Origin: Escherichia coli | GTDB taxonomy: Bacteria > Pseudomonadota > Gammaproteobacteria > Enterobacterales > Enterobacteriaceae | Direction: 5' to 3' (one strand) | NCBI RefSeq assembly: GCF_036507355.1 | Contig: NZ_AP027877.1 | Length of the DNA stretch: 64,000 bases | Position numbers and translations under genes: made by a program | The notes under the pieces: model-generated | Databases searched by the model: none | What the model was told of the DNA's origin: nothing | Seen by the model: only the letters and a program-made list of their open reading frames with translations | Shown: positions 1-64,000 of the stretch, piece by piece | Layout of the letters: each line of letters starts with the position of its first letter | Numbering within the stretch: the first letter of the stretch is position 1

Positions 1-2434
1 GCGTAGTGTGCGCACTGGTCGCCTGCGCCAGCTGCGAAGTACCGATGTCGATTGTCAACACGTTGGGGTTACCGTATTTGCACAGCGCACCAGGCTCGCC
101 GCCTTTATCTGGATCGTACCATGCCCCTTCGTGAATTCGCGCCACGCCGGGTGTATAGCGATCAGAAACTACTGCCCCTGCCAACACCTGACCGCGAGCG
201 TTAAAGACGCGTACCACATCACCGTTACGAATACCGCGCGCGCTGGCATCCTGCGGGTTAATGAACACTGGCTCTTTACCCGCTATCGTATATTGCTGAC
301 GCAGAGTTTCCGACTCACATAACTGCGAGTGAAGTCGGAAATCCGGATGCACAGATTGCAGATGCAACGGATACTTCTGCGAGCCGGGCCCACCGTGGGA
401 GCGTTCGATTTTCTCAAACCACATCGGATGCCCCTGACAATCGTCGTAGTTCATATCGGCGATGGTTTTCGAATAGATCTCAATCAGGCCACTCGGCGTG
501 CCCAGCGGTTCGAGATCCGGATCTTCGCGGAATGCCTGGTGGCGAACAAACATCTGCGGATGGTCAAACTCGACGTACTCTTTGTTATTCCAGAAGTCAT
601 CAAACGCTGGCAAATGAACGCCGCGTCCTTTGCCTTGCTGAACACCTTCCTGCCAGATGCGTTTCAGCCAGCCCATTTCGTCCAGCCCTTCGGTAAAGGC
701 TTCTTCGCGATTAAAGCGGCGGCACAGCTCGCGGAAAATATCAAAGTCGTTGCGCGCCTCGAACTGCGGCGGCACGACCTGTTTCATGGCGATAATGCCA
801 CGGTTGGAGTGGTTGCCGTACTGGTCGAGATCGTTACGCTCAAACTGCGTGGTCGCAGGCAGCACGATATCGGCAAAGCGGCAGGTTGAGGTCCACTGGT
901 TATCTATGGCGATAACCGTTTCCAGCTTGCGCCAGCCTTCAATAATGCGGTTGATCTGCTGATGGCGATGGAATGGGTTAGTTCCGGCAAAAATACACAT
1001 TTTCAGCGGCGGCAGTTTTACCGATTTACCGTTCCAGTTGATCACTTTCCCCGGTTCGAGGATCGCATCGATAAAACGGGCAATCGGAATGGTGCTGCTG
1101 TAGCCTTTGTAATCACTGTTGTCGTGAACAGGCGGAATCGACGTAGAGCCGGAGAAACCACTCAGAATAACGCCTTTACGCCCCGGCGTGCCTGCGCCGT
1201 TATAGTGCCAGCCAAAACCAAAGCCACCACCTGGCAGGCCAATTTGCCCCAGCATCGCCGCCAGAACCACAATCATCCACGCCCACTGTTCACCGTGCTG
1301 CATACGCTGTACGCACCAGCCAGCAATAATCTGCGTTCTGTTCGCCGCCATCTGCCGCGCCAGCCCACGAATGGTTTCGGCATCAATGCCGGTCAGTTTT
1401 TCAGCCCATGCGGCATCTTTCGGCTGACCGTCTTTCTCGCCCAGCAGATACGGCAGGAACTGCTCAAAACCCACACAGTAGTTAGCGAGGAAGTTTTTGT
1501 CGTACAGGTTTTCACTGTACAGCGTATGCGCCAGCGCCAGTTGCAGCGGCACGTCAGTTTGCGGGTTAACCGCAATGTGCTTCACATGCTCGCGCCCCAG
1601 ATACTCATGGGTGGATGTAACAACCGGATCGATGCTAATGACCTCAATTTCACCGGCGGCGACTTTCGCTTTCAACTGCGCGTAATATTCATAAACATCG
1701 TGATCCGGGCACCACCAGTTCGCTTGCTGGTTTTTCAGCAAATCGGAGCCCCACAGCACAATGGTTTTGCTGTTCTTCAATACCAGCGGCCAGGAGGTTT
1801 GCTGTTCATACACTTCCATCGAACCGACTACGCGCGGCAGGATCACCTGCGCAGCACCAGTAGAGTAATCTCCGCCCGTACCAACGCTATTACCATGCAA
1901 GGCAATAGCTTTCGCCAGCATCCCCGAAGCGTTATGGAACATCCCCGTCGATTGCCAACCACTGGCGGTCAGCAAGGCACTCGGCCCGTGAGTTTTCTGT
2001 ACGCGTTCCAGTTCTTCATAGAACATGTCGAGGGCTTCATCCCAGCTCACACGCACAAAACGGTTATCACCGCGCTGGGAGGTGTCGCTCAGATGGCGCT
2101 TACGCAGCCAGTCCACGCGTACCATCGGATAACGAATACGCGCCGCGTTGTGTACGTGGTCCGGCAATCCGGCGATCATTTTCGACGGATATTTATCCAG
2201 TTCGAACGGTTTTGCCGCCACAAAGCGACCATCCTTCACCGTCGCACGGATAGCCCCCCAGTGCGACCCGGTAAGAATGCCCTCTTTCGAGATGACAGCC
2301 TCAGTCGCCGCTTGCGCCGCAGTCGCACGGCGCGGCGTTAACAATGACGGCCCCAGCATCCCGGCGACGGTTAAGCCGCCGAGTTGTGCCAGAAAACGCC
2401 GACGTGATGCCTGAAAGATATCGTTATTGTTCAT
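1..2434 (-). CDS. torA: TMAO reductase catalytic subunit TorA (molybdopterin), C-terminal ~37 aa cut by window edge
   Basis: Reverse-strand translation starts MNNNDIFQASRRRFLAQLGG (twin-arginine signal) at 2434; ATG overlaps torC stop by 1 nt; plus-strand ORFs here are shadow ORFs. Confidence 0.93.
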   Translation of the reverse strand, partial: MNNNDIFQASRRRFLAQLGGLTVAGMLGPSLLTPRRATAAQAATEAVISKEGILTGSHWGAIRATVKDGRFVAAKPFELDKYPSKMIAGLPDHVHNAARIRYPMVRVDWLRKRHLSDTSQRGDNRFVRVSWDEALDMFYEELERVQKTHGPSALLTASGWQSTGMFHNASGMLAKAIALHGNSVGTGGDYSTGAAQVILPRVVGSMEVYEQQTSWPLVLKNSKTIVLWGSDLLKNQQANWWCPDHDVYEYYAQLKAKVAAGEIEVISIDPVVTSTHEYLGREHVKHIAVNPQTDVPLQLALAHTLYSENLYDKNFLANYCVGFEQFLPYLLGEKDGQPKDAAWAEKLTGIDAETIRGLARQMAANRTQIIAGWCVQRMQHGEQWAWMIVVLAAMLGQIGLPGGGFGFGWHYNGAGTPGRKGVILSGFSGSTSIPPVHDNSDYKGYSSTIPIARFIDAILEPGKVINWNGKSVKLPPLKMCIFAGTNPFHRHQQINRIIEGWRKLETVIAIDNQWTSTCRFADIVLPATTQFERNDLDQYGNHSNRGIIAMKQVVPPQFEARNDFDIFRELCRRFNREEAFTEGLDEMGWLKRIWQEGVQQGKGRGVHLPAFDDFWNNKEYVEFDHPQMFVRHQAFREDPDLEPLGTPSGLIEIYSKTIADMNYDDCQGHPMWFEKIERSHGGPGSQKYPLHLQSVHPDFRLHSQLCESETLRQQYTIAGKEPVFINPQDASARGIRNGDVVRVFNARGQVLAGAVVSDRYTPGVARIHEGAWYDPDKGGEPGALCKYGNPNVLTIDIGTSQLAQATSAHTT

Positions 2435-3606
2435 TATTTTTCTTCCTTCTTATCGCCGTGAGCCTTACCTGCGGTGTCAGACGCATTCATTTGCAGATAT
2501 TTCAACAAGGTGCGTTCTTCACGTTTATCGAGGCTGGTAAAGCCGATCATGCCGTTGAGCGTGCCAATCCAGCCGTTAGCGTCAAAGTGAGAGATTTCCG
2601 GTGCGCCGTGGCACTGGTTACAGGTGCCGTTGTACAACGAATCCGCATAAGCCCAGATCGGTTTGATATCGTTCACCATGTCACCTTTCTTCATCCACGC
2701 GGTGGCTTGCAACTTGCTCCACTCGGTATTGGTGTCGGCAACGGTGGTTTTCTCCAGCGTTTTCACCTGCTGCTGCACATCACCACGAATCGAGGCAACA
2801 AAGATGCGTTTACCTGGGAATTGGGTGAGTACACGCTGACGTCCGGCGCTTTCTGTCCAGCCGGTAATTTCAATTTGCAGCCAGTCGCCGTCACGTTTAA
2901 GGACTTTCACTTCCGAAGCAGGCAGCAGTGAACCAGATGCTTCTTTATCGCCTTTCGCCGCATAAATTGGCTTAATATCAATAGAGTACAGCGTGTCACC
3001 ACTGTCATTAGCACTGGCGCGCAGCTCATCGAACTGCTTACGGAAGCCGCTACTCATATCCGGTAACTGGTGGGCAATACCTTTATGACAGTCGATGCAG
3101 GATTGATTATCTTTCGCTGCCACCTTCATCTGACGTGCCGCTTCAGGATGCTGCTTCGCATGATCCATCGCATCGTAGTTATGGCAGGAGCGACAGGTTG
3201 CCGAGTTGTTTTCTTTCATTCGCGCCCATTCACGCTCGGCAAGTTCCGCGCGTTTGGCTTCGAATTTTTCAGGAGTATCAATGGAGTGGGCAATAAAGGT
3301 CTGGTAGATATCGTTGCTCGCTTCCAGTTTGCGCTTCACCATGCCTGGAATATCCGGCGGGATATGACAGTCATGGCATTCAGCTCGCACGCCGGAGGCG
3401 TTCTGGAAATGCACCGACTGTTTATATTCTTCATACACTGGTTGCATACTGTGGCAACTGACACAAAATTCGGTTGTGCTGGTGACTTTGATCCCAACGT
3501 GTGGCAATACAATCAGCGCAATGCCAATCACAATCCCAATAGCGACCAGCGCCAGTACCGACCAACGAGCACTGGGTCGGCGTAGCGCGTTCCAGAGTTT
3601 CCGCAT
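2434..3606 (-). CDS. torC: Pentaheme c-type cytochrome TorC
   Basis: ORF 2434..3654; recognised start MRKLWNAL at 3606; several CxxCH heme motifs in translation. Confidence 0.93.
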   Translation of the reverse strand: MRKLWNALRRPSARWSVLALVAIGIVIGIALIVLPHVGIKVTSTTEFCVSCHSMQPVYEEYKQSVHFQNASGVRAECHDCHIPPDIPGMVKRKLEASNDIYQTFIAHSIDTPEKFEAKRAELAEREWARMKENNSATCRSCHNYDAMDHAKQHPEAARQMKVAAKDNQSCIDCHKGIAHQLPDMSSGFRKQFDELRASANDSGDTLYSIDIKPIYAAKGDKEASGSLLPASEVKVLKRDGDWLQIEITGWTESAGRQRVLTQFPGKRIFVASIRGDVQQQVKTLEKTTVADTNTEWSKLQATAWMKKGDMVNDIKPIWAYADSLYNGTCNQCHGAPEISHFDANGWIGTLNGMIGFTSLDKREERTLLKYLQMNASDTAGKAHGDKKEEK

Positions 3607-3654
3607 AATAGCCCCTGTAAAATTATGGTTTAGTGAAGCGATCTTAATGAGCAA

Positions 3655-3717
3655 ATATGAACAGCGGCACTGGTCAGGATGAATGGCTTACGGCAGAATA
3701 TGAACAGATATGAACAG
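3655..3717 (-). promoter_or_regulatory. tor boxes (TorR-binding decamers) in torR-torC divergent region
   Basis: ATATGAACAG (reverse complement of CTGTTCATAT) at 3655-3664, 3698-3707, 3708-3717; degenerate copy GGATGAATGG near 3678-3687. Confidence 0.8.
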
Positions 3718-3735
3718 AATGAGTAAAACCCTCTG

Positions 3736-4428
3736 ATGCCACATCACATTGTTATTGTTGAAGATGAGCCGGTTACCCAGGCGCGATTACAATCCTACTT
3801 CACTCAGGAGGGGTATACCGTTTCCGTTACGGCGAGCGGTGCCGGGCTACGGGAAATTATGCAGAATCAGCCGGTGGATTTAATTCTGCTGGATATCAAC
3901 TTGCCCGATGAAAATGGCCTGATGTTAACCCGCGCCCTGCGAGAACGCTCAACGGTGGGGATTATTCTGGTTACCGGACGCAGCGATCGGATTGACCGTA
4001 TTGTTGGGCTGGAAATGGGCGCAGACGATTACGTCACCAAACCGCTGGAACTGCGCGAACTGGTAGTACGGGTAAAAAATCTGCTCTGGCGAATCGACCT
4101 CGCGCGACAAGCTCAACCGTACACTCAGGACAACTGCTATCGCTTTGCGGGTTATTGCCTGAATGTGTCGCGCCATACGCTGGAGCGGGATGGCGAGCCG
4201 ATTAAACTGACCCGCGCAGAGTATGAAATGTTGGTGGCATTTGTGACCAATCCGGGCGAAATTCTCAGCCGTGAACGTCTGCTTCGTATGCTCTCTGCGC
4301 GTCGGGTGGAAAACCCTGACCTGCGCACCGTCGATGTGTTAATTCGTCGTTTACGCCATAAACTCAGCGCGGATTTACTGGTGACGCAACATGGCGAAGG
4401 TTATTTCTTAGCCGCTGATGTGTGCTGA
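3736..4428 (+). CDS. torR: Response regulator TorR (OmpR family)
   Basis: 230-aa ORF; receiver domain then winged-helix; matches TorR. Confidence 0.95.
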   Translation: MPHHIVIVEDEPVTQARLQSYFTQEGYTVSVTASGAGLREIMQNQPVDLILLDINLPDENGLMLTRALRERSTVGIILVTGRSDRIDRIVGLEMGADDYVTKPLELRELVVRVKNLLWRIDLARQAQPYTQDNCYRFAGYCLNVSRHTLERDGEPIKLTRAEYEMLVAFVTNPGEILSRERLLRMLSARRVENPDLRTVDVLIRRLRHKLSADLLVTQHGEGYFLAADVC

Positions 4429-5429
4429 TAAAAATAGACCGGACGAAATCCCCCTGGCGACAGCGAGCGGCGGATATGTTCGCGGTCGGCATTTTTCGGC
4501 GTCAGAACTAAAATCGGTGGGCTGACATTATCAGACACCGATTGACCCTGTAATTGCCTGATGGTCTGCTCAACCGCCAGTTCCCCCTGCCAGACCATTT
4601 GATCGCTGGCAGCCATAATCACTCTTCCCCGCTTCAGCCCGCGATACACCTGATGTGAAAGATAAAACGACACCACGGTAAGCGGCGTGTTCAGGTTGCG
4701 CCCTTCACCCATTGCCGCCTCTGCCGCAATGGCCGTTCCGGCAACGACGTCGATTTCTGGATGGCGTTCCAGCATCTCCTGCAACAGGTTACGCTGGATT
4801 TCAATATCGTTATCACCGAGCGCAATATCAACAATACGCACCGGGCTTCCGGCAATGGCTGCGCGAAAACCCTCGACCATCTCCTTACTGCCCCCGGCGT
4901 TATCGGGTCCGGGCATCAACAGCACGTTCAGTGGTTTACCGTGCGCCCATTGCACCAGATATCGCCCAGGTTGATAGCCCATCTGAAACCAGGGTACACC
5001 AACGCGGCTTTTCACCTGGGGAGCATCAATAGCATTTACCAGTTCGATCACCGGCAGACTTGCTACCTGCTTTTGCAGATCGGGAAATGACGTCGTGCTA
5101 CTACCGAGCAAAATGGCCTCTGCGCCCCACTGTTTACACTGGTCGATTTGTGCTTGCTGGGTAGCCAACTGGCTGTAGCCGCCTGCCTCCAGCACTTTTA
5201 AATCCACACCGTAGCGGCGAGCAGCCTCCTGCATACCATAGTTCAACGATAACCAGTATGAATCTTTCAGGCTGGGATAAAGCGCGCACAGTTTCCATGC
5301 GCGTTTGGCTTTAAGCGGCATAGAGGCTTGCACCGTGAAATGCTGCGCATCATGCCAGCGCAACAGGTTATCAGCCGAAAATGCCGGCAACATGAAAAGG
5401 GAAAGAAGTAAAAATAGCAGTACGCGCAT
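4401..5429 (-). CDS. torT: Periplasmic TMAO-binding protein TorT
   Basis: 342-aa ORF with N-terminal signal peptide [19 protein letters not shown]; 3' end overlaps torR 3' end by 28 bp (convergent). Confidence 0.93.
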
Positions 5430-5511
5430 GATAGCCTCATCAATAATAAGGCTTTATGCTAGATGCATTCCGCTTTGCGACTCAACATTTTTCACCTTAA
5501 GTGCACCGACC

Positions 5512-8256
5512 GTGAATTTAACCCTGACCCGAAGACTCTGGATGGGCTTTGCCCTGATGGCGCTGTTAACCCTGACCAGTACCCTGGTGGGATGGTACAA
5601 CCTGCGCTTTATCAGCCAGGTGGAAAAAGACAATACTCAGGCATTGATTCCTACCATGAATATGGCGCGCCAGTTGAGCGAAGCCAGCGCCTGGGAACTT
5701 TTCGCCGCGCAGAACCTGACCAGTGCCGATAACGAAAAGATGTGGCAGGCGCAGGGGCGAATGCTCACCGCACAAAGCCTGAAGATTAATGCGTTGCTGC
5801 AAGCGTTACGGGAACAAGGTTTTGATACCACCGCTATTGAACAACAGGAGCAGGAGATCTCCCGTTCGTTACGTCAGCAAGGGGAACTGGTGGGGCGGCG
5901 TCTGCAACTGCGCCAGCAACAACAGCGACTCAGTCAGCAGATAGTCGCTGCCGCCGATGAGATCGCACGCCTGGCGCAAGGTCAGGCGAATAATGCGGCA
6001 ACCTCCGCCGGAGCGACCCAGGCCGGGATTTACGATTTGATCGAACAAGATCAGCGTCAGGCTGCTGAAAGTGCACTCGATCGGCTGATTGATATCGATC
6101 TTGAGTATGTTAACCAGATGAATGAACTGCGCCTTAGCGCTCTGCGGGTGCAGCAAATGGTGATGAATCTGGGGCTGGAGCAGATCCAGAAAAATGCGCT
6201 AACGCTGGAAAAGCAGCTCAATAATGCGGTGAAAATTCTGCAACGTCGGCAAATACGCATTGAAGATCCGGGAGTTCGTGCTCAGGTCGCAACAACGTTA
6301 ACTACCGTTAGCCAATATAGCGATTTGCTGGCGCTGTTCCAGCAGGACAGTGAAATCAGCAATCACCTGCAAACTCTCGCCCAAAATAATATCGCCCAGT
6401 TCGCGCAGTTTAGTAGCGAAGTCAGTCAGCTGGTCGACACCATTGAGCTGCGCAATCAGCATGGACTGGCGTATCTGGAAAAAGCCAGTGCACGCGGGCA
6501 ATACAGCCTGTTATTGCTGGGGATGGTTTCACTTTGCGCACTGATTCTGATCCTCTGGCGCGTGGTTTATCGCTCAGTCACACGTCCACTTGCCGAACAA
6601 ACGCAGGCGCTGCAACGGCTGCTGGACGGTGATATTGACTCCCCTTTCCCGGAAAGCGCTGGCGTACGGGAGCTGGATACCATCGGGCGGCTGATGGATG
6701 CGTTTCGCAGCAGTGTTTATGCACTGAATCGCCACCGCGAACAACTGGCGGCGCAGGTCAAAGCGCGTACAGCTGAATTGCAGGAACTGGTGATAGAACA
6801 CCGACAGGCACGGGCGGAAGCAGAAAAAGCCAGCCAGGCAAAATCGGCGTTTCTGGCGGCGATGAGCCATGAGATCCGCACACCGCTGTACGGTATTCTC
6901 GGCACTGCTCAACTGCTGGCTGATAACCCCGCACTTAACGCCCAGCGTGATGATTTGCGGGCGATTACCGACTCTGGCGAATCGTTGCTGACCATCCTCA
7001 ACGATATTCTCGATTATTCGGCTATCGAAGCAGGTGGCAAGAATGTTTCGGTCAGCGATGTGCCCTTTGAACCGCGCCCGCTGCTGGAAAGTACCCTGCA
7101 ATTAATGAGCGGACGGGTGAAAGGTCGGCCGATTCGCCTGGCAACGGCAATTGCCGATGATGTACCGAGCGCGTTAATGGGCGATCCGCGACGTATTCGT
7201 CAGGTTATAACCAACCTGTTGAGCAACGCCCTACGTTTTACTGACGAAGGGCAGATCGTTTTACGTAGCCGCACTGATGGCGAGCAATGGCTGGTCGAAG
7301 TGGAAGACAGCGGCTGCGGTATTGATCCCGCGAAACTGGCAGAAATCTTCCAGCCATTTGTGCAGGTAAGCGGCAAACGCGGCGGCACCGGGCTGGGGCT
7401 GACTATCAGTAGCCGTCTGGCCCAGGCGATGGGCGGCGAACTGAGCGCCACCAGCACGCCGGAGGTTGGAAGCTGTTTTTGTTTACGCTTGCCGTTACGT
7501 GTTGCCACGGCACCCGTGCCAAAAACAGTCAATCAGGCGGTGCGTCTTGACGGTTTACGTTTGCTGTTAATTGAAGATAACCCGCTAACCCAGCGAATTA
7601 CCGTTGAGATGCTGAACACCAGTGGTGCGCAGGTTGTTGCTATTGGCAATGCCGCGCAGGCTTTAGAGACACTGCAAAATAGCGAACCGTTTGCTGCCGC
7701 ACTGGTGGATTTTGATCTGCCGGATATCGACGGCATTACCCTTGCCCGGCAACTGGCACAGCAATATCCGTCGCTTGTTTTGATTGGCTTTAGCGCCCAT
7801 GTCATTGACGAAACGCTGCGCCAGCGTACCAGTTCACTATTTCGCGGGATTATCCCTAAACCGGTGCCGCGTGAAGTGCTCGGTCAGTTACTGGCGCACT
7901 ATCTCCAACTGCAAGCCAATAACGATCTACCACTTGATGTATCGCAACTCAATGAAGATGCTCTGTTAATGGGGACGGAGAAGATCCACGAATGGCTGGC
8001 ATTATTTAAACAACATGCCCTGCCGCTTCTCGATGAAATCGACATTGCCCGCGCCAGTCAGGATAGCGAGAAAATAAAGCGTGCCGCGCATCAGCTAAAA
8101 AGCAGTTGCTCGAGTCTGGGAATGCGTAGCGCCAGCCAGCTATGCGCACAACTGGAGCAGCAGCCATTATCTGCCCCCCTTCCACACGAAGAAATTACAC
8201 GCAGTGTTGCCGCTCTGGAAGCATGGTTGCATAAGAAAGACCTGAACGCGATTTGA
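5512..8256 (+). CDS. torS: Hybrid sensor kinase TorS
   Basis: ORF 5305..8256; recognised GTG start at 5512 ([12 protein letters not shown]...) gives 914 aa; HisKA motif [10 protein letters not shown], receiver and HPt domains. Confidence 0.92.
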
Positions 8257-8327
8257 ATCAATATCAGCCAGTTAAGAATAACTAGAATAGTGGCATTTGG
8301 TATGCAACTTAACGGACTGGCAAAATC

Positions 8328-9401
8328 ATGGCAGAGAAAAAAAGAACCCGCTGGCAGCGGCGGCCAGGCACGACGGGCGGCAAATTACCGTGGAATGACT
8401 GGCGCAATGCCACGACCTGGCGTAAAGCGACGCAATTCTTACTATTGGCAATGAATATTTATATTGCCATCACGTTCTGGTATTGGGTGCGCTATTACGA
8501 AACGGCAGGTAGTACGACATTTCTCGCCAGACCGGGAGGTATCGAAGGCTGGCTACCGATTGCCGGTCTGATGAATCTGAAATATAGCCTTGCAACAGGT
8601 CAGGTACCGTCCGTCCACGCCGCCGCGATGCTGTTATTGGTCGCTTTTATCGTCATCAGTCTATTACTCAAAAAGGCCTTTTGTTCATGGTTATGCCCGG
8701 TTGGTACGCTTTCTGAATTAATCGGCGCTCTCGGTAACAAACTGTTTGGTCGGCAATGTGTCCTTCCCCGCTGGCTGGATATTCCTCTGCGCGGTGTAAA
8801 GTATTTGCTGTTGAGTTTTTTTCTCTATATCGCGTTATTGATGCCTGCTCAGGCGATTCACTATTTTATGTTGTCGCCCTACAGCGTGGTGATGGACGTT
8901 AAAATGCTCGATTTCTTTCGTCATATGGGGACCGCGACATTAATCAGCGTGACCGTTTTGCTGATTGCCAGCCTGTTTATTCGCCATGCCTGGTGTCGTT
9001 ATCTTTGCCCATATGGCGCGCTGATGGGCGTGGTTTCGCTATTATCGCCGTTTAAGATTCGTCGCAATGCCGAAAGTTGTATCGATTGTGGCAAATGCGC
9101 AAAAAATTGCCCATCATGGATCCCGGTCGATAAATTAATTCAGGTACGAACAGTGGAATGTACCGGCTGTATGACTTGCGTAGAGTCATGTCCGGTAGCC
9201 TCAACATTGACCTTTTCACTGCAAAAACCTGCGGCAAATAAAAAAGCTTTTGCGTTGTCTGGCTGGTTAATGACACTACTGGTTCTGGGGATTATGTTTG
9301 CGGTGATTGGTTACGCAATGTATGCGGGAGTATGGCAAAGCCCGGTGCCGGAGGAATTGTACCGACGCTTAATTCCACAAGCGCCAATGATTGGTCACTA
9401 A
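8328..9401 (+). CDS. yccM: Polyferredoxin-like inner membrane protein YccM (4Fe-4S)
   Basis: 357-aa ORF; multiple TM segments and CxxCxxCxxxCP ferredoxin motifs (CIDCGKCAKNCP, CTGCMTCVESCP). Confidence 0.9.
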   Translation: MAEKKRTRWQRRPGTTGGKLPWNDWRNATTWRKATQFLLLAMNIYIAITFWYWVRYYETAGSTTFLARPGGIEGWLPIAGLMNLKYSLATGQVPSVHAAAMLLLVAFIVISLLLKKAFCSWLCPVGTLSELIGALGNKLFGRQCVLPRWLDIPLRGVKYLLLSFFLYIALLMPAQAIHYFMLSPYSVVMDVKMLDFFRHMGTATLISVTVLLIASLFIRHAWCRYLCPYGALMGVVSLLSPFKIRRNAESCIDCGKCAKNCPSWIPVDKLIQVRTVECTGCMTCVESCPVASTLTFSLQKPAANKKAFALSGWLMTLLVLGIMFAVIGYAMYAGVWQSPVPEELYRRLIPQAPMIGH

Positions 9402-9416
9402 ATTAGCAACAAGCGG

Positions 9417-9442
9417 AACATCACCTCGCACGGGGTGATGTT
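9417..9442. terminator. Possible bidirectional terminator hairpin between yccM and gnsA
   Basis: Inverted repeat CATCACC...GGTGATG between convergent genes; weak T-run. Confidence 0.35.
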
Positions 9443-9449
9443 CACAAAA

Positions 9450-9623
9450 TCACATTATTTTGATTTTGACATCATAACTTTCAAGCCCGGTCATTTTTTC
9501 TCGCGCGGTGAAGCGAATTTCAGAGACTTCTTTCCCTGTATTCTTGTTCAGCTCGGCGATTTTTTGCGCGATAAAGTCGGCGATTTCCGTTTCGGCTTGT
9601 TTTTTTAACTCTTCAATATTCAC
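9450..9623 (-). CDS. gnsA: GnsA (overexpression raises unsaturated fatty acids), 57 aa
   Basis: Reverse translation MNIEELKKQAETEIADFIAQKIAELNKNTGKEVSEIRFTAREKMTGLESYDVKIKIM with GTG start; below ORF-track size cutoff. Confidence 0.85.
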   Translation of the reverse strand: MNIEELKKQAETEIADFIAQKIAELNKNTGKEVSEIRFTAREKMTGLESYDVKIKIM

Positions 9624-9843
9624 TGTTAACCTCTTCTGGTCTTGAAAGACAGCAACACGCCAGTAAGGTGTTGGTTCCCGGTACCCTGGTCAGGTAAGAA
9701 ATGTTATAAGCCATCTCCCCGAAAGATTCAATAATCAACAGGTTATCGCTTACTATACATACAGCGTTGAAGAAAAATAAGGCAGATATAAAAAAGGCTC
9801 CACGAGGGAGCCTGATATTATTTTGTGAAATCCAGCGGCGCAT
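9613..9843 (-). CDS. ymcE: Small protein YmcE (cold-shock cluster)
   Basis: ORF 9613..9876; recognised start MRRWISQNNIRLPRG at 9843 (76 aa); overlaps gnsA start by 11 bp. Confidence 0.75.
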   Translation of the reverse strand: MRRWISQNNIRLPRGAFFISALFFFNAVCIVSDNLLIIESFGEMAYNISYLTRVPGTNTLLACCCLSRPEEVNSEY

Positions 9844-10016
9844 GGTCAGTGCGTATTTGCAGCGCGACGTTATCAAAGGTGATCATCGTCGATTTACAAA
9901 AAATACACTTAGCGCCCAAAGGGTTTCGCTCCGTCACATCGAATGCCGATGTACGGTACTGTGAACCATGACAACATGGACAGCGGAAATGGAGATGTTG
10001 AGTAATAACGGCAACC

Positions 10017-10229
10017 TTAGAGCGTAACAACGTTCGCTGCCGCGGGGCCACGTTGCCCCTGCTCAATAGAAAATTCAACTTTCTGATTTTCGTTCAGCGT
10101 GCGGAATTCATTGCTCTGGATGGCGGTGAAATGGACGAAAACGTCTTTGCTGCCATCATCAGGAGTGATAAAGCCAAAACCTTTATCTGCGTTAAACCAT
10201 TTTACTAAACCAGTCATTTTATTAGACAT
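10017..10229 (-). CDS. cspG: Cold shock protein CspG
   Basis: 70-aa [26 protein letters not shown], classic CspA-family RNP motifs. Confidence 0.95.
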
Positions 10230-10514
10230 ATTTTACTTCCTTCATTTTGGGCCTTTCGGCAAACAGGGCTTTAATACAGAAACTACTTAGTGTTCAGGAG
10301 AGAGACTCAAAAGAAGGGGATAATGCCTGATAATGAGAACTGCTTTAGTAAACTACTTTGTATGCTGTCTGTCTTTCAAACCGACGCAGCTATTAACGCA
10401 TGATAATAGAGATTAAGCAAATTTTATTTTAGCCGTCCGGCGGTCTTAAATATCGCTGGCTTTATTTTATTAACCCCGTATAGTGCAGCGCAGTATTTTC
10501 AGTAAGGAATTTGT

Positions 10515-10727
10515 TTGTCCCGTAAAATGACAGGAATTGTCAAAACCTTTGATCGCAAAAGCGGCAAAGGATTCATTATCCCCTCCGACGGTCGTAAAGA
10601 AGTCCAGGTCCATATTTCCGCATTCACTCCCCGCGACGCAGAAGTGCTTATACCAGGATTACGCGTGGAATTTTGTCGCGTAAATGGCCTGCGAGGACCA
10701 ACAGCGGCAAATGTTTATCTCTCTTAA
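10515..10727 (+). CDS. cspH: Cold shock-like protein CspH
   Basis: 70-aa ORF (TTG start in track) [26 protein letters not shown]; CspA family. Confidence 0.9.
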
Positions 10728-34394: not shown

Positions 34395-36446
34395 CGGTTT
34401 TCTCGCCACCGGCACATCCAGATTTTTCAGTATTTCCACAAAGGGAGAGGGATTCTCTTTGTTAAACAGTGCCCATACCCGATGGCGTGCCCGGGTCAGC
34501 GCCACGTACATTAACCGCCGTTCTTCAGCGTCCGGGAAATCCTCAACCGGTGGCAGTAGCGCCTCTTCCATAATCGACTCCCGCGCCGCAGCCGGAAAAC
34601 CATCACTTCCCTCCTGCAAGCCAACGATGATGACGTAATCCGCCTGTTGCCCTTTGCTGGCATGAATGGTCATAAAGTCGATTTGCAACTTCGGCCAGCG
34701 TGTTGCCGCTTTTTCCAGGCTGGCAGGCCTCATGTGATGGTAACGCGCCAGGATCAGAATGCGCTCTTCCGGTTTGGCATAACCAGAGAGCTTATCCAGC
34801 AAAGCGTCAAGTTGACTCTCATCCAATAACGTGACGGCTTTTTTGTCTCCATTGGTTAAGCTGTTTAGCGGCTTTTTCAGCTGGCCTGGGTTCTGCTGAA
34901 TAAACCGGTTTGCCACCTCACCGATACGACTGTTAAAACGGTAAGTCGTGTCTAAATCACAGCGATCGCCTTCACCAAAGTTTTCATGGAAAGCGGTGGT
35001 GAGCGACATTTGCGCACCGCTGAATCGGTAAATCGCCTGCCAGTCATCACCAACGGCGAACAACGTCGTCTGACTGTTTTGCTTGCGTAATGCCGCTAAC
35101 AACGCTGCCCGCTGCGGCGAGATATCCTGAAATTCATCAACCAGAATATGCTTCCACGGGCTGATAAAGCGACCTTTCTCCAGAATCACAATCGCCTGAT
35201 GAATAAGGCCCGAAAAATCGACAGCGTTTTCTGCCTTCAGCGCACCTTTCCAGGCTTTTAATAACGGGGCCATCAACTTGATACGTTTACTGAACAGATC
35301 GCGAATCTCTTCGGGTGCACTGGCAATCATTTCTGCCTGTGCACCACCGTGCATCCGCATCAGACTTACCCAACGATCGAGGCGTGAGGCAAGACGACGC
35401 TGTAATTTTTCATCATCCCAGAAGTTACCTTCTGGCACTGACCACTGCATTTCTTCCGTCAGCCATTGCCGCCAGCCCTTCGCCTGCGCTTTCTTTTCGC
35501 TGCATTGCTTGCGCCACTCAGCAATAAAGAGTTCATGACGGGCAGCGGTATCATTTTCCAGTTTGCTGACTATCGGAACTTTTTTGCTGCCCTGCTGAAT
35601 AATATGCAGCGCCAGCGCATGAAACGTGCGTGCGGTAATGTCTTCGGTATGTAGCCGTTCGCGAATACGCTCGTCCATCTCTTCAGCGGCTTTGCGACCA
35701 AACGCCAGCAATAAAATTTGCTCAGGGGACGCTTCACCACGCGCCAGCAACCAGCCTGCACGGGCCACCAGCACCGACGTTTTTCCGCTTCCTGCACCTG
35801 CCAGCACTAACAGAGAATGCTCGCCATTAACGACTGCCCGGGCCTGCGCCGGATTCAGCGGTGAAGACTCGACCTGGCGGAAAAAATCCGCATACTCGGT
35901 AAGCATGGCTTCGGTATACGCCTGGTTATGCTGCAACCGAGCGCTTTCAATATCTTTCAACCAGGCCTGACATTTACGCCACGCCTCACGGCAGTTATCG
36001 AATTCTTCCAGTCGGTTAACCGGCAACGGCAACGCCGACAAAGCCTGGCGGATTTGTTGCTGAACGCCAGAGGTTTGCTCACGCGTCAGCCATTTATTTT
36101 CTCCAGTGCGCGTGGCAATCAAATCCAGTTGCTGGCGTAAAACACCAGACGCAATTTCGCTCATCTCGCCACTCCACCGCCGCCAGTGAGCATCAAGATG
36201 ATGGTAAAAACGCTGCGTCTCGCCCCATTCGGTGCCGTGCAGACGCACCACTTTTTCGTCCGGCAGTACAAATTCCAGCTCGCCCCATACCAGACCGCGC
36301 TTACAGTGAATCGCCAGTAATTGATTGAAAGGAATAAGGTATTCGTGGCGATCGCCGGAGACTTTAATCCCGGCATTGAGGATCACCGCCCGATCGTAAG
36401 GGTGCTGTGCCAGACGTTTTCCAAGCGTTGTCGCTTTCAGTTCCAT
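34392..36446 (-). CDS. helD: DNA helicase IV
   Basis: ORF 34392..36539; recognised start MELKATTLGKRLAQHPYDRAV at 36446 (684 aa); Walker A GAGSGKT. Confidence 0.93.
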   Translation of the reverse strand: MELKATTLGKRLAQHPYDRAVILNAGIKVSGDRHEYLIPFNQLLAIHCKRGLVWGELEFVLPDEKVVRLHGTEWGETQRFYHHLDAHWRRWSGEMSEIASGVLRQQLDLIATRTGENKWLTREQTSGVQQQIRQALSALPLPVNRLEEFDNCREAWRKCQAWLKDIESARLQHNQAYTEAMLTEYADFFRQVESSPLNPAQARAVVNGEHSLLVLAGAGSGKTSVLVARAGWLLARGEASPEQILLLAFGRKAAEEMDERIRERLHTEDITARTFHALALHIIQQGSKKVPIVSKLENDTAARHELFIAEWRKQCSEKKAQAKGWRQWLTEEMQWSVPEGNFWDDEKLQRRLASRLDRWVSLMRMHGGAQAEMIASAPEEIRDLFSKRIKLMAPLLKAWKGALKAENAVDFSGLIHQAIVILEKGRFISPWKHILVDEFQDISPQRAALLAALRKQNSQTTLFAVGDDWQAIYRFSGAQMSLTTAFHENFGEGDRCDLDTTYRFNSRIGEVANRFIQQNPGQLKKPLNSLTNGDKKAVTLLDESQLDALLDKLSGYAKPEERILILARYHHMRPASLEKAATRWPKLQIDFMTIHASKGQQADYVIIVGLQEGSDGFPAAARESIMEEALLPPVEDFPDAEERRLMYVALTRARHRVWALFNKENPSPFVEILKNLDVPVARKP

Positions 36447-36568
36447 GACTCTGTAGATCCACACGAAATTATTTCTTATCAGTGTAACCGTCAGAGAAAA
36501 CGTGCTCCAGCCCAAAAAAACGTTACAATTGCCGCCCATTACTGAAAACCACAGTAAAGCGAGGTTTT

Positions 36569-37015
36569 ATGCGTACCGTTTTGAACATTCTGAACTTTGT
36601 GCTTGGCGGATTTGCCACCACTCTGGGCTGGCTGTTGGCGACTCTGGTCAGTATTGTGCTGATTTTTACCTTACCGCTGACACGATCCTGCTGGGAGATC
36701 ACTAAACTGTCTCTGGTGCCTTATGGCAATGAAGCTATTCATGTCGATGAACTGAACCCGGCTGGCAAAAATGTGCTGCTGAATACTGGCGGTACGGTAT
36801 TGAATATTTTCTGGCTGATTTTCTTTGGCTGGTGGTTATGCCTGATGCACATTGCAACGGGCATCGCACAATGTATTTCAATCATTGGCATTCCTGTCGG
36901 CATTGCGAACTTTAAAATTGCCGCTATTGCACTATGGCCGGTTGGTCGTCGCGTGGTATCGGTAGAAACAGCGCAAGCTGCGCGTGAAGCCAATGCACGT
37001 CGTCGTTTTGAATAA
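36569..37015 (+). CDS. yccF: Inner membrane protein YccF
   Basis: 148-aa membrane ORF. Confidence 0.92.
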   Translation: MRTVLNILNFVLGGFATTLGWLLATLVSIVLIFTLPLTRSCWEITKLSLVPYGNEAIHVDELNPAGKNVLLNTGGTVLNIFWLIFFGWWLCLMHIATGIAQCISIIGIPVGIANFKIAAIALWPVGRRVVSVETAQAAREANARRRFE

Positions 37016-37024
37016 TCCACTAAT

Positions 37025-39187
37025 ATGGCCTTTATGCTAAGTCCTTTGCTCAAACGCTATACATGGAACAGCGCCTGGCTGTATTACGCGCGTATTTTTA
37101 TTGCGCTTTGTGGAACCACAGCGTTTCCGTGGTGGCTGGGTGATGTAAAACTGACGATTCCGCTGACGCTGGGGATGGTGGCAGCGGCGCTGACCGATCT
37201 CGATGACCGACTGGCGGGACGTTTGCGTAACCTCATCATTACGCTGTTCTGCTTTTTTATCGCCTCGGCCTCAGTAGAATTGCTGTTTCCCTGGCCCTGG
37301 CTATTTGCGATTGGCTTAACGCTCTCTACCAGCGGCTTCATTTTGCTCGGCGGTCTGGGTCAACGCTATGCAACAATTGCCTTCGGTGCATTGCTGATCG
37401 CCATTTACACTATGTTGGGAACATCACTGTATGAGCACTGGTATCAGCAGCCGATGTATCTGCTGGCCGGTGCCGTCTGGTACAACGTCCTGACACTTAT
37501 TGGTCATCTGCTGTTCCCGGTCCGCCCGCTGCAGGACAACCTGGCGCGTTGCTATGAACAACTGGCGCGTTATCTTGAGCTCAAGTCGCGCATGTTTGAT
37601 CCTGATATTGAAGATGAAAGCCAGGCACCGCTGTACGATTTGGCTCTCGCCAACGGTCAGCTGATGGCGACATTGAATCAGACGAAACTCTCGCTGCTGA
37701 CCCGCTTACGTGGCGATCGTGGTCAACGGGGAACGCGTCGCACGCTGCATTATTACTTTGTCGCACAGGATATTCACGAGCGTGCCAGCTCTTCTCATAT
37801 TCAGTATCAAACATTGCGTGAACATTTTCGCCACAGCGACGTGCTGTTCCGTTTTCAGCGGCTGATGTCGATGCAGGGCCAGGCGTGCCAGCAACTGTCA
37901 CGCTGTATTTTGCTGCGTCAGCCTTATCAACATGATCCGCATTTTGAGCGCGCTTTTACGCATATTGATGCTGCCCTGGAGCGGATGCGCGATAACGGCG
38001 CGCCTGCCGATTTACTCAAAACACTGGGATTTTTGCTGAACAATTTACGCGCCATTGATGCCCAACTGGCAACAATTGAATCAGAACAGGCCCAGGCACT
38101 GCCCCATAATAATGACGAAAATGAGCTCGCTGATGACAGCCCGCACGGATTGAGTGATATCTGGCTGCGTCTTAGCCGTCACTTCACGCCGGAATCCGCC
38201 CTCTTCCGTCATGCGGTAAGAATGTCGCTGGTGTTGTGCTTCGGCTACGCCATCATTCAAATAACCGGAATGCATCACGGGTATTGGATCTTGCTGACAA
38301 GTTTGTTTGTCTGCCAGCCAAACTATAACGCCACGCGCCACCGCCTGAAGTTAAGGATTATTGGTACGCTGGTAGGTATCGCCATTGGCATTCCTGTGCT
38401 GTGGTTTGTGCCATCACTGGAAGGGCAGCTGGTGCTGCTGGTTATTACCGGCGTGCTCTTTTTTGCCTTCCGTAACGTGCAATACGCTCATGCAACGATG
38501 TTCATCACACTTTTGGTGCTACTGTGTTTTAACTTACTGGGTGAAGGTTTTGAAGTAGCGTTACCTCGCGTAATCGATACGCTGATTGGTTGTGCCATTG
38601 CGTGGGCGGCAGTGAGCTACATCTGGCCTGACTGGCAGTTTCGCAATCTGCCGCGCATGCTCGAACGCGCCACAGAGGCCAACTGTCGCTATCTCGATGC
38701 CATACTGGAGCAATACCATCAGGGGCGTGATAACCGTCTGGCGTATCGTATTGCCCGCCGCGATGCACACAACCGTGATGCTGAACTGGCGTCGGTGGTA
38801 TCAAATATGTCCAGCGAACCGAACGTTACCCCGCAAATTCGCGAAGCCGCGTTTCGGTTGCTGTGCCTTAACCATACGTTTACCAGCTATATCTCAGCCC
38901 TCGGTGCTCACCGGGAGCAGTTAACTAATCCTGAAATTCTGGCGTTTCTTGATGACGCAGTTTGCTATGTTGATGACGCGTTACATCATCAACCTGCTGA
39001 TGAAGAACGCGTCAATCAGGCATTAGCTGGCCTGAAACAGCGGATGCAGCAACTTGAACCACGGGCAGACAGCAAAGAACCTCTGGTCGTACAACAAGTT
39101 GGGTTATTGATTGCATTACTGCCTGAGATTGGTCGTCTGCAACGCCAGATTACTCAAGTTCCGCAGGAAACTCCTGTTTCGGCGTAA
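37025..39187 (+). CDS. yccS: Inner membrane protein YccS (FUSC-like, putative efflux/transport)
   Basis: 720-aa ORF with two blocks of TM helices; annotated start may be a few codons downstream. Confidence 0.88.
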   Translation: MAFMLSPLLKRYTWNSAWLYYARIFIALCGTTAFPWWLGDVKLTIPLTLGMVAAALTDLDDRLAGRLRNLIITLFCFFIASASVELLFPWPWLFAIGLTLSTSGFILLGGLGQRYATIAFGALLIAIYTMLGTSLYEHWYQQPMYLLAGAVWYNVLTLIGHLLFPVRPLQDNLARCYEQLARYLELKSRMFDPDIEDESQAPLYDLALANGQLMATLNQTKLSLLTRLRGDRGQRGTRRTLHYYFVAQDIHERASSSHIQYQTLREHFRHSDVLFRFQRLMSMQGQACQQLSRCILLRQPYQHDPHFERAFTHIDAALERMRDNGAPADLLKTLGFLLNNLRAIDAQLATIESEQAQALPHNNDENELADDSPHGLSDIWLRLSRHFTPESALFRHAVRMSLVLCFGYAIIQITGMHHGYWILLTSLFVCQPNYNATRHRLKLRIIGTLVGIAIGIPVLWFVPSLEGQLVLLVITGVLFFAFRNVQYAHATMFITLLVLLCFNLLGEGFEVALPRVIDTLIGCAIAWAAVSYIWPDWQFRNLPRMLERATEANCRYLDAILEQYHQGRDNRLAYRIARRDAHNRDAELASVVSNMSSEPNVTPQIREAAFRLLCLNHTFTSYISALGAHREQLTNPEILAFLDDAVCYVDDALHHQPADEERVNQALAGLKQRMQQLEPRADSKEPLVVQQVGLLIALLPEIGRLQRQITQVPQETPVSA

Positions 39188-39779
39188 GAGAGTCAGCCCA
39201 TTCTGCAAGCTCCTGGCGGCGTGCCACCGGGAGCGCAGCTTCATGAATGCCGATAATGGCACCTTCAAGCATAAACAGAATCTTTTCTGTCACCAGACTG
39301 TTTTGCTGCCGCAGTCGCAACCAACACATTTTTGCCCCAAGTATACGTAACGCCCGTACATCCTTAATCCCCACCTCCCCGAGAATCGCTTCCAGATGAA
39401 AAGACATATTGGGCAAATCTTTCAGTCTTTCCCGGGTATTGCGCGTGCTTTTCTCTTTCAGCGCTGCATCGAGAGAATATTTCGACAGACGCACCAGCTT
39501 CAGTTGATTTCGCCATAGACTTTCATCAACCCGATAGTAATTGAGGGTAACGGATCGGCCACACTTTTTATATGTCAGCCAGACAGGCGGATGTTTTACA
39601 CAGTACTGTGCACTTTGCTCACAAGCCCGAAGATACAACTCACCATCAGAAACCATCGCAAACACCGTGTCGTCAACGGTCAGGCTGTAACTGCCAAACA
39701 ATGATCGGTATTCAATTGTGCCCAACGTTGCCAGGTATTCTTGTGATTTATAGATCCGCTTATAGGAGAGGCTTTTCAT
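39150..39779 (-). CDS. sxy: Competence regulator Sxy (TfoX)
   Basis: 209-aa ORF MKSLSYKRIYKSQEYLATLGTIEYRSLFG; 3' end overlaps yccS 3' end by 38 bp. Confidence 0.92.
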   Translation of the reverse strand: MKSLSYKRIYKSQEYLATLGTIEYRSLFGSYSLTVDDTVFAMVSDGELYLRACEQSAQYCVKHPPVWLTYKKCGRSVTLNYYRVDESLWRNQLKLVRLSKYSLDAALKEKSTRNTRERLKDLPNMSFHLEAILGEVGIKDVRALRILGAKMCWLRLRQQNSLVTEKILFMLEGAIIGIHEAALPVARRQELAEWADSLTPKQEFPAELE

Positions 39780-39955
39780 AAAATTCCTTTTAAAATCATA
39801 ACATAAAAGAATGATTCACATTAACGGATCCGTTAACTACGAAAATAGGCAACTTATTCTTAAGGGGCAAGATTAATTTATGTTTTCCCGTCACCAACGA
39901 CAAAATTTGCGAGGCTCTTTCCGAAAATAGGGTTGATCTTTGTTGTCACTGGATG

Positions 39956-39975
39956 TACTGTATATCCATACAGTA
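39956..39975 (+). promoter_or_regulatory. LexA box (SOS operator) of sulA
   Basis: TACTGTATATCCATACAGTA, CTGT-N8-ACAG palindrome, 22 bp upstream of sulA start. Confidence 0.9.
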
Positions 39976-39997
39976 ACTCACAGGGGCTGGATTGATT

Positions 39998-40507
39998 ATG
40001 TACACTTCAGGCTATGCACATCGTTCTTCGTCGTTCTCATCCGCAGCAAGTAAAATTGCGCGTGTCTCTACGGAAAACACTACAGCCGGGCTTATCAGTG
40101 AAGTTGTCTATCGCGAAGATCAGCCCATGATGACGCAACTTCTACTGTTGCCATTGTTACAGCAACTCGGTCAGCAATCGCGCTGGCAACTCTGGTTAAC
40201 ACCGCAACAAAAACTGAGTCGGGAATGGGTTCAGGCATCTGGGCTACCCTTAACGAAAGTAATGCAGATTAGCCAGCTCCCCCCTTGCCACACTGTGGAG
40301 TCAATGGTTCGCGCTTTACGCACGGGCAATTACAGTGTGGTGATCGGTTGGTTGGCAGATGATTTGACTGAAGAAGAGCATGCTGAACTTGTTGATGCGG
40401 CAAATGAAGGTAACGCTATGGGGTTTATTATGCGTCCGGTAAGCGCATCCTCTCACGCAACGAGACAACTTTCCGGGCTAAAAATTCACTCTAATTTGTA
40501 TCATTAA
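39998..40507 (+). CDS. sulA: SOS cell division inhibitor SulA
   Basis: ORF 39992..40507; recognised start [15 protein letters not shown] at 39998 (169 aa). Confidence 0.94.
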
Positions 40508-40730
40508 GTAAATTTAGGATTAATCCTGGAACTTTTTTTGTCGCCCAGCCAATGCTTTCAGTCGTGACTAATTTTCCTTGCGGAGGCTTGTCTGAAGCGG
40601 TTTCCGCGATTTTCTTCTGTAAATTGTCGCTGACAAAAAAGATTAAACGTACCTTATACAAGACTTTTTTTTCATATGCCTGACGGAGTTCACACTTGTA
40701 AGTTTTCAACTACGTTGTAGACTTTACATC

Positions 40731-40863
40731 GCCAGGGGTGCTCGGCATAAGCCGAAGATATCGGTAGAGTTAATATTGAGCAGATCCCCCGGTGAAGGAT
40801 TTAACCGTGTTATCTCGTTGGAGATATTCATGGCGTATTTTGGATGATAACGAGGCGCAAAAA
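40731..40863 (+). promoter_or_regulatory. ompA 5' untranslated leader (stability hairpins, sRNA target region)
   Basis: Leader begins GCCAGGGGTGCTCGGCATAAGCCGAAG..., matches well-studied 133-nt ompA 5' UTR by recollection. Confidence 0.75.
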
Positions 40864-41916
40864 ATGAAAAAGACAGCTATCGCGATTGCAGTGGCACTGG
40901 CTGGTTTCGCTACCGTAGCGCAGGCCGCTCCGAAAGATAACACCTGGTACACTGGTGCTAAACTGGGCTGGTCCCAGTACCATGACACTGGTTTCATCGA
41001 CAACAATGGCCCGACCCATGAAAACCAACTGGGCGCTGGTGCTTTTGGTGGTTACCAGGTTAACCCGTATGTTGGCTTTGAAATGGGTTACGACTGGTTA
41101 GGTCGTATGCCGTACAAAGGCGACAACATCAACGGCGCATACAAAGCTCAGGGCGTTCAGCTGACCGCTAAACTGGGTTACCCAATCACTGACGATCTGG
41201 ACGTTTACACTCGTCTGGGTGGTATGGTATGGCGTGCAGACACCAAGTCTAACGTACCTGGTGGCGTATCCACTAAAGACCACGACACCGGCGTTTCTCC
41301 GGTCTTCGCTGGCGGTGTTGAGTACGCGATCACTCCTGAAATCGCTACCCGTCTGGAATACCAGTGGACCAACAACATCGGTGATGCACACACCATCGGC
41401 ACTCGTCCGGACAACGGCATGCTGAGCCTGGGTGTTTCCTACCGTTTCGGTCAGGGCGAAGCAGCTCCAGTAGTTGCTCCGGCTCCAGCTCCGGCACCGG
41501 AAGTACAGACCAAGCACTTCACTCTGAAGTCTGACGTTCTGTTCAACTTCAACAAAGCAACCCTGAAACCGGAAGGTCAGGCTGCTCTGGATCAGCTGTA
41601 CAGCCAGCTGAGCAACTTGGATCCGAAAGACGGTTCCGTAGTTGTTCTGGGTTACACCGACCGCATCGGTTCTGACGCTTACAACCAGGGTCTGTCCGAG
41701 CGCCGTGCTCAGTCTGTTGTTGATTACCTGATCTCCAAAGGTATCCCGGCAGACAAGATCTCCGCACGTGGTATGGGCGAATCCAACCCGGTTACTGGCA
41801 ACACCTGTGACAACGTGAAACAGCGTGCTGCACTGATCGACTGCCTGGCTCCGGATCGTCGCGTAGAGATCGAAGTTAAAGGTATCAAAGACGTTGTAAC
41901 TCAGCCGCAGGCTTAA
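40864..41916 (+). CDS. ompA: Outer membrane protein A (variant surface-loop allele)
   Basis: ORF 40792..41916; recognised start [21 protein letters not shown] at 40864; 350 aa with AP-repeat hinge and C-terminal OmpA domain. Confidence 0.95.
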
Positions 41917-41930
41917 GTTCTCGTCTGGTA

Positions 41931-41960
41931 AAAAACCCCGCTGCTGCGGGGTTTTTTTTC
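41931..41960. terminator. Bidirectional rho-independent terminator between ompA and matP
   Basis: AAAAACCCCGCTGCTGCGGGGTTTTTTTT. Confidence 0.9.
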
Positions 41961-41991
41961 ACCTTTAGTAAATTGAACTGAGTTTCGTCAG

Positions 41992-42444
41992 TTATTCCTT
42001 ACCCAGCAATGCCTGCAGATCCTGCTTCAAAGAAGACATTTTATTCGCGTATTTCTCTTTGTTTTCCGCATCTTCAATCAGCTGAACAATCGTTTCAGAA
42101 AGCGTTTTACCGCGACGCTGCGCAAGACCAGCCAGACGTTGCCAGACAATAAATTCCAGATCGATCGATTTTTTGCGCGTATGCTGGTGTTCCGCATTAA
42201 AATGGCGCTTCCGTCTGGCCCGAATGGTTTGCTTCATGCGATTGACCAGTTCCGGATTCATATGCTTGTCAATCCAGCCATTTACCAGCACGGGTTCATT
42301 TTCCAGCGAGAGCAACACATCGACGGCTTCCTGGGCGGCACTGGCTTCTATGTAACGGGTGATTAACTCCCCTTCGCGATGCTTCTTCACCAGATACTTC
42401 CATTTCCAACCGCTTTCAAGATTTTCAAGTTGTTGATATTTCAT
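41992..42444 (-). CDS. matP: Ter macrodomain organiser MatP
   Basis: 150-aa [37 protein letters not shown]. Confidence 0.93.
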
Positions 42445-42629
42445 AGCGATCTCAATGTTACCGTGTAACTCTTTACAGAATATCAGCTTTTTAGGCCAGT
42501 GAAGAAAAGAATCTCCATCCTGTGAGCTTTAACGCCCATGCCAGGAGTATTGTCGGTGCTTTCTACGTGTGCTGTAGTGCCGGTTACGGTATAATCGCGG
42601 CTTTGACAACAGACTAAAAAACATCAACT

Positions 42630-44390
42630 TTGACCATTACGAAACTTGCATGGCGTGACCTGGTTCCTGATACCGATAGCTATCAGGAAATATTTGCTCA
42701 GCCACATTTGATTGACGAAAACGATCCTTTATTCAGTTATACTCAACCGCGACTGCAATTTGCGCTGGAGCAGTTGCTGCATACGCGAGCATCCTCCTCT
42801 TTTATGCTGGCGAAGGCCCCGGAAGAGTCTGAGTATCTGAATCTTATTGCCGATGCCGCGCGTACGCTGCAAAGCGATGCAGGCCAACTGGTGGGCGGTC
42901 ACTATGAGGTTTCCGGCCACACCATCCGCTTACGTAACGCAGTGAGTGCAGATGATAATTTTGCGACTTTAACGCAAGTTGTCGCTGCCGACTGGGTAGA
43001 AGCGGAGCAACTCTTTGGCTGCCTGCGCCAGTTTAATGGCGACATTACCCTGCAGCCTGGTCTGGTGCATCAGGCAAATGGCGGTATTCTCATCATCTCT
43101 TTGCGTACACTGCTGGCGCAACCTCTGCTGTGGATGCGGCTGAAAAATATCGTTAACCGCGAGCGTTTTGACTGGGTTGCGTTTGATGAGTCGCGCCCTC
43201 TCCCCGTCTCTGTGCCTTCGATGCCATTGAAGCTGAAAGTCATTCTGGTAGGCGAACGCGAATCATTGGCTGATTTCCAGGAGATGGAGCCAGAGCTTTC
43301 AGAGCAGGCTATTTATAGCGAATTTGAAGATACTCTGCAGATTGTCGATGCGGAGTCAGTAAGCCAGTGGTGTCGCTGGGTGACATTTACCGCCAGACAT
43401 AATCACTTACCTGCACCGGGAGCGGATTCCTGGCCGGTACTTATCCGCGAAGCAGTACGCTACACCGGTGAACAAGAAACACTTCCGCTTAGCCCGCAGT
43501 GGATCCTCCGCCAGTGTAAAGAGGTCGCCTCCCTGTGTGATGGCGACACCTTCTCCGGCGAGCAGCTAAACTTAATGCTGCAGCAGCGTGAATGGCGCGA
43601 AGGTTTCCTCGCTGAACGTATGCAGGATGAGATCCTTCAGGAGCAAATCCTGATTGAAACCGAAGGCGAACGCATCGGGCAAATTAACGCCCTTTCGGTC
43701 ATTGAATTTCCGGGCCATCCACGCGCTTTTGGCGAACCTTCTCGCATTAGCTGCGTTGTGCATATTGGCGATGGTGAATTCACCGACATCGAACGCAAAG
43801 CGGAGCTTGGCGGCAATATCCATGCGAAAGGGATGATGATCATGCAGGCGTTCCTGATGTCGGAACTACAGCTTGAGCAACAGATCCCCTTCTCAGCATC
43901 GCTGACATTTGAGCAGTCATACAGTGAAGTGGATGGCGATAGTGCCTCGATGGCTGAGCTCTGCGCCCTGATAAGCGCCCTCGCCGATGTGCCGGTGAAT
44001 CAGAGTATCGCTATCACAGGTTCAGTCGATCAGTTCGGCCGCGTTCAGCCGGTCGGTGGTTTAAATGAGAAAATCGAAGGCTTCTTTGCTATTTGCCAGC
44101 AACGTGAGTTAACGGGGAAACAAGGTGTCATTATCCCCACTGCTAACATTCGCCATTTAAGTCTTCACAGTGAACTGGTGAAAGCGGTAGAAGAAGGCAA
44201 ATTCACCATCTGGGCAGTAGACGATGTGACTGACGCACTGCCGTTATTATTAAATCTGGTGTGGGATGGCGAAGGCCAAACGACGCTGATGCAAACCATC
44301 CAGGAACGTATCGCGCAAGCATCGCAACAGGAAGGACGTCACCGTTTTCCATGGCCATTACGTTGGCTGAACTGGTTTATTCCGAACTGA
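42630..44390 (+). CDS. ycbZ: Lon-like protease homolog YcbZ (LonH)
   Basis: 586-aa ORF; Lon proteolytic-domain-like C-terminus. Confidence 0.9.
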
Positions 44391-44420
44391 TCGGACTTGT
44401 TCAGCGTACACGTGTTAGCT
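44385..44420 (+). promoter_or_regulatory. fabA operator region (FadR and FabR binding sites)
   Basis: AACTGATCGGACTTGTT (FadR-type) and palindrome AGCGTACACGTGTTAGCT (FabR-type) upstream of fabA, overlapping ycbZ stop. Confidence 0.6.
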
Positions 44421-44458
44421 ATCCTGCGTGCTTCAATAAAATAAGGCTTACAGAGAAC

Positions 44459-44977
44459 ATGGTAGATAAACGCGAATCCTATACAAAAGAAGACCTTCTT
44501 GCCTCTGGTCGCGGTGAACTGTTTGGCGCTAAAGGCCCGCAATTGCCAGCACCGAACATGCTGATGATGGACCGTGTGGTCAAAATGACCGAAACGGGTG
44601 GTAACTTCGACAAAGGGTATGTTGAAGCAGAACTGGATATCAATCCGGATCTGTGGTTCTTCGGATGCCACTTTATTGGCGATCCGGTTATGCCGGGATG
44701 CCTGGGCCTGGACGCAATGTGGCAGCTGGTAGGGTTCTACCTCGGCTGGCTGGGCGGCGAAGGTAAAGGCCGCGCGCTGGGCGTTGGCGAAGTGAAATTC
44801 ACTGGTCAGGTACTGCCGACAGCGAAAAAAGTGACCTACCGTATTCACTTTAAACGCATTGTTAACCGTCGTCTGATTATGGGCCTGGCGGATGGCGAAG
44901 TGCTGGTTGATGGTCGTTTGATCTATACCGCCAGCGACCTGAAAGTCGGTCTGTTCCAGGATACGTCTGCCTTCTGA
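44459..44977 (+). CDS. fabA: 3-hydroxydecanoyl-ACP dehydratase/isomerase FabA
   Basis: ORF 44261..44977 is over-extended; recognised start [23 protein letters not shown] at 44459 (172 aa). Confidence 0.94.
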
Positions 44978-45004
44978 TTATAATCAGACAGAGTATCAAA
45001 AGGC

Positions 45005-45035
45005 GAAACCTCCGCAATGCGGAGGTTTCTTTTTA
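45005..45035. terminator. Bidirectional terminator between fabA and rmf
   Basis: Hairpin GAAACCTCCGCAATGCGGAGGTTTC followed by TTTTT. Confidence 0.85.
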
Positions 45036-45046
45036 AAGAGACAGAA

Positions 45047-45214
45047 TCAGGCCATTACTACCCTGTCCGCCATGGCTTCTCGCCAGCCTCCCAGCCATTG
45101 TGACCTTTGATTCAGCGTCTGATAGGGACACATTTCTTTTGAGCGTCCGGCGATGCCGGCCTGATAACCACGTTGATGTGCCCGTTCCAGGCGATCTCGT
45201 TTTTGTCTCTTCAT
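45047..45214 (-). CDS. rmf: Ribosome modulation factor (55 aa)
   Basis: Reverse translation MKRQKRDRLERAHQRGYQAGIAGRSKEMCPYQTLNQRSQWLGGWREAMADRVVMA; absent from ORF track (below size cutoff). Confidence 0.9.
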   Translation of the reverse strand: MKRQKRDRLERAHQRGYQAGIAGRSKEMCPYQTLNQRSQWLGGWREAMADRVVMA

Positions 45215-45469
45215 GCCTCGTTTCCCTCATACTGGTTTCTGGTGGAAAAGAAAACAGTGATTACTAAATGTGCAATCACAGTTAAGCAATACCCCGAATC
45301 ATAACTGCCGTCAATGCGCAAAATTCACGCCACTGTCATATTTGTGAGCTACACGGGCATGTCGGTTGTACAAAAAATGTGAAGAGGAACAAATTTTTCC
45401 GCACGTTAGAAACAAAAAAACCGCCTCAGGCAACATACCGGAGACGGTTATATTTACAAATCTTTACAA

Positions 45470-46033
45470 TTAAGGTAGACGCTTTATCTCTTGTGCAATA
45501 GAAGCGGCTTCCTGACTCCAGACACCGGCCAGCACTTTAACCATCTCATCGTAACCATCCTGAGTTTGCACTCCTTCCAGACGGAACGGACGTTTGATCA
45601 GTTGTCCCTGGTGGTTCAACAGCCACTCACCACTGACAATGACCTTGCCATCATAGCGACCGTTAAACTCCGTTACGGTAACATTGAGCGTGTCCTGGGC
45701 GCTTCCCAGAGGCTGGGAGGCAACCACCCAGCCGGGCAGTTGCGTGCTCAGGTTGGCTACCAGGGTGTTGCGCAACTGTTGATCCAACGGGCTGGCCCAC
45801 AAGTTGTTGTTGGCAATCACATACTTCACATCACTGGTTTGATAAACCACACCATTCCCCGCCAGATAGTCAGGTACAGCGACCTGCTCTACCCATAACA
45901 GGCGATTGCCCTGGCTGGCGGTACTTTGTGTACCGCTCTGCACCACAGGTAACTGGTAATAGTTTTTATTAATTTCGCCGGAGCTGCATCCGGCCAGCCA
46001 CAGTGCTGCAATCGTCACTAGCCACTTTTTCAT
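45470..46033 (-). CDS. pqiC: Lipoprotein PqiC (YmbA)
   Basis: 187-aa ORF with lipobox LWLAGC; 4-bp overlap with pqiB. Confidence 0.9.
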   Translation of the reverse strand: MKKWLVTIAALWLAGCSSGEINKNYYQLPVVQSGTQSTASQGNRLLWVEQVAVPDYLAGNGVVYQTSDVKYVIANNNLWASPLDQQLRNTLVANLSTQLPGWVVASQPLGSAQDTLNVTVTEFNGRYDGKVIVSGEWLLNHQGQLIKRPFRLEGVQTQDGYDEMVKVLAGVWSQEAASIAQEIKRLP

Positions 46034-47670
46034 TGTTTCGCCCTCTTCGGCTCTGGATCTTTTTTGTCCTTCGCTTCAAATACCAGCGCGTTACTCTTCT
46101 CATTGAGCGTTTTCAGCACCGGTTGCAGTTCTCGCAACACCTGATCAAGGCGCTGCATATCCGCCACCATCTTGTTGTAGGCTGCGGAGCCGGGCTGGAA
46201 GCCCTGCATGCTGCGATTCAATTCACGCAACGTTGACTGCATATCCGTCGGCAACTGCTGCATCGACTGGCTGGCGAGGATCTTGTTCATGCTATCCAGC
46301 GTCATTTGCAGGTTTTTCATTGTGCGCTGACTTTCAGAAAGCGTACTGGTTGCCTGTTCAATCATCGGATTCAATGGCAGTTTGTTGATCTTATCCAACG
46401 CTTCCATCAGTCGTTGCTGGATTTGCGCCAGGCCGCCGCTAACGGTCGGGATAATCTGATAACCATTAAATTCACGAATACCGGTTATTGCAGGCGTATT
46501 TGGATAGAAATCGAGATCAACATACAGTGCGCCAGTGACCAGGTTTCCGGTTTTCAGCGATCCGCGTAAACCACGTTTCAACAATTCGCCAAGGTGCTCA
46601 ACAACATCCGCATTTTCGCCAAGCTGCATTTTCAGCCGCTCTGGCTCGATACGAATCAGCACCGGAATACGGTAATCATCGTTAAATGTCTGACGCATAT
46701 TCGGCGCAAAGAATGGCACTTTGCTTACGGTACCGAGGCGAATACCCCGGAATTCTACCGGAGCTCCCGGTTGCAGACCGCGTACCGAATCTTTAAAGAA
46801 CATCAGATAATCAATGTGATCGGTGTACAACGAATCCTGAATGCTCTTCTGATCATCATACAAAACGAAAGCTGTTTTCGGTGCCACTGGCTGCCCTAAA
46901 TCCAGACCTTCCGGCACATCAAAGCTGACACCGCCACTCAGCAGCGTTGTCAATGAGCCCATCTCCACACGCATTCCCGCTGACGTCAGATCAACCGCAA
47001 TGCCACTATCTTTCCAGAAGCGAACATTGCTGGTCACCAGTCGGTCATAAGGTGCATTGATGAACAGTTGATAACTGATATTGCGTTTTTGCGTATCGAA
47101 GGTGCTGGTTTCAACCGAACCTACCCGATAGCCACGGAACAGCACCGGATCTCCTGGCGAGAGCTGCCCGGCTTTTTTGCTATCGAGAATCACACGGATA
47201 CCTTTCGCATCAGGCGGGGCCAACGGTGGCGAGTCCAGCAAATCGTATTTATCCATTTTGCTGCCTTTCGCGCCTGGCTGCAGTTCGATATAAACCCCAG
47301 ACAGCAGGGTTCCCAGACCGCTAATCCCTTCTCGACCAATCTGCGGTTTCACCACCCAAAAGACGGTATCTTTATGCAGCAATTTTTCCATACCGGAATT
47401 CAGCCGCGCTTTGATTTCAACGTGTGTCAAATCATCAGCCAGTGTGGCGCTTTCAACCACGCCGACGTCAACGCTACGGCTTTTAATGGTGGTTTTGCCA
47501 CCTTCAATTCCTTCCGCATTCGCGGTGATCAGGGTCACTTCCGGTCCCTGATGGCTGTAATGATAAAAAAGAACCCAGGCCCCAATGAGCGCCGTGACGA
47601 TAGGAAATATCCACACGGGAGACCAGTTCTTCACTTTCTGGATTTTGGCTTCCCCATTATTAGATTCCAT
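46030..47670 (-). CDS. pqiB: MCE-domain intermembrane transport protein PqiB
   Basis: ORF 46030..47730; recognised start MESNNGEAKIQKVKNWSPVWIFPIV at 47670 (546 aa). Confidence 0.9.
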   Translation of the reverse strand: MESNNGEAKIQKVKNWSPVWIFPIVTALIGAWVLFYHYSHQGPEVTLITANAEGIEGGKTTIKSRSVDVGVVESATLADDLTHVEIKARLNSGMEKLLHKDTVFWVVKPQIGREGISGLGTLLSGVYIELQPGAKGSKMDKYDLLDSPPLAPPDAKGIRVILDSKKAGQLSPGDPVLFRGYRVGSVETSTFDTQKRNISYQLFINAPYDRLVTSNVRFWKDSGIAVDLTSAGMRVEMGSLTTLLSGGVSFDVPEGLDLGQPVAPKTAFVLYDDQKSIQDSLYTDHIDYLMFFKDSVRGLQPGAPVEFRGIRLGTVSKVPFFAPNMRQTFNDDYRIPVLIRIEPERLKMQLGENADVVEHLGELLKRGLRGSLKTGNLVTGALYVDLDFYPNTPAITGIREFNGYQIIPTVSGGLAQIQQRLMEALDKINKLPLNPMIEQATSTLSESQRTMKNLQMTLDSMNKILASQSMQQLPTDMQSTLRELNRSMQGFQPGSAAYNKMVADMQRLDQVLRELQPVLKTLNEKSNALVFEAKDKKDPEPKRAKQ

Positions 47671-47674
47671 ACTG

Positions 47675-48928
47675 TCAGGACTCCTCATGTTCTGATTCAG
47701 GTTGACGATCCCACGACAAACGCGGGTCAAACGTCATAGCAGAAAACATTGTCATTATGACGACTAAAGCAAACATTAATGCACCCATTGCCGGATAAAT
47801 ACTCATTAAACCTCCCATACGCACCAGCGCCGAGAGCACCGCGATAACGAAAACGTCAATCATCGACCAGCGGCCTACAAACTCAACAACTTCATAAATC
47901 AAATGCATTCTTTCACTGTCGCGCTTGCCATGCCCTTTGGCATCCCAACACAGCCACGCGATGGCGATCATCTTTAACGTTGGCACCATAATACTGGCCA
48001 GAAAGATCACCGCAGCGACGGGATAAGAGCCTTCGCTCCATAACAGAATGACCCCAGCGAGAATCGTCGATGGCATCTTCGAGCCTAATAAATCCGTCAC
48101 CATGATGGGCAAAATATTAGCCGGAAGATACAGCATGATGGACGTAACAAGCAGCGCGAGTGTCCATTGCAGGCTGTTTCTACGTCGAACGTACCCTTTA
48201 GTACCACAGCGCGGGCACACGGGTTCATCAGCAGGAAGGATTGCCGTACAACAGGAGCACGAACGTAGCCCCTGACGTATCCCCGTGACGCCTGGTTTTA
48301 GCGGCTGGCGCAGTTCTGGCATCGGGGCGATATCGTCCCATAACCAGCGACGATCAACGCACTGAAAAGCACGCAGTTGCAGGACACAAAATAAACACCA
48401 GGGGAGAAAGCTGCTGCCTACGCCAATGCTGCCGTAAGCCATCAGTTTAACGAAACTGACCAGCACACCCGCGAGGAAAATCTCCGCCATTCCCCAGGTT
48501 TTGAGTTGAAAAAGCACCCGTGCCAGTTGCTCTTTTAAACGGACCGGTAATTCCGCGCGATTCACCAGTAACAGAATGGTTATCAGACAAAACGCGGGAA
48601 CCAGTTGCACAAACAACAGGAAAAAGGTGCCGAGGCTGGCGTAGTCCTCAGAAAAAAGCACGCCGGGAATTTCCAGTAATGTAATTTCACTGGTAACTCC
48701 TGCAACGTTCATATTCACAAAAGGAAACAAGTTGGACAGCAACAGCATGAACAGTGCAGCCAACGCATAGGCCGTAGGACGCTGCCGGGGGGCATCCCAC
48801 GCCACGGTTAACGTTGTGCCACACCGGGGACATGCCGCTTTCTGACCATGCTCAAGGCGCGGTAACGCCACCAGCATGTCACACTGCGAGCATAGGATGT
48901 GCTTCGCGGCATGATGATGTTCGCACAT
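47675..48928 (-). CDS. pqiA: Paraquat-inducible inner membrane protein PqiA
   Basis: 417-aa ORF with CxxC zinc-ribbon-like motifs and TM helices. Confidence 0.92.
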   Translation of the reverse strand: MCEHHHAAKHILCSQCDMLVALPRLEHGQKAACPRCGTTLTVAWDAPRQRPTAYALAALFMLLLSNLFPFVNMNVAGVTSEITLLEIPGVLFSEDYASLGTFFLLFVQLVPAFCLITILLLVNRAELPVRLKEQLARVLFQLKTWGMAEIFLAGVLVSFVKLMAYGSIGVGSSFLPWCLFCVLQLRAFQCVDRRWLWDDIAPMPELRQPLKPGVTGIRQGLRSCSCCTAILPADEPVCPRCGTKGYVRRRNSLQWTLALLVTSIMLYLPANILPIMVTDLLGSKMPSTILAGVILLWSEGSYPVAAVIFLASIMVPTLKMIAIAWLCWDAKGHGKRDSERMHLIYEVVEFVGRWSMIDVFVIAVLSALVRMGGLMSIYPAMGALMFALVVIMTMFSAMTFDPRLSWDRQPESEHEES

Positions 48929-49057
48929 TGGTACTCCTTAATGATGCGCTATTTTACAGATGACTAACAAAGTGTTGGTTTTCATACCTGATAAACCCAG
49001 TTCATCAGGCAATTTTACCGTTGTCAGCTGTCTCTGTTTAAATCGACTATTTTGCGA

Positions 49058-50965
49058 TCAGCCACCATTTTTTAACGCTTCAAGATACTCCCAGCGTTCA
49101 AAGGCTTGCTCCAGCTCCTGCTCTGCAGCAGCCATATCAGCGAGCACTTTTTGTGTCTGCTCATGCGGCTGACTGAAGAAGGAAGCATCCGCCACCTGCG
49201 TCTGTAGGGCTTCCAGCTTCGCCTCCAGATCTTCGAGCAATTGCGGTAGCTGCTCCAGTTCGCGCTGCAATTTATAGCTTAGTTTGCTACTGCTGCGTTT
49301 TACAGTTTCTGCTTTTGGCGCGGCGGGTTCTTCGTTTTTTTTCACCGCAGGCTGTTTGAGCGCCACATACTGCTCTTGCTGACCACGGGCATCATGATAA
49401 CCGCCGACATAACGACCAATTTTACCGCCGCCTTCGAAGATCCAGCATTCTGTAACGGTGTTATCAACAAACTGACGATCGTGGCTTACCAGCAATACCG
49501 TGCCCTGGTAGCTGTCGATCAGTTCTTCCAGCAGTTCCAGCGTTTCGACATCAAGATCGTTGGTCGGTTCGTCAAGAATCAATAAGTTGCTTGGTTTGAG
49601 GAACAAACGCGCCAGCAGCAAGCGGTTCCGCTCACCGCCAGAAAGCGCACGTACTGGCGTCATCGCCCGTTTCGGATGGAACAGGAAGTCCTGCAAATAG
49701 CCCAAAACGTGGCGTGGCTTGCCGTTAACCATCACCTCTTGCTTACCTTCGGCAAGGTTATCCATCACCGTTTTATCGGGATCCAGTTCCGCGCGGTGCT
49801 GATCGAAATAAGCCACTTCCAGTTTGGTGCCAACGTGAATACGCCCGCTGTCCGCTTGAAGCTGACCGAGCATCAGTTTCAGCAGCGTGGTTTTGCCGCA
49901 CCCATTCGGCCCAATCAGGGCAATTTTGTCGCCACGTAGAACCTGGGCAGAAAAATCTTTCACCAGTTGCTTTCCGTCAACCTGGTAGCAAACGTCTTCC
50001 ATTTCGAAAACGATCTTACCGGAGCGGCTGGCCTCTTCCACCTGCATCTTTGCGGTACCCATCACTTCGCGACGTTCGCCACGCTCGCGACGCATCGCTT
50101 TCAGGGCACGTACGCGGCCTTCATTACGGGTACGGCGTGCTTTGATCCCCTGGCGAATCCACACTTCTTCCTGCGCCAGTTTGCGATCGAACTCGGCATT
50201 TTGTAGTTCTTCCACGCGCAGGGCTTCTTCTTTTTCCAGCAGGTACTGATCGTAATTGCCCGGATAGGTCACCAGCTTGCCGCGATCGAGATCAACAATG
50301 CGCGTCGCCATATTGCGGATAAACGAACGGTCGTGGGAGATGAAAATAATCGTCCCATTGAAGGTTTTGAGGAACCCTTCCAGCCAGTCGATGGTTTCGA
50401 TATCCAGGTGGTTAGTCGGTTCGTCGAGCAGCAATACGCGCGGATTGCTCACCAGCGCGCGTCCTAATGCCGCTTTACGCAACCAGCCGCCGGAAAGCGA
50501 CGACAGCGCAACATTAGGATCTAACCCCAGTTGCGCCAGCACTTCGTTGATGCGGTTTTCCAGCTGCCACAGGTTGTGGTGATCCAGCTGTTCCTGAACC
50601 TTCGCCAGTTCGTTGAGATTTTTCTCGCTCGGGTCGTTCATCACCAGGCGCGAAATATCGTGATAGCGTTTCAGGTATTCCGCTTGTTCTTCAATGCCTT
50701 CGGCAACGAAATCATAAACACTACCCTCAACGTTACGCGGCGGATCCTGTTGCAGACGCGCTACAATCAAATCCTGCTCGTAAATAATGCGACCGTCATC
50801 CAGCCCTTGTTCACGGTTGAGGATTTTCATTAACGTCGATTTGCCTGCGCCGTTGCGGCCCACCAGACAAACACGTTCGTTATCTTCGATATGCAGTTCT
50901 GCGTTATCGAGAAGCGGCGCGTCGCTGAACGACAGCCATGCGCCATGCATACTGATTAATGACAT
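49058..50965 (-). CDS. uup: ABC-F family ATPase Uup
   Basis: 635-aa ORF with two ABC cassettes (Walker A GRNGAGKST and GPNGCGKTT) and coiled-coil C-terminus. Confidence 0.94.
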   Translation of the reverse strand: MSLISMHGAWLSFSDAPLLDNAELHIEDNERVCLVGRNGAGKSTLMKILNREQGLDDGRIIYEQDLIVARLQQDPPRNVEGSVYDFVAEGIEEQAEYLKRYHDISRLVMNDPSEKNLNELAKVQEQLDHHNLWQLENRINEVLAQLGLDPNVALSSLSGGWLRKAALGRALVSNPRVLLLDEPTNHLDIETIDWLEGFLKTFNGTIIFISHDRSFIRNMATRIVDLDRGKLVTYPGNYDQYLLEKEEALRVEELQNAEFDRKLAQEEVWIRQGIKARRTRNEGRVRALKAMRRERGERREVMGTAKMQVEEASRSGKIVFEMEDVCYQVDGKQLVKDFSAQVLRGDKIALIGPNGCGKTTLLKLMLGQLQADSGRIHVGTKLEVAYFDQHRAELDPDKTVMDNLAEGKQEVMVNGKPRHVLGYLQDFLFHPKRAMTPVRALSGGERNRLLLARLFLKPSNLLILDEPTNDLDVETLELLEELIDSYQGTVLLVSHDRQFVDNTVTECWIFEGGGKIGRYVGGYHDARGQQEQYVALKQPAVKKNEEPAAPKAETVKRSSSKLSYKLQRELEQLPQLLEDLEAKLEALQTQVADASFFSQPHEQTQKVLADMAAAEQELEQAFERWEYLEALKNGG

Positions 50966-50976
50966 TACTATTCCTT

Positions 50977-53085
50977 TCAGGCTGCGGTAATCAGCCAGCA
51001 GTTGTGGATCTGGCGGTTACGGGCGAAATCCTGGGAGAGCGTTTTTTGCGTAATTTCTTGTGCTTTCAGTCCCAGTTTTGCCAGGCCGTCGAGATCCATA
51101 CGGAAGCCACGTTTGTTGTTCGAGAACATGATCGTCCCACCTGCACGCAGCAGACGTTTCAAATCTTTCATCAGCGCCAGATGATCGCGCTGAACATCAA
51201 ACGCATCTTCCATTCGTTTTGAGTTAGAGAAGGTTGGCGGATCGATAAAGATCAGATCGAACTGTTCATTTGCCTCACGCAGCCATGCCAGGCAATCGGC
51301 CTGAATCAGGCGATGCGCACGCCCGGTTAGGCCATTCAGACGCAGGTTGCGTTCTGCCCACTCCAGATAAGTACGCGACATATCCACGGTGGTGGTGCTG
51401 CGTGCACCGCCTAATCCCGCATGCACGGTGGCGCTGCCGGTATAAGAGAACAGGTTGAGGAAATCTTTGCCTTTGCTCATCTGACCGAGCATACGACGGG
51501 CGATACGGTGATCGAGGAACAGACCGGTATCGAGGTAATCCGTCAGGTTCACCCACAAGTGAGCGTTATATTCGGTAACTTCAAGAAACTCGCCCTTCTC
51601 GCCCAGTTTCTGGTACTGGTTTTTGCCCTTCTGGCGTTCACGGGTTTTCAGCACCAGTTTGTTTGGCGCAATCCCCAGTACCGAAATGGTTGCAGCGATA
51701 ATATCGAACAGACGCTGACGCGCTTTGTGAGCATCAATAGTTTTTGGCGGTGCATACTCCTGCACCACCACCCAGTCGGCATAACGGTCAACGGCAACGT
51801 TATATTCCGGCAGATCGGCGTCATACAGGCGGTAACATTCAATTCCTTCCTGGCGAGCCCACTTCTCGAATTTTTTGAGGTTCTTACGCAGGCGGTTGGC
51901 GTAGTCTTCCGCTACCATCGCCGGTTTGCTGTCTGGAGTGCTTTCGACAACGTGGTAATTTTTCTGTACGCAGTCCAGCGGGCCGTTTTTCGCCTTGTAC
52001 TGTTTGTCTGCACGCAGCTGCAAGCAGCTTAGCAGATCCGGCGAGGCACTAAACAAAGAGAGATTCCAGCCACCAAACTGGTTTTTCATGATCCGACCCA
52101 GCAGGCTATGCAGCGCAATCAGCGCCGGTTCGCTGTCCAGACGTTCCCCGTATGGCGGGTTGCTCAACACTGTGCCGTACGGCCCTTTCGGCAGCGGATT
52201 GGTCAGTTGCGCGACATCTTTCACCTCAAAGGTGATCAGTTCACCAATCCCCGCAAGACGGGCGTTAGTGCGTGCACGTTGAATCACCCGTGCGTCGCTG
52301 TCCGAACCGTAAAAATGAGAGCTATACTCAGCCAGGCCTTTACGGGCGCGAGTTTGCGCTTCCGCTTTCACTTCCTGCCAGATAGCTTCATCATGCTGCG
52401 CCCAGCCGCTAAAGCCCCAACGCCCACGGTGCAAGCCTGGTGCGCGATCGGTCGCCAGCATCGCCGCTTCAATCAGCAACGTACCGGAACCACACATCGG
52501 ATCGAGCAGCGGTGTTCCTGGCTGCCAGCCGGATCGCATCACAATAGCGGCTGCCAGGGTTTCTTTGATCGGCGCAATACCAGCACGATCGCGATAGCCA
52601 CGCAGATGTAAACCATCACCACTCAGATCAAGAGCGATACTGGCGGTTTCTTTATGCAGCCAGACGTTAACGCGGATATCCGGCGCATCGCGATCAACAT
52701 TTGGACGCGGCAGATTTTTCCGCGTGAAAGCATCGACGATCGCGTCTTTCACTTTCATCGCGCCGTACTGACTGTTGCGGATTGTGTCATTCAAACCACT
52801 GAAGTGGACAGCGAAGGTCGCGCCAGGATTAAACATCTCTGTCCAGTTGATCGCCTGAACACCGAGATAGAGGTCTAAATCGCTGTAAACCTTACACTCG
52901 CCCAGCGGCAACATAATACGCGAGGCCAGGCGGCTCCACATCAGGCTCTGGTAAACAAGCCGTGTGTCGCCCTTGAAATGGACCCCACCCTGAACCACCT
53001 GGCATTCAACGGCCCCCAGGTTTTCCAGTTCAGTTTTTAACAGCTCTTCCAGCCCACGGGCCGTACTGGCAAACAGAGAATTCAT
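50977..53085 (-). CDS. rlmL: Bifunctional 23S rRNA m2G2445/m7G2069 methyltransferase RlmL (RlmKL, YcbY)
   Basis: 702-aa [28 protein letters not shown]. Confidence 0.93.
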
Positions 53086-53328
53086 ATCGTCACTTTTACT
53101 CTAAGAGCCTACCGCAGTAGGCGTAATTGTTGCAGTCAGTCTGGACATGGACAGCGCGGAGAAACCGGAGCGTACACAAGTACGTGAGGATTTCGAGCAC
53201 AACCCAGGGCCAAACTGACAAATAAAATAGCCTAATGGGACAGGCGCTAAGAAAATTGTTGCGCATTATAGCTAATAAGCGCGTCATGTCATAAAGTTGA
53301 GGGCTTATTTTCATTTGAGGACCACACC

Positions 53329-54438
53329 GTGGCGACATTAACCCGGCTTTTTATTCATCCTGTTAAATCGATGCGCGGCATTGGTCTTACACATGCTCTG
53401 GCTGATGTCAGTGGTCTGGCCTTCGATCGCATCTTTATGATCACGGAACCTGACGGTACGTTTATTACCGCTCGCCAGTTTCCCCAGATGGTACGGTTTA
53501 CTCCTTCACCTGTGCATGATGGCTTGCATCTCACCGCACCAGATGGCAGTAGCGCATATGTTCGTTTTGCTGATTTCGCCACACAAGACGCACCAACCGA
53601 AGTTTGGGGCACACATTTTACCGCGCGAATTGCGCCAGAAGCGATCAACAAATGGTTAAGTGGATTTTTCTCCCGCGAAGTGCAATTACGCTGGGTGGGG
53701 CCACAAATGACCCGGCGCGTGAAACGCCACAACACTGTACCCCTGTCATTTGCTGATGGCTATCCTTACCTTCTTGCTAACGAAGCCTCGTTACGTGATC
53801 TCCAACAACGTTGTCCGGCCAGTGTAAAAATGGAGCAATTCCGCCCCAATCTGGTGGTTTCCGGCGCGTCAGCCTGGGAAGAAGATAGCTGGAAAGTGAT
53901 TCGTATTGGTGATGTGGTGTTTGATGTGGTTAAACCTTGTAGCCGCTGTATTTTCACCACCGTCAGCCCAGAAAAAGGGCAAAAACATCCGGCAGGCGAA
54001 CCATTAAAAACGCTGCAATCTTTCCGTACTGCCCAGGATAACGGCGATGTCGATTTTGGCCAGAATTTAATTGCCCGTAATAGCGGCGTGATTCGCGTTG
54101 GCGATGAGGTGGAAATTCTGGCAACGGCTCCGGCAAAAATTTACGGCGCAGCTGCCGCTGATGATACTGCCAACATCACGCAACAACCGGACGCCAATGT
54201 AGATATTGACTGGCAGGGACAGGCATTTCGTGGAAATAACCAACAGGTGTTGCTGGAGCAATTAGAAAATCAGGGAATTCGTATCCCTTATTCTTGCCGC
54301 GCGGGCATTTGTGGAAGTTGCCGTGTTCAGCTTTTAGAAGGCGAAGTCACGCCGCTGAAAAAATCAGCAATGGGCGATGATGGTACCATTCTTTGCTGTA
54401 GCTGTGTACCGAAGACTGCACTTAAGTTGGCGCGTTAG
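53329..54438 (+). CDS. ycbX: MOSC-domain protein with C-terminal 2Fe-2S ferredoxin domain YcbX
   Basis: 369-aa ORF, GTG start; C-terminal CRAGICGSC ferredoxin motif. Confidence 0.92.
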
Positions 54439-54977
54439 ACTGCCTGTTCGAGGCTGAAGCTGTCAACATTAACCTGCGGTTTCAGCCTGTCGTTCATGAT
54501 TTTAATGGCGTCGCCCAACTGCATCGCGCGACCCGCAATAACAACGCAGGGTTGTGCCAGCAGGCATAGCGCGGCATTCTCGCCAGATTCAACGACCAGT
54601 AAATTCACTTGCTCGTTAGTGTCGCTCAACCAAACGCAGGCCGCATCCCCCGGCATGGGCACCCACATTTCACCATGGGAAACAAAATGCCAGCTTTTCG
54701 GCATTTGCGGTTTGAGATAGCGAATTGCTACCAGTGCATTCAGCACCAGTTCGGCTTTTTGTTCTTTAGATAAATTAAAATCGCGGCACTTTTCTTCAAA
54801 AGAGAAATAGAGCGCGGCGTCGTCAACGCAAAAGCCTGCGGGAGAAAAGGCATCTGGAGTCAACATTTTGCGCGTAAAACGTGAGCGAAATAGCATACCA
54901 TTGGCTAAATCGAGCATCATTCGATCGTGCTCTTCATCGTAATACCAACGCCAGTTATCGTCTGGTTTAATTCGCAT
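54435..54977 (-). CDS. zapC: Cell division protein ZapC
   Basis: ORF 54435..55013; recognised start [24 protein letters not shown] at 54977 (180 aa). Confidence 0.9.
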
Positions 54978-55083
54978 CTGCCTCTCCCCAACCTTATAAA
55001 ACCGCAGCAACACAATCCATTGTCGCTTCGCTTAATAACCTCAACAATAAAAGTACAAAATGTCTAAATAAGCAACAGTGATG

Positions 55084-55118
55084 AATATAAAACAACCAGG
55101 GCTGAAAATAAAGCCCTG
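55084..55118 (-). terminator. Probable terminator downstream of pyrD
   Basis: Hairpin CCAGGGCT-GAAAATAA-AGCCCTG; on minus strand followed by T-rich run. Confidence 0.5.
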
Positions 55119-55150
55119 ATTATCTTATAAAGAGGAATTCGAAGAAATAA

Positions 55151-56161
55151 TTAGATATGGGTAACGATTTCTTTAATCAGCGGCGGACCTTTAAAAATAA
55201 AACCAGAATAAATTTGCACCAGTGAGGCACCCGCAGCAATCTTTTCACGCGCAGCGATAACCGAGTCGATGCCGCCAACACCGATGATCGGTAAGCGACC
55301 GTTTAATTCCAGTGACAAGCGGCGAATAATTTCGGTGCTTTTTAACTGAAGCGGACGACCACTTAAGCCACCGGTTTGATCGCAATTTTTCATTCCCTGA
55401 ACCAGAGAACGATCGAGTGTGGTATTGGTTGCAATAACGCCATCAATATTATGGCGAACTAAACTATCGGCAACCTGGATCAATTCTTCTTCAGAAAGAT
55501 CCGGCGCGATCTTCACTGCGATCGGCACATATTTATGGTGCATCGCTTGCAAATCATTTTGTTTATTTTTAATCGCAGTTAAGAGATCATCCAGCGCTTC
55601 ACCATATTGCAGTGTGCGTAATCCTGGGGTATTTGGCGATGAAATATTGATGGCGATATATCCCGCATAGGCATAGATTTTTTCCATACAAATCAGATAG
55701 TCATCTTTGCCCTGCTCTACTGGCGTATCTTTATTTTTGCCGATGTTAATACCCAGGACGCCGTCATAATGGGCTTTTTTTACGTTCTCTACGAGGTTAT
55801 CAACGCCAAGATTATTAAAGCCCATACGGTTGATCAAACCTTCGGCATCTACCAGACGAAAGAGACGCGGCTTGTCATTACCTGGCTGTGGACGTGGCGT
55901 GACGGTACCGATCTCTATCGATCCAAATCCCATCGCGCCTAACGCATCAATGCACTCCCCGTCTTTGTCAAGACCGGCTGCCAGACCAAGCGGATTTTTA
56001 AACGTCAGGCCCATGCAGTTAACAGGTTTTGCAGGCACTTTCTGCCGCACCAGTGCTTCAAACGGTGTTCCGGTAATGCGGCGTAATTGCTGAAAAGTAA
56101 ATTCATGAGCGCGCTCTGGATCGAGCTGGAAAAGGGCTTTACGAACGAAGGGGTAGTACAT
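55151..56161 (-). CDS. pyrD: Dihydroorotate dehydrogenase (quinone)
   Basis: ORF 55151..56188; recognised start [21 protein letters not shown] at 56161 (336 aa). Confidence 0.95.
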
Positions 56162-56271
56162 GAACTCTCCTGGATTCCCGGTGTGCAAACCGGGGGCGTA
56201 TTATGTGCGAGTTCGGACCAAAAGGGAATTGACCTGCGGCAAAAAAAACGCAAACGTTTTCCGAACCTGTT

Positions 56272-56982
56272 TCAGGGCAGATTTTGCTCCTTCTTTGCAC
56301 TCAACCCGCCGTAATCATTTATCGCCCGCCAGGCAACATGACACGGTGCTATTGCCTGACACCAGCTTGTCTGACGCTGGCTTTTAGGCGGCACAACTCC
56401 CGCATTACTAAACGCTTTACCATTTACGCTCACCTGAATCAGGTTAATGTAGTAAGGCGTTGGGTTAGTGAGTTGTACACCCTGCGAATTCCGTGTCCAG
56501 CGTAATTGTTGATAAGCTTCCAGCGGGTCGCCCGGCAAACCTTCGGGTCGCCAGAACAGTTTAAATACCGAGCGCATCGCCACTTTTACGCTCTGATTTT
56601 CAACTTTGCCGGATGGCACGCTGGCAATGCTTAACTCAAATAGCGTTTCGCGATCCACAGGCAAGATGTCGCTTTCCGTTCTCAGCAAGCGCAACGTGCC
56701 TGTCGTACCGGGCTTCAGGAGAATAAGTGGCGGAGCGGCCAGTAATGGTGCTGGCACTGTCGACGCTTCACCCCCGGCCCAACGCGTTGGGCGGTTGATT
56801 TTACTGTTAATAAGCCAGGATTCCTGACTGGTATTAGTCAGTAAAATAGATATCGATTCTCTGTCTGCCGGAAAGATAAATCGCGTTCCGCCGACCACCA
56901 CTCCTGCCTGCAATTCACCCGCCACCAGCAGCGATAAAACGGCGAAAATCAAGAGCGCCAATCTGTTCCACGTATTAGTCAT
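56272..56982 (-). CDS. ycbF: Periplasmic fimbrial chaperone (PapD-like) YcbF
   Basis: ORF 56272..57009; signal peptide then chaperone-type N-terminal block GTRFIFPADRESISILLTNTSQESWLINS; start assigned at MTNTWNRLALL (56982), uncertain. Confidence 0.8.
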   Translation of the reverse strand: MTNTWNRLALLIFAVLSLLVAGELQAGVVVGGTRFIFPADRESISILLTNTSQESWLINSKINRPTRWAGGEASTVPAPLLAAPPLILLKPGTTGTLRLLRTESDILPVDRETLFELSIASVPSGKVENQSVKVAMRSVFKLFWRPEGLPGDPLEAYQQLRWTRNSQGVQLTNPTPYYINLIQVSVNGKAFSNAGVVPPKSQRQTSWCQAIAPCHVAWRAINDYGGLSAKKEQNLP

Positions 56983-57009
56983 AATGAAGTACAAATGTCG
57001 CGCTGGCAT

Positions 57010-64000: not shown

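Follow-up and report, generated by a model that had tools for sequence, protein, structure and literature searches.

The beginning of the analyzed E. coli sequence, a 64-kb stretch to which we refer as the window, carries tor genes on both sides of a divergent intergenic region (Table 1). Gene coordinates were taken from E. coli ET350, which is 100% identical to the window over 561 bases around the boxes. The gap between torC and torR is 129 bp long (3607-3735), lies between genes assigned as TorC and TorR equivalogs and contains all four tor boxes, so the intergenic distance given in an earlier note on this DNA stands. The same note placed torD outside of the window in an operon cut at its start, which is indeed the case since torA already crosses this border. 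The part of torA that is present has no stop codons among its 811 codons, while TorR, TorC, TorT and TorS are complete, full length and near to their K-12 versions; all tor genes of the window being intact, nothing points to a decaying tor system. TorR differs from K-12 only in S46P and H129Y, hence its residues 130-230 are those of K-12, and its DNA-binding domain is intact in this comparison. It also scores on the ArcA, OmpR and PhoB models, with ArcA as the second-best family, in all three cases below the cut-off, which points to membership in the same superfamily. The number of amino acid differences from K-12 is 26 in TorS versus 1-3 each in TorR, TorC and TorT, i.e. the sensor is far more polymorphic than the other Tor components. 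The convergent torR and torT overlap at their 3' ends by 28 bp (4401-4428), likewise in K-12.

Table 1. Positions of the tor genes, tor boxes and putative promoter elements in the window.
Feature	Position	Strand	Basis and remarks
torA	1-2434	-	annotation transfer from E. coli ET350; last ~112 nt missing (cut by window start)
torC	2434-3606	-	NCBIfam NF011606 TorC equivalog, 883 bits (cut-off 455); first torCAD gene
probable torC -10 hexamer TAAGAT	3641-3646	-	invariant in 12 of 12 aligned sequences, four genera
tor box4	3655-3664	-	CTGTTCATAT; exact match; promoter-proximal; 48 bp upstream of torC ATG
candidate torR promoter	3671-3699	+	TGGTCA (3671-3676), 17-bp spacer with box3, CAGAAT (3694-3699); direct reading
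tor box3, degenerate	3677-3686	-	CCATTCATCC (+ strand GGATGAATGG); K-12 counterpart CCGTTCATCC
tor box2	3698-3707	-	CTGTTCATAT; exact match, identical to K-12; abuts box1 in tandem
tor box1	3708-3717	-	CTGTTCATAT; exact match, identical to K-12; published box sequence (PMC9239176)
torR	3736-4428	+	NCBIfam NF008034 TorR equivalog, 427 bits (cut-off 275); OmpR-family response regulator
torT	4401-5429	-	ET350 annotation transfer; above NCBIfam TorT equivalog cut-off
torS	5512-8256	+	ET350 annotation transfer; above NCBIfam TorS equivalog cut-off

The array had been described in the earlier note as three exact decamers with one degenerate copy, two of the decamers being in direct tandem beside torR, and a tor-box motif scan of the whole window returned exactly this. 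The plus strand decamer ATATGAACAG occurs three times in 64 kb (boxes 4, 2 and 1), each time in the torR-torC gap and altogether within 63 bp. In 100 dinucleotide-preserving shuffles of the window, taken as the chance level, the mean number of exact copies was 0.09 and none of the shuffles reached at least three. The tandem pair of box1 and box2 stops 18 bp short of the torR ATG (3736). With up to two mismatches allowed, the window has 61 matches (48 expected), and these form no further cluster of tor boxes. Box3 agrees with the consensus in 6 of 10 positions and its match alone is at chance level; we take it as real because of its position, phase and conservation and not because of its score. 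Counted in the torC direction the boxes start at offsets of 0, 10, 31 and 53 bp and are four direct repeats in one orientation. These offsets amount to approximately 0.95, 2.95 and 5.05 helical turns at 10.5 bp per turn, which puts all four boxes on one side of the helix. A possible fifth box in tandem to box4, TTGCTCATTA (3654-3645, 6 of 10 positions), was rejected as its core is not conserved, and so were cryptic half-sites, each placed 10 bp ahead of box3 or box4, where the alignment with K-12, read by eye, gives 4/10 and 0/10 matches, respectively.

Tor boxes 1-4 of the K-12 torR-torCAD intergenic region were characterised by Simon et al. (1995) and Ansaldi et al. (2000). In these studies box1-box2 is reported to be the site of high affinity and to extend over the start of torR, and high- and low-affinity sites reportedly must share a helical face. 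Alignment of the window gap, in the torC direction, to that of E. coli K-12 MG1655 showed no indels and three substitutions, one in box3 (3684) and two in the torC 5' leader (3620 and 3611), the leader alleles being common to E. albertii and E. whittamii. Gap length, box order, orientation, spacing and flanking genes are the same as in K-12, and boxes 1, 2 and 4 as well as the -10 region downstream of box4, TTGCTCATTAAGAT, are identical, whereas box3 changes from CCGTTCATCC to CCATTCATCC and the leader differs at the two mentioned positions. The published decamers are CTGTTCATAT for box1, box2 and box4 and CCGTTCATCC for box3 (PMC9239176). The decamers consequently align with the characterised tor boxes base for base, at the same spacing and with no indel, as the earlier note had supposed, and its assignment to the known torR/torCAD architecture holds with one refinement, a box3 that matches in 6 of 10 positions here versus 7 of 10 in K-12. 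All but 10 of the 5426 complete E. coli genomes (5416) have the segment with the boxes.

No sigma-70 promoter or terminator was detected in 3500-3850 by a consensus scan, in which the torR candidate stayed below threshold; absence of a strong sigma-70 match is what one expects from an activator-dependent promoter. The torC -10 element has been placed inside TTGCT(nnnn)AAGAT (PMC10845959), and we prefer TAAGAT as the probable -10 hexamer because of its conservation across genera and its fit with this description. CATAAT (3627-3622) is a better-looking -10 but was rejected, as it is not conserved across genera, unlike TAAGAT. With TAAGAT as the -10, torC transcription would start near 3633-3634, and the boxes would then lie at approximately -31/-22, -53/-44, -74/-65 and -84/-75 relative to this predicted start. 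On the opposite strand the pair of TGGTCA and CAGAAT, in which TGGTCA and positions 1, 2, 5 and 6 of CAnnAT are conserved across genera, is weakly promoter-like and would start torR near 3706, within box1-box2. If torR starts there, bound TorR could block RNA polymerase. In the torC leader together with the early coding region (3560-3634, minus strand), where the two leader differences from K-12 lie, an RNA element that responds to bis-MGD has been suggested (PMC10845959). A structured RNA was not supported in this stretch, since its fold is no better than that of shuffled sequences (z = +1.41), and no Rfam match was found in the torC leader.

The tandem box1-box2 20-mer CTGTTCATATCTGTTCATAT was scanned in one genome per species, which gave 20 loci. 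In 15 of them, from five genera (Escherichia 4, Salmonella 2, Edwardsiella 4, Providencia 3 and Grimontia 2), it adjoins torR and/or torC homologues. Since loci were picked by this 20-mer, invariance of box1-box2 across genera is circular. Independent of the selection are the other invariants in the intergenic alignment of 12 sequences from Escherichia, Salmonella, Edwardsiella and Providencia, namely TTCATAT of box4, TTCA of box3 (3680-3683 in the window), TGACCAGT and TAAGATC. There are no indels from box1 to TAAGAT in this alignment, while both leader regions, i.e. the 5'UTR flanks, diverge. The four-box layout is kept together with TAAGAT in Salmonella, Edwardsiella and Providencia, and the layout alone in Grimontia, where TorR is only ~53% identical and yet the box offsets are 0, 10, 31 and 53. 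Salmonella enterica subsp. arizonae and diarizonae have the decamers, the 129-bp gap and the spacing of the window. Salmonella enterica differs from the window in the stretches that separate the boxes and in those beyond them. In Providencia vermicola (L011, 2150-2290) the offsets are 0, 10, 41 and 63, with 10 bp more between box2 and box3; this is one extra helical turn, and so a natural spacing variant in which the phase is preserved. The inserted stretch, TTATTCACAT, is itself box-like. The 20-mer was also present as an exact copy in five MAG contigs (L006, L008, L012, L014 and L020) assigned to Bacteroidales, Lachnospiraceae, Synergistaceae and Clostridia, and no TorR- or TorC-like gene was found near it in the fetched flanks. 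In one of them, L008, three tandem copies and one more, degenerate copy lie where the DNA seems to be non-coding, an array that may be an operator of an unrelated regulator.

Origin of the repeats by chance or by slippage, which can create a 10-bp tandem duplication, would leave them without function, and the mentioned five unrelated MAG contigs, which carry the 20-mer with no tor genes nearby where ~0.5 occurrences are expected (298 Gb, both strands), could be taken to speak for it. Against it stand three exact copies and an in-phase fourth where 0.09 copies are expected, the presence of the segment in nearly all complete E. coli genomes, and the fact that box4, the core of box3 and the distances between boxes are conserved across genera where the flanks diverge; on these statistics and this conservation we exclude such an origin, giving it a practically negligible probability. 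The repeats might also serve a different regulator, such as ArcA, FNR or NarL, instead of TorR. ArcA is the closest paralogue of TorR, reads direct repeats and was the second-best family match for TorR, and ArcA-like and weak FNR-like motifs have been noted in the torC promoter (PMC10845959). Repression of TMAO reductase by NarL was also reported (PMC1805755), and a lone heptamer similar to that of NarL, TACTCAT, is situated just upstream of box1 (3725-3719, minus strand). This heptamer is, however, single, its conservation does not extend to other genera, and it is probably there by chance. The torCAD promoter region was bound in vitro by TorR-P and not by ArcA-P or FNR (PMC10845959), and genomic SELEX gave a single TorR peak genome-wide, in the torR/torC spacer (PMC5934670). 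A regulator other than TorR is for these reasons very improbable, and the 3655-3717 segment is almost certainly the TorR operator of the divergent torR/torCAD control region, with boxes 1-4 oriented towards torC.

The variant base in box3 is T3684 on the plus strand, a G-to-A change in the box. The K-12 45-mer around box3 was found as an exact match in 5121 of 5415 E. coli genomes and the 45-mer with the window allele in 107 of 5416, i.e. in ~2% of complete genomes. Its rarity could mean that the change partly disables the operator, through weaker cooperative binding of TorR-P and a lower or altered induction of torCAD, all the more since the changed G, which stands ahead of the invariant TTCA core, is kept in all other 11 of the 12 aligned sequences (four genera), and since box3 alone is already too weak to be bound by TorR in vitro: in EMSA with the Salmonella system box3 by itself was not shifted by TorR, unlike boxes 1, 2 and 4 (PMC9239176). 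We regard a partly disabled operator as unlikely, because box4 of Providencia (CCATTCATAT, CTATTCATAT) and that of Grimontia (ATATTCATAT) naturally show the same G-to-A change in the third position of the box, and because the tor genes beside the array show no damage. Any effect of the window allele on regulation in this strain would probably be small. More speculative, and in our opinion less probable still, is that the change represents a natural regulatory variant which would alter the induction threshold of torCAD or how much its induction varies between cells, or that the strictly conserved inter-box sequences TGCCGTA and TGACCAGTG would have a function beyond torR promoter elements.

Operators of the OmpR/PhoB family, such as pho boxes and ArcA repeats, bind winged-helix regulators head-to-tail on direct repeats of ~10-11 bp, with the promoter-proximal site near, or in place of, a poor -35. 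The window shares with them the 10-bp tandem repeat and the response regulator gene nearby, but its consensus is different. Specific to tor is the split layout, with a distal pair of high affinity and, at intervals of two helical turns, two isolated boxes of low affinity. The TorR operator of Shewanella oneidensis was reportedly described by Gon et al. (2002) as a TTCATA-N4-TTCATA direct repeat, a single tandem pair and not a four-box array. Box1-box2 (CTG-TTCATA-TCTG-TTCATA-T) agrees with it in the half-site core and in the tandem spacing of 10 bp. Salmonella that is Dnd-positive has DndCDE as a competitor for the GTTC/GAAC cores (PMC9239176); no dnd genes were seen within the window.

Several observations were made elsewhere in the window. 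Compared with E. coli ET350, the elf (ycb) fimbrial operon (60000-63900) is broken up. An IS1 is inserted within elfC at 61270-62037, and the ET350 flanks overlap there by 8 bp, which resembles a target duplication; ~192 bp of elfC are also absent near 60066. In place of ~694 bp including elfA there is another IS1 at 63111-63878, a diverged copy with 91% identity over its first 300 nt. Matches at the level of the Rfam gathering threshold were obtained for a thermoregulator leader of the cspA type, located upstream of cspG (9963-10385, minus strand), a PyrD leader (56156-56229, minus strand) and a tRNA-Ser (29205-29289, plus strand).

The element at 3655-3717 is an already known, characterised and ordinary one. 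According to the established E. coli model, TorT and TorS would sense TMAO, which leads to phosphorylation of TorR. TorR, phosphorylated or not, would sit on the tandem high-affinity site of box1 and box2, which overlies the torR promoter and start region, and since this region is covered, occupancy would repress torR. TorR-P would then cooperatively fill the weaker box3 and box4 and from there activate the weak torC promoter with TAAGAT as its -10. Negative autoregulation of torR has been reported (PMC9436347; PMC2820520), and activation of torCAD by TorR together with autoregulation of torR, as proposed in the earlier note, finds support in the same literature.

From all this we can conclude that the window carries a textbook operator, through which a respiratory operon is activated and the gene of its own regulator negatively autoregulated, and which also serves as a TMAO sensor promoter in synthetic biology. 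Beyond correct annotation the significance is slight. Modest additions are the rare box3 allele in the window strain, the phase-preserving 10-bp insertion in one species, and the four-box geometry, which is conserved from Escherichia to a genus of Vibrionaceae.

Follow-up and report, generated by a model that had tools for sequence, protein, structure and literature searches.

The ymcE reading frame of the Escherichia coli cspG–gnsA cold-shock cluster probably overlies a terminator and the predicted gnsA control region and probably does not encode a conserved protein

The question raised by this locus is how many of the small, overlapping ORFs packed downstream of cspG are genes, and in particular whether ymcE encodes a protein that partners GnsA. 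The cluster lies within a 64,000-nt stretch of an Escherichia coli genome (contig NZ_AP027877.1), referred to here as the window. It is the well-known chromosomal cold-shock cluster of E. coli, arranged as cspH and cspG back to back, followed by ymcF, the ymcE frame and gnsA. The region is 98–99.6% identical in 5,372 of 5,426 complete E. coli genomes, in which gnsA, ymcE, ymcF, cspG and cspH are annotated; RefSeq lists these genes in near-identical genomes. A previous sequence-only reading had named cspG, cspH, ymcE and gnsA, and these names agree with annotation and family models. It placed ymcE and gnsA downstream of cspG, but the gene directly 3' of cspG is ymcF, which it omitted. Its remark that small-protein annotation is uncertain in this region proved well founded. 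The account considered likely here is that of a known cluster in which ymcE is a non-gene frame, gnsA has its own predicted promoter and a 65-aa plus-strand ORF merely mirrors ymcF on the opposite strand. The features are listed in Table 1.

Table 1. Coordinates of the features of the cspH/cspG–gnsA cluster (positions of the window).
Feature	Position	Strand	Description
Inverted repeat	9416..9443	.	Perfect, 10 bp, 8-nt loop; between convergent yccM and gnsA
gnsA	9450..9623	-	57 aa, GTG start, GnsA/GnsB family
ymcE (sfa), annotated ORF	9613..9843	-	76 codons, ATG start
Putative gnsA leader	9624..9695	-	About 72 nt; AAGAGG Shine-Dalgarno at 9635-9630
Predicted gnsA promoter	9703..9731	-	-35 TTGAAT at 9731-9726, 17-nt spacer, -10 TATAAC at 9708-9703; inside ymcE
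Plus-strand ORF	9767..9964	+	65 codons, TTG start; opposite ymcF (147 nt) and ymcE (77 nt)
Intrinsic terminator of the cspG-ymcF transcript	9787..9813	-	Stem 9813-9795 and T-run; from terminator scan
ymcF	9818..10006	-	62 aa, four-cysteine (CxxC...CxxC), ATT start, TAAGG Shine-Dalgarno
cspG	10017..10229	-	70-aa cold-shock protein, ATG start
cspG 5' UTR	10230..10385	-	About 156 nt; cspA-type cold-shock thermoregulator leader, Rfam RF01766
cspH	10515..10727	+	70 aa, CspA family, TTG start; TAAGGA Shine-Dalgarno 5 nt upstream

The cspG gene product matches the NCBIfam CspG equivalog model at 179 bits (cutoff 144) and the Pfam CSD domain (E = 1.7e-33), and both RNP1 (KGFGFI) and RNP2 (VFVHF) are found in its translation. 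The cspH product is assigned by the NCBIfam CspH equivalog model (176 bits, cutoff 141), a Pfam CSD match and RefSeq annotation, which agrees with the TTG start; like those of CspF and CspH generally, its RNP motifs (KGFII, VQVHI) have degenerated. The divergent orientation of the two genes and their 285-bp spacer (10230–10514) are as previously described. That spacer had been called a shared control region; its length stands, but 156 nt of it are the cspG 5' UTR identified by Rfam. The RF01766 match extends over 9963–10385 (158.8 bits, gathering score 78; E = 7e-43), with model position 1 at 10385. The cold-favouring mechanism of cspA-type leaders is established for the family, and cspG would be transcribed with this 156-nt leader, favouring its expression in the cold. 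The arrangement resembles the cspB and cspF pair of the Qin prophage, in that a cold-inducible CspA-like gene with a long thermoregulatory 5' UTR diverges from a degenerate paralogue of the CspF/CspH type; there is no notable difference from the Qin pair or from the RF01766 leader at cspG and cspH.

Coding potential was assessed by counting variable sites at the first, second and third codon positions (given below in that order) across seven Escherichia genomes, the counts being small because only seven genomes were compared. The cspG gene gives 5/3/23. For ymcF the counts are 3/0/18, and its product matches Pfam PF23641 at 166 bits and carries the RefSeq name "cold shock small protein YmcF". 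The ATT codon of ymcF lies 10 nt past the cspG stop, and both the codon and the 10-nt gap after the csp stop are invariant in all 15 loci compared. In three of these 15 loci there is an in-frame stop 7–8 codons upstream of the ATT with no canonical start in between. This comparison, together with RefSeq annotation, points to AUU as the likely start codon of ymcF, from which the protein would be translated off the cspG mRNA. The family comprises 137 clusters spread across Enterobacteriaceae; C9, C12 and C37 are invariant and C34 is near-invariant, in the motifs CPCC...CIFC. An AlphaFold2 model of YmcF built from a 40-sequence alignment reached a pLDDT of 57.9, too poor for a fold search. The earlier omission of ymcF is probably explained by its ATT start, and the gene illustrates how an ATT-start gene can slip past an ORF-based reading.

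The terminator begins 5 nt past the ymcF stop and is composed of a 7-bp stem with five GC pairs followed by TTTTTT. Its predicted fold has a free energy of -12 kcal/mol (z = -3.75), and the hairpin and T-run are kept in the Qin, phage Tritos and Citrobacter copies of the locus. The cspG-ymcF transcript would stop mostly at this hairpin, which sits in codons 11–19 of ymcE, 30 nt into that ORF. The ymcF 3' end and terminator (9780–9860) also match RF02077 (STnc220) at 34.1 bits; the gathering score is 60, so the segment is not an STnc220 member by the Rfam criterion. STnc220 is an sRNA candidate of Salmonella, and its consensus translates to YIRSGQVPLDFRK and a stop codon, which is the C-terminus of the Salmonella/Citrobacter YmcF.

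The gnsA gene product matches Pfam PF08178 at 122 bits (cutoff 27) over residues 1–54 and the PDB entries 4XO1/4XO2 at E = 1e-31. Its variable sites are distributed 7/1/17, and the GTG start, correctly proposed by the sequence-only reading, is conserved together with its Shine-Dalgarno. Upstream of gnsA, the elements TTGAxx and TAxAxx separated by a 17-nt spacer occupy the same alignment columns in front of gnsA or gnsB in Escherichia, Citrobacter and Qin, and they are predicted to form the gnsA promoter. The built-in promoter scan made no call upstream of gnsA because it demands a T at the last -10 position, and the TATAAC box came from the alignment. The predicted promoter corresponds to ymcE codons 38–47. 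Over the 126-nt segment made up of promoter and leader, the share of variable columns is 10%, compared with 32% for third codon positions (p = 8e-6). Despite this conservation the segment tolerates frameshifting indels: around 9685–9678 the leader accommodates a 1-nt deletion in genomes L006, L008 and L007 and a 6-nt deletion in L003. The fold of 9600–9696, which covers the leader, is no better than that of shuffled sequence (z = +1.08), and a riboswitch or thermometer in the leader was dropped as a candidate on this value.

Expression of gnsA would be driven by its own conserved promoter (TTGAAT, 17 nt, TATAAC) through a leader of about 72 nt, and read-through from cspG-ymcF may add to it in the cold. 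Published work has placed gnsA or gnsB alone on plasmids, where growth of several mutants was rescued and unsaturated fatty acids were raised, and this overexpression work suggests that GnsA modulates membrane lipid unsaturation. Persister assays used an inducible plasmid that overexpressed gnsA with no YmcE, and a strain deleted for gnsA has also been made. Both gnsA and gnsB were induced together as cells left exponential growth, which is not a cold-shock condition.

The ymcE ORF overlaps ymcF by 26 bp at its 5' end and gnsA by 11 bp (9613–9623) at its 3' end, the latter as previously reported. There is no Shine-Dalgarno in the sequence upstream of its ATG. In cspG, ymcF and gnsA taken together, 58 of 77 variable sites (75%) fall at the third codon position, whereas the unique part of ymcE gives 13/9/10, with 10 of 32 (31%) at the third position and nine indel columns besides (Fisher p = 2.6e-5 for the third-position share). 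In the 23 scored nt of the ymcF/ymcE overlap the counts are 1/2/5, with the changes falling on the ymcF wobble position. The 76-aa ynfN gene, found at this position in the Citrobacter and phage Tritos loci, served as a positive control; its counts are 27/10/55, and it has no indels.

Most E. coli sensu stricto have an open ymcE frame with an ATG start. None of the six non-coli Escherichia genomes keeps it whole: in each, the ATG is lost or the frame is truncated or shifted. The start is changed in four of the six (to AGG in L003, L004 and L006, and to ATA in L005) and the frame is truncated in four of the six, to 53 aa in L003, 66 aa in L006 and L008 (by a 1-nt deletion) and 32 aa in L007; a full-length frame without the ATG is found in E. 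albertii and one other Escherichia. Both ymcF and gnsA are intact in the genomes with a broken ymcE frame. In one Shigella lineage an IS4-family element is inserted inside ymcE, and gnsA is again intact. The match of YmcE to its own models (PF15939/NF007379, 186–187 bits) is near-circular, because the family is made up of Escherichia/Shigella copies of the same locus. YmcE forms 28 clusters, confined to Escherichia/Shigella, several of which are fusions or truncations. Member counts of the YmcE, GnsA, YmcF and CspG clusters are confounded by partial sequences and gene-calling pipelines and were not counted as evidence. A tblastn search of 50,697 phage records returned no match to YmcE, and did return matches to GnsA and YmcF.

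With neither third-position bias, freedom from frameshifts nor a start codon kept in relatives, the frame lacks each of the marks of purifying selection that were examined, and ymcE is probably not a conserved functional protein-coding gene. The ORF most likely spans the end of ymcF, the terminator behind it, the scar left where about 300 nt with the ancestral ynfN gene were deleted, the promoter-like element and the gnsA leader, and the nucleotide conservation of its 3' half most likely reflects the regulation of gnsA and not a protein. Conservation analysis had been suggested as a check on ymcE and on the antisense ORF: gnsA, and also ymcF, behave as coding sequences, but ymcE and the antisense ORF do not. 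A lack of conservation of ymcE and gnsA had been named as grounds for refutation, and it is true of ymcE and false of gnsA.

Lambdoid phages carry the gene module of which the E. coli cluster is one copy. The copy in the cryptic prophage Qin reads cspF and cspB back to back, and cspI-ynfQ-ynfR-ynfN-gnsB. The Qin module and that of Escherichia phage Tritos share with the chromosomal locus the order and spacing of a csp gene, a 10-nt gap, a 62-aa ATT-start YmcF/YnfQ, a hairpin terminator and a 57-aa GnsA/GnsB, as well as promoter-like boxes and an AAGAGG Shine-Dalgarno before gnsA/gnsB. In lambdoid phages such as Tritos the module is located downstream of the lysis genes. The chromosomal Escherichia copy differs in lacking approximately 300 nt that bear ynfR and ynfN (76 aa when intact, as in Tritos and Citrobacter), with about 59 nt left instead, a remainder at the deletion scar that by chance does not close the ymcE frame. 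Six Citrobacter genomes keep cspG-ymcF-...-gnsA without ymcE, and no YmcE accompanies the module in Qin or in phages either. The possibility that YmcE is a diverged YnfN was rejected, as BLASTP yields no alignment between the two. A short in-frame "FFN" near the approximate position of the scar is the lone hint of a YnfN remnant in ymcE.

The alternative that fares best, although it is considered unlikely, is that ymcE is a genuine and very young protein gene of E. coli and its nearest relatives, translated from terminator read-through in the cold and perhaps serving as an antitoxin or antagonist of GnsA. The ORF is indeed intact in most E. coli, but it has no codon-position signature, and sister species with an intact gnsA carry indels and have lost the ATG. 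Its 11-bp overlap with gnsA resembles that of many coupled gene pairs, yet the ORF is without a Shine-Dalgarno, runs into a terminator after 30 nt and contains a promoter-like element midway. Published data show the sfa/ymcE RNA to be cold-induced, but the Sfa protein was unseen in the matched cold-shock proteomics. The paralogous ynfR of Qin, a 21-aa ORF that also lies across the equivalent terminator, has been seen as a tagged protein after cold shock, so read-through transcripts and translation across this hairpin do occur. The ASKA ymcE clone has a weak phenotype, a small effect on butanol tolerance. The pair is entered in toxin-antitoxin catalogues, and dedicated NCBI and Pfam models are kept for YmcE, but the GnsA/GnsB homologues of Citrobacter, Qin and phages lack a YmcE partner, plasmid-borne gnsA rescues growth instead of blocking it and was overexpressed without YmcE in the persister assays, and the Shigella IS4-family element interrupts ymcE beside an intact gnsA.

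A further reading, ranked below the young gene and regarded as quite unlikely, treats cspG-ymcF-ymcE-gnsA as one cold-shock operon, in which gnsA has no promoter of its own and is reached only by read-through of the hairpin (for example through Csp-mediated antitermination) and the conserved 126 nt are an RNA element. The four ORFs are tightly packed on one strand, and one phylostratigraphy paper gives ymcE-gnsA as an operon, but the -35 and -10 boxes, 17 nt apart, line up in Escherichia, Citrobacter and Qin, and the leader has no significant fold. The ymcE/sfa probes are cold-induced along with cspG, and the detection of ynfR amounts to read-through in the paralogue; against this, gnsA and gnsB are co-induced on leaving exponential growth, outside cold shock. 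The IS4-family element in Shigella splits cspG-ymcF from gnsA and leaves gnsA and the 180 nt upstream of it intact. More doubtful again is the proposal that ymcE is a de novo gene at its birth, in which the ynfN deletion would have joined the ymcF tail to a terminator and to the promoter and leader of gnsA in one frame of 76 codons, translated only from cold-induced read-through in E. coli sensu stricto, and the product would have gained a role in tuning GnsA.

The weakest candidate is the plus-strand ORF as a genuine antisense-encoded small protein, which is highly improbable: the window, K-12 and E. whittamii have it as an open frame with a TTG start, but it is cut to 19–50 codons in five of seven other genomes, its variable sites (21/2/4) concentrate at its first codon position, which is the ymcF wobble position, as expected of a reverse frame, it has no Shine-Dalgarno and no Pfam or NCBIfam match, and its exact sequence was not found in a collection of 15 billion proteins. 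By this comparison it is the shadow of ymcF and not a gene. It had been described as antisense to ymcE; the ORF exists, but the greater part of its overlap is with ymcF. ORFs of 65–76 codons are not unusual in the window, where several clearly spurious ORFs of 74–104 aa lie inside or opposite yccM and gfcA.

With ymcE taken as a frame overlying terminator and control sequence, its designation as an antitoxin has to be considered. This designation is reportedly traceable to a review table and to the remark in the GnsA structure paper that the protein "may be a toxin". Published lists give ymcE-gnsA as a type II toxin-antitoxin pair, with GnsA (PF08178) as toxin and YmcE (PF15939) as antitoxin. 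The two resemble such a pair in being small, adjacent, same-strand ORFs that overlap by 11 bp and both match Pfam. They differ from one in that YmcE is neither co-conserved with the "toxin" nor under coding constraint, the ymcE frame contains a terminator and a promoter-like element, and gnsA alone is tolerated on plasmids. Partners are expected to co-occur, but six Citrobacter genomes, Qin and seven phages have gnsA or gnsB and no ymcE, and ymcE is disrupted next to an intact gnsA in Escherichia species and Shigella. Primary evidence for the toxicity of GnsA or its neutralisation by YmcE was not found in the accessible literature, and the pair goes unmentioned in the Unterholzner 2013 review. 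Judged from the genomes compared, the "YmcE antitoxin" label is without comparative support.

Toxin-antitoxin catalogues, modelling papers and fold-switch predictions have taken over this label, which is carried by PF15939 and NF007379. The locus itself is already known, textbook E. coli, and curation of the label is possibly the useful point. As the ymcE ORF overlies the terminator and the predicted control region of gnsA, microarray or RNA-seq signal assigned to "ymcE/sfa" probably comes from the 3' end of ymcF and from the leader of gnsA, and deletions of "ymcE" would also remove the predicted gnsA promoter. Beyond the 3' end of gnsA, the inverted repeat has no T-run and was for this reason left uncalled by the terminator scan; it is probably a transcript-end hairpin.

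The segment belongs to the E. coli chromosome, with 98–99.6% identity to 5,372 of the 5,426 complete genomes and a top match in strain TB06052 (99.6%). The strain is not K-12, because the K-12 IS1D element between cspH and gfcA is missing. Window 10728–11167 holds no IS1, and the AT-rich region upstream of gfc (group 4 capsule) is uninterrupted, unlike in K-12. The cold-shock locus is known and annotated, and the sequence-only reading of it was correct for the most part, yet incomplete. Sequence and RefSeq annotation bear out the 285-bp cspG–cspH spacer, the GTG start of gnsA and its 11-bp overlap with ymcE; ymcF and ymcE overlap by 26 bp. The gene that directly follows cspG is ymcF, which had been omitted.

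Features of the cold-shock locus and related loci; window genes are from the RefSeq annotation of the matching stretch, moved to the window and checked against the sequence
Feature	Coordinates	Strand	Remark
yccM	8328-9401	+	
gnsA	9450-9623	-	GTG start
ymcE	9613-9843	-	
65-aa ORF	9767-9964	+	TTG start; present in sequence
Terminator	9813-9787	-	
ymcF	9818-10006	-	ATT start (10004-10006)
cspG	10017-10229	-	
cspH	10515-10727	+	TTG start
gfcA	11168-11473	+	
ynfN, 76-aa gene	L017 2099-2329		phage Tritos; also in Citrobacter L009, L011-L014
ynfN, K-12	L016 3955-4110		Qin prophage
ynfR ORF	L016 4189-4254		K-12 Qin prophage
IS4-family element	L018 1082-2749		Shigella, CP026807.1

CspG and CspH both score above their NCBIfam equivalog cutoffs. 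The spacer had been read as a control region of 285 bp; the length is right, but the Rfam full-length cspA thermoregulator matches cspG at 9963–10385 (158.8 bits, threshold 78), so 156 nt of it are cspG leader. The next gene, ymcF, is a real gene of 62 aa that matches Pfam PF23641, is intact in every sister Escherichia genome compared, and forms 137 protein clusters spread over Enterobacteriaceae. In a GnsA scan with one genome per species, the order cspG-ymcF-...-gnsA was present in 12 of 12 genomes (six non-coli Escherichia, L003–L008; six Citrobacter, L009–L014). E. coli genes very rarely start with AUU. Across 15 loci the ATT start shared by ymcF and its paralogue ynfQ never varies, and a Shine-Dalgarno motif, (T/G)(A/G)AGG, stands 7 nt upstream; the start was noted in the window, L002–L014, Qin L016 and Tritos L017. 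Start and motif are conserved along with a 10-nt spacing from the csp stop. In Qin, Tritos and Citrobacter L011 the frame is closed by a stop 7–8 codons upstream, and none of ATG, GTG or TTG occurs in between. Three of the four solid genes of the locus (cspH, gnsA and ymcF) have non-ATG starts.

Starting 5 nt past the ymcF stop is a terminator, composed of a 7-bp GC-rich hairpin (-12 kcal/mol, z = -3.75) followed by TTTTTT, which is kept in the alignment with Qin, Tritos and Citrobacter and spans ymcE codons 11–19. An Rfam match to the Salmonella sRNA candidate STnc220 at 9780–9860 (-) scored 34.1 bits, below the threshold of 60. One frame of the STnc220 consensus translates to YIRSGQVPLDFRK*, then a terminator. 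YmcF of Salmonella and Citrobacter ends in this peptide, so STnc220 appears to be the 3'-terminal part of a csp-ymcF mRNA. Aligning the paralogous modules gives the ancestral order as csp, ymcF/ynfQ, terminator, 76-aa ynfN, then gnsA/B. The distance from terminator to gnsA upstream region is ~59 nt in the Escherichia chromosomal copy versus ~363 nt in Citrobacter sp. R56; Citrobacter sp. NCU1 shows a similar deletion that arose independently. In Tritos and Citrobacter the 76-aa ynfN is whole and bears a clear coding signature; in K-12 Qin, a 1-nt deletion breaks it in two. The annotated 51-aa ynfN is the 3' part of this conserved gene (MKK(I/V)IVFFN...), and the Tritos annotation begins at an internal ATG.

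The conservation test proposed by the sequence-only reading was run on the window, K-12 and five full-length sister genomes. Variable columns at codon positions 1/2/3 carry a coding signature in cspG (5/3/23), ymcF (3/0/18) and gnsA (7/1/17). The part unique to ymcE (9624–9817) gave 13/9/10 plus nine indel columns, a third-position fraction of 0.31 versus 0.75 in the neighbouring genes (Fisher p = 2.6e-5), and changes in the ymcF overlap fall on the ymcF wobble position. As a control, the 76-aa gene at the equivalent position in Citrobacter and Tritos gave 27/10/55 and was free of indels over a much larger divergence. Three sister genomes have AGG in place of the ymcE ATG and one has ATA; in four the frame ends early (53, 66, 66 and 32 codons). 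ymcE has no Shine-Dalgarno motif. ymcE matches PF15939 and NF007379, models whose source sequences are this very Escherichia locus. YmcE homologues occur only in Escherichia and Shigella (28 clusters, several fused or truncated); tblastn against 50,697 phage records gave no YmcE match, while GnsA and YmcF match lambdoid phages. In a Shigella lineage, an IS4-family element encoding a 448-aa transposase is inserted in ymcE at the terminator, leaving ymcF and gnsA intact and yielding 20-aa and 82-aa "YmcE" fragments, the latter on record in 135 contigs. ymcE is therefore not supported as a gene. That it is young but real is unlikely, though granted some weight because most E. coli keep its frame open and Qin ynfR, which reads across the equivalent cspI-ynfQ hairpin and T-run, encodes a 21-aa protein reported as tagged and cold-induced (PMC6001520). 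Finding this protein implies that transcripts read through the terminator in the cold, and that translation over the hairpin can occur.

The 65-aa ORF described as antisense to ymcE exists, but 147 of its 198 nt face ymcF. It has no Pfam or NCBIfam match, its exact sequence is missing from a 15-billion-protein collection, and five of seven other genomes hold it only in a form shortened to 19–50 codons. Variable sites in it (21/2/4) concentrate on its own first codon position, the pattern that a real gene, here ymcF, leaves in its reverse frame. The doubt expressed over small-gene annotation was justified for ymcE and for this ORF, which is likewise not supported as a gene, while ymcF is real.

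gnsA (57 aa, intact in all sister Escherichia genomes) matches PF08178 as well as two solved structures of GnsA, 4XO1 and 4XO2. Downstream of the deletion scar, window 9736–9600 is colinear with the sequence upstream of gnsA/B in Citrobacter and Qin, where TTGAAT (9731–9726), a 17-nt spacer, TATAAC (9708–9703) and an AAGAGG Shine-Dalgarno align; the two boxes are a predicted gnsA promoter. In Escherichia, 10% of the columns in this 126-nt upstream stretch vary, versus 32% at third codon positions (p = 8e-6), yet it tolerates a 1-nt and a 6-nt deletion, a pattern that indicates constraint on DNA or RNA rather than protein; the fold of the gnsA leader was not significant. cspG and ymcF would form one cold-induced transcript ending mostly at the hairpin, and gnsA would be driven mainly by its own predicted promoter, with cold read-through as a possible addition. 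Reported effects of GnsA are shifts in phospholipid composition and in the degree of fatty-acid unsaturation.

ymcE-gnsA appears as a type II toxin-antitoxin pair in catalogues and modelling papers, a label that several observations speak against. Outside E. coli the two are not found together, the "antitoxin" ymcE lacks coding constraint, and the Shigella lineage with the IS4-family insertion in ymcE keeps gnsA. In the literature, plasmids carrying gnsA or gnsB on its own restored growth to relA fadR and lapC mutants and raised unsaturated fatty acids; an inducible plasmid has been used to overexpress gnsA by itself, and a mutant with gnsA deleted has been made. In the cold, sfa/ymcE RNA rose 3.2 log2, but matched proteomics did not detect the protein.

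Between the convergent yccM and gnsA, window 9416–9443 contains a perfect 10-bp inverted repeat (GAACATCACC / GGTGATGTTC, 8-nt loop). Neither strand has a T-run there. The repeat is probably a transcript-end hairpin common to both genes.

Follow-up and report, generated by a model that had tools for sequence, protein, structure and literature searches.

Coding overlap of yccS and sxy in Escherichia coli: a compact convergent junction and a probable yccFS mRNA 3' stem-loop inside sxy

Does the short coding overlap between the convergent genes yccS and sxy of Escherichia coli serve to limit the expression of sxy, as a sequence-only reading of this locus had proposed? The locus lies in a window of 64,000 nucleotides (contig NZ_AP027877.1), which is the whole stretch of DNA that was analysed; all positions refer to it. 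On the + strand, yccS (37025–39187), the second gene of the yccF-yccS operon, encodes a 720-residue FUSC-like inner-membrane protein and ends with the TAA at 39185–39187. On the − strand, sxy (tfoX; 39150–39779) encodes the 209-residue co-activator of the CRP-S regulon and ends with a TAA that is the complement of 39150–39152. Both stops come from the ORF listing, and both genes are further identified by RefSeq annotation, Pfam matches, and comparison with orthologues of yccS and homologues of sxy. The two frames share 38 bp (39150–39187, both strands). The + strand of this segment encodes YccS residues 708–720, ITQVPQETPVSA, plus the stop, and the − strand encodes Sxy residues 199–209, TPKQEFPAELE, plus the stop, together with two nucleotides of the L198 codon.

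The overlap is genuine yet ordinary, and it has already been annotated and published. In RefSeq/PGAP, a strain that is 100% identical here is annotated with the same two CDSs and the same 38-bp overlap, in agreement with the ORF listing and with what the sequence-only reading had claimed. There is no earlier yccS stop, and neither frame has an upstream in-frame stop. An annotation artefact can be rejected, given that the stops are unambiguous and that both genes have orthologues and Pfam domains (FUSC-like, FUSC_2, and FUSC in YccS, with the last match ending at residue 685; TfoX_N at residues 14–106 and TfoX_C at residues 116–194 in Sxy). With shared 3' coding ends and two ORFs that are both genuine genes, the locus is a convergent overlapping gene pair. 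It resembles other prokaryotic pairs of this kind in having opposite-strand genes with short, shared 3' ends in C-terminal extensions, and in an overlap length that shifts between species through stop gain or loss. Nothing material sets it apart from them; its 38 bp exceed the common 4-bp class, represented in the window by tusE/yccX. For E. coli, 75 convergent CDS overlaps have been reported (PMC4161906), and in the first 50 kb of the window, three convergent junctions out of nine overlap (by 28, 4, and 38 bp). The 28-bp overlap that had also been noted between torR (+, 3736–4428) and torT (−, 4401–5429) was likewise borne out; the shared segment is 4401–4428, and it is annotated in RefSeq. 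For torR in the window, a hairpin followed by T5 is located inside torT; this pair and tusE/yccX hint that hairpins placed within a convergent partner gene could be widespread.

The gene pair was compared across 80 Enterobacteriaceae species, in which orthologues are 79–99% identical for YccS and 54–98% identical for Sxy. The two genes are convergent in all 80 species, and their coding sequences overlap in 76, by 4–80 bp where an overlap is present, so that the length runs from none up to 80 bp among species that share the gene order. It is 11 bp in loci L013 and L015; the values for L012 and L041 (47 and 44 bp), which have internal frame breaks in yccS, are from the first-pass measurement. 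The 38-bp length is found in Escherichia only. Both C-terminal tails lie outside the Pfam domains, and neither their sequence nor their length is conserved. The last conserved codons, those of YccS ...LLPEIGRL and of Sxy W194, are separated by a variable 58-bp spacer (39140–39197, both strands) that the tails of both reading frames traverse. This spacer is 58 bp long in 45 of the 76 measurable loci and 48–59 bp long in 74 of them. Per-site diversity at its centre is 0.5–0.65; in the cores on either side, third codon positions have values of 0.49 and 0.56. When the 58-bp spacer was randomised and the real flanks were kept, 79% of trials produced an overlap, and in 68% it reached 38 bp or more; the natural overlap is thus not above chance expectation. 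Because the spacer shows roughly synonymous diversity, the length drifts, and randomised spacers overlap in 79% of trials, these comparisons indicate that a compact junction yields the overlap as a near-neutral by-product. They likewise indicate that its length is set by stop-codon drift and not by selection on the shared bases. A selected dual-coding region was rejected on the grounds that diversity in the overlap approximates that of synonymous sites and that neither peptide tail is conserved. These tests lend no support to a role of the overlap in limiting sxy expression: the shared bases are approximately neutral, and the length varies from none to 80 bp.

According to published RNA-seq analyses, the transcripts of the two genes overlap. 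A complete mRNA of either gene necessarily carries at least 38 nt complementary to the CDS of its partner, as the earlier reading had recognised, and no intrinsic terminator is present at the junction. On a rival view, the coding overlap itself would be selected, with yccFS transcription colliding with sxy transcripts or forming double-stranded RNA with them and so keeping Sxy low, which would make the pair a true excludon. An excludon consists of neighbouring genes with overlapping transcripts (PMC12288877), and both sxy-yccS and torT-torR stand among the 165 convergent excludons of MG1655 reported with ExcludonFinder (NAR 2025, PMC12288877, Table 1). To be listed there, a pair must show overlapping coverage in 50% or more of 58 transcriptomes (PMC12288877). 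The sxy and yccFS operons also converge in RNA-seq (Conway 2014 mBio, PMC4161252), and the abutting arrangement is kept in 76 of the 80 species. Antisense interference here is thus a known idea, as the excludon concept has been published and its published list includes this pair. However, the definition of convergent excludons includes mutual exclusion and RNase III processing in addition to the overlap of neighbouring transcripts, and yccS/sxy is known from transcript overlap alone. Moreover, overlapping 3' ends occur in 276 of the 370 convergent operons of E. coli, and therefore an overlap alone is no sign of regulation. The variable length, the roughly synonymous rate at which the overlap bases evolve, and the frequency of overlaps expected by chance at the given spacing also argue against selection on the shared bases. 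In the literature searched, yccFS transcription was not reported to affect Sxy or sxy; that literature ascribes low Sxy to missing CRP-S auto-activation. Lon proteolysis is another cause of low Sxy that Jaskolska and Gerdes reportedly put forward in 2015. Taken together, we regard a true excludon selected for its coding overlap as rather unlikely. No entries for a mapped 3' end of yccS or sxy were present in those supplements of Term-seq (Adams 2021), SMRT-Cappable-seq, and TERMITe that could be searched.

By folding and species comparison, the sole constrained element near the overlap is a GC-rich conserved stem-loop, GCTCCTGGCGGCGTGCCACCGGGAGC (39209–39234, + strand), that lies deeper in sxy. 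It starts 22 nt downstream of the yccS stop, within sxy codons A182–L191, and we propose it as the 3'-terminal stem-loop of the yccFS mRNA. In E. coli, its minimum free energy on the + strand is −22.5 kcal/mol (z −2.97), and it folds equally well on the − strand (−22.8 kcal/mol, z −3.06). Across 78 loci, the medians are −21.7 kcal/mol on the + strand and −19.2 kcal/mol on the − strand. Among the 36-nt windows within ±240 bp, it stands far out as the most stable across 45 species. The stem cells are paired in 91% of cases, compared with 38–52% in slid controls, and compensatory changes are seen at 5 of the 11 stem pairs, including pairs with the variable residues 185–186; none of 500 shuffles matches the observed pairing and compensation values. 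Synonymous codons in the stem are frozen (L183 CTC in 72/77, P184 CCG in 76/77, R188 CGC in 70/78, and E190 GAG in 69/76), whereas Leu and Glu codons elsewhere in sxy vary freely and use CTG/CTT and GAA. The hairpin sits in the most conserved motif of Sxy, and protein constraint therefore accounts for part of this conservation. Nonetheless, the codon and pairing patterns indicate that the hairpin constrains the synonymous codons of sxy.

Because the hairpin is equally stable on both strands in E. coli, the assignment of a strand rests on G·U pairs across species and on loci in which the genes have separated. Seventy-three G·U cells pair solely on the yccS-sense strand, as compared to 19 solely on the sxy-sense strand, and the + strand hairpin is more stable than the − strand hairpin in 67 of 78 loci. 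In the two species in which yccS lies apart from sxy (L048 and L050), the Sxy motif LPxxRRQxL is retained with changed codons and the hairpin has decayed; a new hairpin lacking a U-tract is found 9–10 nt past the yccS stop. In L063 and L084, a different hairpin lies within the sxy CDS, downstream of yccS. The stem-loop is not universal, since a strong hairpin after yccS is absent in L083, L085, and L088, three distant lineages in which the genes abut. In L090, a hairpin lies between yccS and sxy, where it is intergenic and shared.

The same data bear on the possibility that the stem-loop works not in the yccFS transcript but in the sxy mRNA, through stability or translation pausing near the 3' end, or in DNA as a protein-bound inverted repeat. 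The E. coli − strand energy and the cross-species − strand median are consistent with either role. A precedent exists in Haemophilus influenzae, in which sxy mRNA structure regulates translation, though at the 5' end (PMC2248739). In contrast, the excess of yccS-sense G·U pairs and the greater stability of the + strand argue against a role in sxy mRNA, and the corresponding T·G cells break the symmetry expected of a DNA palindrome. Furthermore, it is precisely in the loci from which yccS has moved away that the hairpin decays, while sxy and the protein motif stay, and a replacement appears after the yccS stop. A hairpin within the CDS also cannot be the 3' end of sxy. A sxy-sense or DNA role therefore appears very unlikely. 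A candidate sxy-sense stem-loop does lie on the − strand at 38974–39013, approximately 136–175 nt downstream of the sxy stop, with a folding energy of −20.6 kcal/mol in E. coli. It occupies yccS codons for YVDDALHH, recurs at that position in many species, and persists in L048 and L050; the DD and HH codons are intrinsically palindromic and may account for it. That the conserved hairpin inside sxy is only a by-product of codon bias and of the conserved Sxy motif EAALPxxRRxEL, with no RNA function, is highly improbable: its arms coincide with the invariant residues L183, P184, R188, E190, and L191, and the apparent YVDDALHH hairpin would be such a case, but the synonymous choices are unusual and fixed, some of the five compensated pairs involve variable residues, and L048 and L050 keep the motif with other codons and lose the hairpin.

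With the yccFS transcript as the preferred site of action, the sequence around the stem-loop bears on the type of 3' end that it would form. The hairpin is followed by GCAGCTTCATGAA, with only 3 U in the next 11 nt, and it lacks a U-tract on either strand; an intrinsic (Rho-independent) terminator at 39209–39234 was accordingly rejected, the hairpin being present and the U-tract absent. A consensus terminator scan flags no intrinsic terminator at the stem-loop or the junction. An intrinsic or bidirectional terminator inside the overlap was also rejected, since the palindrome there, CAGGAAACTCCTG (39171–39183), is weak, precedes the yccS stop, and falls in the most variable sequence; the overlap region contains no significant fold (z −1.47 and −0.09). 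An Rfam search of 38700–40000 gave no meaningful match, the one chance snoRNA match (E = 0.15) lying below the gathering score. At convergent junctions with shared or embedded intrinsic terminators, bidirectional ones among them, one hairpin can likewise serve the transcripts that end there, as at agp / wrbA-yccJ, whose shared terminator is an example in Conway 2014 (PMC4161252). The yccS/sxy hairpin differs in having no U-tract on either strand and in lying within one gene rather than between two.

The stem-loop has two properties of the protective type of Rho-dependent 3' end, namely stability near a stop codon and the absence of a U-rich tract. As described by Dar and Sorek in 2018 (PMC6061677), Rho-dependent transcripts are trimmed back by exonucleases to stable stem-loop 3' ends. 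The yccFS stem-loop resembles those of that account in both properties and may do so in the C-rich, G-poor sequence right downstream. It differs from them in being written in the CDS of the convergent gene, where it constrains synonymous sites, and for yccFS the 3' end and its Rho dependence are predicted ones. The downstream tract (39247–39430, + strand, yccS-sense) is defined by composition and is a putative rut-type region. In E. coli, its C content is 0.29–0.40 and its G content 0.14–0.17; in 73 loci, the first 120 nt past the hairpin have a median C of 0.32–0.33 versus a median G of 0.22, with C exceeding G in 90–100%. Antisense-of-coding RNA is generally C-rich, and this C-richness is therefore unspecific as evidence for a rut site.

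Our studies support, with reasonable though not high confidence, an explanation in which a compact junction, drifting tails, and an embedded yccFS 3' stem-loop are taken together. The yccF-yccS operon and sxy are held tail-to-tail with zero intergenic DNA throughout the sampled Enterobacteriaceae, and in most species 58 bp separate the conserved protein cores. Both frames run as unconstrained tails through the spacer to their own stops, and therefore overlap. The genes leave no space between them for a terminator, and the signal for the yccFS 3' end would therefore lie inside sxy. RNA polymerase would continue past the end of yccS and produce antisense-sxy RNA that is not translated. Rho would terminate the yccFS transcript further downstream, and 3'-to-5' exonucleases would then shorten it as far as the stem-loop, a structure that would both set the mRNA end and stabilise it. 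The conserved hairpin is probably, on this comparative evidence, the 3'-end stem-loop of the yccFS mRNA. Because it lies at sxy codons 182–191, the yccS transcript would functionally extend into sxy by more than 38 nt; the yccFS and sxy mRNAs would be complementary over at least about 85 nt, which may permit transcriptional interference or excludon-type processing of double-stranded RNA. A bolder version holds that sxy codons 182–191 carry a stabilising or terminating 3'-terminal stem-loop of the yccFS mRNA that is under synonymous-site selection across the sampled Enterobacteriaceae, that every yccFS mRNA would be obligately antisense to the sxy mRNA 3' end over 85 nt or more, and that yccFS transcription would help to silence Sxy in laboratory E. 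coli; as a whole, we consider this version quite unlikely.

The overlap as such matters little, as it is present in every annotation, is one of about 75 in E. coli, and joins a pair already catalogued. The analysis clarifies that the overlap bases are unconstrained and that the selected feature is the stem-loop deeper in sxy, at which the yccFS mRNA most likely ends. As such, it would illustrate clearly how the CDS of one gene can carry the transcript-end signal of its neighbour, where the signal shows as synonymous codons that are frozen. Work that recodes or mutates sxy towards its 3' end, or that deletes either gene, may alter the mRNA of the partner gene. The stem-loop also opens a way to ask whether yccFS transcription helps to explain why sxy is silent in E. 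coli.

The yccS and sxy genes converge with overlapping 3′ coding ends, as the sequence-only reading had claimed. A mechanical ORF listing places yccS at 37025-39187 on the plus strand (720 aa, stop TAA) and sxy at 39150-39779 on the minus strand (209 aa, stop TAA), with a common segment of 38 bp (39150-39187, ttactcaagttccgcaggaaactcctgtttcggcgtaa); RefSeq/PGAP gives the same coordinates in an identical strain. Neither the yccS nor the sxy frame contains an earlier in-frame stop, so the overlap is not undone by an upstream yccS terminus. The window is chromosomal DNA of E. coli: of 5426 complete genomes of the species, 5425 contain a match to a 1.2-kb query around the site, with identity of 99% or more in almost every case. 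The 28-bp overlap proposed for torR (3736-4428, plus strand) and torT (4401-5429, minus strand) is likewise present. A third convergent coding overlap, of 4 bp (30575-30578), joins tusE (plus strand, ending at 30578) and yccX (minus strand, ending at 30575). Nine convergent junctions lie in the first 50 kb of the window, and three of them overlap, by 28, 4, and 38 bp. Start-codon ambiguities in this part of the window (36392-36569 and 34392-36539) are unrelated to the overlap. The longest helD ORF (715 aa) begins at an ATG upstream of the RefSeq start (annotated 684 aa), and YccS is 720 aa by PGAP, the K-12 annotation having a shorter start.

The arrangement was compared across 80 Enterobacteriaceae species drawn from a genome scan with Sxy alignment. 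yccS is convergent to sxy in all 80, and the coding sequences overlap in 76, by 4, 7, 11, 14, 16, 20, 23, 32, 35, 38, 41, 44, 47, or 80 bp. Among these species, the 38-bp length occurs in Escherichia only; E. albertii has 41 bp, Salmonella 14 and 23 bp, Citrobacter 11-47 bp, and Enterobacter 44 bp. Four loci lack an overlap: L078 (0 bp), L074 and L048, with gaps of 11 and 249 bp, and L050, with a 2286-bp insertion. The longest overlap, 80 bp, is found in Trabulsiella (L046, L064, and L072; around 3584-3663), in which Sxy is 220 aa with a tail 11 residues longer. In the Citrobacter amalonaticus (L012) and Enterobacter cloacae (L041) assemblies, the yccS frame is broken by an internal stop or frameshift, reflecting either a pseudogene or a sequencing error; their overlap lengths are first-pass values, since the break stopped recomputation.

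The overlap is the expected product of two open-ended tails in a short spacer. W194 is the last conserved residue of Sxy and the end of its Pfam TfoX_C match; in YccS, no Pfam match extends beyond residue 685, and conserved sequence stops at ...LLPEIxRL. The spacer between the last conserved codons is 58 bp in 45 of 76 measurable loci and 48-59 bp in 74, and both frames cross it as tails of varying sequence and length. With the real flanks kept and the spacer randomized, 79% of trials still produced an overlap and 68% produced one of 38 bp or more, consistent with this origin. Per-site nucleotide diversity at the spacer center is 0.5-0.65, as high as or higher than the 0.49 and 0.56 at third codon positions of the sxy and yccS cores, respectively. 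The 38 common bases show no detectable selection in either frame and are a near-neutral consequence of a compact junction.

A conserved RNA structure lies just beyond the overlap. A terminator scan found no intrinsic-terminator-like site at the junction, and folding of the overlap region gave no significant structure. In a sliding fold across 45 species, a 36-nt window centered on 39204-39239 is the sole strong outlier; its median fold energy is −22 kcal/mol, whereas the background lies between −3 and −8 kcal/mol. It holds a GC-rich stem-loop at 39209-39234 (GCTCCTGGCGGCGTGCCACCGGGAGC) that begins 22 nt downstream of the yccS stop, wholly within sxy codons A182-L191 (motif ALPxxRRxEL). The E. 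coli element folds at −22.5 kcal/mol on the plus strand (z −2.97) and −22.8 kcal/mol on the minus strand (z −3.06). Across 69 distinct sequences aligned without gaps, 91% of stem cells are paired; shifting the partners by 1-3 columns lowers this to 38-52%. Compensatory changes occur in 5 of 11 pairs, and none of 500 shuffles matched the actual pairing or covariation. Protein conservation alone appears insufficient to explain the stem-loop, because synonymous choices are frozen in its arms: L183 is CTC in 72/77, P184 CCG in 76/77, R188 CGC in 70/78, Q189 CAG in 45/46, and E190 GAG in 69/76. Elsewhere in sxy, both CTG and CTT encode invariant Leu residues, and GAA predominates for Glu. Not every lineage has the element; no strong hairpin was found in L083, L085, or L088, whose genes abut and whose Sxy proteins are 39-47% identical to that of E. 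coli.

Three lines of evidence point to the yccS-sense RNA, rather than the sxy-sense RNA, as the probable user of the stem-loop. Paired cells that are G·U only number 73 on the yccS-sense strand versus 19 on the sxy-sense strand, and in 67 of 78 loci the plus strand folds more stably. L048 and L050, whose two genes are set apart by intergenic DNA, offer a natural test of the link to yccS. Both retain the Sxy motif (TLPVQRRQEL and MLPMQRRQQL) with altered codons (CTG for Leu; AGA CGA or AGG CGT for Arg-Arg), and their hairpins are the weakest and third-weakest of 78 (−8.7 and −10.6 kcal/mol). Each carries a new stable intergenic hairpin, lacking a U-tract, 9-10 nt past the yccS stop (−19.3 and −18.6 kcal/mol), and sxy gains its own hairpin directly past its stop, which in L050 is a canonical terminator (GGGCGGC-GUCA-GCCGCCC-CUUUAUU). 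Lineages without the canonical stem have another downstream of yccS. L063 has a replacement 14 nt past the stop (−20.5 kcal/mol). The distant L084 (Sxy 43% identity) has a hairpin about 73 nt past it (about 3540-3575, −26.4 kcal/mol; CTCTGGCCAGCAC-TTCC-TGGTGCTGGCCAGA), embedded in sxy codons SGQHQEVLAR, and this hairpin appears to solve the same problem independently. In the distant relative L090 (Sxy 38% identical), the genes are 44 bp apart. The gap is filled by a single 11-bp GC hairpin (3628-3671; GGGTAGCCGGC-ACCCG-GCCGGCTACCC), likely a shared bidirectional terminator, which folds on either strand with energies of −24 and −25 kcal/mol.

The conserved stem-loop embedded in sxy thus probably belongs to yccFS. 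The bases directly following it are GCAGCUUCAUGAA, with no U-tract, and the E. coli RNA beyond it (39247-39430) has a C content of 0.29-0.40 and a G content of 0.14-0.17. Within the first 120 nt past the hairpin, 90-100% of 73 loci have more C than G, although such C-richness is general for RNA antisense to coding sequence. This context resembles the architecture described by Dar and Sorek (2018, PMC6061677) for Rho-dependent transcripts, in which a stable stem-loop without following uridines, with rut sites directly downstream, shields the 3′ end from exonucleases. On the basis of this match, we propose that yccFS transcription would run beyond the stop into untranslated antisense-sxy RNA, that Rho would end the read-through transcript, and that the RNA would be cut back to the stem-loop, giving an end at about 39235-39240. 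Neither yccS nor sxy 3′ ends appear in the searched Term-seq, SMRT-Cappable-seq, and TERMITe supplements, probably owing to low expression.

Other hairpins were noticed elsewhere in the window. Downstream of the torR stop (4428) and within torT, a hairpin of −18.9 kcal/mol (GGCGACAGCGAGCGG...CGCGGTCGGC; 4455-4496, plus strand), with TTTTT after it at 4492-4496, looks like a canonical intrinsic terminator of torR; a simple consensus scan missed it because its stem has mismatches. Supplement file 2 of Adams et al. (2021) has a row at 1056830 (MG1655, minus strand) that is labelled "antisense" to torT and gives an apparent ratio of 4.3. This row may represent Rho-dependent termination, which would agree with Rho limiting torR read-through into torT. 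About 12 nt past the yccX stop, inside tusE, lies a stable hairpin of −22.6 kcal/mol (about 30523-30562, minus strand). Overlapping convergent pairs may commonly carry embedded 3′ hairpins of this kind. On the sxy-sense strand, a stem-loop at 38974-39013 (minus strand) lies in yccS codons YVDDALHH, about 136-175 nt downstream of the end of sxy; it folds at −20.6 kcal/mol in E. coli and recurs in many species. It may mark the sxy mRNA end, but its DD/HH codons are intrinsically palindromic and it persists where yccS and sxy are separated.

The sequence-only reading also suggested antisense interference with sxy. The obligatory complementarity on which this rests holds, with 38 common bases at the 3′ coding ends, and would extend to at least about 85 nt (39150-39234) if the stem-loop marks the yccFS end. 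Because the mRNAs are complementary, interference or double-stranded RNA processing between them is possible, in agreement with the pair's place on the excludon list. Sxy levels in LB are described as very low, and its CRP-S auto-activation as having no known physiological trigger (PMC6728893); a literature search returned no report linking Sxy to yccFS. Most convergent E. coli operons have overlapping 3′ ends (276 of 370, with a mean overlap of 286 nt; Conway et al., PMC4161252), and we consider it unlikely that the yccFS overlap controls Sxy. Both the overlap and its antisense reading are known already, since Conway et al. note that the sxy and yccFS operons converge and ExcludonFinder lists the pair, and convergent coding overlaps in E. 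coli have been counted (75; PMC4161906). In the ExcludonFinder map (PMC12288877, 2025), sxy-yccS, yccX-tusE, and torT-torR are consecutive entries among 165 convergent excludons, defined by overlapping transcript coverage in 50% or more of 58 MG1655 transcriptomes. The 38-bp overlap is thus confirmed, yet ordinary and already catalogued. The stem-loop embedded in sxy adds a new example to an already known class of elements; its interest is modest and mainly practical.

What the first reader, a model, noticed from the sequence alone, without database searches (positions are those of the whole stretch)
40999..41280. OmpA surface-loop allele differs from the K-12 reference in extracellular loops
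The translation shows GFIDNNG (K-12 GFINNNG by my recollection), [10 protein letters not shown] (K-12 YKGSVENGAY), DLDVYTRL (K-12 DLDIYTRL) and an expanded loop [16 protein letters not shown] (K-12 SNVYGKNHDTGV), while the barrel and C-terminal domain look conserved. These loops are phage and colicin receptor and immune-recognition sites, so the allele may change susceptibility.
Basis: partly seen in the sequence, partly recalled or inferred. Interest (0 to 1): 0.45.

Follow-up and report, generated by a model that had tools for sequence, protein, structure and literature searches.

The report
Known long-loop variant of OmpA

Summary
ompA is at 40864-41916 (+). Its product differs from K-12 MG1655 OmpA only at N25D, S66D/V67N/E68I, I93V, Y111P, a 4-residue insertion (GVST) and N114D. 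The first and last differing codons are exactly 40999 and 41280.

The allele is not new:
- The identical 350-aa protein is RefSeq WP_032223517.1, seen on 868 contigs.
- Liao et al. 2017 list its loop pattern (D / DNI / [11 protein letters not shown] / H).
- It is a minor subtype (about 0.4% of 5,426 complete E. coli genomes) of the common "OmpA-long" class (39%). A crystal structure of that class exists (9FZD).

The gene is a mosaic. Against K-12, synonymous divergence is 0.38 in the loop2-loop3 block and 0-0.013 in the rest of the gene. The loop blocks reassort among strains. One O157:H7 strain acquired this allele within an imported tract of at least 38 kb. A divergent Escherichia species carries the same cassette.

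Published experiments show that natural OmpA loop variants control infection by some T4-like phages and binding by nanobodies. An altered receptor phenotype is therefore plausible, but it has not been tested for this allele. Verdict: real, correctly read, already known, low interest.

The parts
40864..41916 (+). ompA coding sequence (350 codons plus stop). The product is identical to RefSeq WP_032223517.1.
   Evidence: ORF and translation. NCBIfam NF008071 'porin OmpA' equivalog, 676 bits against a cut-off of 277. Identical to the OmpA of strains XJ6-3 and O157:H7 TR01.
40864..40926 (+). Signal peptide (21 codons, [21 protein letters not shown]), identical to K-12.
   Evidence: Alignment to MG1655. 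The 21-residue signal peptide is as stated in PMC9560509.
40999..41001 (+). Loop 1 variant codon: Asp25 (K-12 has Asn; other alleles have Pro).
   Evidence: Position 25 is polymorphic N/D/P in Liao 2017. Residue 25 is one of the positions implicated in K3/Ox2 phage binding, as cited in PMC12032242.
41122..41130 (+). Loop 2 variant codons: Asp66-Asn67-Ile68 (K-12 has Ser-Val-Glu). All 9 bases differ.
   Evidence: DNI is found in 46% of isolates in Liao 2017.
41203..41205 (+). Val93 (K-12 has Ile), in the transmembrane strand leading to loop 3.
   Evidence: Liao 2017 reports 50% I and 50% V, in a transmembrane position.
41257..41280 (+). Loop 3 variant: Pro111, a 4-residue insertion Gly-Val-Ser-Thr (41263-41274), and Asp in place of K-12 Asn114. 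The loop reads [11 protein letters not shown] against K-12 SNVYGKN.
   Evidence: The exact 60-nt loop-3 DNA is present in 22 of 5,426 complete E. coli genomes.
41122..41280 (+). Divergent loop2-to-loop3 haplotype block: 33 of the 36 ompA nucleotide differences from K-12, including 9 synonymous ones.
   Evidence: difference map. (dS 0.38 inside the block against 0-0.013 outside). (the blocks reassort among 11 strains). (the same block, with 1 nt difference over 263 nt, in an Escherichia genome 8% diverged elsewhere).

Best explanation
This is a functional, full-length ompA gene. It carries a natural and already catalogued allele of the 'OmpA-long' class: outer-loop pattern D25 / DNI66-68 / [11 protein letters not shown] / H149, with a K-12-type (alpha) C-terminal domain. 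The allele is a mosaic. A short, anciently diverged cassette spanning loop 2, residue 93 and loop 3, plus a single loop-1 change, sits in an otherwise K-12-like gene. Such cassettes are shuffled among E. coli lineages and related species by homologous recombination. The changes replace the tips of three of the four surface loops. They lengthen loop 3 by four residues, remove Tyr111 and Glu68, and add two net negative charges (N25D and N114D). This remodels the surface used by OmpA-dependent phage adhesins, colicins, antibodies and nanobodies, while leaving the barrel, loop 4 and the periplasmic domain unchanged. Shown here: the identity of the allele, its mosaic structure, its frequency and its mobility. 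Inferred: that this particular allele changes phage or colicin sensitivity. The likely pattern is resistance to narrow-range 'type 2' Gp38 phages that need the K-12-type loops 2 and 3, with continued sensitivity to broad-range 'type 1' phages.
For: - Identity and integrity. Pfam PF01389 plus PF00691 are on record for the identical protein.
- Already known: the exact protein is on 868 contigs and in 1,676 index blocks, named 'MULTISPECIES: porin OmpA [Enterobacteriaceae]'. Liao 2017 Table 3A has the row '[16 protein letters not shown]', isolate 249.
- Class membership: the closest solved structure is 9FZD (OmpA-long). It differs from the window's barrel only at positions 25, 93, 108, 114 and 116 (PMC12259851).
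- Frequency: 2,133 of 5,426 complete genomes match the block over its full length, meaning the long loop-3 class. The exact loop-3 DNA is in 22 genomes. The whole variable region is at least 99% identical in 20 genomes.
- Mosaic structure and recombination. O157:H7 TR01 carries this allele inside a tract of at least 38 kb that is about 1% diverged from a typical O157:H7, while the adjacent prophage is essentially identical. Genomes with equally similar flanks (99.3-99.4%) have different loop regions (100% against 97.7%).
- Cross-species sharing.
- Functional relevance of such variants: PMC12032242, PMC9560509, PMC12259851.
Against: - No phenotype was measured for this allele, here or in the papers I could read. 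Liao's isolate 249 pattern was not among the seven alleles they expressed.
- Broad-range Gp38 phages infected all eight ECOR OmpA variants, so the allele may not protect against many phages.
- Nielsen 2020 concluded that chromosomal history explains most of the OmpA pattern distribution. The genomes closest to the window in the flanks also carry the allele. Its presence here needs no special selective explanation.
- I could not see the figures that define loop types 2a, 3a and 3b in PMC12032242. The predicted resistance to type 2 phages is therefore an inference.
Confidence: 0.88

Rival explanations
1. The allele is a selectively neutral polymorphism inherited vertically with the local chromosome. 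It has no meaningful effect on phage, colicin or immune recognition in this strain, for example because O-antigen or capsule masks OmpA.
For: The genomes closest to the window over 22 kb (PapRG-04-4, 100416, ET350, CUWW06, OkiPb01695) also carry the allele, which is consistent with descent. Nielsen 2020 attributes most of the pattern distribution to chromosomal history. Dense O-antigen blocks access of bulky ligands to OmpA in clinical strains (PMC12259851). Type 1 Gp38 phages infect all variants.
Against: Amino-acid changes are confined to the tips of the exposed loops, while the rest of the protein is invariant. dS of 0.38 in a 159-nt block inside a gene with dS near 0 elsewhere implies long-term maintenance of alternative cassettes. 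Isogenic swaps of sister alleles change phage host range, surface charge and elastase killing.
Confidence: 0.2
2. The loop2-loop3 cassette is a relatively recent import into E. coli from another enterobacterial species (a cryptic Escherichia clade, or something Salmonella-like), rather than an old polymorphism maintained within E. coli.
For: A genome labelled E. coli SCPM-O-B-8794, which is a separate GTDB species representative, is only 91.8% identical to the window over 14 kb. Yet it differs by 1 nt in the 263 nt spanning the cassette, against 25 differences in the following 616 nt of ompA. Salmonella OmpAs carry DNI, V93 and SN.PGG.STKD-like long loops.
Against: The direction of transfer is unknown. 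The long class is present in 39% of E. coli genomes and in several sub-variants, which suggests long residence in the species. ompA is highly conserved at synonymous sites generally (97% identity overall), which weakens the contrast. Only one species representative matched the exact 39-mer.
Confidence: 0.3
3. The differences are a sequencing or assembly artefact, or the reader mis-remembered the K-12 sequence.
For: None found.
Against: The 301-nt variable region is 100% identical in three independent complete genomes and at least 99% identical in 20. The frame is intact.
Confidence: 0.01

Closest known systems
Unnamed outer-loop pattern 'D / DNI / [11 protein letters not shown] / H' with C-terminal pattern alpha (isolate 249) in Liao et al. 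2017, Front Microbiol 8:708; RefSeq WP_032223517.1
   Same: The same residues at positions 25, 66-68, 108-114 and 149. The whole 350-aa protein is identical to WP_032223517.1 in E. coli XJ6-3 and O157:H7 TR01.
   Different: Nothing at the protein level. At the DNA level the window differs by 1-6 synonymous sites from those strains.
OmpA-long reference isoform (Liao patterns II/III; Power's ompA2; PDB 9FZD)
   Same: DNI in loop 2, a loop 3 lengthened by four residues with the NVPGG core and Asp114, and the same barrel.
   Different: The window has Asp25 not Pro25, Val93 not Ile93, and [11 protein letters not shown] rather than ANVPGGASFKD (Ser108, Val114, Thr116). Whether nanobody Nb39 or the ompA2 PCR assay would recognise it is unknown.
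K-12 MG1655 OmpA (Liao pattern I, alpha; 'OmpA-short'; PDB 1BXW/1QJP)
   Same: Identical signal peptide, barrel strands, loop 4, linker and C-terminal domain. The same locus between sulA and matP.
   Different: N25D, SVE to DNI, I93V, and SNVYGKN to [11 protein letters not shown]. dS is 0.38 across the loop2-loop3 block.
OmpA of E. coli 042 (EAEC) and SMS-3-5
   Same: 042 has the identical N-terminal domain, including [14 protein letters not shown]-3-5 has DNI, V93 and SNVPGGASTKD.
   Different: 042 has Thr203 in the C-terminal domain and a different synonymous haplotype around loop 1. SMS-3-5 has Pro25, Ala114 and Ala251. From my own recollection, not checked here: Shigella dysenteriae OmpA also carries an SNVPGGASTKD-type loop 3.

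Membership tests
Porin OmpA (NCBIfam NF008071 equivalog; Pfam PF01389 OmpA_membrane plus PF00691 OmpA) | Full-length match to the curated OmpA model above its cut-off | tested here: met
   676.4 bits against a cut-off of 277, covering residues 1-350.
Porin OmpA (NCBIfam NF008071 equivalog; Pfam PF01389 OmpA_membrane plus PF00691 OmpA) | Two-domain architecture: an N-terminal 8-stranded barrel and a C-terminal peptidoglycan-binding OmpA-like domain | tested here: met
   PF13505/PF01389 and PF00691 are recorded for the identical protein. The barrel aligns end to end with the solved OmpA barrels 9FZD, 1BXW, 1QJP and 1G90.
Porin OmpA (NCBIfam NF008071 equivalog; Pfam PF01389 OmpA_membrane plus PF00691 OmpA) | Orthologous chromosomal position (sxy-sulA-ompA-matP-ycbZ) | tested here: met
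   The same neighbours as in MG1655 and ten other E. coli genomes.
OmpA-long isoform (PMC12259851) | Extracellular loop 3 longer than in K-12 OmpA | tested here: met
   A 4-residue insertion. The loop reads [11 protein letters not shown] against SNVYGKN. It aligns without gaps to the 9FZD chain.
OmpA-long isoform (PMC12259851) | Loop sequences identical to the OmpA-long reference, so that nanobody Nb39 binds | tested here: not met
   Loop residues 25, 108, 114 and 116 differ from the 9FZD sequence. Binding itself cannot be tested with these tools.
Liao et al. named outer-loop patterns I-VII | The exact residue combination at positions 25 / 66-68 / 108-114 / 149 | tested here: not met
   None of patterns I-VII is D / DNI / [11 protein letters not shown] / H. 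The window matches the unnamed row for isolate 249.
Liao et al. C-terminal pattern alpha | Ala175, Asn203, Gly251 | tested here: met
   The C-terminal domain is identical to MG1655, and MG1655 is (I, alpha).
ompA2 allele of Power et al. 2006 | A positive PCR with a forward primer lying in the DNA that encodes ANVPGGA of loop 3 | tested here: inconclusive
   The window encodes SNVPGGV. The first and last codons of that stretch differ from ANVPGGA alleles. I could not read the primer sequence because the paper is not held.

The most novel reading that the evidence does not exclude
The loop2-residue93-loop3 cassette (DNI...V93...[11 protein letters not shown]) may be a trans-species polymorphism. 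It would be older than the split of the Escherichia lineages, and perhaps older than the Escherichia-Salmonella split, and kept alongside the short K-12-type cassette by phage- or immune-driven balancing selection. This rare D25 combination might then have its own receptor phenotype, such as escape from type 2 Gp38 phages, from colicins U/Y that read loop 1, and from both published nanobodies.
Probability: 0.25. Interest if true: 0.35.

Novelty: already known. Interest (0 to 1): 0.12.

Why it matters
OmpA loops are docking sites for T-even-type phages, several colicins, host defence proteins, and diagnostic or vaccine binders. Knowing which allele a strain carries therefore helps predict phage-therapy host range and the coverage of OmpA-directed reagents. 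For this window the value is only annotation. The strain should be typed as OmpA-long, subtype [16 protein letters not shown]-alpha. That subtype is a minor allele, about 0.4% of complete E. coli genomes, and reagents or phages tuned to the two major isoforms may miss it. It opens no new biological question.

Tried and rejected
- I tried to read the primary phage-receptor papers: Power 2006 (PMC1694255), Morona 1985 (PMC214285) and Koebnik 1999 (PMC93845). None is held, so their content is cited only through later papers.
- I looked for supplementary tables defining the eight ECOR OmpA variants in PMC12032242. None is held. I could not assign the window's allele to a variant number. The text mentions T137 in loop 3 of 'variant 7', which fits an ...STKD loop, but this is only a hint.
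An exact pattern cannot find cassettes with synonymous changes in other genera, so the scan says little about wider distribution.
- A literature search on colicin U and loop 1 gave only reference-list hits.
- I considered an artefact or a mis-remembered reference, and rejected both.
- I considered that the window might be Shigella rather than E. coli, because of two IS1 copies and only 99.1-99.4% identity to any complete E. coli genome. I could not test this, because no Shigella collection was available.
- I did not run structure prediction, because a crystal structure of a sister allele exists.

Full report
**Observation.** The finding lies inside a 350-codon ORF on the + strand, with its ATG at 40864 and its stop ending at 41916. 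Its neighbours are sxy (-), sulA (+), matP (-) and ycbZ (+). This is the arrangement at the ompA locus of E. coli K-12 MG1655, which I fetched as a reference, and of ten other E. coli genomes. The protein scores 676 bits against NCBI's 'porin OmpA' equivalog model, whose cut-off is 277. It also carries the two expected Pfam domains.

I aligned the translation to MG1655 OmpA. In mature numbering, the two proteins differ only at these points:
- N25D;
- S66D, V67N and E68I;
- I93V;
- Y111P;
- an insertion of Gly-Val-Ser-Thr;
- N114D.

Everything else is identical, including loop 4, the Ala-Pro linker and the periplasmic domain. The coordinates 40999-41280 are exactly the first and last differing codons. 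The only inaccuracy is that I93V sits in a membrane strand, not in a loop (Liao 2017).

**More than chance.** At the DNA level, 33 of the 36 ompA differences from K-12 (counting gap columns) lie between 41122 and 41280. Counting substitutions only, 21 of 24 fall in that 159-nt stretch (P = 7e-15), and so do 9 of 11 synonymous-type changes (P = 2e-6). Nei-Gojobori estimates give dS = 0.38 and dN = 0.10 inside the block. Upstream, dS is 0; downstream it is 0.013. So this is not a gene that accumulated a few loop mutations. It is a K-12-like gene that carries an old, separately evolved cassette covering loop 2, residue 93 and loop 3, plus a single change in loop 1.

**What it is.**
- The exact 350-aa sequence is already in public databases. 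It appears on 868 contigs under the names 'MULTISPECIES: porin OmpA [Enterobacteriaceae]' and UniRef A0A2A3W346, and in 1,676 index blocks of the assembly collection.
- It is identical to RefSeq WP_032223517.1 of E. coli XJ6-3 and O157:H7 TR01.
- Liao et al. 2017 typed ompA in 78 environmental isolates. Their Table 3A lists exactly this outer-loop combination, 'D / DNI / [11 protein letters not shown] / H', for isolate 249, as one of the unnamed minor patterns. The C-terminal domain is their alpha type, because it equals K-12.
- In the nomenclature of a 2025 nanobody study, the allele belongs to 'OmpA-long', as opposed to the K-12 'OmpA-short'. The crystal structure of the OmpA-long reference (9FZD) differs from the window's barrel at only five positions: 25, 93, 108, 114 and 116.

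**Frequency in 5,426 complete E. coli genomes.**
- 2,133 (39%) match the loop2-loop3 block over its full length, meaning the long loop-3 class.
- Only 22 carry the exact 60-nt loop-3 DNA. Another 40 differ by one base. The sequenced example of such a one-base difference, strain SMS-3-5, encodes SNVPGGASTKD.
- The whole variable region (301 nt) is at least 99% identical in 20 genomes and 100% identical in 3.
- Hosts of those genomes include cattle, pigs, chickens, baboons, a frog, humans and wastewater.

This is therefore a minor subtype (about 0.4%) of a very common class.

**Mosaic structure and mobility.** In an alignment of 11 strains, the variable sites form three blocks: around codon 25, around codons 66-68, and from codon 93 through loop 3. 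The blocks occur in different combinations. Examples:
- GN05476 combines D25 with SVE and the short loop 3.
- E. coli 042 has the window's entire N-terminal protein sequence, but a different synonymous haplotype around loop 1 and Thr203 in the C-terminal domain.
- SMS-3-5 combines P25 with DNI, V93 and SNVPGGASTKD.

Genomes whose 22-kb flanks are about equally close to the window (99.3-99.4%) split into two groups. One has an identical or near-identical loop region; the other is only 97.7% identical there.

The clearest case is O157:H7 strain TR01. It shows 0-1 differences per kb from a typical O157:H7 across the prophage next to yccA. From the prophage junction onward, it is about 1% diverged for at least 38 kb, and that tract includes ompA with the window's allele. 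This is a large homologous-recombination import that swapped the OmpA type within an otherwise clonal pathogen.

The cassette also crosses species lines. A genome labelled E. coli SCPM-O-B-8794, which is a separate species representative, is 91.8% identical to the window over 14 kb. It has DNI, V93 and [11 protein letters not shown], with a single nucleotide difference in 263 nt, against 25 differences in the next 616 nt of ompA. Salmonella enterica OmpAs from the same 90% protein cluster have DNI, V93 and long SN.PGG.STKD-like loops. The long form may therefore be the older state and the K-12 short form the derived one. That last point is an inference.

**How it most likely works.** The substitutions sit at the tips of loops 1, 2 and 3, in segments Liao et al. 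describe as highly mobile for loops 1 and 2. They lengthen loop 3 by four residues, remove Tyr111 and Glu68, and add Asp25 and Asp114, a net charge change of -2.

These are the surfaces used by OmpA-specific ligands:
- Residues 25, 70, 110 and 154 were implicated in K3 and Ox2 binding (cited in PMC12032242).
- Colicins U and Y are reported to read loop 1 (the title of Bosak 2016, in the reference list seen).

Direct experiments with natural alleles exist:
[quoted passage not shown] All were infected by 'type 1' Gp38 phages. Only three were infected by 'type 2' phages, which appear to need particular loop 3 forms together with one loop 2 form.
- Seven alleles changed surface charge, hydrophobicity, biofilm formation and elastase killing.
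- Nanobodies distinguish the short and long isoforms through loop 3, and they fail on minor loop variants.

From this I infer that the window's allele presents a receptor surface that K-12-tuned ligands, such as type 2 Gp38 phages or nanobody Nb01, will not recognise. Ligands tuned to the major long isoform may recognise it only partly, because loop positions 25, 108, 114 and 116 differ. This step is inferred, not shown. No paper I could read tested this allele, and I could not see the figure that defines the loop types.

**Rival explanations.**
- Neutral, vertically inherited variation. This reading is compatible with the allele being shared by the window's closest relatives and with Nielsen's conclusion that chromosomal history explains most of the pattern distribution. 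It does not explain why amino-acid change is confined to loop tips, or why a block with dS 0.38 persists in an otherwise near-identical gene.
- Recent import from another species, as opposed to an old polymorphism within E. coli. This remains open.
- Artefact or faulty recollection. This is excluded.

**Novelty and verdict.** However, the allele, its class, its distribution, a crystal structure of a sister allele and the functional relevance of such variation are all published. It is an already known allele of a known polymorphism. Its only practical use is strain typing for phage or binder coverage. Interest is low.

**Context noticed along the way.**
- The window is ordinary E. coli-type core chromosome: torS, etk/gfc, app, hya, serT, yccA through ompA, pqi, uup and the elf fimbrial operon. 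There is no prophage at the serT-yccA site, which is occupied in O157:H7.
- No complete E. coli genome is closer than 99.1-99.4%.
- Two IS1 copies, 91% identical to each other, disrupt the elf operon at 61270-62037 and 63111-63878.

Noticed in passing
window 61270-62037 and 63111-63878: There are two 768-nt IS1 copies, each with InsA (91 aa) and InsB (167 aa) ORFs and terminal inverted repeats. They are 91% identical to each other. The first splits the elfC fimbrial usher gene: the C-terminal part ends at 61283 and the N-terminal fragment lies at 62033-62296. An overlap of about 8 nt in the alignment to TR01 suggests a target-site duplication. The second lies upstream of elfD and replaces about 695 nt that are present in O157:H7 TR01, where elfA lies. 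The elf (ycbQ) fimbrial operon is therefore probably inactive. Taken together with the 99.1-99.4% best identity to complete E. coli genomes, this could hint at a Shigella-like or IS-rich lineage.
   Followed up: partly
window 60060-60066 (elfC): Relative to O157:H7 TR01, the window lacks about 186 nt inside elfC. The alignment breaks between TR01 (reverse-complement) positions 43555 and 43741. This is a further lesion or a divergent segment in the usher gene.
   Followed up: no
L012/L013 (O157:H7 TR01 against O157:H7 ECP19-798), region equivalent to window ~29200-64000: TR01 is nearly identical to a typical O157:H7 in the prophage next to yccA. From the prophage junction onward it is about 1% diverged for at least 38 kb, through ompA to ssu. 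This is a large recombinational import that replaced the short OmpA allele with the window's long allele in an O157:H7 strain.
   Followed up: partly
L003 5122-5160 (NZ_JAATUR010000002.1, 'E. coli' SCPM-O-B-8794): This genome is only 91.8% identical to the window over 14 kb, so it is a divergent Escherichia lineage. Even so, its ompA loop2-loop3 cassette differs from the window's by 1 nt in 263. It combines that cassette with N25, N149 and L161.
   Followed up: partly
window 29205-29292: A tRNA-Ser(TGA) gene (serT) lies next to yccA. In O157:H7 genomes a prophage occupies the corresponding yccA-proximal site, and the window's similarity to TR01 begins at 29233. In the window no prophage is there: hya, app and the other usual genes follow directly.
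   Followed up: partly
P0010 (E. coli OmpA, 349 aa, from the cluster): One database OmpA variant has a tandem duplication in loop 2 (KGSVESVENG). It is another example of length variation in the surface loops.
   Followed up: no

Follow-up and report, generated by a model that had tools for sequence, protein, structure and literature searches.

In Escherichia coli, a FadR dimer reportedly activates fabA from a 17-bp box whose centre lies about 40 bp upstream of the transcription start and which overlaps a weak -35 element, and long-chain acyl-CoA is said to release FadR, upon which activation is lost. FabR is likewise said to repress the promoter from a palindrome positioned one base 3' of the FadR box and spanning the spacer between the -35 and -10 elements. 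In published work on E. coli and Salmonella, FadR is described as the activator and FabR as the repressor of fabA, which has two promoters; binding and repression of fabA by FabR have been reported from ChIP-qPCR in Salmonella and from the E. coli work cited there. Three fabA starts, S1, S2 and S3, have been described together with a CpxR footprint inside the upstream gene ycbZ (Xu et al., 2020; PMC7083825). A CpxR box at -272 to -258 is required for S3, and the footprint extends from -287 to -255, both counted from the fabA start codon (PMC7083825). In addition, a ycbZ-fabA operon has been described by RNA-seq (Conway et al., 2014), which agrees with the lack of a terminator between the two genes at the locus studied here; FadR and FabR are not discussed in that study.

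Two further systems are close to this one. At fabB of E. coli, a FadR core is followed by a FabR palindrome at the same spacing as at fabA, but there the composite sits between the divergent genes fabB and mnmC, clear of any coding sequence, and its box begins with GG and not with AA. The fabAB operon of Pseudomonas aeruginosa resembles fabA in that it is co-transcribed with an unrelated upstream operon (PA1612-PA1611) and also has its own intergenic promoter with a site for DesT, a FabR-like regulator. However, the upstream genes are different, a FadR box is absent, and no overlap between operator and coding sequence has been reported.

The window analysed here is a stretch of 64,000 nucleotides of the E. 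coli chromosome. Positions 44200-44600, which contain the ycbZ-fabA junction, do not differ from K-12 MG1655, and 5425 of the 5426 complete E. coli genomes match them with an identity of 99% or more; the K-12 coordinate of any position is obtained as 1060929 minus the window coordinate. Locus and sequence are the same as those of the fabA promoter characterised in K-12, without differences (Henry & Cronan, 1991/1992; Zhang et al., 2002; Feng & Cronan, 2009/2011; Xu et al., 2020). The sequence represents the textbook fabA promoter/operator, FadR and FabR sites included; like the co-transcription with ycbZ and the promoter elements within ycbZ, these sites are already known. The features of the locus and the gene order around it are compiled in Table 1. 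At the left of this region, the mechanical ORF of ompA (40792-41916, GTG start at 40792, 374 aa) is over-extended in the same way as that of fabA (see below): the OmpA signal peptide starts at residue 25 (ATG at 40864), giving a protein of about 350 aa. As RefSeq OmpA has 346 aa in the strains compared, a loop-variant ompA allele is probably present in this strain.

Table 1. Features of the ycbZ-fabA locus in window coordinates.
Feature	Position	Strand	Basis
ompA	ends 41916	+	
matP	41992-42444	-	
ycbZ, Lon-like protease/AAA ATPase homologue, 586 aa, TTG start, TGA stop	42630-44390	+	ORF list; RefSeq ycbZ CDS of equal length, 1761 nt
CpxR footprint (published), wholly within ycbZ	44172-44204	+	PMC7083825
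CpxR box GTAGAAGAAGGCAAA, within the CpxR footprint and ycbZ	44187-44201	+	located in the window
S3, acid- and CpxR-dependent fabA start, 203 bp upstream of ATG, within ycbZ	44256	+	PMC7083825, coordinates converted
Spurious 5' extension of the 238-aa ORF, overlapping ycbZ out of frame	44261-44458	+	1MKA alignment; RefSeq CDS
FadR activator box AACTGATCGGACTTGTT	44385-44401	+	exact match; equals a stretch of the published gel-shift probe; conservation
ycbZ stop codon TGA, inside the CTGATC half-site of the FadR box	44388-44390	+	
Putative -35 hexamer TTGTTC, five of six bases within the FadR box	44397-44402	+	17 bp upstream of -10, read from the sequence
FabR repressor palindrome AGCGTACACGTGTTAGCT, 18 bp, wholly 3' of the ycbZ stop	44403-44420	+	exact match; within the published probe
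Putative -10 hexamer TATCCT, from geometry	44420-44425	+	TAnnCT in most compared sequences; three of six positions invariant
Probable S1, main FadR-activated fabA start, approximate	44429-44433	+	reporter description, primers, -19G>A mutation
fabA CDS, 172 aa, ATG start	44459-44977	+	RefSeq 519-nt CDS; 1MKA alignment
Two-way intrinsic terminator-like hairpin between convergent fabA and rmf	45005-45029	both	first + strand terminator-like site 3' of ycbZ
rmf	45047-45214	-	
pqiC	45470-46033	-	
pqiB	from 46030	-	

The fabA promoter region and the end of ycbZ

The FadR box AACTGATCGGACTTGTT was found once as an exact match, with 0.16 matches expected by chance when up to three mismatches are allowed, and the FabR palindrome AGCGTACACGTGTTAGCT was also found once, with 0.05 matches expected. 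Positions 44376-44431 are identical at every base to the published 56-nt probe fabA-F, which was used in FadR gel shifts (PMC4259882), and the FadR box matches the bound fabA site as well as the fab-type core CTGATCGGACTTG. Comparison with the characterised fabA promoter accordingly returned the same FadR and FabR sites, equal to the published probe; fabB is preceded by the same composite. Judged from the sequence, a chance match of the two sites is ruled out by the identity with the probe and by the conservation of the 13-nt FadR core.

The first three bases of the FadR box form the last sense codon of ycbZ, AAC (Asn, 44385-44387), and bases 4-6 form its stop codon TGA. The FabR palindrome follows one base 3' of the box and lies across the spacer between the putative -35 and -10 hexamers. 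The preliminary description had stated that the fabA control sequences begin before the ycbZ stop codon, which applies to the FadR box, with an overlap of 6 nt, but not to the FabR palindrome, the first base of which lies 13 nt beyond the stop; the positions it had given for the box, the palindrome, the stop codon and a 238-aa fabA ORF were all correct. This ORF, running from a GTG at 44261 to 44977 in the mechanical ORF list, had been regarded as an over-extension, and the assumption was borne out, as the solved FabA chain (PDB 1MKA, 171 aa) aligns only to its residues 68-238 and the RefSeq fabA CDS of 519 nt begins at the ATG corresponding to 44459.

The geometry of the promoter is compatible with the roles described for the two regulators. 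The spacer of 17 bp (44403-44419) is taken up by the FabR palindrome, and the centre of the FadR box at 44393 falls at about -36 to -40 from the probable S1, so that the box would overlap the -35 hexamer. The placement of S1 is good to about 2 nt only, since it was taken from the description of a published reporter covering -432 to +27 relative to the annotated start; the reporter primers map to 43997 and 44458, and the start positions derived from its -432 and +27 ends differ by 3 nt. A -19G>A mutation has been reported within the FabR site. A consensus promoter scan of 43900-45300 identified no sigma-70 site, and the fabA hexamers match the consensus at just 7 of 12 positions. This is as expected for an activator-dependent promoter, for which a poor match is anticipated, and the negative outcome of the scan is therefore uninformative.

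Further fabA control elements are positioned upstream within ycbZ. As S3, the CpxR box and the CpxR footprint all lie inside this gene, the published fabA control DNA already reaches about 290 bp into ycbZ, and the 6-bp overlap with the FadR box is the smallest part of it.

Conservation of the operator and of the ycbZ stop codon

To compare the arrangement across species, one genome per species was scanned for a conserved DNA pattern of the fabA active site, which yielded at least 120 loci, about half of them from outside the Enterobacterales. The comparison was carried out on the 58 Enterobacterales loci among the matches listed that hold the fabA start with ycbZ directly upstream, and the ycbZ stops were located by in-frame scanning. 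The FadR core CTGATCGGACTTG was kept with at most two mismatches in 50 of these 58 loci among the matches listed. In 49 of the 50 core-keeping loci, ycbZ terminates at the TGA of the FadR core, which, the species compared being related, does not amount to 49 independent events. The 49 loci among the matches listed span many genera of Enterobacteriaceae, the Yersiniaceae (Serratia, Yersinia, Rahnella and Rouxiella) and Budvicia, and the position of the stop within the box holds even where YcbZ identity falls to about 53%. That positions 4-6 of the box are the ycbZ stop codon in these loci is what the present analysis adds to the known fabA promoter.

Among the matches listed, 47 distinct Enterobacterales sequences were used to assess constraint at single positions. 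Of the 13 positions of the FadR core, 12 are invariant, and the last 20 ycbZ codons before the core show a mean top-base frequency of 0.75. For the FabR palindrome, 8 of 18 positions are invariant and the mean top-base frequency is 0.95; the FabR operator arrangement is kept across genera and also at fabB. At the protein level, the last ycbZ codon is AAC, GGC or AGC (N, G or S) in the matches listed, so that the residue varies while the C of CTGATC is constant, and the three residues before it vary freely (IPN, NHG, SRS, GSN and others).

The single exception among the core-keeping loci is Kosakonia cowanii, in which ycbZ meets a TAG some 89 nt upstream of fabA, five codons ahead of the usual stop. 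The TAG replaces a Trp codon (TGG) conserved in the other species and might reflect either a natural truncation or an error in sequencing. Where the box is degenerate, the stop is mostly no longer the TGA of the box in the lineages among the matches listed. Loci of Erwinia and Pantoea with a degenerate box have a TAA at the homologous position, and in Dickeya, Pectobacterium and Brenneria (four loci) ycbZ ends seven codons earlier. In these Pectobacteriaceae, some 75-110 nt before fabA, the FadR box has lost its left half-site (e.g., ACGCAACAGACTTGCT) and the FabR palindrome is kept, suggesting from the loss of the half-site that FadR activation of fabA may be lost or altered in this family. 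The former C-terminal codons of ycbZ persist there as non-coding sequence. A different kind of variation was observed in Budvicia aquatica, where about 30 extra nt separate the FabR palindrome from the fabA ATG and the start of the FadR box is shifted from -74 to -104, with the ycbZ stop still being the TGA inside the box.

The direction of the constraint can be read from operators that overlap no gene. In K-12, an identical core CTGATCGGACTTGTTC, followed by a GCGTACA-type palindrome, is present in the non-coding DNA between fabB and mnmC. As the same core is thus present in non-coding DNA, the A that creates the TGA is a property of the operator and not of ycbZ, and the idea that the A in CTGATC is present to provide ycbZ with a stop was rejected on the same ground. 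The FadR boxes of the repressed fad genes listed in PMC4259882 read CTGGT, and the A giving TGA belongs to the fab-type boxes; therefore, it is the operator that fixes the ycbZ stop and not the reverse. Beyond the Enterobacterales, a ycbZ-like gene also precedes fabA in Pseudidiomarina (Alteromonadales), so the synteny reaches further than the order. In Pseudidiomarina planktonica (locus L114, 2386-2477), a FadR-like box AACTAATCGGAGTTGTT, a T and a FabR-like palindrome AGCGTACAACTGTTCGCT make up a closely similar operator, which follows the stop of the ycbZ-like (Lon-like) gene at a distance of about 25 nt and is fully intergenic, without any overlap. The simplest reading is that ycbZ runs to the first in-frame stop, which happens to fall in a strongly conserved operator.

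Transcription from ycbZ into fabA

The two genes are located on the same strand with a gap of 68 nt and no intrinsic terminator between them; on the + strand, no terminator-like site was found between ycbZ and 45005, where the hairpin shared by fabA and rmf begins. This hairpin has a perfect 11-bp stem with T runs flanking it on both strands. RNA structure at the junction was not significant (fold z-score -0.9), and no Rfam families were identified at the ycbZ-fabA junction. Within 43800-45400, Rfam returned only three sub-threshold matches, all on the fabA/rmf terminator hairpin, which we take as chance. An attenuator or other RNA element at the junction was rejected on these grounds. Translational coupling of ycbZ and fabA was likewise rejected, as 68 nt separate the ycbZ stop from the fabA ATG. 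Given the lack of a terminator or significant RNA structure between the genes and the operon reported by RNA-seq, read-through from ycbZ into fabA is plausible, and it is already published.

To relate such read-through to fatty-acid control, expression values were taken from the S3 Dataset of PMC11226057, which gives counts per million (CPM) without length normalisation; values per kb are our own division by gene length. Wild-type levels are 683 CPM for fabA and 471 CPM for ycbZ, and levels in a yhdP fadR double mutant are 155 and 385 CPM, respectively (PMC11226057). In the double mutant, fabA is thus lowered by log2 -2.14 (about 4.4-fold), whereas the change in ycbZ is not significant (log2 -0.29, q 0.23; PMC11226057). 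Computed per kb from the same dataset, fabA and ycbZ reach 1315 and 268 in the wild type and 298 and 218 in the double mutant, figures that ignore differences in mRNA stability and, for the double mutant, come from cells sampled after a temperature shift. On these read densities, read-through would account for at most about 20% of wild-type fabA mRNA and at most about 70% of the residual fabA mRNA without FadR.

As the loss of fadR lowers fabA and not ycbZ, the data point to a FadR-independent floor and not to a coupled signal, with the two inputs acting in parallel. The preliminary description had concluded that fatty-acid regulation of fabA is physically coupled to read-through from ycbZ. 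Its premise of read-through is plausible and has been published; the coupling, however, is unsupported, as a 6-bp overlap alone gives none, the -35, the -10 and the start of the promoter governed by FadR and FabR are all located 3' of the ycbZ stop, and ycbZ remains unchanged upon loss of fadR.

Interpretation of the overlap

The best explanation of the locus, and in our view a very probable one, is a sigma-70 fabA promoter/operator in the 68-bp gap after ycbZ that overlaps this gene passively, with read-through as a parallel floor. The operator contains an in-frame TGA and is probably under strong purifying selection, and it would thereby fix where and how ycbZ ends. Transcripts begun further upstream, at the ycbZ promoters or at the CpxR-dependent S3 inside ycbZ, would also enter fabA and would provide a FadR-independent baseline of fabA expression, parallel to fatty-acid control rather than coupled to it.

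Alternatively, FadR and/or FabR bound at 44385-44420 might act as roadblocks, or the occupied promoter might occlude polymerase arriving from the ycbZ promoters or S3, the overlap then being selected for gating the ycbZ-fabA transcript by fatty-acid status. The reported operon would permit this, as would a junction free of terminators and of significant RNA structure, the overlap is conserved in three Enterobacterales families (loci among the matches listed), and the fabA read density without FadR, about 298 per kb, is close to the roughly 218 per kb of ycbZ, so that much of the residual fabA mRNA could be read-through. However, selection on the operator explains the conservation more simply, given that the identical core is non-coding at fabB and that the closely similar operator of Pseudidiomarina has no overlap. 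In addition, any operator 3' of an unterminated gene is traversed equally, and therefore the 6-bp overlap adds nothing. We consider this explanation unlikely. A shade less likely still is its more specific form, in which the embedded stop would not be passive and FadR and/or FabR would serve as acyl-CoA- or acyl-ACP-sensitive roadblocks at the end of ycbZ, setting how much ycbZ- or CpxR-initiated transcription enters fabA; as part of the same claim, such a role would explain the upkeep of the arrangement in Enterobacteriaceae, Yersiniaceae and Budviciaceae.

The overlap might also serve ycbZ itself, either by tuning termination of YcbZ translation or through a C-terminal residue selected for protein function, and a conserved motif near the YcbZ C-terminus in the matches listed is consistent with this. 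Against it, the three residues preceding the last codon are free to vary among the matches listed, and the last residue may be N, G or S, with a codon that always ends in C, indicating a constraint at the level of DNA and not of protein. Moreover, ycbZ ends five codons earlier in one species and seven codons earlier in one family (three genera sampled), and the distance of 68 nt from stop to ATG rules out translational coupling with fabA. A function of the overlap for ycbZ therefore appears highly improbable, and passive overlap with a conserved operator remains our preferred reading.

The 6-base overlap between the FadR box and ycbZ is real, conserved in related bacteria, and ordinary. The literature searched contained no paper mentioning both ycbZ and FadR, and hence the position of the stop codon within the FadR box, together with its conservation, may so far have gone unremarked, as a minor detail. 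With textbook sites and published co-transcription, the overall importance is small, and the comparative result opens no new question. For annotation, the value lies in the fabA start, which is 44459 and not 44261. For work on the locus, it is relevant that changes to the 3' end of ycbZ, whether by deletion or by recoding, can affect fabA expression. Across the Enterobacterales, the result represents a tidy case of an operator that fixes both the identity and the position of a neighbouring gene's stop codon.

Follow-up and report, generated by a model that had tools for sequence, protein, structure and literature searches.

The rmf locus and its surroundings

The window, by which we mean the whole stretch of 64,000 nucleotides of Escherichia coli DNA that was analysed, carries on its minus strand a short gene that is overlapped by a longer open reading frame (ORF) in another frame. 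Reading frames and neighbouring genes are as follows.

44459 to 44977, plus strand: fabA, convergent with rmf and downstream of it
45033 to 45230, minus strand: 65-aa shadow ORF, not a gene; same strand as rmf, other frame, start 16 nt upstream
45047 to 45214, minus strand: rmf coding sequence, 55 codons plus TGA (ATG at 45214..45212, stop at 45049..45047), from the translation, profile matches and RefSeq
45470 to 46033, minus strand: pqiC, upstream of rmf and co-oriented

At its default threshold of at least 60 aa, the ORF list for the interval 44980..45470 holds only the 65-aa ORF (45033..45230, minus strand) and pqiC, and at a threshold of 30 aa it gains the 55-aa ORF at 45047..45214 on the minus strand. 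The initial annotation had stated that rmf lies between fabA and pqiC and is missing from the ORF track, and it was right on both counts: the position agrees with the ORFs of the window and with the RefSeq annotation, and the gene was missed solely because its 55 residues fall short of the 60-residue cut-off. A 55-codon ORF is by itself unremarkable, given that there are 48 ORFs of 30 aa or longer overlapping the 4.5-kb stretch around it. A fixed 60-residue cut-off nonetheless conceals real small genes, whose place can be taken by a longer out-of-frame shadow ORF, and gaps of 200-500 bp that look intergenic between annotated genes therefore merit a check against small-protein families.

Elsewhere in the window the genes are arranged as in E. 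coli K-12, running from torS via gfc/etk, hya/app, tRNA-Ser, yccA, ompA and matP to ycbZ, fabA, rmf, pqiCBA, uup, rlmKL, pyrD and the elf genes. The tRNA-Ser gene (anticodon TGA) occupies 29205-29292 on the plus strand. Directly beside this tRNA gene, E. coli O145 RM9872 has a prophage with integrase, exonuclease and dicB (positions 36242-40331 of locus L004); the window has the K-12-like hya/app/gfc/torS region there instead, and its attachment site is thus unoccupied. Two RNA elements that are expected at these places in an E. coli chromosome gave Rfam matches at gathering level, both on the minus strand: a cspA-type thermoregulator 5' UTR (9963-10385, 158.8 bits) and a PyrD leader (56156-56229, 97.9 bits). 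The mechanical ORF list also gives pqiB a TTG start and 566 aa (46030-47730, minus strand). The RefSeq version of that gene measures 1641 nt (546 aa) and overlaps the start of pqiC by 4 nt, the listed version being an ordinary over-extension of the start codon.

The 55-codon frame encodes ribosome modulation factor

Translation of the minus strand from 45214 to 45047 gave 55 uninterrupted codons followed by a TGA stop, and the product, MKRQKRDRLERAHQRGYQAGIAGRSKEMCPYQTLNQRSQWLGGWREAMADRVVMA, matches letter for letter the Rmf protein that had been proposed for this interval. It scored 79.6 bits against the Pfam model PF04957 (RMF; cut-off 27.9, E = 1.7e-22) and 92.1 bits against the NCBIfam equivalog NF011162, "ribosome modulation factor" (cut-off 40, E = 1.4e-26). 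Comparison with solved structures showed 100% identity over all 55 residues, end to end, to the chains named Ribosome modulation factor in PDB entries 6H4N, 6H58, 9IOT and 4V8G, and this exact protein has therefore already been seen bound to ribosomes. Through the same identity the product has the characteristics of RMF, a small basic protein of ~55 residues with a two-helix fold. The family matches and the full identity to a solved chain place the gene far beyond chance. At the same position RefSeq annotates rmf (WP_000828648.1, 168 nt).

Mutagenesis has shown that R3, K5 and R11 are needed for ribosome binding and G23 and R45 for dimerisation (PMC8778775, PMC8126665), and all five residues are present in the translation of the window's gene.

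Conservation within E. coli and beyond

Of 5426 complete E. coli genomes, 5425 contain the 601-bp sequence around the ORF that served as query, always at 95% identity or more, and in every E. coli record among the matches listed rmf, fabA and pqiC are annotated under the match. In the strains ET350, K-12 and O145 RM9872, RefSeq places rmf between a convergent fabA and a co-oriented upstream pqiC, as in the window. Over the 331 bp of the rmf locus, 5415 of the 5425 E. coli records are at least 99% identical to the window, the coding sequence being essentially invariant within the species, and between 45000 and 45330 (331 bp) the window agrees with O145 RM9872 at every base (100% identity). An alignment of 931 bp with K-12 showed the rmf coding sequence, its leader and its terminator to be identical at the nucleotide level, and yielded four differences, one of them within fabA (44918) and three intergenic (45294, 45411 and 45467).

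Some copies depart from this picture. On replicons recorded as plasmids the fabA-rmf-pqiC stretch occurs four times, and the locus is missing from one of the 5426 E. coli genomes. E. coli ET245 (NZ_CP100978.1; positions 417-578 of locus L003) has an in-frame 6-nt deletion in rmf, at about window positions 45149-45160, which leaves a protein of 53 aa (...RGYQGAGRSK...). The change affects A19-G20-I21, directly ahead of G23, a residue reported as necessary for dimerisation, and this allele may be functionally impaired.

Because the coding sequence is essentially invariant, polymorphism within E. coli is useless as a test of the reading frame, and we therefore scanned the genomes of other species. 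Species-representative genomes were searched with a degenerate back-translation of WLGGWREAM, which returned 120 loci; all 119 with a readable frame encode an RMF of the MKRQKRD/MRRQKRD type. For the frame test we took the 59 Enterobacterales loci that have a 55-codon gene in the same register, reduced them to 52 unique coding sequences and excluded codons 40-48, which the search pattern keeps constant. On positions 1, 2 and 3 of the rmf codons there were 178, 135 and 660 differences from the window, respectively, and variable sites were distributed as 18, 15 and 39, out of 46 each. This excess at the third position indicates that purifying selection acts in the rmf frame.

Of the 98 loci from other species with enough flanking sequence, 79 have a convergent fabA no more than 600 bp downstream of rmf, Alteromonadales included, and pqiC lies upstream in 58 of 96 loci, all of them Enterobacterales. 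In Serratia spp. (loci L048, L072, L073 and L081) the convergent fabA is found downstream of rmf but ~2-3.3 kb away, with something inserted between the two genes. Thalassotalea eurytherma (L022 and L023) and T. loyana (L074 and L075) each have two rmf paralogues on different contigs, only L022 and L075 of which adjoin a convergent fabA.

Transcription and translation signals

The elements around the rmf coding sequence that bear on its expression are as follows.

45005 to 45029, both strands: predicted bidirectional intrinsic-terminator hairpin between the rmf and fabA stops; 11-bp stem with 7 G-C pairs, 3-nt loop, T-runs on both strands
45215 to 45231, minus strand: translation-initiation leader TATGAGGGAAACGAGGC, the 17 nt before the rmf ATG, with two Shine-Dalgarno-like motifs
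45219 to 45216, minus strand: SD2, GAGG, ending at -2 from the rmf start
45228 to 45225, minus strand: SD1, GAGG, ending at -11 from the rmf start
45232 to 45272, minus strand: rest of the 5' untranslated leader, placed from the literature, up to the published start at -58
45309 to 45314, minus strand: TTGACG, a -35-like hexamer in the pqiC-rmf spacer; TTGAC (45314..45310) is invariant in 58 loci (MAFFT)
45420 to 45434, minus strand: terminator-like hairpin followed by T7, just past the pqiC stop, from the terminator scan

According to PMC6134199, the pqiC-rmf spacer is 256 bp long and has just one RpoD promoter, at -58 relative to the initiation codon; in the window the spacer measures 255 bp, and the published -58 corresponds to ~45272. 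This promoter is repressed by ArcA and stimulated by McbR, RcdA, SdiA, SlyA, cAMP-CRP and ppGpp (PMC6134199, PMC8778775). Scanning 44900..45520 for consensus sigma-70 promoters returned 0 sites (0.7 expected), a result that fits an activator- and ppGpp-dependent promoter and is not positive evidence for one. Judged from the letters, TTGACG could plausibly be the -35 element of the rmf promoter: with a 17-bp spacer it pairs with TATTGC (45291..45286), and the start predicted from this pair (45277-45279) lies 5-7 nt from the published one at ~45272. A search for CRP boxes (TGTGA-N6-TCACA, at most 2 mismatches) gave 17 matches in the window, where chance alone would give 28, and upstream of rmf a single weak site (45378..45393) that is not convincing.

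The hairpin at 45005..45029 was called as a terminator on both strands, with folding energies of -20.2 and -19.6 kcal/mol (z = -4.8 and -4.9) and none of 200 shuffled sequences as stable, and it is the predicted terminator common to the convergent rmf and fabA. At the other end, the hairpin at 45420..45434 together with the published rmf-specific promoter suggests that rmf forms a transcription unit of its own.

The 17-nt block in front of the rmf ATG is almost invariant in the MAFFT alignment of 58 Enterobacterales loci and far more conserved than the remaining leader. In the published description of the rmf mRNA, the AUG is preceded at 11 nt by SD1 and at 2 nt by SD2, and the distant SD1 renders RMF synthesis responsive to polyamines (PMC7177335); the positions of both motifs in the window agree with this description. 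The 5' leader, folded over -58..-1 and over -41..+3, was no stabler than shuffled sequence (z = 0.06 and -0.57, respectively); the published model is a bulged hairpin.

Alternative readings of the locus

The longer overlapping frame could in principle be the real gene, in place of rmf or beside it as an overlapping protein in an alternative frame. It exceeds rmf in length, its ATG is kept in all 59 related Enterobacterales loci, and this ATG falls inside the published rmf transcript, which starts at -58. The two frames share a strand but differ in phase, since their starts lie 16 nt apart and 16 mod 3 = 1. What is conserved at the upstream ATG, however, can be accounted for by its neighbour: the codon (45230..45228) comprises the two bases before SD1 and the first G of SD1, and it is kept in 59 of 59 loci because it abuts this conserved motif of the invariant leader. 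Ahead of it there is no Shine-Dalgarno motif (CCACCAGAAACCAGT-ATG). The 65-aa product found no match in Pfam or NCBIfam, it is annotated in none of the RefSeq records inspected, and its frame is interrupted in 33 of the 59 loci by one or more internal stops, whose places vary. Moreover, the most variable sites of the alignment (660 differences, against 178 and 135) fall on the first codon position of this frame, which is the wrong pattern for coding. Codon usage was scored as log-odds trained on the 26 long ORFs of the window, for which in-frame 55-codon chunks average +20.5 +/- 8.5 bits. The 65-aa ORF scored -17.05 bits, below every in-frame chunk of the training genes, and rmf scored -1.25 bits, which is atypical of long genes and above 98.5% of off-frame chunks; the measure thus counts against the 65-aa ORF, yet would not on its own call rmf a gene, the usage of rmf being atypical. 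The lack of a family match, the internal stops and the variable first positions together make the 65-aa ORF a shadow ORF, which is how the initial annotation had described it, and the chance that it is a real gene is very small. We also regard it as very improbable, if slightly less so, that the upstream AUG in the other frame (45230..45228, 16 nt before rmf begins) serves as a decoy or regulatory upstream start competing with initiation at rmf. If it did, the gene would be under a further level of control, besides the known one by polyamines and structure, and the 65-aa product would be irrelevant to this role, as its frame is not conserved.

The gene might, alternatively, be rmf by descent but silent or defective in this strain, for instance through a substitution in the promoter region. 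Position 45294, a G in the window and a C in K-12, falls in the interval that separates TTGACG, the -35-like hexamer, from the published start site, and the differences at 45411 and 45467 are intergenic too. Against this, the coding sequence, leader and terminator are the same as in K-12; O145 RM9872 carries the same allele at 45294, within 331 bp that are 100% identical, which makes it a natural allele in circulation; and 45294 is a non-conserved column in the cross-species alignment. We give a silent or defective allele next to no weight. The interval 45047..45214 on the minus strand is, with near certainty, the chromosomal rmf of E. coli, encoding the 55-residue ribosome modulation factor and overlapped by a non-coding shadow of 65 aa.

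Proposed function

In what follows, the regulation and the ribosome-binding mechanism are carried over from the literature on the identical protein, the ORF, its identity, context, conservation and terminator having come from the present analysis. RMF would be made on entry into stationary phase or upon starvation (PMC8778775). The spacer between pqiC and rmf would supply its sigma-70 promoter, which ppGpp, cAMP-CRP and a number of stress regulators would stimulate, and translation would proceed from an unusual leader with a distant, polyamine-responsive Shine-Dalgarno sequence. The transcript persists for an unusually long time, its half-life being cited as ~24 min in PMC8778775. Once bound, RMF is expected to change the conformation of the 30S subunit such that two 70S ribosomes pair, and HPF would then mature this pair into the inactive 100S dimer, in which ribosomes would be preserved until nutrients return (PMC8778775, PMC8126665). 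The gene of this partner, hpf, lies outside the window.

Comparison with known systems

The rmf gene of the window is an ordinary, already described gene with nothing novel about it, characterised genetically, biochemically and structurally for decades. With its counterpart in E. coli K-12 (b0953, WP_000828648.1) it shares the same 55 residues, the coding DNA, the fabA and pqiC neighbours, the terminator and the SD1/SD2 leader, and in the intergenic DNA the two loci differ only by the three single bases at 45294, 45411 and 45467. The RMF proteins of other gammaproteobacteria (PF04957; for example that of Vibrio parahaemolyticus, PDB 2JRM) have the MKRQKRD...GYQAG...CPY...WLGGWRE framework in common with it, whereas C-terminal tails and lengths vary between orders and the upstream pqiC is confined to Enterobacterales.

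Membership of the CrpP family or of the phage Rmf-like proteins was considered and rejected, the scores for NF033696 (19.8 against 55), NF041887 (24.1 against 40) and NF041856 (13.4 against 35) all lying below the cut-off. The subfamily model NF041886 (Rmf/CrpP) is matched by the window's protein at 51.1 bits against a cut-off of 28. With CrpP and the phage Rmf-like proteins (NF033696, NF041887) the protein has the Rmf/CrpP fold in common, and a weak similarity over the Rmf/CrpP core; unlike theirs, the rmf locus of the window is chromosomal and lies on neither an ICE nor a phage.

Follow-up and report, generated by a model that had tools for sequence, protein, structure and literature searches.

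What is the GC-rich segment that lies between the divergent genes rlmKL (rlmL/ycbY) and ycbX of Escherichia coli? We analyzed a 64,000-nucleotide stretch of E. coli DNA (the window) in which the rlmKL coding sequence occupies 50977..53085 on the minus strand, with its ATG at 53085-53083, and the ycbX ORF occupies 53329..54438 on the plus strand. Both were placed by the ORF list and RefSeq, and the gene names were taken from the RefSeq annotation of 99 to 100% identical E. coli DNA, including K-12. The two ORFs bound a divergent intergenic region of 243 bp (53086-53328), as a first-pass annotation of this DNA had described it. That annotation had also pointed to 53140-53215 as comparatively GC-rich and had left the segment unexplained, offering a long 5' leader or a small RNA as candidates. 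The GC fraction is 0.566 in 53140-53215 and 0.531 over 53105-53247, versus 0.394 in the spacer outside the element described below and 0.511 for the whole window. The segment is GC-rich relative to AT-rich promoter DNA only and is near the genomic average. In the current K-12 record (NC_000913.3), no feature is annotated in the rlmKL/ycbX spacer. Comparison with other loci and genomes, the only way in which this can be seen, now accounts for the segment as a copy of the dispersed palindromic repeat RSA. The best explanation, which we hold with high confidence, is that an RSA-family transposable element inserted in the rlmKL/ycbX promoter region and now lies in the leader.

The GC-rich stretch is the center of a 143-bp imperfect palindrome at 53105-53247. 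Positions 53100-53250 are predicted to form one long imperfect hairpin on either strand, and the 143-nt core folded with -55.5 kcal/mol (z = -5.6), a stability reached by 0 of 200 shuffled sequences. Using a profile HMM made from 60 non-identical complete copies of the repeat, we obtained a match to 53105-53247 of 133.9 bits (E = 4.9e-40, nhmmer) that covered model positions 1-143 of 145. The opposite orientation scored only 22.5 bits, so the polarity of the element (plus strand in the window) is defined despite the palindrome. Compared with the family consensus, 126 of 144 positions were identical. Searching the entire 64-kb window with the HMM returned this copy and no second one. The feature is far beyond chance.

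The family to which this copy belongs is widespread. Sensitive blastn located the 151-bp stretch in 5,425 of 5,426 complete E. coli genomes, at a median of 5 places per genome; MG1655, C600, J53, and other K-12 records have 6 places each (blastn, E ≤ 1). Related copies with 72 to 85% identity were found on plasmids of Klebsiella, Citrobacter, Enterobacter, Salmonella, Pantoea, Serratia, and Yersinia. From an alignment of eight copies from six genera, we chose the block GRCAAATAAAATAGCCTRATGG, the most conserved of the family (53213..53234 on the plus strand of the window), as the query and scanned one genome from each species with it, which gave at least 120 matching stretches across Enterobacterales, often with many copies per genome. 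Among the matches listed were Photorhabdus, Xenorhabdus, Serratia, Erwinia, Pantoea, Klebsiella, Raoultella, Citrobacter, Kosakonia, Enterobacter, Cedecea, Leminorella, Salmonella, and several Escherichia species.

While inspecting the plasmid matches, we noted that dozens of plasmids of Klebsiella, Citrobacter, and Enterobacter carry one and the same RSA copy (as in plasmid pKOR-e3cb of Klebsiella oxytoca, L005:2504-2648), which shares 84.8% identity with the copy in the window. It lies directly 3' of an efflux permease gene annotated as RND/MFS and upstream of an acyltransferase gene, and it evidently hitchhikes with a shared plasmid module. Several PLSDB records, namely, NZ_OL790696.1 (4.80 Mb), NZ_CP141089.1 (4.94 Mb), NZ_CP134663.1 (4.90 Mb), and CP061233.1 (1.0 Mb), are of chromosome size or carry core genes (glnA and rlmKL). 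They look like mislabeled chromosomes or fragments, and E. coli counts “on plasmids” should be discounted for this reason.

The genomic context of the copies was assessed with crude ORF heuristics, which placed 25 copies between codirectional genes, 20 between divergent genes, and 6 between convergent genes, with 39 unclear. Among the codirectional copies, an orientation bias of 17 versus 8 was not significant. By this crude count, convergent (terminator) spacers appear to be underused by RSA copies. Many copies lie between cotranscribed genes in operons, such as qseE-qseG (L003:1506-1649, L057:6287-6430, L076:996-1139, and L090:4230-4373), hemE-nfi (L096:347-490), malF-malG of Pantoea (L008), and xylA-xylB of Yersinia (L009).

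A repeat of this description was recorded in K-12 decades ago. The original K-12 GenBank record held 6 occurrences of RSA with a length of 150/151 bp, alongside 19 of IRU (127 bp) and 33 of BoxC (56 bp), as tabulated in a 2004 paper (PMC5172473, Table 1). In our family, a body of 144 to 145 bp plus two 3-bp flanks gives a unit of 150 to 151 bp, and the rlmKL-leader copy measures 143 + 6 = 149 bp. RSA, which has also been published as “BEE95,” is known from E. coli and other enterobacteria. Our family shares with it the unit length including flanks, the six MG1655 copies, the imperfect palindrome, and the intergenic, often intercistronic, dispersal in many enterobacterial genera. Among size, copy number, palindrome, context, and host range, we found no feature in which the two differ. 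We therefore take the element to be RSA on the basis of its size, copy number, and palindromic, enterobacterial, and intergenic character, rather than from a published RSA sequence or published coordinates. The GC-rich segment is an ordinary copy of an already known repeat family that was described in the 1990s and is not a new RNA gene.

The ends of the element were defined using the 63 copies in which both could be located. Body length was 144 to 145 bp in 45 of these 63, and the family body starts with GAGCCTATCCCA and finishes with TGGGATAGGCTC. The triplets flanking the body were TTA on both sides in 20 copies and TAA on both sides in 16, with a discordant TTA/TAA pair in only 2. The base next outward of the triplets varies; left flanks favor C and right flanks favor G. 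Since fixed element ends would not give concordance, the 36 concordant versus 2 discordant flanks imply a 3-bp TWA target-site duplication. In the window, the left terminal inverted repeat is GAGCCTACCGCAGT (53105..53118 on the plus strand; family consensus, GAGCCTATCCCAGT), and the right one is AATGGGACAGGCGC (53234..53247 on the plus strand). The two match at 9 of 14 positions, compared to a family median of 11 of 14. Given these decayed repeats, the rlmKL-leader copy is probably immobile today.

The insertion can be read directly from strains that lack it. In APEC O1, the rlmKL/ycbX spacer is 97 bp, exactly 146 bp shorter by alignment, and its empty site reads ...TTTTACT followed immediately by CTAAGAAAATTG... 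while the filled site reads ...TTTTACT-CTAAGA-GCC...GGCG-CTAAGA-AAATTG.... The comparison of filled and empty sites, together with the TWA statistics of the family, places the TAA duplication at 53102..53104 (left copy) and 53248..53250 (right copy). The longest duplicated string that flanks the element is CTAAGA (left copy at 53101-53106), and from this locus alone, the length of the duplication is ambiguous between 3 and 6 bp. The filled allele is present with at least 95% identity in 4,190 of 5,425 E. coli genomes (77%), and about 23% are without it. An orthologous copy that has diverged further is found at the same position in Escherichia sp. E1V33. Given this filled orthologous site, E. 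coli strains with an empty site could have lost the element precisely or had the allele replaced, as an alternative to ancestral absence.

A second polymorphic site was identified between glnA and glnL, where 993 of 5,425 E. coli genomes have a copy. The O157:H7 and CFT073 alleles are about 144 bp shorter, and their empty site, ...GGGAT-TTA-GTTGCC..., fits the right-hand junction of the filled allele, whose left junction has decayed. This polymorphism, as judged from the aligned alleles, supports mobility of the element. The copy lies in the glnA 3' untranslated region (3'UTR), the region of the GlnZ small RNA (E. coli STEC639, L006:1486-1627; empty site in O157:H7 Z563, L132:201-377). In K-12, the glnA-glnL spacer (L131:2429-2622) holds an insert unrelated to RSA. 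We considered whether the “REP” insertion in K-12 GlnZ could itself be RSA and rejected this, as the RSA HMM had no match at the K-12 glnZ locus; the RSA copy linked to glnA is part of a different allele type. A “230-nt O111-type” glnA 3'UTR with a 98-nt insertion between AGGUUCAAA repeats has been described (Miyakoshi et al. 2022). The glnA-linked RSA allele is probably this type; the AGGUUCAAA repeats resemble the paired arms of RSA, and the difference of 230 - 85 = 145 nt fits the RSA size.

By size (143 to 145 bp), multiple copies, internal ORFs without a Pfam match, terminal inverted repeats, a target duplication, and empty sites at two loci (rlmKL-ycbX in APEC O1 and glnA-glnL in O157:H7), the compared sequences indicate that RSA is a genuine miniature inverted-repeat transposable element (MITE). 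Among paired ends 0.2 to 5 kb apart in 1.09 Mb of loci, we found no autonomous parent with matching ends. The transposase family is consequently inferred solely from the TWA duplication. A 3-bp TWA duplication is a hallmark of some IS5-family and PIF/Harbinger-type enzymes. RSA resembles Tourist-type MITEs, the IS5 family, and PIF/Harbinger in its terminal inverted repeats and 3-bp TWA (TAA/TTA) duplication, but this assignment is by duplication type only, and no cognate transposase gene was found. One apparent autonomous candidate, a 1.6-kb TAA-flanked stretch in L118, was rejected because it consists of a solo end and a separate full copy. A subfamily of 206 to 208 bp, of which we saw 17 copies, shares its terminal inverted repeats and its TAA/TTA duplications with the main family. 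It occurs in Kosakonia (L106, L108-L110, L119, L122, L123, L126, L127, and L129) and in the soil MAG CTSoil_132 (L019-L022). Its extra internal sequence might hint at an autonomous parent.

Another enterobacterial repeat had to be considered at this point. ERIC/IRU elements are enterobacterial imperfect palindromes of about 127 bp that reside in transcribed intergenic regions, are MITE-like, and show presence/absence polymorphism between strains. A diverged ERIC/IRU copy would share with RSA the intergenic palindrome of the 130- to 150-bp class, the MITE-like nature, and the polymorphism, and by eye, the central motif GGAGCGTACA..GTACGTGA recalls GGAGCTTACA..GTAAGTGA of ERIC. However, even with the cutoff relaxed to E ≤ 10, the RSA profile missed the genuine ERIC copies in the fetched loci. 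Conversely, the ERIC core (blastn-short) detected ERIC copies but no RSA copy. The two families also differ in their termini and length, with ERIC copies starting with TATACCC and measuring about 127 bp versus 145 bp for RSA. We regard it as extremely unlikely that the element is ERIC rather than RSA. Genuine ERIC/IRU copies do occur near RSA copies (L013:7570-7613, L124:4990-5030, L018:11799-11838, L108:5326-5366, and L010:921-964), and in L010, a Salmonella plasmid fragment, the ERIC copy lies about 200 bp from the RSA copy.

With the element identified as RSA, its position relative to the promoters could be examined. A promoter scan found a near-consensus sigma-70 promoter for rlmKL at 53257..53292 on the minus strand, with ATGACA at -35 (53292-53287), a 16-nt spacer, and TATAAT at -10 (53270-53265), matching the consensus at 11 of 12 positions. 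The main rlmL transcription start site (TSS) in K-12 is 1006895 (NC_000913.2) with a 172-nt 5'UTR, and the 50 nt upstream of it are this promoter, which places the start at 53257 in the window (Kim et al. 2012). The same study lists a second rlmL 5' end at 1006936 with a 131-nt UTR, which corresponds to 53216, inside the element just after TATTTTATTTGTC. For ycbX, the supplementary TSS table gives 1006848 with a 25-nt UTR (Kim et al. 2012), or 53304 in the window, and the 50 nt upstream are 53254-53303. Cappable-seq, which takes triphosphate 5' ends only, agrees on 1006895 (score of 5.55) and 1006936 (2.04) and adds a start at 1007053 (2.94; U00096.2). This last start corresponds to 53099, 14 nt before the rlmL ATG and past the left end of the element. 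Its promoter would fall in the left arm, with a possible -10 of TAGGCT at 53112-53107, which suggests an element-borne promoter.

Because the start at 53257 is upstream of the element, the element is transcribed in the rlmKL leader, between the native promoter and the ribosome-binding site, and all of it is inside the 172-nt 5'UTR. The ycbX promoter region with its 25-nt leader (53254..53328 on the plus strand) lies wholly to the right of the insertion, and neither the rlmKL promoter nor the ycbX promoter is disrupted. By comparison of the alleles, empty-site strains would have an rlmKL leader of 26 nt. In the predicted fold of the leader (53257 to +30), the element forms a self-contained hairpin that leaves GAGUAAAAGUGACGAUAUG unpaired. 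The 16 nt between the element and rlmKL (53086..53101 on the minus strand), which contain the ribosome-binding region (GAGUAAAAGUGACGAU on the mRNA), are likewise predicted to be unpaired. The start of the leader has a terminator-like motif, namely, a hairpin of 5 pairs (53245-53230) with UAUUUUAUUU behind it. Read on the minus strand, the family's most conserved block gives a small hairpin and then UAUUUUAUUUG, likewise terminator-like. In the folding model, this small hairpin is weak, with 5 pairs including one G-U, and competes with the long stem.

Of the two possibilities raised by the first-pass annotation, the long 5' leader is therefore borne out by two independent start-site datasets, and the segment is both transcribed in the rlmL leader and conserved within most E. 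coli. The small RNA is not supported. The case for a separate regulatory small RNA that starts within the spacer would draw on the strong predicted structure (on both strands), the capped minus-strand 5' end at 53216, and a match to the Xanthomonas sX9 family. However, a scan of the spacer with Rfam 15 at permissive E values gave no family at the gathering threshold, and all matches were subthreshold and at chance level. The sX9 match (53120-53185 on the minus strand, E = 0.023) reached 25.8 bits against a gathering score of 44; it lies over the tip of the palindrome and one of its arms and most likely arose by chance. The internal 5' ends are codirectional with rlmKL, upstream of it, and read into the gene, and the sequence is a multicopy repeat that is absent at this site from about 23% of E. 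coli genomes. We also inspected published K-12 Term-seq 3'-end tables (Adams et al. 2021), which are blank between 1,006,586 and 1,015,897 and thus list no 3' end in the spacer, with the limit that RNAs of about 40 nt would escape this approach. RNAalifold on the plus-strand alignment, which was gappy, did not recover the long hairpin, and per-copy folds were used instead. Across the family, these gave -63.1 versus -61.5 kcal/mol for the two strands (P = 0.035), a modeled difference that is weak, favors the direction opposite to rlmKL, and was not counted as evidence. With folds of equal quality on the two strands across the family, nothing points to RNA strand-specific selection. We consider an independent small RNA very unlikely.

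A small protein is even less plausible. The ORF list does contain an uninterrupted, ATG-initiated ORF of 80 codons on the minus strand (53096..53338), which the first-pass annotation had noted and judged to be noncoding, and our results agree with that judgment. Its ATG (53338) falls within ycbX, which runs on the other strand, and it precedes the first mapped minus-strand start, at 53257, by 81 nt, so that all mapped starts of that strand lie downstream of it. The ORF crosses the mobile insertion and is not intact in empty-site strains; a Pfam search gave no match, and none of the sampled RefSeq genomes has a gene annotated there. That it encodes a protein has, in our estimate, next to no chance.

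Returning to an RSA insertion that now lies in the leader, we propose the following history. A normal 97-bp divergent promoter region received a 143-bp nonautonomous RSA element at a C-TAA-G site, with duplication of the TAA. The insertion, its ends, and the duplication are seen in the compared copies and alleles; for the mobilization, we infer that a DDE transposase recognizing the terminal inverted repeats acted in trans. The element landed downstream of the rlmKL promoter and ahead of the ribosome-binding site. The main rlmKL(-uup) transcript, which starts at 53257, therefore carries it within the mapped 172-nt leader, where it is predicted to fold as a self-contained hairpin of about 140 nt. 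With the ribosome-binding site and AUG predicted to be left unpaired, translation should still initiate. The weaker capped 5' ends at the element edges (53216 and 53099) suggest minor promoters arising from the AT-rich ends and the flanking DNA.

We expect the effect on rlmKL to be small, although “small” is a guess; most likely, it would be a modest change in mRNA stability or processing, e.g., by RNase III acting on the long duplex. In K-12 GlnZ, the insertion forms a long repeat-derived duplex at which RNase III cuts extensively (Walling et al.). By analogy with this duplex, RNase III processing of the rlmKL leader is plausible.

Co-option goes further and would make the element a selected cis-regulatory leader of rlmKL-uup. 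It could serve as an attenuator (the small hairpin and U-tract at 53245-53220), as an RNase III-controlled stability element, or as a source of extra promoters. Several observations point this way: the transcribed element sits exactly between promoter and ribosome-binding site, a terminator-like motif begins the leader, two additional capped starts lie at the element edges, the copy has been kept at the level of identity given above in 4,190 genomes as well as in Escherichia sp. E1V33, and GlnZ offers a precedent of long repeat-derived stems that RNase III cleaves (Walling et al.). However, the promoter and ribosome-binding site are intact in the roughly 23% of E. coli genomes without the element, the small hairpin is weak and in competition with the long stem, and the Term-seq tables contain no terminated 3' end. 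Conservation within the species is, moreover, expected from vertical descent alone. We find co-option quite improbable.

In a related proposal, the insertion in the rlmKL leader would not be neutral: the duplex of about 140 nt and the two edge promoters would alter rlmKL-uup expression through RNase III processing, stabilization by a 5' hairpin, or partial attenuation. On a wider view, RSA would belong with the Tourist-like MITEs, those that duplicate TWA, as an Enterobacterales family whose transposase is missing. We offer this only tentatively and think it unlikely to be correct. If true, the 77%/23% split of filled and empty alleles would be a natural regulatory polymorphism of a ribosome modification/ABC-F operon.

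The Correia elements (CREE) of Neisseria offer a comparison. They are inverted-repeat MITEs of about 100 to 155 bp that insert at TA-containing targets, frequently in 5'UTRs. There, they are cotranscribed, their long hairpins are cut by RNase III, and promoters are created at their ends. The RSA copy described here is likewise an inverted-repeat MITE that is cotranscribed in a 5'UTR. The two are unrelated in sequence and host, and Correia elements duplicate 2 bp (TA), in contrast to the TWA of RSA. RNase III cleavage and promoter creation were tested for Correia elements, whereas for the RSA copy they would apply by analogy only.

The identification of RSA explains an odd spacer and warns against calling a small RNA or a small ORF there. 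It also shows that a repeat class recorded in the first K-12 annotation is no longer labeled in current RefSeq records. In the accessible literature, we did not find a statement of RSA as a genuine MITE with terminal inverted repeats, TWA duplication, empty sites, and a 207-bp subfamily, and its MITE anatomy and missing transposase appear to be little documented. As a polymorphic element in the rlmKL-uup leader, it is a ready natural experiment on the effect of a MITE hairpin in a 5'UTR.
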